Positions 1-32,000 of a stretch of DNA of 32,000 bases are shown piece by piece. The notes under the pieces are model-generated. The model did no database searches, was not told the origin of the DNA, and saw only the letters and a list, made by a program, of their open reading frames with translations. Made by a program: the position numbers and the translations under genes. Each line of letters opens with the position of its first letter. The stretch's first letter is position 1. Origin of the DNA: Pseudodesulfovibrio mercurii (GTDB lineage: Bacteria > Desulfobacterota > Desulfovibrionia > Desulfovibrionales > Desulfovibrionaceae). Location of the stretch: NCBI RefSeq assembly GCF_000189295.2, contig NC_016803.1, forward strand, positions 2,670,001 through 2,702,000. Reading direction: 5' to 3'.

Positions 1-67
1 CCTGCACCCGCTCAAGGCCGAGGGCCTTGAGAATCCCATCGCCTCGCTGCGCTCGGGGTGCGTGCGG

Positions 68-125
68 CGGCGGAAGGCTGGCTCGGGACGCCTTCCGCCG
101 TGCCGGTGTGCGATTTCTTTTTAGA
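68..125 (+). terminator. Inverted repeat (11-bp stem) followed at a distance by a T-run; possible terminator of a + strand gene ending left of or at the window edge
   Basis: CGGCGGAAGGC (68-78) pairs with GCCTTCCGCCG (90-100) across an 11-nt loop. TTTCTTTTT lies at about 114-122. The T-run is not adjacent to the stem, so this is not a canonical intrinsic terminator. Confidence 0.25.
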
Positions 126-208
126 AAGGCAATAACACCCCAGGATGTGGGACTTTTCCCACCATCCCGAAGTGTTCGCGCCGGACGGCCCTCAGAAGCG
201 CCCTGTTC

Positions 209-236
209 CCTTCCCCGGCCTTGTCGCCGGGGAAGG
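209..236 (-). terminator. Perfect 11-bp inverted repeat immediately downstream of the DUF364 gene stop; possible operon-end hairpin
   Basis: CCTTCCCCGGC (209-219) and GCCGGGGAAGG (226-236) flank a 6-nt loop, 15 nt beyond the stop at 251-253. No U-run follows on the minus strand. Confidence 0.3.
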
Positions 237-250
237 TCTCCAGGCACCGC

Positions 251-1096
251 CTAGGGTTTGTTGATAACCACCCGGTCCGCCGATTTGCCGAAAAAGTGAT
301 AGCCGGAACCGCCTTCCCCGAGGACTTCCAGGAGCCGGTCCGGATCGGTGGCCATGACGCCGCCGATGGCGTTGACCCCTCGGGAGAAGAATGCCTCGGG
401 GAGCATGCTTGCGGTCGGTCCGACCACGATGACGTCGGCGGAGGGCTTGGCCGTGGCCAGCAGGTCCTCCAGCGTGTCGTTGATCAGGGTCGTGCCGGTG
501 ATGATGAGCAGGTCCGCTTCGGCGACCTTTTCCATTGCGTGCTCCGCCGGGACGAAGTGGTCCATCTCATCGGGCTTGAGGGTCCGGATGTCCTTTTCCA
601 GAATGGAGAAGTCCCGGTTGCCTTGTTTGAGCATCTTCAGATAGGGGACCAGCGCGCCGACCACCACGGCCTTGCCGCCCTCGGGGTACGCATAGTTGTC
701 CAGGGGATCGGCATTGTGCCGGATGACGTAGTCGCCCGGAGCCCTGTCCGCCCAGATGGTGTTGGACAGTGCGTTCATGACGGCGATGCCGATGGCCCGT
801 CTCATGGCGTTGCCGCTGAACATGTGGTCGATGATCTTGGCCGCGGGCGTCCCGGCGAGGTTGCCGGAGTTGGGCATGGCCCGGGCCGAACTGGGACAGC
901 ACACGGCCTCGGGTATGGTCTTGATCGGCGTGAAGCAGAGCCCGCCCTGGCCGTTGGTCAATTTCACTCCCGTGAAAAAGATGCCGACTACCACCCGCTC
1001 CACCGCGATGTCGTCCAAACGCGGGCCGAGTGCGGCCTTGATGCTCGTTATGGTTTCGGCCAGGATGCCGGTGGTCTTGTTCGATTCAGGTTGCAT
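251..1096 (-). CDS. DUF4213/DUF364-type Rossmann-like protein (the 'putative heavy-metal chelation' family), 281 aa
   Basis: Track ORF 251..1372 trimmed to the ATG at 1094-1096 (MQPESNKTTG...), which is preceded by AAGGG. The discarded 92 codons are Arg/Pro-rich and overlap the upstream gene. Segments VVVGIFFTGVKL, KAVVVGALVPYL and ADLLIITGTTLINDT match my memory of DUF4213+DUF364 architecture. No HMM search was run. Confidence 0.7.
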   Translation of the reverse strand: MQPESNKTTGILAETITSIKAALGPRLDDIAVERVVVGIFFTGVKLTNGQGGLCFTPIKTIPEAVCCPSSARAMPNSGNLAGTPAAKIIDHMFSGNAMRRAIGIAVMNALSNTIWADRAPGDYVIRHNADPLDNYAYPEGGKAVVVGALVPYLKMLKQGNRDFSILEKDIRTLKPDEMDHFVPAEHAMEKVAEADLLIITGTTLINDTLEDLLATAKPSADVIVVGPTASMLPEAFFSRGVNAIGGVMATDPDRLLEVLGEGGSGYHFFGKSADRVVINKP

Positions 1097-1137
1097 GACA
1101 TGCCCTTGTACAGGTTGAGGATTATTCGACTGGACCG

Positions 1138-2220
1138 TCAGCAGCAGGAGCAGCAGGCGGCCGTTTCGCATTCCGGGGCCACGCTTTCCGCCGCCGTCTT
1201 CACGGCGAGGTGCAGGTTCGCGGCGCCGAAGGGGCCGGGGATTTCCCTGGCGGCGACGATGCTGAAGCCGCACTCCTCGATCAGCCCGGTGAACTGTTCG
1301 ATGCGGCACAGCGGGTGGCCGAAGCTCAGGAAGGATTTGTCCATTTCCAGCAGCCCGTTTTGCGGAACGCACCCCGGCGCGCAGAACCAGTGGTTGGAGA
1401 CCAGCAGTCCGCCCGGCCGGAGGGCATTTCTGATTTTATTGAAGAATTCCGGCATGTTTTTTCTGAACTTGTACAGGACGTGCGAGATCAGGACGATGTC
1501 GAACCCCTCGCCGATATCGTCCGTGTCGATGTCGCCGCCTTGGGCCGTCAGCCGTTCGGCCATGCCGTATTCCCGGAGAAAGGCCCTGGTTTCGGACATG
1601 ACGTGCGGCTTGTCGAAGACGACGCCGCCCAGGCCGCCGTTGGCCTGGCACAGGGCGATGGCGTAGAGGCCGTGGCCGCCGCCCAGGTCCAGGACCGTGC
1701 GCGCCCGGGGGAACTGGTCCCAGGCGAGGATTTCCCGGACCACGCCCTGCAACTCTCCGCGCAGGGAGCGCTGTCCCAGGGCGCGGATGAAATCGGTCCG
1801 CGGGGCCTGGTCAAAGGCGTAGGCCTCGGGCTTGTCCTTTTGCAGCTGCGCGGTCAGGTTGCTCCAACGGGAGTTGGCGCCGGTGTCCTCGTTGATCCAG
1901 CCGCCCTGGAACAGGGGACTTTCCCGCACGAGGAAGGCGTCGGCCATCGGGGAGTTGGCGAATTTCTCCGTATCCTCGGTGATCAGCCCCAACTCCCTGA
2001 GCGAGAGCAGGAAGCTGCGGATGAACATGCCGTTCACCTTGAGCCGTTTGGCGATGACCTCACGGTCGAGGCCCGGTTCGTCGTGCAGCAGTTCGAAGAG
2101 CCCCAGCTCCAGGGCCGTGTTGAAGACCTGGTAGGCCCGGTAGCCGTTGAGAATGGATTCCAGCCCGGCGGCGTTTTCAGGCATGCCGAGGCCGGACAGG
2201 TTCCGAGTGGGAATGGACAT
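1138..2220 (-). CDS. Class I SAM-dependent O-methyltransferase (family 2 type with N-terminal winged-helix dimerisation domain), 360 aa, ending in a Cys-rich tail
   Basis: Full ORF with ATG at 2218-2220. SAM motif I is VLDLGGGHGLYAIAL. The acidic loop GGDIDTDD and the LRPGGLLV motif are present. The N-terminal roughly 100 aa resemble the dimerisation/wHTH region of PF00891-type enzymes. The C-terminus reads PECETAACCSCC. Confidence 0.8.
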   Translation of the reverse strand: MSIPTRNLSGLGMPENAAGLESILNGYRAYQVFNTALELGLFELLHDEPGLDREVIAKRLKVNGMFIRSFLLSLRELGLITEDTEKFANSPMADAFLVRESPLFQGGWINEDTGANSRWSNLTAQLQKDKPEAYAFDQAPRTDFIRALGQRSLRGELQGVVREILAWDQFPRARTVLDLGGGHGLYAIALCQANGGLGGVVFDKPHVMSETRAFLREYGMAERLTAQGGDIDTDDIGEGFDIVLISHVLYKFRKNMPEFFNKIRNALRPGGLLVSNHWFCAPGCVPQNGLLEMDKSFLSFGHPLCRIEQFTGLIEECGFSIVAAREIPGPFGAANLHLAVKTAAESVAPECETAACCSCC

Positions 2221-2256
2221 GGCGAATCCTCCGTGTCGCTGTGCGGACAGATGCGG

Positions 2257-3294
2257 CTAGTTGGCCTTGTATCCGCGGATGAAGGCCTCGTATTCGGCGT
2301 CGCTCAGGTCGTAGCCGAAGAAGGTCTTGAAGAAGTATCCGGTCTCCCGCCGCATATCGATGTCGGCCATCAGTTCCGGATAGAGGGTCTTGGTCAGCCA
2401 GAGAAAGCCCAGGGGGGCCTCCGGCGAGGGGCGGTTCCACCAGAACGCGCCGATGGGGAATTCATAGACCCGCTTGTCCTTGACGGCCTTGATATCCACC
2501 AGCTTCGTGTCCGCCAGGATGTCCTTGACCCGGTCCTTGCCCTTCAGCCGCTGGGCCACGATGACGTCGGGATTCCACTGCACGAGTTTTTCCAGCGTCG
2601 TTTCCCTGGCCTGCCCGAGGTCGGCGGCCACATTGACCGCACCGGCCAGGTTCAGCAGGTCCTGGGTCCACCAGGCATCGCCCTCGGTCTGGAGGATGTC
2701 GTTGCTGGTGTAGTAGACCCGCAGCCGCTTGTCCTGCGGGATGGTCTTGACCCGCTGCCGGATGAGGTCGAGTTTTTCGTCCCAATAGGCGACCAGGGCC
2801 TTGGCCTTGTCCTCGTTGCCCAGGATCAGGCCGGTGTGCAGGAACTCGTCCTTCATGACGCCGATGCGCGCCTTGCCGATATACATGGTCACCAGGGGCA
2901 GGCCGATCTCCTCGATCTTCTTGTTGCCCTTTTTGGAGATGATGCCCGCGAAGACCATGTCGGGATTCAATGAAATGATCTTTTCGATGTTGATGTTGTC
3001 GAACTGACCGGCGGAGGGAATGGCCTTGAGTTTCGGGCGCATTTTCAGCAATTGCGGAAACCGGTCCATGGCGGGCTGGCCCACGATCCTGTCCTCGCCG
3101 CCCAAAACGACGATCTGGTTGGTCACGCCGCCGTAGCAGGTGATCAGTATTTTATCGACGCGTTGCGGGATGGTGACGGTCCTCTTGGCCGCATCCACCA
3201 CCGTGGCCTGTTCCGCAAGGCAGGGCGCGTGACAGAAGACGATAACCGCGCAGACGCATACGAGCTTGATGAGCGTGTTTTTGCAAAGGGTCAT
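2257..3294 (-). CDS. ABC transporter periplasmic substrate-binding protein, Fe-siderophore/heme/cobalamin class (FecB/BtuF-like), 345 aa
   Basis: The N-terminal signal peptide is MTLCKNTLIKLVCVCAVIVFCHAPCLA. The two-lobe pattern is typical of PF01497 proteins (ILITCYGG..., NPDMVFAG, NPDVIVA). It sits directly downstream of the ATPase and permease genes. Confidence 0.85.
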   Translation of the reverse strand: MTLCKNTLIKLVCVCAVIVFCHAPCLAEQATVVDAAKRTVTIPQRVDKILITCYGGVTNQIVVLGGEDRIVGQPAMDRFPQLLKMRPKLKAIPSAGQFDNINIEKIISLNPDMVFAGIISKKGNKKIEEIGLPLVTMYIGKARIGVMKDEFLHTGLILGNEDKAKALVAYWDEKLDLIRQRVKTIPQDKRLRVYYTSNDILQTEGDAWWTQDLLNLAGAVNVAADLGQARETTLEKLVQWNPDVIVAQRLKGKDRVKDILADTKLVDIKAVKDKRVYEFPIGAFWWNRPSPEAPLGFLWLTKTLYPELMADIDMRRETGYFFKTFFGYDLSDAEYEAFIRGYKAN

Positions 3295-3297
3295 AGA

Positions 3298-4116
3298 TTA
3301 CTCCATGTACTGCTGTTGGGGTGCTGGGGAGGGGCATATCGCCGGGATGCAAACCTTCATCGAGTTGTGGCCGTTTTCGGTGCAGGCGTCGGCTATGTTG
3401 AGCCCCACGCCGTAGAGATCGTTCAACCGTTGTTCCGTCGCGGTCGTCTCCGGGGTTCCGGAGCCGACTATCACGCCTCCCTTGATGAGAACGGCCTTGT
3501 CCGCATACCGGAACGCGTGGTCCGGGTAATGCGTGGCCATGATGATGCCCAGGCCGTCCCGGGCCAGGGCCTGGACGTGCCGCAGGACGAGCACCTGATT
3601 GCCGAAATCCAGATTGTTGGTCGGCTCGTCCATGATCAGGAATCGCGGGTTCTGCGCCAGGGCCCTGGCGATCAGGATGAGCTGGCGCTCGCCTCCGCTC
3701 AGTTCCGAGAACAGGGCATTCCGCAGATGAAGGATGCTCATGTGTTCCATGGCCGCTTCGGCCAGGTCCCTGTCCTTTGCCGAAGGGGTGGCGTACCGGC
3801 CGAGATGGGCCGTGCGTCCCATCAGCACCATGTCGAAGGACCTGTACTGGAAGGTGGGCGCGTGGCTTTGCGGAATATAGCCGATGGTCCGGGCGATCCT
3901 GGCGCGCGACCAGCCGGAGATGTCCTCTCCGTCGCACGATATCCGGCCGCTTGTGGTCGGGAGGAATCCCAACGCGACCTTGAACAGCGTTGACTTGCCC
4001 GCGCCGTTGGGGCCCAGGAGGCAGACGACCTCGCGGCTTTCCAGAGCCAGGGACACGCCGTGCAGGGTCGTGTTTTTTCCATACCGGGCATGGACGTCGC
4101 ACAATTCGAAAATCAT
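3298..4116 (-). CDS. ABC transporter ATP-binding protein (FecE/BtuD-like), 272 aa
   Basis: Walker A is GPNGAGKST, the ABC signature is LSGGERQ and Walker B is FLIMDEPT. Its start overlaps the permease stop (ATGA at 4113-4116). Confidence 0.9.
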   Translation of the reverse strand: MIFELCDVHARYGKNTTLHGVSLALESREVVCLLGPNGAGKSTLFKVALGFLPTTSGRISCDGEDISGWSRARIARTIGYIPQSHAPTFQYRSFDMVLMGRTAHLGRYATPSAKDRDLAEAAMEHMSILHLRNALFSELSGGERQLILIARALAQNPRFLIMDEPTNNLDFGNQVLVLRHVQALARDGLGIIMATHYPDHAFRYADKAVLIKGGVIVGSGTPETTATEQRLNDLYGVGLNIADACTENGHNSMKVCIPAICPSPAPQQQYME

Positions 4117-5168
4117 TCGGATCCTCCTTTTTGACGACTCAACAACACCAGGAAAAACGGGGCGCCGAGAATGGAGGTCAGGACCCCCAGCGGTATTTCC
4201 ACGGAGGCGAAGCCGCGGGCCATGTCGTCCACCAGGATGAGGTAGGCCGCGCCGAGCAGGCCGGAAGCCGGGAGCAGGGTCTGGAAGTCCGGGCCGATCA
4301 GCATTCTGGCCAGGTGGGGGATGAGCAGGCCGACCCAGCCGACCAGCCCGCCCACGGACACCGACGCCGAGGTCATCAATGTCGAACCGATGATGGCCGC
4401 GAGCCGCAGCTTGCCGGTCTCCACGCCCAGGGAGAGCGCCTCGTCCTCGCTCAGGGACATGACGTTCATGCGCCAGCGGAACACGTACAGGATGGCCGCT
4501 CCGGCCACGATGGGGACCACGGCCACGAGCACGTCGTGGGTGGAGGTCGTGGCCAGGCTGCCCATCAGCCAGAAGGTGATGGTGGGCAGCTCGTCGTAGG
4601 GGTCGGCCAGGTATTTGAGGAGCGACGTCCCGGAAGAGAAGAGGGTGCCGACCAGGATGCCGGTCAGGATCAGGGCCAGGGTCCGGTCCCTGGGGACCTT
4701 CAGGCTGACGGCATAGGCCAGCGAGACCGCCACCAGTCCCAGGACGAAAGACAGGATCTGGACCCCGTAGACGCTCAGCGACAGGGAGATGGCCAGGGCC
4801 GCCCCCAGTCCCGCTCCGGAGGAGGCCCCCAGGATATCGGGCGAAACCAGCGGATTTTTGAACATGCCCTGGTAGGCCGTCCCGGCCATCGCCAGGGCCG
4901 CCCCGACCAGCGATGCGCCCAGTATGCGGGGCAGGCGCACCTTGAAAACGACGGTCTCCATGGCTTGCGGCCAGTCCTGGCGGACGGGCAACAGCTTGGA
5001 GGCGAAGATCTTGACCACCTGGCCAATGGAGATGTCGTACTGCCCCAGGCAGAAAGAGGCGAGGAAGACGCCGGAAAACAGGAGGAACAACAGCAACAGG
5101 ACCACGTTCGGCGCAATTCCCCGCGAGGTGTCCTGGGGTGGCTGAAGGGCTTTGCCAAGGGCTTCCAT
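4113..5168 (-). CDS. FecCD-family ABC transporter permease, about 351 aa (start uncertain)
   Basis: The protein is highly hydrophobic and multi-TM, with FecCD-type segments (RLPRILGASLVGAALAMAGTAYQGMFKNPLVSPDILG, LLIPHLARMLIGPDF). I chose the ATG at 5166-5168 (MEALGK...) because it avoids overlapping the upstream methyltransferase. Alternative starts are the ATG at 5228 and the TTG at 5237. None has a clear SD. Confidence 0.85.
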   Translation of the reverse strand: MEALGKALQPPQDTSRGIAPNVVLLLLFLLFSGVFLASFCLGQYDISIGQVVKIFASKLLPVRQDWPQAMETVVFKVRLPRILGASLVGAALAMAGTAYQGMFKNPLVSPDILGASSGAGLGAALAISLSLSVYGVQILSFVLGLVAVSLAYAVSLKVPRDRTLALILTGILVGTLFSSGTSLLKYLADPYDELPTITFWLMGSLATTSTHDVLVAVVPIVAGAAILYVFRWRMNVMSLSEDEALSLGVETGKLRLAAIIGSTLMTSASVSVGGLVGWVGLLIPHLARMLIGPDFQTLLPASGLLGAAYLILVDDMARGFASVEIPLGVLTSILGAPFFLVLLSRQKGGSE

Positions 5169-5184
5169 GTCGTGTTTCGCCGGT

Positions 5185-5814
5185 TCAGGCCGCGTTTTTG
5201 AAGACCTCGACCCAGACGCCGTAGTCATCCCTGACAAGGCGATAGTTCCCGATACCGGCCTTTTCCAGGGCGTCAGGGATGCGGGTCCCCTTTTTCCAGT
5301 TGTTTCGCGGGTCGTCGCTTCCCTTGCCCGCCCATTTCGGGCGCATGCCCCTGACTTCTTCCAACGGCTGGTATCGGCTGAAACCGCAGCCCACGAAAAA
5401 GCAGCCGCCCGGAGCCAGTACCCGGTACATCTCGGAAAAGGCGGCCGCCATGTCGTCCCAAAACGGGATCGACCCCCGGCTGATGATCAGGTCAAAGGAT
5501 TCGTCCGGCAGCGGCATGTCGGCCACATCGCCTTGAATGAGCGAGATGCGTTGCGGCTCGACGCCGTGGGACCGCATGTTCTCCCGCACGCGGTCGAGCA
5601 CCTGTTCCCTGAGGTCCAGACCCGTCAATTCCATGTCCGTGATTTTGCTCAGCTCGATAAGCAGGGCGCCATTGCCGGTGCCGACATCCAGTACGTTTTT
5701 CCGGCCTGCCCCGTAGTCTTCGAACATCTGCCGGACAAGCAGCGGATACATCGCCGCGAAACGATGACGCTTGTCGTATGTGTAGAATTCTCTGTCTTCG
5801 GATTCCGGATTCAT
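5185..5814 (-). CDS. Class I SAM-dependent methyltransferase, 209 aa
   Basis: Motif I is VLDVGTGNGAL, the acidic residue is in TGLDL, post I is QGDVADMP and motif III is LAPGGCFFV. It is the first gene of the minus-strand operon. Confidence 0.8.
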   Translation of the reverse strand: MNPESEDREFYTYDKRHRFAAMYPLLVRQMFEDYGAGRKNVLDVGTGNGALLIELSKITDMELTGLDLREQVLDRVRENMRSHGVEPQRISLIQGDVADMPLPDESFDLIISRGSIPFWDDMAAAFSEMYRVLAPGGCFFVGCGFSRYQPLEEVRGMRPKWAGKGSDDPRNNWKKGTRIPDALEKAGIGNYRLVRDDYGVWVEVFKNAA

Positions 5815-6109
5815 GATGTACGCATCCCCTGAATGGCAAATATGGATGTTCGGGGCCGCTCCGGCGTTGCGGCAACCTGCCTAAAATTGAATACATATAC
5901 ATGCTTGTTTTTCCGGACAACACAGTCATCACTTTGGGCAAAACCGTGACTCCCCGGACTGGAGGGCGTTGAGGGCCGCCGTGAGACGCCAAGGCGCAAC
6001 AACCTGTAATGGTTGAAAGGACGGACAGAATGGCGACGTTTCGGAACCGTGGCGGGATGCCGCGCAGCGGTGCTTGTCAGCGCGGATTCCGCTCTTTGAA
6101 AGGAGTCCC

Positions 6110-6245
6110 GCCACCCTCACCCCGCACGTCTCCCCACGCCCGCCCGTCCCTGCCGAAGGCACATAAAAAGTTTGGGAGCGTCCAGAGAACCCTTTCCAAA
6201 GGGTTCTTTGGCGGGGTCCGGGGCAGCGCCCCGGCCGCCGGAGGC
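6110..6245 (+). repeat. Dispersed intergenic hairpin element, copy A (short subfamily), abutting the 3' end of the hydrolase gene
   Basis: The head is TGCCGAAGGCACATAAAAAGTTTGGG (6151-). A 14-bp stem joins CCAGAGAACCCTTT (6182-6195) and AAAGGGTTCTTTGG (6198-6211). A second hairpin is CCGGGGCAGCGCCCCGG. The tail GGCCGCCGGAGGC ends at 6245. It aligns by eye with copy C, and head and tail align with copies B and D. Confidence 0.7.
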
Positions 6246-6271
6246 ATCACCTGTCGCCGCGCGGCAGGGGC

Positions 6272-6850
6272 TCAGGCCCTGTCGGTTTGCAGGTCGATGG
6301 CCAGGCGGACGAGCCAGTCGGTCCAGTGGCGGCGGGCGGGTTGGTCGTGGTTTGCGGACAGGGGGTTCATGAAGCCGTGGCCCGCCTCGGCCCGGTGGCA
6401 GGTGACCAGGGGGTTGGCGGCCAGGGTGGCGGCCAGGGCGGCGACGTCGAAGTGGGGTTCGGCGTTCGGGAAGATCAGGTCCACGGGCGCGCGGGGGGTC
6501 ATGTGGGTCATGGTCCGGATGGCCGAGCCGTAGAAGCAGCAGGCGTGGAGCAGGGGGGTGCCCCGGGTGCAGACGGCGGCCCAGGCGGCCCCGGCCCCGG
6601 CGCTGAAGCCGACCAGCAGGGTCGGGCGGGCGGCCGTGTTCACCAGGTCGAGGACCCGGCGGGCGTAGGGTTCGAGGCCGCCACGGTCGAGGTAGGCGGC
6701 GTAGGCCGTGTCCTCGTCCGGGAAGTGCGGGTCGCGGCCGTCGTAGGGGTCGGCCACGGCGATGCGGCGGGCGTGGGGCCGGAGCCGGTCGGCCAGTTCG
6801 TCCACATGGGGGGTGCGCCCCCAGATTTCGGTGGCCAGGAGGATGTCCAT
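6272..6850 (-). CDS. Alpha/beta hydrolase, dienelactone-hydrolase-like, 192 aa
   Basis: Track ORF 6272..6961 trimmed to the ATG at 6848-6850 (MDILLATEIWG...), which has GGAG 7 nt upstream. The nucleophile-elbow motif is GFSAGA (G-x-S-x-G). A His lies near the C-terminus (EAGHGF), as in DLH-type hydrolases. Confidence 0.6.
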   Translation of the reverse strand: MDILLATEIWGRTPHVDELADRLRPHARRIAVADPYDGRDPHFPDEDTAYAAYLDRGGLEPYARRVLDLVNTAARPTLLVGFSAGAGAAWAAVCTRGTPLLHACCFYGSAIRTMTHMTPRAPVDLIFPNAEPHFDVAALAATLAANPLVTCHRAEAGHGFMNPLSANHDQPARRHWTDWLVRLAIDLQTDRA

Positions 6851-6907
6851 GTCGGCTCCGTGGTTGCGGTTGCGGGTGAGCCGTACATAAGCCGGCCGGG
6901 TGGCGGC

Positions 6908-6950
6908 CGCAACAACAACAGCGCCCCCGCCGGACCATCCGGCGGGGGCG
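6908..6950 (-). terminator. Probable intrinsic terminator downstream of ahpC
   Basis: A perfect 13-bp GC-rich stem joins CGCCCCCGCCGGA (6922-6934) and TCCGGCGGGGGCG (6938-6950) across a 3-nt loop. On the minus strand it is followed by CTGTTGTTGTTG. It lies 42 nt after the ahpC stop. Confidence 0.5.
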
Positions 6951-6991
6951 GGGTTATGCAACAGGTCAGCGAGAGTGTGAGATCGCTGCCG

Positions 6992-7630
6992 TTAATCGAC
7001 GTCGATGAGGGCTTCGTAGACCTTGCCGACCATCTGGTCGGTGGGGGTCAGGGTCTTCTGGCCGGGGGTCCACTTGGCGGGGCAGACCTCGGCGGGATGC
7101 TGGATGAGGTAGGTGTTGGCCTCCACCTTGCGGACCAGCTCGTCGGCATTGCGGCCCACGTTGTAGAAGTTGATCTCGGAGGAGACGAGCACGCCCTCGG
7201 GGTTGATGATGAAGGTGCCGCGCAGGGCCAGGCCGGTGTCGTAGTCCCAGACGTCGAAGAACCGGGAGACCTCGCCGGTCGGGTCCGCGCCCATCTTGAA
7301 CCTGACGTTTTCCAGCAGCCGTTCGGAGGTCTTCCAGGCCATGTGCGAATACTGGGTGTCCGTGGACACGGAGACGACCTCGGCCCCGAGCTTTTTCAGG
7401 TCCTCGTACCGCGTGGCCAAATCGGCCAGCTCGGTGGGGCAGACAAAGGTGAAGTCCGCCGGGTAGAAGAACAGGATGACCCACTTGCCCTCCTTGCGGA
7501 GCGCCCCCAGGTCGACATTGACGAACCCGCCCTCGGTGGGATCGAAGGCGTCCAGGGTAAATTCGGGTACGGGCTGGCCCACTTTGGCGAAATCGGGCAG
7601 GGTATCGTTGCTATCAAATTCGTTGCTCAT
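6992..7630 (-). CDS. ahpC: Typical 2-Cys peroxiredoxin (AhpC/Prx1 subfamily), 212 aa
   Basis: The peroxidatic Cys lies in FFYPADFTFVCPTEL and the resolving Cys in EVCPAKW. The start context is AAAGGATAATAAT-ATG. Confidence 0.9.
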   Translation of the reverse strand: MSNEFDSNDTLPDFAKVGQPVPEFTLDAFDPTEGGFVNVDLGALRKEGKWVILFFYPADFTFVCPTELADLATRYEDLKKLGAEVVSVSTDTQYSHMAWKTSERLLENVRFKMGADPTGEVSRFFDVWDYDTGLALRGTFIINPEGVLVSSEINFYNVGRNADELVRKVEANTYLIQHPAEVCPAKWTPGQKTLTPTDQMVGKVYEALIDVD

Positions 7631-7843
7631 ATTATTATCCTTTGTTTTGCGGATGTTGATAATTTTGTAGGAATGATTACCGTTTTCAAGACACTAAGGG
7701 CGGCCCTGCCCGGCGTCAAGTGTTTTTTGCGGTTTTCTCCACTTTGCCCAGCGGGGCGTGGTGGTGTATACCGGTGCTTCCCGAGGGGCGGCCATTGCGC
7801 TTGCCCGGCGGATGCACCCATACCAACAAGAAAGAGAGCGTTT

Positions 7844-10753
7844 ATGACTTTCGGCTTCACCAAGATACGGGAAATGGAAATCGCGGAGCTGGCCACCACG
7901 GCCGTGGTCTACCGCCACGACAAGACCGGGGCGCGCCTGCTGTCCATGATCAACGACGACGAGAACAAGGTCTTCGGCATCTCGTTCCGCACCCCGCCCG
8001 AGGACTCCACGGGCGTGGCCCACATCCTGGAGCACTCGGTGCTCTGCGGCTCGGACAAGTACCCGGTCAAGGAGCCGTTCGTGGAGCTGCTCAAGGGGTC
8101 GCTGCAGACCTTCCTCAACGCCCTGACCTTCCCGGACAAGACCTGCTATCCCGTGGCCTCGGCCAATGTGCAGGACTTCTACAACCTCATCGACGTCTAC
8201 CTGGACGCGGTTTTTTATCCCCGGCTGACCGAGAACACCCTTAAGCAGGAGGGCTGGCACTACGAGCTGGAGTCCCCGGACCACGACATGACCTTCAAGG
8301 GCGTGGTCTTCAACGAGATGAAGGGCGCGTACTCCTCGCCCGACTCCCTGCTCTACGAGCACGCCCAGCACTCCCTGTTCCCGGAGACCACCTACGGCCT
8401 GGATTCGGGCGGCGACCCGGCGGTCATCCCGGACCTGACCTTCGACCGGTTCATGGCCTTCCACCGCGACCACTACCACCCGTCCAACGGCTACGCCTTC
8501 TTCTACGGCGACGACGACCCGGAAAAGCGCTTGGAGATCCTGGACAAGGTCTTCTCGCAATACGAGGCCATCGATGTGGCCCGGACCCGCGTGCCGCTCC
8601 AGCCGCGCTTCGCCGAGGCCCGGACCGTGCGCAAGGGCTACCCGGCCTCCGACCGGCTGGCCAAGGGCATGTTCACGGTCAACTGGCTGCTGGCCGAGAC
8701 CGCCGACGCCAACCTGAACCTGGCCCTGCACATCCTGGAACACATCCTCATCGGCCTGCCCAGCTCGCCGCTGAAGAAGGCGTTGACCGACTCCGGCCTG
8801 GGCGACGACCTGGCGGGCGTGGGCCTCGAAGCCGACATGCGCCAGATGTTCTTCTCCGTGGGCCTCAAGGGCATGCACCCGTCCAACGCCATCAAGGTGG
8901 AGTCGATCATCTTCCACACCATCAAGGACCTGGTGGAGAACGGCATCGACGCCCGCGACATCGAGGCCGCGGTCAACTCCGTGGAGTTCTCCCTGCGCGA
9001 GAACAACACCGGCTCCTACCCGCGCGGCCTGTCGCTCATGTTCCAGGCCCTGTCCACCTGGCTCTACGACGACGAGGACGCGGAGGGCGATCCCCTGGCC
9101 CTGCTGCCCTTCGAGCAGCCGCTGGCCAACATCAAGGGGTGGATCGAAAACGGGGACAAGATCTTCGAGGAGCTGCTGGCCCGGCTCTTCCTGCACAACC
9201 CGCACCGGACCACCGTGCTCCTGGAGCCGGACCACAAGCTGGCCCGGACTCAGGCCAAGGCCGAGTCCGACCGGCTCAAGGCGGCCAAGGAGGGGATGAC
9301 CCCGGCCGAAATCCAGGCGGTCATCGACGACGCGGCCGAGCTCAAGCGCCTCCAGGCCGCGCCCGACGCGCCCGAGGCCCTCAAGACCATCCCGCGCCTG
9401 TCCGTGGCCGACCTGCCCGCCGAGAACCGGCCCATTCCCACGGAACTGCGCACCCTGTCCGGTCGGGAACTGCTCTTCCACGACCTGCCCACCAACGGCA
9501 TCGCCTACCTGGACTTCGGCTTCGACCTGTCGGTCATCCCGGACGAGCTGCTGCCCTACGCCGGGGTCTTCGGCCGCGCCCTGACCGAGTCCGGCACCAC
9601 CAAGCGCGACTACATCGACCTGTCCCAGCGCATCGCCCGGACCTCGGGCGGCATGTGGGCCCAGCCCTTCGCCTCGCCCGTGCGCGACTCCCAGGACGCC
9701 GCGGCCCGGCTCTTCCTGCGCACCAAGGCCACGGGCGACAAGGTCGCGCCCACCCTGGAGATCGTCACCGAAATCCTGACCTCGGCCAAGCTCGACAACA
9801 AGGAGCGCATCGGCCGCATCGTGGCCGAGGCCCGTGCCCGCGCCGAACAGCGCCTCGTGCCCTCGGGCCACATGATCGTGGCCACCCGGCTGCGCGCCCG
9901 GACCCACCGGGCCCACGCCATGGACGAGGCCATGACCGGCCTGACCAACCTGCTCTTCCTGCGCGACCTGGAAAAGCGCGTCGAAGAGGACTTCCGCAAG
10001 GTCGCCAAGGACCTGGAACAGTTCCGCAAACTCCTGCTCAACCGGTCCACCCTGGTCCTCAACGCCACCATGGACGCCGACCTCTTCGCCCGGACCGAAC
10101 CCGCAATGGCCTCGGTCATCGACGCCCTGCCCACGGGCGACCCGGCCCCGGCCGCGCGCGTCCTGCCGGACCTGCCCGACCGCGAAGGCCTCGCCATCCC
10201 GGCCCAGGTCAACTACGTGGGCAAGGGGTGCGGCCTGGCCGAACACGGCATCACCCTGACCGGCGCGGCCCAGGTGGTCAACAAGCTCATCCGCACCGGC
10301 TATCTCTGGGAAAAGGTCCGCGTCCAGGGCGGAGCCTACGGCGCGTTCTGCATCCTCGACCGGCTGGCCGGGGCCATCTCCTTCGTCTCCTACCGCGACC
10401 CCAACGTGGCCGAGACCATCCGGGCCTTCGACGACCTCGCCGCCTACCTCGACACCGTGCACATCGACGCCGACGAGCTGGAAAAGTCCATCATCGGGGC
10501 CATCGGCGAGATCGACGCCTACCAGCTGCCCGACGCCAAGGGGTTCACCGCCCTGGCCCGGCACCTGACCAACCAGGACGAGGCCTACCTGCAAACCGTG
10601 CGCGAACAGGCCCTGGGCGCCTCGGAATCGGACTTCCGCGCCATGGCCGAAGCCGTGCGCACCAATGCCCGAAACGGCCACATCTGCGTCCTCGGCGATA
10701 CCCTCGCCATGGAAAACAGCGGCCTCGATCTGGCGATCAAACAGGTTTTGTAA
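7844..10753 (+). CDS. Insulinase-family zinc metallopeptidase, M16C (PreP-like), 969 aa
   Basis: Track ORF 6287..10753 trimmed to the ATG at 7844 (MTFGFTKIREM...), preceded by AAGAAAGAGAG. The inverted zinc motif HILEH (HxxEH) is in GVAHILEHSVLCGSDKYP. Length and architecture are typical of M16C. The discarded 5' part is antisense to two real genes. Confidence 0.9.
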   Translation: MTFGFTKIREMEIAELATTAVVYRHDKTGARLLSMINDDENKVFGISFRTPPEDSTGVAHILEHSVLCGSDKYPVKEPFVELLKGSLQTFLNALTFPDKTCYPVASANVQDFYNLIDVYLDAVFYPRLTENTLKQEGWHYELESPDHDMTFKGVVFNEMKGAYSSPDSLLYEHAQHSLFPETTYGLDSGGDPAVIPDLTFDRFMAFHRDHYHPSNGYAFFYGDDDPEKRLEILDKVFSQYEAIDVARTRVPLQPRFAEARTVRKGYPASDRLAKGMFTVNWLLAETADANLNLALHILEHILIGLPSSPLKKALTDSGLGDDLAGVGLEADMRQMFFSVGLKGMHPSNAIKVESIIFHTIKDLVENGIDARDIEAAVNSVEFSLRENNTGSYPRGLSLMFQALSTWLYDDEDAEGDPLALLPFEQPLANIKGWIENGDKIFEELLARLFLHNPHRTTVLLEPDHKLARTQAKAESDRLKAAKEGMTPAEIQAVIDDAAELKRLQAAPDAPEALKTIPRLSVADLPAENRPIPTELRTLSGRELLFHDLPTNGIAYLDFGFDLSVIPDELLPYAGVFGRALTESGTTKRDYIDLSQRIARTSGGMWAQPFASPVRDSQDAAARLFLRTKATGDKVAPTLEIVTEILTSAKLDNKERIGRIVAEARARAEQRLVPSGHMIVATRLRARTHRAHAMDEAMTGLTNLLFLRDLEKRVEEDFRKVAKDLEQFRKLLLNRSTLVLNATMDADLFARTEPAMASVIDALPTGDPAPAARVLPDLPDREGLAIPAQVNYVGKGCGLAEHGITLTGAAQVVNKLIRTGYLWEKVRVQGGAYGAFCILDRLAGAISFVSYRDPNVAETIRAFDDLAAYLDTVHIDADELEKSIIGAIGEIDAYQLPDAKGFTALARHLTNQDEAYLQTVREQALGASESDFRAMAEAVRTNARNGHICVLGDTLAMENSGLDLAIKQVL

Positions 10754-10760
10754 GAAGAGT

Positions 10761-10885
10761 GCCTCCGGCGGCCGGGGGAAGGGGGAGAAAAACCCTTTGA
10801 AAAGGGTTCTTTCTCCCCCTTCCCCCGGACCCCCATCCCCCTCTTTTCCCAAACTTTTTATTGCCGCTTCGCGGGGCGGGCAGTC
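10761..10885 (-). repeat. Dispersed intergenic hairpin element, copy B (long subfamily, inverted orientation), abutting the 3' end of the M16C gene
   Basis: The plus strand starts with GCCTCCGGCGGCC, the reverse complement of the tail. A roughly 24-bp stem joins GGGGGAAGGGGGAGAAAAACCCTT (10774-10797) and AAGGGTTCTTTCTCCCCCTTCCCCC (10802-10826) with a one-base bulge. It then continues ...CCCAAACTTTTTATTGCCGCTTCGCGGGG, the reverse complement of the head. Confidence 0.7.
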
Positions 10886-10975
10886 TCGAATCATCTCCTT
10901 TTTCCCTCGGTTCGAAAACGCCGCTGTGGCGTTTGGGCGGGTTTCGCCCGACCTTGCCTGCGGCGTTGGGCAACC

Positions 10976-11042
10976 GTCCCGAAGGGTTCGCGCCGGGCGG
11001 CCCTCCGGGGCCCGTGGCCGCCCGGTGCGAACCCTTCGGGAC
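10976..11042. repeat. Long near-perfect inverted repeat (27-bp arms, 13-nt loop) in the convergent intergenic region
   Basis: The arms are GTCCCGAAGGGTTCGCGCCGGGCGGCC (10976-11002) and GGCCGCCCGGTGCGAACCCTTCGGGAC (11016-11042). Pairing is 26/27 Watson-Crick; the one exception is a G-T, which would be a G-U wobble in plus-strand RNA. Confidence 0.8.
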
Positions 11043-11099
11043 ACCGCCCTGCCGCGCACAGCCAAGCCCTCCGTCAACAATCTCCGCCCTTTCGCCTCC

Positions 11100-11245
11100 T
11101 CCCCACCCGCACGACATCCCGCATTCGCACGCCCATGCCGAAGGCACCCAAAAAGTTTTGGAGAGTCCAGAGGACCTTTTTCAAAAGGTTCTCTGGCGGG
11201 GTCTGGGGCAGCGCCCCAGCGGGGGCCGGGGCGGAGCCCCGTCTT
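11100..11245 (+). repeat. Dispersed intergenic hairpin element, copy C (short subfamily), abutting the 3' end of the GT2 gene
   Basis: The head is TGCCGAAGGCACCCAAAAAGTTTTGG (11136-). A 14-bp stem joins CCAGAGGACCTTTT (11167-11180) and AAAAGGTTCTCTGG (11183-11196). This is followed by GGGGTCTGGGGCAGCGCCCC. The tail is diverged. Relative to copy A, the stem carries compensatory changes (CCCTTT/AAAGGG versus CCTTTT/AAAAGG). Confidence 0.7.
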
Positions 11246-11248
11246 CCC

Positions 11249-12487
11249 TTATTCCGCCGTCCCGTCCAGAAATGCCGTCAGGGCTCGGCGCACGGCGGGG
11301 TGCGCGTCCCGGCTCAGGGCGCGGGCCTTGCGGGCCAGGGCGGCGGGGTCGGCCATGCGGCGGCGGGCGTGTTCCAGGAGCCGGGCGTAGTGGTCGGCGA
11401 GGGGGAGGGTGTTGGTTCGGCGCAGGATGCGTTCGCAGTCGCGGAAGGCGTCGAGGCCGGGGCAGAGCAGGGAGCGGAGGTAGGCCACGGACGCGGCTTC
11501 CTGCGTGCGGTTCTGGTTTTCGAGGAGCCGGACCAGGGCGTGGTAGCCGGTGTCCCAGAGGGGTTCGGCCTCGATGAGGTCGCGCAGGGCGGGCTCGTCG
11601 GCGTCGCGGTGGCGGGCGTCGAGTTCGGCGGTGCGGGGTCGGGGGAGGCGGACCATGAGGTCGAGCCAGGGGGTGAAGCCGGGTTCGAAGCCGTCGGCCA
11701 GGACGAGGTCGGGAAGGTCTTCGGCGGCGTCGCGGCAGCGGGTGCGCAGGAGGGAGAGGTTGGCGGACTCGTGGTCGAAGCGGCCCTGGGTGCCGTGGGT
11801 GTGGTGGCGGACCACGCTTTCGGGGATGACGGAGAAGTGGCCGCCGCGCCGGGCGATGCGCAGGCACAGGTCCACGTCCTCCATGCCGTTGACGAAGCCC
11901 TCGAAGAAGCCGCCGTGGGCGTGGAAGAGCGGAGCGGGCAGGAGCAGGGCGGCGGCGGTGACGACGTTGAGCCTGCGGCGTCTGGCCACGGCCGGGTGGG
12001 TGCGCGGGAAGTATTCGTAGAGGTGGCGGAAATCCATGTCTCCGGCGCAGGCGATGCCCAGGTGCTGGACGCGGTCGGCGCGCACGGTGCGGTCGTCCGG
12101 GAAGAGGAGCAGGGGGGTGACGCCCGCCAGGCGCGGGTCGGCGCGCAGGGCGTCGAGGAGCGGCGGCAGCCAGTTTTCGGTCACGGTGGTGTCGTTGTTC
12201 AGGAAGAGGAGGTGCGCGGCCGAGGAGGCGTGCGCGCCCGCGTTGCACCCCTTGGCGAAGCCGAGGTTTTCGGGCAGGCGGTGGTGGACGAACCGGCCGG
12301 GGAACAGGGCTTGGCCCAGGGCCGGGGCTGCGGTGGGGGTCTGGTCCGTGGAGCCGTTGTCGGCCAGGACCACCTGGAAGCGATCGCCGGGGGTGTGTGC
12401 GGCCAGGGAGCGCAGGCAGGCTTCGGTCAGGTTCCAGCCGTTCCAGACCGGGATGACGATGGACAGGTTGAAGCGGGACCCGGCCAT
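11249..12487 (-). CDS. Family 2 glycosyltransferase with a roughly 150-aa C-terminal extension of unknown function, 412 aa
   Basis: Track ORF 11249..13180 trimmed to the ATG at 12485-12487 (MAGSRFNLSIVIPVWNG...), 5 nt after the upstream gene stop. GT-A hallmarks are SIVIPVWN, VLADNGSTD and FLNNDT (DxD-like). The C-terminal third (about LSLLRTRC... to the end) has no motif I recognise. Confidence 0.8.
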   Translation of the reverse strand: MAGSRFNLSIVIPVWNGWNLTEACLRSLAAHTPGDRFQVVLADNGSTDQTPTAAPALGQALFPGRFVHHRLPENLGFAKGCNAGAHASSAAHLLFLNNDTTVTENWLPPLLDALRADPRLAGVTPLLLFPDDRTVRADRVQHLGIACAGDMDFRHLYEYFPRTHPAVARRRRLNVVTAAALLLPAPLFHAHGGFFEGFVNGMEDVDLCLRIARRGGHFSVIPESVVRHHTHGTQGRFDHESANLSLLRTRCRDAAEDLPDLVLADGFEPGFTPWLDLMVRLPRPRTAELDARHRDADEPALRDLIEAEPLWDTGYHALVRLLENQNRTQEAASVAYLRSLLCPGLDAFRDCERILRRTNTLPLADHYARLLEHARRRMADPAALARKARALSRDAHPAVRRALTAFLDGTAE

Positions 12488-12492
12488 GTCGC

Positions 12493-13209
12493 CTAGCCCA
12501 TTTCGGGTTCGCGTTTCCAGGCGAAGAGCGGGGTCAGCGGCTTCATGTTGGCGAAGTCCACGCGCACGGCCACGAACGCGCCCAGGGCCGGGGGCAGGAG
12601 GTGGGCGTTGAGCTGGTTGGCCAGGCCGGTGGGCTTCCAGGTCTTCATGGGTCCGGCCAGGACCGAGCGGGCCAGGGTGGGCGCGAAGCCCGTGGCCTTG
12701 CGGACGAGGTCCTGCATCTCGCACCAGGTGAACCAGTGCGCCCCGGCCATGGAGGAGTCCGTGCCGCGTATATTCATGTAATAGTAGAGGGAGTTCTTGT
12801 TCAGGAAGCCGACGAGCAGCCCCTTTTCGGCCACGCGCGCGGCCTCGGCCAGCATGGCCTCGGGGTTGTCGGCGAACTCGAGCACGGACCAGAGCAGGGC
12901 GTAGTCGAACTCGTTGTCCGAGAAGGGCATGTTCTCGCCGTGGCCCAGGTGCAGCTGGGCCCGGTTGCCGAACCGCTTGCGCGCGGCGGCGATCATCTCG
13001 GGCGAGCGGTCCATGCCGGTGACGTCCAACCCCATCTGGTAGAGGGTCTCCAGAAACAGGCCGGTGCCGCAGCCGATTTCGAGGATCTTGCGCTTGCGCC
13101 GGGGCCAGCCCGCCAGGACCTCCTGGAGCAGGAGCACCTCCCTGTCCAGGGCGTAGCGCCCTTCGGGGGTGTCGAACCATGCTTCGTATATATCCGGGTC
13201 CCAGCTCAT
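12493..13209 (-). CDS. Class I SAM-dependent methyltransferase (Methyltransf_11-like), 238 aa
   Basis: Motif I is ILEIGCGTGLF, followed by DVTGMDRSPEMI and FDYALLWSVLEF. GAGGA lies 7 nt upstream of the ATG at 13207-13209. Confidence 0.8.
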   Translation of the reverse strand: MSWDPDIYEAWFDTPEGRYALDREVLLLQEVLAGWPRRKRKILEIGCGTGLFLETLYQMGLDVTGMDRSPEMIAAARKRFGNRAQLHLGHGENMPFSDNEFDYALLWSVLEFADNPEAMLAEAARVAEKGLLVGFLNKNSLYYYMNIRGTDSSMAGAHWFTWCEMQDLVRKATGFAPTLARSVLAGPMKTWKPTGLANQLNAHLLPPALGAFVAVRVDFANMKPLTPLFAWKREPEMG

Positions 13210-13245
13210 GTCGGTGTCCTCGTCTCGGTTGCGTCTCCTCCAGAA

Positions 13246-13274
13246 AGTATGACCATCATGGCCCCCTCTGTAAA
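13246..13274 (-). promoter_or_regulatory. Candidate sigma-70 promoter for the methyltransferase-GT2 pair
   Basis: Minus strand reads TTTACA (13274-13269), a 17-nt spacer, then CATACT (13251-13246), about 37 nt upstream of the ATG. This is a sequence match only. Confidence 0.3.
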
Positions 13275-13327
13275 TAGGGGGTCGGGAAAAGTTGGACGGA
13301 ACCGGACGCGGAGGCCGGGACAGGCGG

Positions 13328-13600
13328 TTATGCGGGGTGCTTTTTCAGGGCCTGCATGAACCGGCCGAAGTGGGGGGCCAGGTCGTCGAAGGGCGGCGTC
13401 TCGCGCATGCGCAGCAGGGCTTCGCCGAAGAGCTTGAGACCGAGGCCGAGGGCGCGGGCCCGGTCCGGGGGCAGGCCGGTGCGCGCTTCGATCCTGCCCA
13501 TGACGACCGCAAGGTCGTCATGGCAGGCGGTTTCGAAGGCCAGTGGCGGGGCCTCGTCGGACAGGGGTTCCACGGTGATGCGGTAGCGGTGTTCGGGCAT
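13328..13600 (-). CDS. DUF3861-like small protein, 90 aa
   Basis: Full ORF (MPEHRYRITVEPL...). Its ATG lies 3 nt after the MarR stop, with GGAGGA upstream inside the MarR tail. The HRYRITVE start, a conserved HDD, and the GLKLFGEALL segment match my memory of DUF3861. No HMM search was run. Confidence 0.65.
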   Translation of the reverse strand: MPEHRYRITVEPLSDEAPPLAFETACHDDLAVVMGRIEARTGLPPDRARALGLGLKLFGEALLRMRETPPFDDLAPHFGRFMQALKKHPA

Positions 13601-13603
13601 GGG

Positions 13604-14164
13604 CTACCGTCCTCCCCGGCCACGTCCGAAGCCGTTGCCCCGGCCTCGGCCCTTACCGAATCCCTTGCCGGGTCCGCCGGGACCGCCGCGTCCGCCCCGG
13701 CCCGGTCCGAAGCCGCGTCCGTTGCCGGGCCCACAGGCGGCGGGGTCCTCGCGCAGGGAGTTGACGAGCTTGCCCAGGATGGTGCGCAGCTGGTCGCGCT
13801 CGGCCTGGTCCAGGCAGTCGAACTGGTTGTCCGCGTCCGTTCCGTTGCCGTCCGTGTCCAGGGCGCGGGCCTGGTCCGTGGGGGAGATGATGAAGCTGCG
13901 CCGGTCCTCCTCGTTGCGCTCCCGGAGGATGAGCCCCCGGTCCTCGAGCTTGCGCAGCAGCTCGCTCAGGGACGAGGAACGCACGTCGAGGATTTCGAGC
14001 AGCTCGCCCTGGGGCATGGGGCCGTTTTCGAGGAGGATGGACAGGACCTGGTGCTGGGCGTGGTGCGCGAGGTCGCGGCGGTGCCCGGCGCGGGCCATGA
14101 GCCGGGAGGCCAGGCGGAAGAGCCCGGCCAGCTCGGCGTTGGTTGCGGGTTGGGCCGGACTCAT
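13604..14164 (-). CDS. MarR-family winged-helix transcriptional regulator with a roughly 44-aa C-terminal Gly/Arg/Phe (RGG-type) tail, 186 aa
   Basis: Track ORF 13604..14350 trimmed to the ATG at 14162-14164 (MSPAQPATN...), which overlaps the upstream stop (ATGA). The wHTH core is QHQVLSILLENGPMPQGELLEILDVRSSSLSELLRKLEDRGLILRERNEEDRRSFIISPT. The tail is ACGPGNGRGFGPGRGGRGGPGGPGKGFGKGRGRGNGFGRGRGGR (23 Gly in 44 residues by my count). Confidence 0.8.
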   Translation of the reverse strand: MSPAQPATNAELAGLFRLASRLMARAGHRRDLAHHAQHQVLSILLENGPMPQGELLEILDVRSSSLSELLRKLEDRGLILRERNEEDRRSFIISPTDQARALDTDGNGTDADNQFDCLDQAERDQLRTILGKLVNSLREDPAACGPGNGRGFGPGRGGRGGPGGPGKGFGKGRGRGNGFGRGRGGR

Positions 14165-14664
14165 GCCAGGCCCATCCTGGCGGCGTAGGCCCGGCCCCTG
14201 GGGCAGGCGGGGGCGCTCAGGGGGCAGTGCTGCTCGCACAGCGGGCAGACCCCGGCGTCCGGTCCGAAGTTGTCGGCGGGCGCACCGCTCACGGCCGCCT
14301 GGAACGCGCCGCCCCGGCCCGGCCGGAACCGGTTCAGCCCCAGGCCGCACGGCCCGCGCCCCAGCCGTTCACCGGCCGGGACCTGGTCGGCGAACCGGCC
14401 CTGCCCGAAACCCTGACCCTGGCCGAAACCTCGACCAGAGCCCTGTCCGGCAGCGTTGCCGAAGCCATAGCCCTGACCCTGGCCGCCGCCGAACCCATTG
14501 CCCTGGCCGCGTCCCTTGCCGGACCGTCCGCGTCCTCTGCCGGAGCCGTTGCCGAACCCCCGGCCGTTGCCGCATCCGGCCCCGGCGCACCCGCGCCGAC
14601 CCCGGCCGCCGTTGCCGCGTCCGAATCCCCAGCCGTCGTATGAATCGTTATTCCAACCAAACAT
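14161..14664 (-). CDS. Gly/Arg/Phe-rich low-complexity protein with a C-terminal four-Cys motif, 167 aa (hypothetical; N-terminal half reminiscent of DUF5320)
   Basis: Track ORF 14161..14745 trimmed to the ATG at 14662-14664 (MFGWNNDSYDGWGFGRG...), which has a strong AAGGAG 7 nt upstream. By my count 40 of the first 90 residues are Gly, in GRG/GFG/GQG repeats. The C-terminus carries CPLCEQHCPLSAPACP (C-x2-C-x3-C-x6-C). Translational coupling to MarR supports that it is coding. Confidence 0.65.
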   Translation of the reverse strand: MFGWNNDSYDGWGFGRGNGGRGRRGCAGAGCGNGRGFGNGSGRGRGRSGKGRGQGNGFGGGQGQGYGFGNAAGQGSGRGFGQGQGFGQGRFADQVPAGERLGRGPCGLGLNRFRPGRGGAFQAAVSGAPADNFGPDAGVCPLCEQHCPLSAPACPRGRAYAARMGLA

Positions 14665-14706
14665 AGTGTTACTCCTTGTGGTTGTATGCTTGCGGCACCT
14701 ATTTGC

Positions 14707-14720
14707 AAAGGTACCTTCCT
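14707..14720. promoter_or_regulatory. Operator-like site 1: 14-mer AAAGGTACCTTCCT containing the perfect palindrome AAGGTACCTT
   Basis: The palindrome is at 14708-14717. It lies 13 nt downstream of the -10 hexamer on the minus strand, around the predicted transcription start and early leader. The 14-mer is identical to site 2. Confidence 0.5.
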
Positions 14721-14730
14721 TTTCTTCCGG

Positions 14731-14758
14731 AATATACAACCGCAAACCCGGCTGTCAA
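14731..14758 (-). promoter_or_regulatory. Near-consensus sigma-70 promoter of the Gly-rich/MarR/DUF3861 operon
   Basis: Minus strand reads TTGACA (14758-14753), a 16-nt spacer, then TATATT (14736-14731). It lies about 67 nt upstream of the ATG at 14664, within the only AT-rich stretch of this intergenic region. Confidence 0.55.
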
Positions 14759-14763
14759 GATGA

Positions 14764-14777
14764 AAAGGTACCTTCCT
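14764..14777. promoter_or_regulatory. Operator-like site 2: 14-mer AAAGGTACCTTCCT containing the perfect palindrome AAGGTACCTT
   Basis: The palindrome is at 14765-14774, 6 nt upstream of the -35 hexamer. The centre-to-centre distance to site 1 is 57 bp. Confidence 0.5.
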
Positions 14778-14844
14778 ATTTACTTTTTCTTTGCTCAACA
14801 CAATTCATCCCAAAATAACCGCTAAAAAAGCACGTAGTTGGCCA

Positions 14845-14985
14845 CCCCCCACCCCTCGCGAAGCGGCATCAAAAAGTTTCGGGGGGTGAGAGAGGGGTTG
14901 GGGGGTCCAGGGGGGAAGGGGAGAGAGCGGGGACCCTTTCCAAAGGGTCCCCGCTCTCTCCCCTTCCCCCCTGGCCGCCGGAGGC
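14845..14985 (+). repeat. Dispersed intergenic hairpin element, copy D (long subfamily), abutting the 3' end of the sigma-54 regulator gene
   Basis: The head is CGCGAAGCGGCATCAAAAAGTTTCGGG. A perfect 30-bp stem joins GGGGGGAAGGGGAGAGAGCGGGGACCCTTT (14910-14939) and its exact reverse complement (14942-14971), separated by CC. The tail GGCCGCCGGAGGC ends at 14985, 4 nt before the stop at 14990-14992. Confidence 0.75.
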
Positions 14986-14989
14986 GGCG

Positions 14990-16393
14990 CTAATCCGTCT
15001 GGATGTTGTAGGCCTTGAGTTTGCGGTACAGGGAGCTGCGTTCCAGGCCGATGGCCTTGGCCAGTTGGGAGATGTTGCCGTCGAATTCGCGCAGCTTGGC
15101 TTCGAGGAAGCGGGCCTCGAAGTCGGCGCGGGCCTGCTTGAGGTCGGCCGGGCCCTGGTTGATGAGGTCGTCCAGGGGCGCGGCCTCGGCGGCGTGGCCC
15201 GCACCCGGTTCGGCGGCGCGCGGCGCGGGCTTGAACTCGGGCGGCAGGCGGTCGGCGGTGACGGTGTCGCCGGCGAACATGATGAACATGCGCTCCACGA
15301 AATTCTTGAGCTCGCGCACGTTGCCGGGCCAGGGGTAGCGCGTGAGCACGCTGAGGGCCTCGGGCGAGAAGACGATGGGCTTGAACCCGTGCTGGCGGAC
15401 CAGGGTGTCCATGAAGTCGTTGATCAGCAGGGGGATGTCCTCAACGCGGTCGCGCAGGGGCGGCAGCTCCAGGGGGAAGACCTTGAGCCGGTAGTAGAGG
15501 TCCTCGCGGAAGTTGCCCGCCTCGATCTCCCTGGCCAGGTCCTTGTTGGTGGCGGCGATGACGCGCACGTCCACCTTGATGGTCTTGCGCCCGCCCACGT
15601 GCTCGAAGGCCTGCTCCTGGAGGATGCGCAGGATCTTGGCCTGGGTCTTGAGGGACATGTCCCCGATCTCGTCCAGGAACAGGGTGGAGCCGTCGGCCAG
15701 CTCGAATTTGCCCTCCTGGGCCTTTTCCGCGCCGGTGAAGGCCCCCTTTTCGTGGCCGAACAGCTCGGATTCGATGAGTTCCTCGGGGATGGCCGCGCAG
15801 TTCACGGCCACCAGGGGGCGGTCGGCGCGCGTGGACTGGTTGTGGATGGACCGGGCCACGATCTCCTTGCCCGTGCCGTTCTCGCCGGTGATGAGCACCC
15901 AGGACTCGGTGGGGGCGACCCGGCCGATGACCTCGCGCAGGTCGCCGATGGCCTTGGACACGCCGGTCAGGGTCACGGGCTGCTCCGAGGAGATGCGCGT
16001 CTTGAGGGCCAGGTTCTCCTGGCGCAGGCGGGAAAATTCCAGGCCGTTGCGGGCCGAGACCACGACTTTTTCCAGGGACAGCGGCTTTTCGATGAAGTCG
16101 AAGGCCCCCTTCTTGAGGGCCTTGACCGCCGTCTCGATGGTCCCGTGGCCCGAGATCATGATCACGGGCAGCCCCTCGTAGTCGCGGGACAGGATTTCGA
16201 GGGCCTCGAGGCCGTCCATGCCGGGCAGCCAGATGTCCAGGAAGATCAGGTCCGGGATGTCGGTGCCGAGCAGCTCGAGTCCCTCCTCGCCGGACTCGGC
16301 CTCGACCACGGACAAGCCCTCGTCCTCGAGGATGCCGCGCAGGGAGAGGCGGATGGACTCTTCGTCGTCGATGATCAGGATCTTTGCGGCCAT
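14990..16393 (-). CDS. Sigma-54-dependent response regulator (NtrC family: REC + AAA+ + Fis-type HTH), 467 aa
   Basis: The REC domain is ILIIDDE...DLIFLDIWLPGMDG. The AAA+ domain has Walker A GENGTGKE, the GAFTGA loop (EKGAFTGA) and Walker B LFLDEI. The C-terminal HTH is ISQLAKAIGLERSSLYRKLK. Confidence 0.92.
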   Translation of the reverse strand: MAAKILIIDDEESIRLSLRGILEDEGLSVVEAESGEEGLELLGTDIPDLIFLDIWLPGMDGLEALEILSRDYEGLPVIMISGHGTIETAVKALKKGAFDFIEKPLSLEKVVVSARNGLEFSRLRQENLALKTRISSEQPVTLTGVSKAIGDLREVIGRVAPTESWVLITGENGTGKEIVARSIHNQSTRADRPLVAVNCAAIPEELIESELFGHEKGAFTGAEKAQEGKFELADGSTLFLDEIGDMSLKTQAKILRILQEQAFEHVGGRKTIKVDVRVIAATNKDLAREIEAGNFREDLYYRLKVFPLELPPLRDRVEDIPLLINDFMDTLVRQHGFKPIVFSPEALSVLTRYPWPGNVRELKNFVERMFIMFAGDTVTADRLPPEFKPAPRAAEPGAGHAAEAAPLDDLINQGPADLKQARADFEARFLEAKLREFDGNISQLAKAIGLERSSLYRKLKAYNIQTD

Positions 16394-16438
16394 GGCTGCT
16401 CCCTTGCAAGGTCGTCCGGCGCGGTCGCGCCGACTCCC

Positions 16439-16467
16439 CTTATAGATGACCCGGCGCGATGATTCAA
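16439..16467 (-). promoter_or_regulatory. Candidate sigma-70 promoter upstream of the response-regulator gene
   Basis: Minus strand reads TTGAAT (16467-16462), a 17-nt spacer, then TATAAG (16444-16439), about 45 nt upstream of the ATG at 16393. This is a sequence match only. Confidence 0.3.
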
Positions 16468-16481
16468 GCCGGGGGGCGGGT

Positions 16482-17645
16482 TCAGGCGCCGGGCTCGGGG
16501 AAGTGCCAGTCCTTTTTCCGCAGCCAGTGGTAGGAGCGCTTGCCGTGAACCATGTCGCCGAGCGGGCCCGCGCCGAACCTGACGAACCGGCGGATGGCCC
16601 CGGGGCCGAACAGCTTCATGGCCCGGAACAGGAACCAGCGCAGGGTGTTGGAGCCGTTGAGCTCGGGCAGGATGGTGCGGTGCAGCAGGCGCAGGTACTC
16701 GGGCCCGGGTTCGGTGTCGTGTTCCAGGGCGTGGGCCACGGCGCGGCCCGCGTACATGCCGGTGCACAGGGCGTAGAAGATGCCCTCGCCGAAGAGCGGC
16801 TCCACGTAGCCGCCCGCGTCCCCGGCGAGCAGGGCGTTGGCGTGCACCGGGTCGTGCAGGAAGCTGCCGTAGGGCAGGGGATGGCCGCGCTGGCAGGTGA
16901 GCACGGCCGGGTCCACGCCGAGCACGTCGAGGAAGGATCGGAACAGCTTGGCGAAGTGGGTGTCCTCGCGGCGCAGGCCGCAGATGCCGATGAGCACGTT
17001 TTCCCCGTTGGGGAAGACCCAGCCGTAGCCCGCGTCCACGAAGCCCACGTAGAGGATGGGCCGGTCCACGGTTTCGGGGATGTCGGCCGCCGGAATCTTG
17101 ACCTCGATGGTCGCGGCCGTGAAGCGGCGCATGGCCCGCAGGTTCACCTCGGGGAAGCCGGCGCGCACCGTGGAGTGGGCCCCGTCCGCGCCGATGATGT
17201 ACCGGCCCCGCGCGGTCCGGCCGTCCTTGAGGACCACCTCGCCGGACGCCGGGTCGCAAGCGGCCACCTCCTCGCCCTCGCGGACCAGGGCCCCGGCCCG
17301 GCGCACGTGGTAGAGCAGCCGGTTGTCCAGCTCGGCCCGGTCGGTCAGGTGGAAGGGGTAGGAGACCGTGCCCTCGGCCAGGGTCGAGGTGAAGGTGCGG
17401 ATACTGTATCTGTCCGAGACGTAGCGGATGATGCCGTGCTCGGCCATGGTCTCGGGCGTCTCGCCGAAGAGCAGGCCCAGGAGCTGCACGGACTTCCAGG
17501 TGAGCAGCCCGCCGCAGAGCTTGGAGCGCGGAAATTCGGCCTTGTCCAGGACGAGCACGGAGCGGTTCTGCCGGGCCAGGGTCACGGCCGCGGCGCTGCC
17601 CGCCAGGGAGCCGCCGCAGACGATGGCGTCGAAGGTCTTGTTCAT
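16482..17645 (-). CDS. FAD-dependent oxidoreductase, geranylgeranyl-reductase-like family, about 387 aa
   Basis: The dinucleotide-binding N-terminus is DAIVCGGSLAGSAAAVTLARQNRSVLVLDKAEFPRSKLCGGLL. The ATG at 17643-17645 (MNKTFDAIV...) is preferred. An alternative GTG at 17669 overlaps the upstream stop (GTGA). Confidence 0.75.
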   Translation of the reverse strand: MNKTFDAIVCGGSLAGSAAAVTLARQNRSVLVLDKAEFPRSKLCGGLLTWKSVQLLGLLFGETPETMAEHGIIRYVSDRYSIRTFTSTLAEGTVSYPFHLTDRAELDNRLLYHVRRAGALVREGEEVAACDPASGEVVLKDGRTARGRYIIGADGAHSTVRAGFPEVNLRAMRRFTAATIEVKIPAADIPETVDRPILYVGFVDAGYGWVFPNGENVLIGICGLRREDTHFAKLFRSFLDVLGVDPAVLTCQRGHPLPYGSFLHDPVHANALLAGDAGGYVEPLFGEGIFYALCTGMYAGRAVAHALEHDTEPGPEYLRLLHRTILPELNGSNTLRWFLFRAMKLFGPGAIRRFVRFGAGPLGDMVHGKRSYHWLRKKDWHFPEPGA

Positions 17646-17665
17646 GTCGTTCGCGCCCCCCCGGA

Positions 17666-18145
17666 TCACATGGTGTTGATCATGGACGAGGGGTTGCGCC
17701 CCTCCTTCTTCAGTTGCTGGTAGGCGCGCAGGTCCTTGTCCAGCTTGTTCAGCAGGGAGACCACCAGGTCGCGCCGGGGGATGCGCCGGGCCGGGGTGGA
17801 GAAGGCGAACCCGTCGGCCAGGACCACGTGGAGCTCGTAGACGATGTCCGTGTCCGGCGTGACCGCGCCGTAGCTGTCCTGGGGCGAGGCGTCCACCTTG
17901 ACCTCCGCGAAGAGGTCGTTGCGCGCCCGGAGGTAGTTCAGGATGCGCTCGATCTCCCGTTCGGTGTAGGCCTTCCGGCCGAGGTCCCCGGAGAACTTGA
18001 GCTTCTTGGAGGCGGTGTTGGTGAACACGGACTCGCCCTTGCGCACCAGGTCAAGGCTGAAGAAGACGTAGATGACGGCCGCCGCCGCCAGGATCAGGAG
18101 GATGTTCCTGGTCCATTCCGTCGATTTGTTCTGCCGTCCTTGCAT
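17666..18145 (-). CDS. Hypothetical protein with one N-terminal transmembrane helix, 159 aa
   Basis: Full ORF with a TM segment (NILLILAAAAVIYVFFSL). The composition is normal, unlike the shadow ORFs. It is the first gene of a same-strand run. I recognise no family. Confidence 0.55.
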   Translation of the reverse strand: MQGRQNKSTEWTRNILLILAAAAVIYVFFSLDLVRKGESVFTNTASKKLKFSGDLGRKAYTEREIERILNYLRARNDLFAEVKVDASPQDSYGAVTPDTDIVYELHVVLADGFAFSTPARRIPRRDLVVSLLNKLDKDLRAYQQLKKEGRNPSSMINTM

Positions 18146-18312
18146 GGGTCCTCCCTGGATGTCGCGCCTTGCCCGGACCGTATACTATGAAACCCGGCAA
18201 GAAAAAAGCCTTGGCTGTGCACGGTGTGCGGAGGGGCCCGGTTACCTTGACAAAAACGGGTGCCGGGGCCAAGTTGCACAGTGGTGGAGCCATGACCGGC
18301 CCGAGGGGAAGT

Positions 18313-20082
18313 ATGGAGAACAGCAAGATAGCCGCCCTGGTGGAGCTGGGCATCCTGTGCCGCGGGGAGCCCGTGCCCCCTGCGGGCGACGGGGAGGCCG
18401 ACCCCGGCCCGCACCGCTTTTCCGCGCACACCCAGCTGTGCCGCTTCGAAAACCCGGCCTTCCGTCATCCCTTCGAGGACGCCTCCCTGGCCGCCTACGC
18501 CACCTTCGCGCCGGACACGACCATGGACGCGGCGCTGCGCCGCACCCGGCTGGTGGTCCTGCTCGGCCTGGCCGACACCCCGGAGCTGCGCGCGGCCCTG
18601 GCCTCACGGTCCACGGTGGTGGTCCTGTTCGAGCCGGACGAGCGGGTGCTCGTCCATTTCCTGGAACGGTTCAAGCTGGCCGGGCTGAACCGGCCCAACC
18701 TGTTCTGCTTCACCGGCGATCCGCGCTCCTTCAACCCGCCCCTCCAGGACCTGCTGCCCGGCGACATGTTCCGCCTGGGCACCCCGGCCTTTTTCGTCAC
18801 CGACCGCGTGCGCGGGCTGTATCCCGGCTGGGCGGACCAGGTGGTCTCCTACCTGGAGACCCTGCACTACCGCCACGCCATCTACGGGCTGTCCGGCCAG
18901 GCCCTGACCCGTTCCCGGCCCCTGCGCAACATCCACCGGGGGCTGCTCTACGACCAGCAGGTCCACGCCTTCGAGAACGTGCCCGAGTACCTGACCGCGC
19001 CGTCCATCAACGGGCTGCGCAATCGGCTGCGCGGGGCGGACGCCATCCTGGTGGCCGCCGGGCCGGACCTGGCCGACAAGCTCGACTGGATCGGGCGCAA
19101 CCGCGAGCGCGCGGCGATCATCTGCGTGAACAACGCGGTCAAGCCCCTGGCCGAGGCGGGCATCCGGCCGCACTTCGTGGTCATCAACGACACCTCCGTG
19201 GACTCCGGGCTGGTCTTCCGGCACATCCCCAGGCTGCCCGAGTCCATCCTGGTGGCCCACTGCCTGTCCGACCTGGGCGGGGACCGCTTCCGGCAGAAGT
19301 ATCTGTTCGGCTCGTACCTGCCGCAGATCTTCGGGGAGCGGGACAACCTCCGGCTCCACGGCTCGGTCATCTCCACGGCCTTTTCCCTGGCCCGCCACCT
19401 GGGCTGCGGGCGCTGCGTGCTGGTCGGGGCGCAGCTTGCCTCGGACAACCCGTGGGGGCTGAGCTACGCCCGGGGCACGGTCAAGGACGCGCCCGGAAAC
19501 GCGGACCGGCCCCTGATCAACGAGCACCCCCAGCTCTGCCCGGTGGCCACGCCCTTCGGCGAGCCGCTCTTCACCACACTCAACTTCCTGGACGCGGCCC
19601 TGTGGCTGGCCGAGGAGATCCGCGTGTCCGGCGTGGCCTGCGTGAACACGTCCAAGGCGAGCATCCTGTACGGGCGGGGCATCGAGTACGACGCGGAACC
19701 GGCGCTTTCGGGCCGGGTGCCGAACCTGAAGGACCTGTTCCGGCCCGAGCCGCCGCGCGTGGACCGTCGGGAGGCGGGCCGCTGGCTGCGCCGGGAGATA
19801 CAGCTGTGGACCAGCGTGGGCGAGGCGGCCCGGACCCTGCTGGCCGACGACACCCCGGCCATGACCGCCAAGGGCATGGCCGTCCTGAACCAGCTGGACG
19901 GCAACAACGTGACCTACCTGGTGGAGCGGCGGCCGGGGTTCAGCAACTGGGATTTCGTCAAGCTGGTCTTCGAGGGGGACGAGCACGACCGGCGCAAGGG
20001 GCTGCGCCTGTACTACCGCGAGGTCCTGGCCATGGCCGGGGAATTTCTCGCCCTGCTGCGCGTGGCCGCGCAGTCCGTCTAG
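18313..20082 (+). CDS. DUF115 (MptE-like / motility accessory factor Maf-like) protein, putative glycan transferase, 589 aa
   Basis: Track ORF 18169..20082 trimmed to the ATG at 18313 (MENSKIAALV...), which has GAGGGGAAG upstream. The DUF115-type core is ADAILVAAGPDLADKLDWIGRNRERAAIICVNNAVKPLAEAGIRPHFVVINDTS. The size is typical of Maf proteins. Confidence 0.7.
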   Translation: MENSKIAALVELGILCRGEPVPPAGDGEADPGPHRFSAHTQLCRFENPAFRHPFEDASLAAYATFAPDTTMDAALRRTRLVVLLGLADTPELRAALASRSTVVVLFEPDERVLVHFLERFKLAGLNRPNLFCFTGDPRSFNPPLQDLLPGDMFRLGTPAFFVTDRVRGLYPGWADQVVSYLETLHYRHAIYGLSGQALTRSRPLRNIHRGLLYDQQVHAFENVPEYLTAPSINGLRNRLRGADAILVAAGPDLADKLDWIGRNRERAAIICVNNAVKPLAEAGIRPHFVVINDTSVDSGLVFRHIPRLPESILVAHCLSDLGGDRFRQKYLFGSYLPQIFGERDNLRLHGSVISTAFSLARHLGCGRCVLVGAQLASDNPWGLSYARGTVKDAPGNADRPLINEHPQLCPVATPFGEPLFTTLNFLDAALWLAEEIRVSGVACVNTSKASILYGRGIEYDAEPALSGRVPNLKDLFRPEPPRVDRREAGRWLRREIQLWTSVGEAARTLLADDTPAMTAKGMAVLNQLDGNNVTYLVERRPGFSNWDFVKLVFEGDEHDRRKGLRLYYREVLAMAGEFLALLRVAAQSV

Positions 20083-21737
20083 AGGTCCCGGCGGCAGGCC
20101 AGGGGCATGCGCCAGCCCGTGCCGAAGGAGCGCGGGGTGAGCTTGATGCCGGGCGCGGCCTGGCGGCGCTTGAACTCGGCCGCGCGCACCAGGTTGAGGA
20201 CCTTGTTCACCACCGCCTCGTCATAGCCCGCCTCGATGATCTCGCGCCGGGAGCGCTGGTGCTCCACGTGCAGGGCCAGGATGGCGTCCAGGACCGCGTA
20301 CTCGGGCAGGGAGTCCTGGTCCTTCTGATCCGGCCTGAGCTCGGCGGACGGCGGCTTGGTGATGATCGCCCCGGGGATGTTCGGCCCGACGTGCGCGTTG
20401 TACCATTTGGCCAGGGCGAAGACCCCGGTCTTGTCCACGTCCGAGATGACCGCGAACCCGCCGGACATGTCCCCGTAGATGGTGCAGTAGCCCACGGCCA
20501 GCTCGGACTTGTTGCCCGTGGTCAGGAGCAGGGCGCCGTACTTGTTGGACAGGGCCATGAGCAGGTTGCCCCGGATGCGCGACTGGATGTTCTCCTCGGT
20601 GGTGTCCGGCCCGTACCCGGCGAAGGGCCCGGCCAGGGTGCGCTCGAACTCGGCCATGATCGGCTCGATGGGCAGGGTCAGGGTTTTGACCCCGAGATTT
20701 TCGGCCAGCTCCAGGGAGTCGTCGATGGACCCCCGGCTGGAGTAGGGCGAGGGCATGAGCACGCAGGTGACGTTGTCCGCGCCGAGCGCCTCGGCGGCCA
20801 CCGCGGCGGTCACGGCCGAGTCGATGCCCCCGGACAGGCCCACCAGGGCCGTGGCGAAGCCGCTCTTGCGCACGTAGTCGCGGGTGCCCGTGACCAGGGC
20901 GCGCCAGGTCTCGGCCTCGCGGCAGAAGTCGTCCTCGGCGATGGTGTTGGCCGAGGGGGCGTCCGTGTCCACCAGGAGGACGTCCTCCTCGAACCCCCGC
21001 GCCCTGGCCATGAGCGCGCCGTCGGGAGCGAAGGCGCAGGACCGGCCGTCGAAGACCAGGTCGTCGTTGCCGCCCGTCTGGTTGGCGTAGACCATGGGCG
21101 TCCCGTACTTGCGGGCCACGGCCCCGAGCATGTCCTCGCGCAGGACCTGCTTGCCCAGGAAGAGCGGCGAGGCCGAGAGGTTGACGATGACGTCCGGGCG
21201 GAAGGCGGCGGCCTCTTCGAGCGGGTCCCGCGCATAGGTCCGGGCGTCCCAGTAGTCCTTGTCGTTCCAGGCGTCCTCGCAGACGGTCACGGCCACGGTC
21301 GCGCCGTCCAGGCGCAGGATGTTGGCCTCGGGGTCGCCGGGCGGGGCGGGCTCGAAATAGCGCGCCTCGTCGAACACGTCGTAGGTGGGCAGCAGGGTCT
21401 TGCGCACGGAGCGGACGATCTCGCCGCCCTTGCAGAACAGGGCGCAGTTGAAGACCGGCTTGCCCTGGCCCGACAGGTTGCGCTCCACCGCGCCGAGCAG
21501 CAGGGGCGGGCCGTCCGCAAGCTCGCGGGCCAGGTCCTCGGCCCGCTGCCGGGCGCGGTCCACGAAGCTTCCGTAGAGCAGCAGGTCGCGCGGCGGGTAG
21601 CCGGTCAGGGCCATCTCCGAGGTGACGCAGAGGTCCGCGCCCAATGCGCTCGCCCGGCGGGCCGCGTCCAGAATCTTGGCCGCGTTGCCGTCCAGGTCGC
21701 CGACGATGGGATTGAGTTGCAGGAGGCCGATTTTCAT
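20079..21737 (-). CDS. nadE: Glutamine-dependent NAD+ synthetase (N-terminal CN-hydrolase domain + C-terminal NAD synthetase domain), about 552 aa
   Basis: The N-terminal half is nitrilase-like (MKIGLLQLNP..., VCEDAW). The PP-loop is GLSGGIDSAV. The ATG at 21735-21737 is preferred over the track's TTG at 21755. Confidence 0.9.
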   Translation of the reverse strand: MKIGLLQLNPIVGDLDGNAAKILDAARRASALGADLCVTSEMALTGYPPRDLLLYGSFVDRARQRAEDLARELADGPPLLLGAVERNLSGQGKPVFNCALFCKGGEIVRSVRKTLLPTYDVFDEARYFEPAPPGDPEANILRLDGATVAVTVCEDAWNDKDYWDARTYARDPLEEAAAFRPDVIVNLSASPLFLGKQVLREDMLGAVARKYGTPMVYANQTGGNDDLVFDGRSCAFAPDGALMARARGFEEDVLLVDTDAPSANTIAEDDFCREAETWRALVTGTRDYVRKSGFATALVGLSGGIDSAVTAAVAAEALGADNVTCVLMPSPYSSRGSIDDSLELAENLGVKTLTLPIEPIMAEFERTLAGPFAGYGPDTTEENIQSRIRGNLLMALSNKYGALLLTTGNKSELAVGYCTIYGDMSGGFAVISDVDKTGVFALAKWYNAHVGPNIPGAIITKPPSAELRPDQKDQDSLPEYAVLDAILALHVEHQRSRREIIEAGYDEAVVNKVLNLVRAAEFKRRQAAPGIKLTPRSFGTGWRMPLACRRDL

Positions 21738-21838
21738 GGGCTCGTGATACGCCAAAGCGGGTTCGCGGGCAACCGTTTCCCGGCGGGCCGCGCGGGGAAG
21801 CGGTGGCCTGCCGGGCGGTTGTGGTGTACCGTGCGGCC

Positions 21839-22867
21839 ATGCCCGAGCCCCTCGTCTTCGCCCACCCCGAACCCGCGCCCGCGCCGACCCGCATATGGCC
21901 CGTGTTCCTGCCCTTCGCGGGTTGTCCGCACCGCTGCCTGTTCTGCGCCCAGGACCGCCAGACCGGCCGGGACCGCGCCGTGCTGGCCCCGATCCTGGCC
22001 GACCTCGAGCGCGACCTGGACGCGGCCCTGGCCGGTGGGCGCGGCCCCTACGAGCTGGCCTTCTACGGCGGGACCTTCACGGCCCTGCCCGCGCCGTGGC
22101 CCGAGGCCTTCCTGGCCCTGGCCGCCCGGTTCCGAGAGCGCGGCCTGGTCACCCGCGTGCGCTGCTCCACCCGGCCCGACCGCACGGAACCGGCCGTCCT
22201 GGACCGCTGCCGGGCGCTCGGCCTGGACCTGGTGGAGCTGGGCATCCAGTCCTTTGACGACGCGGCCCTGGCCGCCTCCGGACGCGGCTACGGCGGGGGG
22301 GCCGCCCGGCGGGGGTGCGCGCGGGTGGTCGAGAGCGGGCTGGCGCTGGGCGTGCAGCTCCTGCCCGGCCTGCCCGGCGACCGCGAGGGGCTCTTTCAGG
22401 CGGACGTGCGCGAAGCCGCCGCGCTCCATCCCGAGACCGCCCGGCTCTATCCCTGCCTGGTCATCGAGGGCACGGACCTGGCCCGGGCGTGGCGGCGCGG
22501 GGAGTACGTCCCCTGGGCCGTGGACCGGGCCAGGGACGAGCTGGCCCGCGCCCTGCCGGTCCTGTGGGGGCACGGCGTGCGCGTCATCCGCCTGGGGCTG
22601 GCCCCGGAGGGGACCCTCACGGACGCGGTCCTGGCCGGGCCGTGGCACCCGGCCCTGGGTCAGACGGCCCGCTCCCTGGCGCTTCTGTCGATCATCCGCC
22701 GAAAAGTGGCCGAACTGGGCCGCGGACCGGTCTCCCTGACCGCGCCGCGCCGCTACCAGGGCGAGCTGTTCGGCCAGGCCAACGAGCTGGCCCCGGCCTA
22801 TGCGGCCCTGGGCCTTCCCCGCACAAGGGTGCGCTTCGCCGACACGGCGGTTTTTTCCCTGGCATGA
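21839..22867 (+). CDS. Radical SAM protein (Elp3-like family without the GNAT domain), about 342 aa
   Basis: The CxxxCxxC motif lies in FLPFAGCPHRCLFCAQ. GGTFT and ELGIQSF segments are typical of the family. The start is uncertain: ATG at 21839 or GTG at 21803. Confidence 0.75.
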   Translation: MPEPLVFAHPEPAPAPTRIWPVFLPFAGCPHRCLFCAQDRQTGRDRAVLAPILADLERDLDAALAGGRGPYELAFYGGTFTALPAPWPEAFLALAARFRERGLVTRVRCSTRPDRTEPAVLDRCRALGLDLVELGIQSFDDAALAASGRGYGGGAARRGCARVVESGLALGVQLLPGLPGDREGLFQADVREAAALHPETARLYPCLVIEGTDLARAWRRGEYVPWAVDRARDELARALPVLWGHGVRVIRLGLAPEGTLTDAVLAGPWHPALGQTARSLALLSIIRRKVAELGRGPVSLTAPRRYQGELFGQANELAPAYAALGLPRTRVRFADTAVFSLA

Positions 22868-23022
22868 GTGTTGCAGATTTCGCCGGGAATCGGTTACTCG
22901 GTGAACAATCGATTGCCGCCGTCTCGGTTTCCTGACGAAACGGAGTGCCCAATCCATCGGGAACACAGGAAAATTTTGCCCGTCGGGCAAGCATGCAGCC
23001 ACACGCTGAAGTGGGGAGTCAG

Positions 23023-24594
23023 ATGTCAAATTCACAGAAGGTCCTGGTCGTCGGCGCCGGTTACTGGGGAAAGAACCTCATCCGCAATTTCCATGCCCTG
23101 GGCGCGCTCGCCTGCATCTGCGACAACAACGAGGCCACCCTGGCCGCGTTCCGCAAACAGTATCCGGGGGTGGACACCTGCACGGACCTGGCCGACGGCC
23201 TGGCCCGCGACGACATCGACGGCGTGGTCATCGCCACCCCGGCCGAGATGCACTTCAAGCAGGCCAAGGCCGCGCTGCTGGCGGGCAAGCACGTCTACGT
23301 GGAGAAGCCGCTGGTCCTGAACGAGGACCACGCCCGGGAGCTGATCCTCCTGGCCGAGAGCCGGGGGCTGGTGCTCATGGTCGGCCACCTGCTGCAATAC
23401 CACCCGGCCTTCCTGGCCATCAAGGTCCTGGCCGCGGCGGGCGACCTGGGCCGGATCAACTACATCTGCTCCCACCGCCTGAACCTGGGCAAGATCCGCC
23501 GCGAGGAGAACATCCTGTGGTCGTTCGCGCCCCACGACATCTCCATGATCCTGTCTTTAGCGGGCGAGGAGCCCGAGTCGGTCATGGCCGTGGGGGCCAA
23601 CTACCTGCACGAGCACATCGCGGACGTGACCACCACCCACCTGGAATTTCCCTCGGGGCTCAAGGCGCACATCTTCGTCTCCTGGCTGCACCCCTTCAAG
23701 GAACAGAAGCTGGTCGTGGTCGGCGAGAAGAAGATGGCCGTGTTCGACGACACCAAGCCGTGGCCCGAGAAGCTGGTCCTCTATCCCCACGAGGTGCGCT
23801 GGGAGAACAACACACCCATCCCGAACAAGGCCAACGGCTTCCCGGTCAAGCTGTCCGACGCCGAGCCCCTCAAGCTCGAGTGCGAGCACTTCCTGGAGTG
23901 TCTGGAGCACGGCCTGACCCCGAACACCGACGGCCAGGAGGGGTTGCGCGTGCTCAAGGTCCTGAACGCCAGCCAGCGCTCCCTGGACCGCCACGGCAGC
24001 ATGGTCTCCATGGGGCCGAAGACCGGCGGCGACGCGCCCGAGGAGGGCGAACCCTTCGTGCACGAGACCGCCGTGGTGGACGACGGCGTGACGCTGGGCG
24101 CGGGCACCCGTGTCTGGCACTTCTCGCACATCATGCCCGGCTCGGTCGTCGGCCGGAAGGTCAACATCGGCCAGAACGCCAGCGTGGGGCCCAGGGTGAC
24201 CATCGGCGACGGCTGCAAGATCCAGAACAACGTCTCGGTCTACTCGGGCGTGACCCTGGAGGAGAACGTCTTCTGCGGCCCGTCCATGGTCTTCACCAAC
24301 GTCTTCAACCCGCGCGCCAACATCAGCCGCATGAGCCAGGCCCGGCCCACCCGCGTGGGCAGGGGGGCCACGCTGGGGGCCAACTGCGTCATCGTCTGCG
24401 GCAACGACATCGGTCCCTACGCCCTGGTGGGCGCGGGCTCGGTGGTCACCAGGCCGGTCCCGGCCCACGCCCTGGTCCGGGGCAACCCGGCCCGCTTCGC
24501 CGGGTGGGTCTGCGAATGCGGCGTGAAGCTCAAGGACAACCGCTGCCCCGAGTGCGGCAGGCAGTACGACTTTCCCGAAACCCCCGAGGCGTGA
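23023..24594 (+). CDS. Bifunctional fusion: Gfo/Idh/MocA oxidoreductase (WbpB/WlbA-like 3-dehydrogenase) + left-handed beta-helix N-acetyltransferase (WbpD/WlbB-like) + C-terminal zinc-ribbon, 523 aa
   Basis: The ATG at 23023 has GGGGAG upstream. The N-terminal Rossmann segment is KVLVVGAGYWGKNLIRNF...VYVEKP. After a linker (GPKTGGDAPEEGEP), hexapeptide repeats follow: VHETAVVDDGVTLGAGTRVWHFSHI...KIQNNVSVYSGVTLEENVFCGPSMVFTNVFNPRA. These closely resemble WlbB/WbpD as I remember them. The C-terminus reads CECGVKLKDNRCPECG. Confidence 0.85.
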   Translation: MSNSQKVLVVGAGYWGKNLIRNFHALGALACICDNNEATLAAFRKQYPGVDTCTDLADGLARDDIDGVVIATPAEMHFKQAKAALLAGKHVYVEKPLVLNEDHARELILLAESRGLVLMVGHLLQYHPAFLAIKVLAAAGDLGRINYICSHRLNLGKIRREENILWSFAPHDISMILSLAGEEPESVMAVGANYLHEHIADVTTTHLEFPSGLKAHIFVSWLHPFKEQKLVVVGEKKMAVFDDTKPWPEKLVLYPHEVRWENNTPIPNKANGFPVKLSDAEPLKLECEHFLECLEHGLTPNTDGQEGLRVLKVLNASQRSLDRHGSMVSMGPKTGGDAPEEGEPFVHETAVVDDGVTLGAGTRVWHFSHIMPGSVVGRKVNIGQNASVGPRVTIGDGCKIQNNVSVYSGVTLEENVFCGPSMVFTNVFNPRANISRMSQARPTRVGRGATLGANCVIVCGNDIGPYALVGAGSVVTRPVPAHALVRGNPARFAGWVCECGVKLKDNRCPECGRQYDFPETPEA

Positions 24595-24612
24595 CCCGGA
24601 ACGGAGGCGGCC

Positions 24613-25791
24613 ATGATACCCTTCATCGATCTCAAGGCGCAGTACGCCCGCATCGAGGGCGACGTGCGGGCGCGCATGGACGCGGTCCTGGCCCACGGCA
24701 GGTTCATCATGGGTCCGGAGGTGGCCGAACTGGAGGAGGGGCTGGCCCGGTTCGCCGGGTCCGGCCACTGCGTGACCTGCTCGTCCGGCACCGACGCCCT
24801 GCTCATGGCCCTCATGGCCCAGGGCATCGGACCCGGCGACGCGGTCTTCACCTCCCCGTTCACCTTCATCGCCACGGCCGAGGTCATCACCCTGCTCGGG
24901 GCGACCCCGATCTTCGTGGACATCGACCCCGCGACCTTCAACCTGGACCCGGACCGGCTGGACCAGGCCGTGGCCGCCCTGGTCGGGCGCGACCCCTCGG
25001 CCCACCCCCTGCCCTCGGCGGCGCTCGACGGCGCGCCCCTGCGCCCGGCCATGGTCATCCCGGTGGACCTGTTCGGCCTGCCCGCCGACTACGACGAGAT
25101 CCACGCCGTGGCCGCCAAGCACGGGCTGGCCGTGCTGGCCGACGCGGCCCAGAGCTTCGGGGCCGAGTATGGCGGCAGGCGGGCCGTGACCTGCGCCAGG
25201 GCGGCGGCGACCAGCTTTTTCCCGGCCAAGCCCCTGGGCTGCTTCGGTGACGGCGGGGCGGTCTTCACCGACGACGCGACCCTGGCCGAGACCTGCCGCT
25301 CCCTGCGCGTGCACGGCAAGGGCGGGCACAAGTACGACAACGTGCGCACCGGGCTCAACGCCCGGCTGGACACCCTCCAGGCCGCCGTGCTCCTGGCCAA
25401 GCTGGCCGTGTTCCCGGACGAACTGGACGAGCGCCGGGCCGTGGCCGACGGCTACGCGGAGCGGCTCGGCGACGTGCCGGACCTGACCCTGCCCACGGTG
25501 CCCCCGGACCGGACCTGCGCCTGGGCCCAGTACACCGTTCGCCACGCGGCGCGCGAGGCGATCCAGGCCGCGCTCAGGGAGGCGGGCGTGCCCACGGCGG
25601 TCTACTATCCCTGTCCCCTGCACCTCCAGACCGCCTTCGCGGGCCTGGGCTACTCGGCGGGCGACTTCCCGGCGGCCGAGGCGGCCTCGAACGAGGTCTT
25701 CTCCCTGCCCATGTCGCCCTACGTGACGCCGCCGACCCTGGACGTCATCTGCGACGCCCTCAAGGACGCGGTCCGGGGCGTGGGGGCGTAG
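24613..25791 (+). CDS. DegT/DnrJ/EryC1/StrS-family PLP-dependent aminotransferase (WbpE/WlbC-like), 392 aa
   Basis: GGAGG lies 5 nt upstream of the ATG. The N-terminus MIPFIDLKAQY is typical. The PLP lysine context is SFFPAKPLGCFGDGGAVFTDD. Confidence 0.88.
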   Translation: MIPFIDLKAQYARIEGDVRARMDAVLAHGRFIMGPEVAELEEGLARFAGSGHCVTCSSGTDALLMALMAQGIGPGDAVFTSPFTFIATAEVITLLGATPIFVDIDPATFNLDPDRLDQAVAALVGRDPSAHPLPSAALDGAPLRPAMVIPVDLFGLPADYDEIHAVAAKHGLAVLADAAQSFGAEYGGRRAVTCARAAATSFFPAKPLGCFGDGGAVFTDDATLAETCRSLRVHGKGGHKYDNVRTGLNARLDTLQAAVLLAKLAVFPDELDERRAVADGYAERLGDVPDLTLPTVPPDRTCAWAQYTVRHAAREAIQAALREAGVPTAVYYPCPLHLQTAFAGLGYSAGDFPAAEAASNEVFSLPMSPYVTPPTLDVICDALKDAVRGVGA

Positions 25792-25800
25792 GCGGGCTTC

Positions 25801-26913
25801 ATGGAGACGATCCGACTCACGACCGTGGTGGGGGCCCGGCCCCAGTTCATCAAGGCGGCGGCCCTGTCCAGGGCGTTCGCCGCGCACAACGCGGCGGGCC
25901 GGGGTCCGGCCATCGCCGAGTACCTGGTGCACACGGGTCAGCACTACGACCACGCCATGAGCCAGACCTTTTTCGACGAGCTGGGCATTGCCGAGCCCGA
26001 CGTGAACCTCGGCGTGGGCTCCGGGTCCCACGGGACCCAGACCGCGCGCATGCTCGAGGGGCTGGAGCGCATCCTCGCCGCCCGCCGCCCGGACGCGGTG
26101 GTGGTCTACGGCGACACCAACTCCACCCTGGCCGGGGGGCTGGCCGCGGCCAAGCTGGGCGTGCCGGTGGTCCACGTGGAGGCCGGGCTGCGCAGCTTCG
26201 ACAAGGCCATGCCCGAGGAGCTGAACCGCGTCCTGACCGACCATCTCTCGAACCTGCTCCTCTGCCCCACGCGGGCCGCCGTGGACAACCTGCGCCGCGA
26301 GTCCCTGATCCGGGGCGTGGTCCTGGCCGGGGATGTCATGTACGATTCCCTGCTGCACCACCGGGAGCAGGCCCTGCGCGCCGCGCCGCCCCTGGCCGGG
26401 CTGACGCCGGGCGGCTATCTCCTGGCCACGGTGCACCGCGCGGCCAACACCGACGACGGCGAGCGGCTCAAGGCCATCCTGTCCGGCCTGGGGGCCATGG
26501 CCCGGACCGCCCCCGTGGTCCTGGTCCTGCACCCGCGCACCCGGCGGGCCATGGAGTCCCTGGGGCTGGCCGTGCCCGAGGGGGTGCGCGCCGAGCCTCC
26601 CCTGCCGTACCTGGCCATGGTCCGGCTTCAGGCCGAGGCCCTGGGCGTGGTCACGGACAGCGGCGGCATGCAGAAGGAGGCCTTCTTCCTGGGCAGGCCG
26701 TGCCTGACCCTGCGCGAGGAGACCGAGTGGACCGAGACCGTGGACCTCGGGGCCAACACCCTGGCCGGGACGGACAACGCGGCCATGACCGGCTGGCTCG
26801 CGGCCGTGCTCCGGGGGGAGCGGACCCTGCCCGGCGACGCGCGCCCCTACGGCGACGGGCGGGCGGCCGAACGCATGGTCGAGGCCGTGGTCGAACATTT
26901 TTGCCGGGGCTGA
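25801..26913 (+). CDS. UDP-N-acetylglucosamine-type 2-epimerase, non-hydrolysing (WecB/WbpI/WlbD-like), 370 aa
   Basis: Matching segments are VVGARPQFIK, HTGQHYD, VVVYGDTNSTLAG, VHVEAGLRSFD and DSGGMQKEAFF. Confidence 0.88.
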   Translation: METIRLTTVVGARPQFIKAAALSRAFAAHNAAGRGPAIAEYLVHTGQHYDHAMSQTFFDELGIAEPDVNLGVGSGSHGTQTARMLEGLERILAARRPDAVVVYGDTNSTLAGGLAAAKLGVPVVHVEAGLRSFDKAMPEELNRVLTDHLSNLLLCPTRAAVDNLRRESLIRGVVLAGDVMYDSLLHHREQALRAAPPLAGLTPGGYLLATVHRAANTDDGERLKAILSGLGAMARTAPVVLVLHPRTRRAMESLGLAVPEGVRAEPPLPYLAMVRLQAEALGVVTDSGGMQKEAFFLGRPCLTLREETEWTETVDLGANTLAGTDNAAMTGWLAAVLRGERTLPGDARPYGDGRAAERMVEAVVEHFCRG

Positions 26914-26961
26914 TCCCGGCGCAGGAAGATGAACAGGAAGACGGGCGGAAAGGCGGATTTC

Positions 26962-27756
26962 ATGAAGCGCATCTCGGTTATCATCCCCAGCTACAACCAT
27001 GCCCCGTACATCGAGGCCTGCCTGGACTCGGTCTATTTCCAGGACTACCCGGACCTGGAGATGATCATCGTGGACGACTGCTCCACGGACGGGTCGGGCG
27101 CGATCATCCGCGACTGGGTGGACAACCTGGACCGGGCCGTGACCTCCCACGCCGTGCGCTACGACGAGGCGAACGACGCGATCCTGCGCCGCGAGCACAG
27201 GCGGTACGAGCGCGGCCGCAAGGTCGTGTACATGCAGAACCCCGAGAACAGGGGCTCCACGGCGACCTACAACCGGGGGTTCCGGGCGGCCACGGGCGAG
27301 TACTGCGCCTTCGTGGTCTCGGACGACATCTGCCATCCGCAGATGTTCTCCACCCTGGCCGGGCCGCTCGATGCCGACGAGGCGGACTTCACCTACGCGG
27401 ACCTGTTCATCGTGGACGACGCCATGCGCATCCTGCGCGAGTTCCGGCTGCCGGACTATGATTTCGAAAAATGCTTCTGCGACTGGTACCTGTGCGGGGT
27501 GGCCACCCTGTACCGCCGCTCCCTGCACGAGCGCTTCGGGTACTACGACGAGACGGCCATGGCCGACGACCACGAGTGCTACCTGCGCTTCGCCATGAAC
27601 GGGGCGCGCTTCAGCCACGTGGCCAAGACCCTGTACTCGGCCCGGACCCACGACCACCGCCAGGTGGGGCTGCACGGCTCCGCGCGGTTCGAGGCCCTGC
27701 TGGAGCACTCCAAGGCCCTCTGCCTCAAGGCCCGGCAGTGGCGGGAGGGGCGATGA
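26962..27756 (+). CDS. Family 2 glycosyltransferase, about 264 aa
   Basis: GT-A hallmarks are ISVIIPSYNHAPYI, IIVDDCSTDGS and VVSDDI (DxD). The ATG at 26962 (GGAAAGG 8 nt upstream) is preferred over the ATG at 26929, whose SD spacing is too short. Confidence 0.82.
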   Translation: MKRISVIIPSYNHAPYIEACLDSVYFQDYPDLEMIIVDDCSTDGSGAIIRDWVDNLDRAVTSHAVRYDEANDAILRREHRRYERGRKVVYMQNPENRGSTATYNRGFRAATGEYCAFVVSDDICHPQMFSTLAGPLDADEADFTYADLFIVDDAMRILREFRLPDYDFEKCFCDWYLCGVATLYRRSLHERFGYYDETAMADDHECYLRFAMNGARFSHVAKTLYSARTHDHRQVGLHGSARFEALLEHSKALCLKARQWREGR

Positions 27757-28481
27757 GCACCCCCGCCGAGCGGGCGACCGCCGGACCCCTGGCGGTCCTG
27801 ACCTTCGACACGGACTGGGCCCCGCGGTTCATGGTCGATCGCTGCCTGGACATCCTGGACCGGGCCGGGGCCAAGGCCACGTTCTTCTGCACCGGGCCCT
27901 ATGATTTCAGGGGGTCGGGCCGGATCGAGACGGCCCTGCACCCGAATTTCCTGCCCGGCTCCACCCAGGGCGCGGACCCCGAGGCCGTGGTCTCGGGGCT
28001 CAAGGCGCTCTACCCGGACGCCGTGGGCACGCGCTCCCACCGCTATTTCTGGCACGTGGGCCTGCGGCCCGTGCTCCTGCGCCACGGCCTGCGCTACGAC
28101 TGCTCCCAGATCATGCCGGGGCAGGCGCACCTGGGGCTGGCCGAACACCTGGGGCTCAAGCGCGGGGCCACCTGGTGGAGCGACAACCTGCACCTGCACC
28201 ACGGTCTCGACCCGGCGGTCTTCGATCCGCCCGGCCTGACCGAACCCGGCCTGAAGATTCTCGACATCCACCCGGTCCACGTCTGCCTGAACACGCCGGA
28301 CCCGGCCTGGTTCCGCGCGACCATGGCCGGACTGCCGCCCCTGCCGGAGTTGACCGAGGAGGACGTCGCGCCCCTGCGCCATCCGGGGCCGGGCGTGGGC
28401 ACCTGGCTCGAACGGGCCGTGGCGAGCATTCCCGAGATCCAGGACGGCTTCGTCACCCTGCGCGAAGTGCTCGGCATCTAG
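27753..28481 (+). CDS. Polysaccharide deacetylase-like protein (resembles the WbmS-type family from memory), 242 aa
   Basis: Track ORF 27471..28481 trimmed to the ATG at 27753, which overlaps the GT2 stop (ATGA) and has GGGAGGGG upstream. The N-terminal LTFDTDWAP and the His-rich segments (HPNF, HRYFWH, HLHHG) suggest a metal-dependent NodB-like fold. The family assignment was not verified. Confidence 0.55.
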   Translation: MSTPAERATAGPLAVLTFDTDWAPRFMVDRCLDILDRAGAKATFFCTGPYDFRGSGRIETALHPNFLPGSTQGADPEAVVSGLKALYPDAVGTRSHRYFWHVGLRPVLLRHGLRYDCSQIMPGQAHLGLAEHLGLKRGATWWSDNLHLHHGLDPAVFDPPGLTEPGLKILDIHPVHVCLNTPDPAWFRATMAGLPPLPELTEEDVAPLRHPGPGVGTWLERAVASIPEIQDGFVTLREVLGI

Positions 28482-28551
28482 CCGCTTTTCGGAATTTTTG
28501 CGGGCCGGAAGACGCGCCGCGCCGGTCGGCGGGCGTTTCGCGTGCGGGCCG

Positions 28552-29952
28552 TCAGTCCACCACCGGGACCTTGCGCGGGGAACCGAAGTCGGCGTCCTCG
28601 GGCATGAGCACCCACGGACCCTCCTCCTTCAGACGGGACACGTCCCAGCGCGGCACCTGGCCGAGTCGCTCCCCGGCGTCGGCGGGCAAAAGCCCGGCGG
28701 CCAGCAGGCGGCGCAGGTCCGTGTCCGGGTGCGCGCCGTGGCGCAGCAGGATCTCCAGGTTGCGCTTGCGCAGATAGCCGGGCATGGGCTCGCCCTCGGG
28801 GATGGTCCCCCGGTCCGTGAACAGGGTGGGGTAGAGGTCGCAGCGCCCCTGCCGGTCGCGGTCCACGGCGTCGAGCATGTACTGGGCGATGGCCGGGGGC
28901 GCGGAGTAGCCCGCGTCGATGTAGGCCCGGCCCATCTCGGCCAGGTCCGTGCGGAAGCGCACGTCCCGGACCACCTTGCGCACCGCGTTCTTGAAGTTGT
29001 CCTTGTCGATGTTCAGCACCGGCCGGTTGCGCGGCAGGGGCGAGGACACCCCGTCGTGGCCGCCGAGCACGGCGCACCCCCCGGCCATGCCCTCGAAGGC
29101 GAACAGCCCCGAGCCGCAGGACAGCTCGTCGATGACGATGTCCGCCTCGGTGATGGCCCGGCAGACCTCATGGTTGGGCACCTCCTGGAGGATGCGCAGT
29201 TCGAAGCGCAGTCCCTCTCCGGCCAGCTCGTCGAGCATGGCCACGATGGCGTCGGTCTGCTTGTACAGGGCGCTGGACGGGGCGTGCAGGATGACCGGGA
29301 CCTCGCGGCCGGGAATCCTGCACCGGATGTGCGAGACGTCGATGAGCGGGCCGGACTGGAAATAGGGGCGCAGCCCCAGGGTGTGGCTGGGCGGGCCGCT
29401 GAAGACCGCGTCGGCGAACCGCTCCGAGGTGCGCACGTTGTGCATCTTGTTGGCCAGGGCCGGATGGTAGCGGCTCAGGGAGAGCAGGTCCGCCTCGGTG
29501 GCGCACTCGATCTTCGGGGTGTCCACGTCCCCCTGGTAGTAGGGATAGAACCGCCCGTAGTCGGTCCAGAAGATTTTGGCCAGCTCGTAGTCCCGCACCT
29601 CGGTGCCGCAGTGCCGGGCGAGCACGGTCTTGCCCAGCCCCTTGAGGATGGGCAGGTCGGTCATTCGGGGGAGCAGGGAGGTGCCGGACACGCAGACGAT
29701 GATGTCGTAGGGTTCCACGAACTCGTAAAAGGAGGGCGGCGGGCAGGCCTCCACCTCGCCGGCCTCGTTGACCGGGTAGGTGGTCTCCTCCAGGAAGTCC
29801 ACCTCGGACAGGGTGTAGTCCAGGTCCGCGTACAGGCGGGACTTGTGGTAGACCAGGCTGTCCACCTCGTAGCCCAGCTCCCGGAAGCCCAGGGTCAGGT
29901 TGTAGGTGGACCGGGCGATCTCCGCCGTGCCGATGAGGATGCGTTGGCTCAT
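28552..29952 (-). CDS. Hypothetical protein, probable GT-B-fold glycosyltransferase (GT4-like C-terminal half), 466 aa
   Basis: Full ORF with AGGAA 7 nt upstream of the ATG. The segment IVIDELSCGSGLFAFEGMAGGCAVLG resembles the nucleotide-sugar-binding E-x7-E region of GT-B enzymes. I do not recognise the N-terminal half or the C-terminal roughly 100 aa. Confidence 0.5.
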   Translation of the reverse strand: MSQRILIGTAEIARSTYNLTLGFRELGYEVDSLVYHKSRLYADLDYTLSEVDFLEETTYPVNEAGEVEACPPPSFYEFVEPYDIIVCVSGTSLLPRMTDLPILKGLGKTVLARHCGTEVRDYELAKIFWTDYGRFYPYYQGDVDTPKIECATEADLLSLSRYHPALANKMHNVRTSERFADAVFSGPPSHTLGLRPYFQSGPLIDVSHIRCRIPGREVPVILHAPSSALYKQTDAIVAMLDELAGEGLRFELRILQEVPNHEVCRAITEADIVIDELSCGSGLFAFEGMAGGCAVLGGHDGVSSPLPRNRPVLNIDKDNFKNAVRKVVRDVRFRTDLAEMGRAYIDAGYSAPPAIAQYMLDAVDRDRQGRCDLYPTLFTDRGTIPEGEPMPGYLRKRNLEILLRHGAHPDTDLRRLLAAGLLPADAGERLGQVPRWDVSRLKEEGPWVLMPEDADFGSPRKVPVVD

Positions 29953-29971
29953 CTGTGATTCCTGTTCGGGC

Positions 29972-30763
29972 CTATTTGACGGCCACGACCTCGTAGCAGC
30001 AGGTCAGGCCGTGGTACTGGCCGGGAAAGAAGCTGACCGGCGGGTGCGCGCCCCCGGACAGGTCGATGCGCCCCTCGTCCTCCATGGCCGCGACCGTGAA
30101 GCCCAGGGCCTCGAGGTGGGCGCGCATCTCGTCGCGCTCGATGACGATCTGGCCCATGTCCGGACTCTTGCCGCTCTTTTCGTATTCCAGGGTGTTCTGC
30201 AGGGTCAGGGCGGTGAAGAAGCGGGGCGAGCGGTGCACGGTCTTGTGCGGCTCCTCCATCCACTGCTGGATGAAGTAGCCCAGGCCGTTGGCCGTGAAGT
30301 AGACGCGCCCGCCGGGCTTGAGCACCCGGTATATCTCGGCCAGGCTCTCCTTCCACGGGGTGCACGGCAGGGACACGTAGCAGAACACGCCGTCAAAGGT
30401 GTCGTCCTCATAGGGCAGGGTTTCGAGCCGCGACCGCACGGCCTCGACGTTGTCCGCGCCCAGGTCCCGGGCCAGGGCGTTGACGATGTCCGCGCGGACC
30501 TGGGCGATGTCGCAGCCGTCCACCCGGCGGTTCAGCCCGGCCAGGCGCAGGGTCCACTGGCCGAAGCCGCAGCAGGCGTCCAGGACCCGGTCCATGCCGG
30601 TGAAGCCGATGGCCTGAAGCCGGTCGCCGTAGCGGGACAGGGGCGGGGTGTAGACCCGCTCGAACAGGGCCTTGTCGCGCGGGCCGAGCTGGTCCGCGAA
30701 CGCACGCAGGCAGCGGGCCACGCCGCGCGCGGTGGCGTCGTCGATATCCGTGTCCATCATCAT
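29972..30763 (-). CDS. Class I SAM-dependent methyltransferase, 263 aa
   Basis: Track ORF 29972..31543 trimmed to the ATG at 30761-30763 (MMMDTDIDD...), which overlaps the upstream stop (ATGA) and has AAGGAAG upstream. Motif I is VLDACCGFGQW, and LKPGGRVYF is present. Confidence 0.8.
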   Translation of the reverse strand: MMMDTDIDDATARGVARCLRAFADQLGPRDKALFERVYTPPLSRYGDRLQAIGFTGMDRVLDACCGFGQWTLRLAGLNRRVDGCDIAQVRADIVNALARDLGADNVEAVRSRLETLPYEDDTFDGVFCYVSLPCTPWKESLAEIYRVLKPGGRVYFTANGLGYFIQQWMEEPHKTVHRSPRFFTALTLQNTLEYEKSGKSPDMGQIVIERDEMRAHLEALGFTVAAMEDEGRIDLSGGAHPPVSFFPGQYHGLTCCYEVVAVK

Positions 30764-31869
30764 GATCTTTCTTCCTTGGTTCCCCGGCCTCGGCCCGCGA
30801 ACGAGGTCACGGCGGCGATGAGCCGGTCCGCGTCCACCTCGTCGTGGCAGGGCAGGGTGATGGTCGTTGCCTGGAGCCTCTCGGCATTGGGCTGCACGTC
30901 CCGGTATTTTTCCCGGTAGAATTTGGTCCCGCTCAGGCAGTAGGTGCCGATGGTGCTCTCCACGCCGCGCCCGGCCAGGTGGCGGATGAGCCCGTCCCGG
31001 TCCATGCCCTGCGGCACGGCGAAGGCCATGGACTGGACGTTGTGGACCACGTCCGGCCCCACGGCCTGGGCGCGCAGGCCCAGGGGCGCGAAGGCCTCGG
31101 CGCAGCGGTCGAGCAGAGCCCGCCGCCGCCCTATGATGGCGTCGAGCCGGGGCAGCTGGGCCCGGCCCATGAGGGCCTGGATCTCGCTCATGCGGTAGTT
31201 GAAGCCGGGCGCGGTGAAGTCCGGGCGGCCGTCCACGGTCTCGCCGCCGTGGTTCAGGAGCAGCCCCAGCCGCTCGGCCAGGGCCGGATCGTCCGTGGTC
31301 ACGGCCCCGCCCTCGCCCGTGGTCAGGAGCTTGCGCGGGTGGAAGCTGAAGCAGGTCAGGTCGGCCACCCGGCCGCACCGCTCGCCCTGTTCGGCGCTGC
31401 CCAGGGCGCAGGCCGCGTCCTCGATGAGCGGCAGGCCGCGCTCCCGGCAGAGGTCCCGCACCCGGTGCAGGCCGGTGGGGTTGCCCAGCCCGTCCACGAA
31501 GATGACGGCCCGCGTCTTCGGCCCCAGCCGCTTCACCAGGCAATCCGGGTCCATGTTCCAGGTGTCCGGGTCCACGTCGCAGAACACGGGCCGCGCCCCG
31601 GCGGTCTCGACCACGTTGGCCGTGGCCGGGAAGGAATAGTCCGAAACCGCCACCTCGTCCCCCGGCCCGATTTTCAGCACGGCCAGGGTCAAGGAAAGGG
31701 CGGTTGTTGCCGATGTGGTGGGAAAGGCGTGACCGGCCCCGGTGTAGCGGGCCAGGTCCCCGGCAAAAGCTGCCACGTTGGCGCCCCGGGTGAACATGCC
31801 GGAGTCGAACACGGCGCGGATGTCCGCCTCCACGTCGGCAAAGGCGATATACGGGCGGATGAGCCGCAT
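30760..31869 (-). CDS. DegT/DnrJ/EryC1/StrS-family PLP-dependent aminotransferase, about 369 aa
   Basis: The PLP lysine context is SFHPRKLLTTGEGGAVTTDD. DYSFPATANVVE and IEDAACALG are also present. The ATG at 31867-31869 (MRLIRPYIAF..., AGGAA 7 nt upstream) is preferred. Alternative starts are the ATG at 31890 and the in-frame start at 31980. Confidence 0.85.
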   Translation of the reverse strand: MRLIRPYIAFADVEADIRAVFDSGMFTRGANVAAFAGDLARYTGAGHAFPTTSATTALSLTLAVLKIGPGDEVAVSDYSFPATANVVETAGARPVFCDVDPDTWNMDPDCLVKRLGPKTRAVIFVDGLGNPTGLHRVRDLCRERGLPLIEDAACALGSAEQGERCGRVADLTCFSFHPRKLLTTGEGGAVTTDDPALAERLGLLLNHGGETVDGRPDFTAPGFNYRMSEIQALMGRAQLPRLDAIIGRRRALLDRCAEAFAPLGLRAQAVGPDVVHNVQSMAFAVPQGMDRDGLIRHLAGRGVESTIGTYCLSGTKFYREKYRDVQPNAERLQATTITLPCHDEVDADRLIAAVTSFAGRGRGTKEERS

Positions 31870-32000
31870 CAGGGGTTCCTGTTCTGGCATGGCGTTCGGG
31901 CGGTGTCTCCGGTTTTCGATCCTTTCGGGCGGGAGCGGGTCCACGACGGGCCGGACTCCGGCAGGGCGGGCGTGCGTCACGCCCTTGTCCCGCCCGGGAG

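Follow-up and report, generated by a model that had tools for sequence, protein, structure and literature searches.

The first two genes of a small operon in the sulfate reducer Pseudodesulfovibrio mercurii ND132 encode an uncharacterized variant of the MarR regulatory system, in which a MarR-family repressor is paired with a small protein (g1) that ends in a four-cysteine motif. Judging from gene order and sequence, g1 and the repressor are probably a functionally coupled unit, since they are fused as one protein in other bacteria. The window analyzed here (the whole 32 kb stretch, 68% GC) carries the two genes on its minus strand, as do all features described below, in a tightly packed trio: g1 (14161..14664; 167 aa), which was taken from the list of open reading frames (ORFs) and has no annotation in ND132; marR (13604..14164; 186 aa; DND132_2419, WP_014323048.1), assigned to the winged-helix repressors by its Pfam match; and an optional third gene for a DUF3861 protein (13328..13600; 90 aa; DND132_2418), likewise assigned by Pfam. 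The ATG of marR overlaps the g1 stop codon (GCATGAGT), and 3 nt separate the marR stop from the DUF3861 start. Every feature that an earlier, sequence-only reading had claimed for the three genes was found where it had been placed. That reading knew of no described system like g1 and MarR, and the same can be said after our searches: g1 matched no Pfam or NCBIfam model, and literature searches were empty.

An unannotated gene for a four-cysteine protein

The predicted g1 protein consists of a conserved N-terminus, a disordered body rich in Gly, Arg and Phe, and a C-terminal four-Cys mini-domain. Its ribosome-binding site, AAGGAG, can be read from the sequence 7 nt 5' of the ATG (14672..14677). 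Within the N-terminal motif MFGWNNDSYDGWGFGRGN (residues 1-18; 14611..14664), M1, F2, G3, N5, G11, G15 and G17 are invariant in the alignment, and MFG is the commonest N-terminus among stand-alone members of the g1 family (28 of 103). The low-complexity GxG repeat region (residues 11-90; 14395..14634) contains short imperfect DNA tandem repeats and varies among species in both length and sequence; the first 90 residues include 40 Gly, set in GxG triplets. A middle block, RLGRGPCGLGLNRFRPGRGGAF (residues 100-121; 14302..14367), is nearly invariant from R100 through F121 in the alignment and occurs only in the Pseudodesulfovibrio clade.

Its pattern of conservation indicates that the g1 ORF is more than a chance product of a 68% GC genome: the frame is kept through indels, N-terminal dN/dS is low, and synteny extends to 24 of 26 loci. 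Over the first 21 codons, dN/dS was 0.09-0.24 in comparisons with four relatives. The check for frame loss that had been proposed for this gene came out in its favor, with a reading frame retained through many in-frame indels in 11 database homologues in which the N- and C-termini are both conserved. The exact ND132 g1 sequence had no entry among ~15 billion proteins. It is very improbable that the Gly-rich ORF is non-functional, whether as a chance frame in GC-rich DNA or as one translated only over its last 30-70 codons. Such an artifact would fit with the absence of g1 from the ND132 annotation, with the many database entries that are truncated calls of 43-79 aa, with the numerous spurious Gly/Arg-rich ORFs that high-GC DNA produces in the window, and with the relaxed dN/dS of the repeat region (0.35-0.81), but it would not account for a conserved MFG start that has an ATG and a strong ribosome-binding site, for purifying selection on the N-terminal motif, for a frame that survives so many indels, or for the full-length MFG-start homologues held by low-GC genomes. 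The position of the promoter also suits the long form of g1.

The mini-domain GVCPLCEQHCPLSAPACPRGRAYAARMGLA (residues 137-167; 14164..14256) carries CPLCEQHCPLSAPAC, a C-x2-C-x3-C-x6-C arrangement whose four Cys are invariant across 149 motif proteins; the family consensus of the motif is CPLCxNHCPLxxPxCxKGxAYA, and its His is not universal in the family. AlphaFold2, another of the checks suggested for g1, predicts residues 1-136 to be disordered (pLDDT <50) and the C-terminus to be ordered, as a hairpin plus helix (pLDDT ~80 for residues 139-167). In this model, an otherwise disordered protein carries a folded Cys domain. Searching a word-indexed database with the motif profile gave no more than 10 gene calls, all truncated, and an exhaustive search was needed, which retrieved 263 cluster representatives. 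The motif is also found fused to DUF4405/cytochrome-b-like membrane proteins.

Comparisons of the Cys domain with known families gave little: its sequence found only chance RING-finger CPLC matches in the PDB, and its fold had zero matches, and no structural neighbor, in Foldseek. Kinship with DUF5320 (PF17253), whose similarly G/R/F-rich N-termini the sequence-only reading had pointed to, was not borne out, as full-length g1 had no Pfam match at E up to 1, and its C-terminal 78 aa, like four family members, had none at E up to 10. We also rejected the 4Fe-4S ferredoxin-type label under which one homologue (P0009) is named in UniRef: the spacing is C-x2-C-x3-C-x6-C, not C-x2-C-x2-C-x3-C-P, and there was no Fer4 match. 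DUF3079 (PF11278) shares with g1 the C-x2-C-x3-C-x6-C spacing followed by G-x-G, and 9 of the 149 proteins retrieved by the g1 motif profile reach the DUF3079 cut-off over the motif segment (e.g., P0121 residues 244-271, 30.2 bits against a cut-off of 27). Since g1 itself and its close family do not match this model even at E up to 10, the sequence link between the g1 motif and DUF3079 is indirect; a literature search on DUF3079 function found nothing. We propose a g1 family recognized by an MFG start, a basic disordered region, a CPLCxxHCPLxxPxCxKGxAY C-terminus and a neighboring MarR with an LDVRSSSLSE helix; all four features are present here.

Pairing with a MarR clade and its putative operators

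The window MarR, which is 100% identical to a P. mercurii protein, matches the Pfam models MarR (PF01047; 57.8 bits, cut-off 24.6) and MarR_2 (PF12802; 48.8 bits, cut-off 27) over residues 36-90. This winged helix-turn-helix (13895..14059) contains the recognition-helix motif LDVRSSSLSELLRKLE, in which R62, S65, L66, S67, E68, K72 and L73 are invariant. The best PDB sequence matches were generic (9QDR, E 3e-14; HosA, E 1e-12), and none of the curated MarR subfamily models reached its cut-off against the window protein; the Zn-dependent MarR model (AdcR/ZitR, NF038251) was rejected at 14.9 bits against a cut-off of 175. In the interval of helices 1-2 lies a His-rich segment, HRRDLAHHAQH (residues 28-38; 14051..14083), with an invariant H28 and the consensus HRRDHAHHAQ across 30 clade members; in some relatives it has grown into G/R/H low-complexity inserts. 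The protein ends in a polycationic Gly/Arg/Phe tail (residues 144-186; 13607..13735) with 23 Gly, 8 Arg, 3 Phe and 2 Lys in 43 residues. The autoregulated MarR, OhrR, MexR and HosA have a similar ~140-aa winged helix-turn-helix core, palindromic operators that overlap their own promoter, and a small operon, whereas the window MarR has in addition the 43-aa polycationic Gly/Arg tail and a four-Cys partner that is fused elsewhere.

Functional coupling of g1 and MarR, proposed initially from this one locus, is upheld by synteny, short gaps and natural fusions. In 24 of 26 Desulfobacterota loci, spanning four orders, a Cys-motif gene directly adjoins a member of the MarR clade, and the stop-to-start gap was between -8 and +13 nt in 23 of the 27 g1-MarR pairs measured. 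Among the best 149 motif proteins, 15 have the motif fused N-terminally to a MarR domain; at least 15 protein clusters carry a g1-MarR fusion, from both Clostridia and Desulfobacterota, and the Hungatella hathewayi fusion cluster has 118 member sequences; WP_022030532.1 is an example of a natural Hungatella fusion. Fused MarR cores were 52% and 41% identical to the window MarR, and the neighborhoods of three fused or extended MarRs (L032, L033 and L041) had no cargo genes in common. Other arrangements are looser: in locus L015 MarR comes first, followed by the operators and finally g1, and in loci L004 and L013 the g1 and MarR genes are 138-184 nt apart, so that g1 there looks like a regulated target rather than an obligate subunit. 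Relatives of the window MarR in Bifidobacterium, and those linked to cation-diffusion-facilitator (CDF) genes in Clostridia, have no Cys-motif partner, which suggests that MarR may sense a signal alone.

The trio had been presented as one conserved unit, and this description, like the expected co-occurrence of all three genes, fits the g1-MarR pair but not DUF3861, which is missing in the closest relatives (absent from the syntenic site in P. thermohalotolerans, P. hydrargyri, D. caledoniensis and P. karagichevae) and present in only 5 other related loci. The assignment of the third gene is clear (PF12977, 79.5 bits against a cut-off of 27), as is its match to a solved member of the family (PDB 3CJL, E 4e-14, residues 5-87), and DUF3861 genes have oxidoreductase and efflux genes as neighbors. 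A weak phmmer likeness to ubiquitin was discarded: polyubiquitin repeats inflate the scores, and the individual matches are insignificant. Literature searches on DUF3861 and on the ND132 locus tags found nothing. In our reading, DUF3861 is optional cargo, appended to the end of the operon by this lineage.

Upstream of g1 is a predicted sigma-70-type promoter (14731..14758), with TTGACA at 14758-14753, a 16-nt spacer and TATATT at 14736-14731 (11 of 12 consensus positions), set within a 46% GC island of the 68% GC window. Candidate operator O1, the palindrome AAGGTACCTT (14765..14774), lies 6 nt upstream of the -35 hexamer; candidate operator O2, a second AAGGTACCTT (14708..14717), is centered 57 bp downstream of O1, at about +8 to +17 from the predicted transcription start. 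These 2 matches in the 32 kb window compare with 0.13 expected by chance. The layout GGTACC, 8 nt, TTGACA recurs in ~18 related loci, most Desulfobacterota loci retain a second GGTACC 49-60 bp past the first, and a metagenome scan for the exact pattern gave 32 loci, 22 of them directly upstream of g1 plus MarR or of a clade MarR. The operator can be described as a palindrome of ~20 bp resembling ATAAAAAGGTACCTTTTTAT. Since this arrangement of operator and promoter is conserved across the MarR clade, autorepression by MarR via the two bracketing sites is likely; since the O1-O2 spacing ranges from 49 to 60 bp, it need not reflect strict helical phasing or looping.

Polycationic disordered segments

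The GRG/GFG chemistry that the sequence-only reading took to be a shared feature of g1 and MarR proved to be confined to the high-GC Pseudodesulfovibrio clade. Outside it, the g1 and MarR segments are rich in Arg, His, Lys and Gly, and the Gly and Lys content of both follows genome GC. As far as the aligned sequences indicate, the conserved feature is a polycationic disordered segment, not GRGFG chemistry: all 23 g1 disordered regions and 22 of the 23 MarR tails carry a net positive charge. Basic tails occur throughout the MarR clade with variable composition, and tails rich in His and Cys are found in relatives. Matching repeats were rejected as a sign of co-evolution: Gly content of the g1 disordered region and of the MarR tail is correlated (rho 0.56), but both track GC (rho 0.44 and 0.74), and Phe content of the two segments is uncorrelated (rho 0.15), so the match of the repeats is not specific. 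With both segments polycationic, a simple attraction of one tail for the other is disfavored, and contact with a polyanion, for example DNA, is favored. Of the two roles suggested earlier for the low-complexity tails, charge thus speaks against hetero-association and favors nucleic-acid contact.

The likeness to eukaryotic RGG/FG regions lies solely in composition, with GRG, GFG and GQG triplets, disorder by prediction and a positive net charge, whereas the segments described here are lineage-specific, follow GC and are Arg/His/Lys-rich in relatives, and condensation is only hypothetical. A literature search for MarR proteins with low-complexity tails found nothing. We consider it quite improbable that the RGG/FG-like regions of the repressor and its Cys4 partner are working parts with which the two proteins coat or bridge the DNA around the operators, or RNA, or co-condense on it, switched by a Cys4 metal or redox center. 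Such a role would explain the mobility of the low-complexity segment within the MarR clade, where it is found at the N-terminus, in an internal loop, at the C-terminus or on a separate subunit, and, if true, it would be a bacterial transcription switch with the low-complexity-domain logic known from eukaryotes.

A putative detachable sensor and its alternatives

Our preferred reading, on which our confidence is evenly balanced, is that g1 and MarR are the two-polypeptide form of an uncharacterized sensor-repressor, with g1 as a detachable sensory subunit. From the conserved sequence, a MarR dimer would likely bind both palindromes bracketing the strong sigma-70 promoter; with O1 abutting the -35 element and O2 just past the start, binding would keep g1-marR-DUF3861 repressed. 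The overlapping stop and start codons would allow g1, as the sensory subunit, to be made in step with MarR. Its four-Cys mini-domain may hold a metal ion (Zn) or an iron-sulfur center, and disturbance of that center by a thiophilic metal, an oxidant or an electrophile would relieve repression. The g1 body and the MarR tail would add non-specific DNA affinity and hold both subunits on nucleic acid, probably without direct mutual binding of their disordered regions.

Compact four-Cys signal receivers of the zinc-thiolate or iron-sulfur kind, on or with transcription regulators, are familiar from the ZAS motif of RsrA, the C-x2-C-x-C-x5-C motif of SoxR and the N-terminal Cys cluster of FNR. The Cys spacing and surroundings of g1 differ from those of these switch domains, and no homology was detected. 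MarR-family proteins with metal-set DNA binding include AdcR/ZitR (Zn) and DmeR (Co), in contrast to which the ND132 operon has no exporter and the candidate metal site would be on a separate polypeptide. Relatives of the window MarR pair with transporters of the cation-efflux, MFS and CitMHS types, and five of them overlap a Cation_efflux gene. Together with the His/Cys-rich tails and the cobalt-responsive MarR of Vibrio, these overlaps hint at metal as the signal. That protein, DmeR of Vibrio parahaemolyticus, represses an operon in which its own gene lies with a CDF gene (PMC9820535), and the five relatives resemble it in having the same gene arrangement. However, the gene context gives conflicting clues: cation efflux suggests metals, while the DUF4405/cytochrome-b-like fusions and the neighbors of DUF3861 suggest redox or electrophile stress.

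Alternatively, g1 may be regulated cargo, a stress protein serving as a Cys4/His metal buffer or as a basic, zinc-knuckle-like nucleic-acid chaperone, while MarR senses alone, for example through H28, H34, H35 and H38 with Cys117. We regard this as somewhat unlikely. It agrees with the position of the operators and promoter, which always precede g1, even in L015 with MarR upstream of them, with an operon that has no other cargo besides DUF3861, and with MarR relatives that control exporters (CDF, MFS, CitMHS) directly and without a Cys partner; the His cluster conserved in MarR and the strongly basic, disordered g1 with its small Cys knot would also suit it. Nevertheless, recurrent fusion of the motif to MarR in Clostridia and Desulfobacterota would be hard to explain if g1 were cargo, conservation extends to the tight overlap of g1 with the MarR start codon, and the ND132 g1 disordered region contains no His, which excludes His-based metal buffering as the general role. 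By analogy with ArmR acting on MexR, g1 could instead be an anti-repressor that pulls the MarR dimer off DNA, giving positive feedback or a partner switch, but this seems improbable. Inactivation of a MarR-family repressor through direct binding by a small protein is established for MexR and the small, largely unstructured ArmR of Pseudomonas aeruginosa (PMC3290565), and g1 is both adjacent to and co-expressed with MarR. Yet an anti-repressor produced at a constant ratio to its target, and in some organisms covalently joined to it, would keep the repressor inactive for good unless the interaction were gated by a signal, and g1 does not resemble ArmR in sequence. The gene for ArmR lies at a separate locus under NalC control, and the protein lacks a Cys motif and never occurs as a fusion with MexR, whereas g1 is co-translated with its MarR; an ArmR-type organization was rejected for genes that are co-transcribed, overlapping and elsewhere fused.

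The g1 module is widespread in anaerobes and covered by no curated family: a disordered basic protein bearing a four-Cys mini-domain, which synteny and gene fusion link to one MarR clade with a recognizable GGTACC-palindrome operator. With g1, the annotation of a model mercury-methylating bacterium gains a gene that it lacked, and the module offers a testable system both for the signal input of accessory Cys domains to MarR repressors and for the role of long Gly/Arg-rich disordered tails on bacterial DNA-binding proteins. If the Cys4 center binds thiophilic metals, the module may, speculatively, have a bearing on metal handling, including that of Hg, in sulfate reducers.

Gene arrangement and evidence for g1

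Three closely spaced genes run in tandem on the minus strand: g1 (14664..14161), encoding a Gly/Arg/Phe-rich protein of 167 aa that ends in CPLCEQHCPLSAPAC; a MarR gene (14164..13604, 186 aa; Pfam MarR, 57.8 bits), whose product is 100% identical to the P. mercurii MarR-family regulator EGB15622.1 / WP_014323048.1, which places the window in strain ND132; and a DUF3861 gene (DND132_2418, 13600..13328, 90 aa; Pfam, 79.5 bits). The observations of the sequence-only reading were confirmed, its interpretation only in part. All its counts are correct: AAGGAG lies 7 nt 5′ of the g1 ATG, 40 of g1 residues 1–90 are Gly, an ATGA overlap joins the end of g1 to the MarR gene start, the 43-residue MarR tail holds 23 Gly, and 3 nt separate the MarR and DUF3861 genes. 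The Pfam check it proposed upheld the MarR and DUF3861 identities, while the suggested kinship of g1 with DUF5320 failed, since the Pfam search found no family for g1.

Patterns of conservation show g1 to be a genuine gene, and it is missing from the ND132 annotation. Its exact sequence was not found in a collection of ~15 billion proteins, and a homology search returned no near-identical entry (top match, 71% identical), so ND132 annotations lack it. Many homologues of g1 (14161–14664, minus strand) have elsewhere been called as fragments of 43–79 aa starting at internal Met codons. Eleven homologues, from Pseudodesulfovibrio and related isolates carrying a Desulfovibrio name, share the N-terminus MFGWNNDAYGGRGFGRGN and the blocks RMGRGPCGMGLNRFRPGRGGAF and GVCPLCEQHCPLSAPSCPKGEAYAARMR, all conserved, and their repeat region varies in length by indels that stay in frame. 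The proposed dN/dS check, run against four relatives, gave 0.09–0.24 for the first 21 codons and 0.35–0.81 for the repeat region. AlphaFold2 predicted residues 1–136 to be disordered and approximately the last 30 to form a small hairpin and helix (pLDDT about 80, with the C-terminal 69 aa modelled from a 25-sequence alignment). At codons 99–167 (14164–14370), dS relative to close relatives was 0.16–0.26 versus 0.7–1.3 in the remaining gene (small counts), which hints at nucleotide-level constraint just 5′ of the overlapping MarR start codon.

The g1–MarR pair and the four-Cys motif

A scan for the recognition-helix pattern of the MarR clade, using one genome per species, yielded 31 loci. In 24 of the 26 from Desulfobacterota, a small ORF ending CP[LI]Cxx[HQ]Cxxxx[PL]xCxKGxA[YF] directly adjoins MarR, so the synteny check came out in favor of the pairing; paired loci span Desulfovibrionaceae, Desulfobulbaceae, Desulfatibacillum, Desulfobacter, and Desulfatiglandales. 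In 23/27 measured pairs, the MarR start lies −8 to +13 nt from the g1 stop, often with ATGA or TAATG overlaps, and one locus (L015) is exceptional in carrying the small Cys-motif ORF downstream of MarR, not upstream. Synteny, overlapping genes, and gene fusion together make it well supported that g1 and MarR act as a functional unit. The trio is not conserved: beyond the window, DUF3861 comes after the pair at just five loci (L003, L006, L008, L015, and L022), and in P. thermohalotolerans, P. hydrargyri, D. caledoniensis, and P. karagichevae the syntenic site has a methyltransferase gene directly after MarR, leaving g1+MarR as the conserved unit.

DUF3861 is also the last gene of small operons on Proteobacteria plasmids (loci L037–L040), downstream of a PadR regulator, an NAD(P)H-dependent oxidoreductase, an MBL-fold hydrolase, or an MFS/HlyD efflux pair; it resembles an accessory component of detoxification-type operons under winged-helix regulators. 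With phmmer, residues 20–57 of DUF3861 (gene at 13328–13600; solved family member, PDB 3CJL) align weakly with ubiquitin, with E-values of 0.06–1 for single chains and strong-looking ones only against polyubiquitin repeats; this likeness is probably due to chance.

An exhaustive profile search with the four-Cys motif recovered 263 cluster representatives (E ≤ 1e-3), and the best 149 were examined. About 100 of these are small proteins that stand alone, in which a basic Gly/Arg/His-rich body ends in the motif (28/103 stand-alone motif proteins start with MFG), and 15 of the 149 carry the motif and a MarR domain in one polypeptide. Some are direct read-through g1–MarR fusions (proteins P0067, P0143, P0211, P0221, P0222, P0226, P0235), while in others the motif is at the very N-terminus and a His/Gly/Arg linker separates it from MarR (P0209, P0210, P0228, P0251, P0256, P0258; two motif copies in P0125). 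The cluster of another MarR-fused protein, P0083, has 118 member sequences, including Hungatella hathewayi WP_022030532.1, and MarR cores of fusions share 52% and 41% identity with the window MarR. Overall, the motif is a mobile mini-domain, often fused to MarR of the g1-paired clade. A further 13 of the best 149 have the motif in 2–3 copies on a membrane protein that includes a DUF4405 / cytochrome-b561-like domain. Eight proteins of this type (P0121, P0124, P0126, P0161, P0166, P0212, P0245, P0253) are 450–510 aa long, and the motif copies follow Ser/Asp/Asn-rich linkers, with LE(D/E)YLSKL before each. The motif is tied indirectly to the uncharacterised DUF3079, because its segment passes that Pfam model in nine proteins (for P0121, 30.2 bits with the cut-off at 27); no DUF3079 match was obtained for g1 or its close relatives. 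No NCBIfam family applies to the motif, a PDB sequence search with it gave no match, and Foldseek found no structural neighbour of the Cys domain. P0215 joins a PAC_bac-like domain (bacterial proteasome-assembly chaperone, 80.6 bits) to the motif and a long His-rich tail.

Putative operators and polycationic segments

An island 5′ of g1 has 46% GC versus 68% in the window and contains a predicted promoter (TTGACA, 16-nt spacer, TATATT) matching 11/12 consensus positions. The promoter is flanked by two AAGGTACCTT palindromes, O1 (14774–14765), abutting the −35 hexamer, and O2 (14717–14708), about 8–17 nt past the predicted start; these are the only two in the window, where 0.13 would be expected by chance. 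The same layout, aaaGGTACCttt followed after 8 nt by TTGACA with a second GGTACC 49–60 bp on, occurs at most Desulfobacterota loci, and the GGTACC/TTGACA layout also precedes a fused-type gene (locus L032). An exact-pattern metagenome scan for it gave 32 loci: 7 before g1+MarR, 15 before a same-clade MarR, and ~9 unrelated. GGTACC pairs also lie upstream of tail-less MarR relatives in Bifidobacterium and Oscillospiraceae. The MarR recognition helix is invariant at R62, S65–E68, and K72, which fits the invariant operator core. MarR autorepression at the putative GGTACC operators is the best-supported functional inference. Upstream of the promoter, just past the stop of a sigma-54 response-regulator gene (14990..16393), is a 38-nt inverted repeat (14902–14979; 95% complementary, 2-nt loop) that is probably a terminator or REP-like element.

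The matching repeats of g1 and MarR, initially read as a meaningful pairing, are largely compositional: across 23 loci the Gly and Lys contents of the two segments track locus GC, and GRG/GFG chemistry is confined to the high-GC Pseudodesulfovibrio clade. In other lineages, both the g1 body and the MarR tail are Arg/His/Lys/Gly-rich; His is absent from the disordered region of ND132 g1. Net charge is positive for the g1 body in 23/23 loci (mean +8.6) and for the MarR tail in 22/23 (mean +6.9); the core of MarR ranges from neutral to acidic. The conserved property of both segments is that of a disordered polycation. Tail-mediated association of the two proteins is unsupported. Like-charged tails are unlikely to attract one another directly, and it would be more parsimonious to suppose that they contact DNA or a different polyanion.

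In the wider MarR clade, low-complexity segments occur at the MarR N-terminus, in the helix 1–2 loop, at the C-terminus, or in the partner protein. Firmicute same-clade MarRs (P0086–P0105) have Gly/Pro/Phe-rich N-terminal extensions of 100–200 aa, in which C[MA]PRG motifs recur and a PPRRP(D/N)P(D/E)FLKRR block is conserved; these proteins lack both the C-terminal tail and a Cys4 partner. In Corynebacterium variabile (P0079–P0081, P0096), a Gly/Arg/His low-complexity insert in the helix 1–2 loop occupies the position of the ND132 MarR His cluster.

Candidate signals and function

Clues to the signal are indirect and mutually conflicting, pointing to either metal or redox/electrophile stress. 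In five clade loci (L051, L054, L057, L071, L072), all with the same double-GGTACC promoter, the MarR gene overlaps a Cation_efflux (CDF) gene by 4 nt (Pfam 90.6 bits; 34% identity between the L057 and window MarRs). At just 214 aa, the CDF ORFs may represent truncated transporter calls. A cobalt-responsive MarR in Vibrio parahaemolyticus represses its own CDF operon (PMC9820535). Along with these parallels, the His/Cys-rich tails or linkers of many MarR relatives and a conserved MarR His cluster (HRRDHAHHAQ) could indicate a metal signal. Alternatively, the fusions of the motif to cytochrome-b-like proteins and the occurrence of DUF3861 near oxidoreductase and efflux genes could indicate a redox or electrophile signal. 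Other MarR relatives are paired with MFS or CitMHS transporters. The Cys4 site may hold Zn, an Fe-S cofactor, or none.

We give roughly an even chance to g1–MarR being a split Cys4-sensor/MarR autorepressor, with g1 and MarR as separate counterparts of the fused polypeptides. The main rival, in which g1 is regulated cargo, we regard as less likely. Whether sensor or cargo, g1–MarR represents an uncharacterised system that is reasonably widespread in anaerobes.
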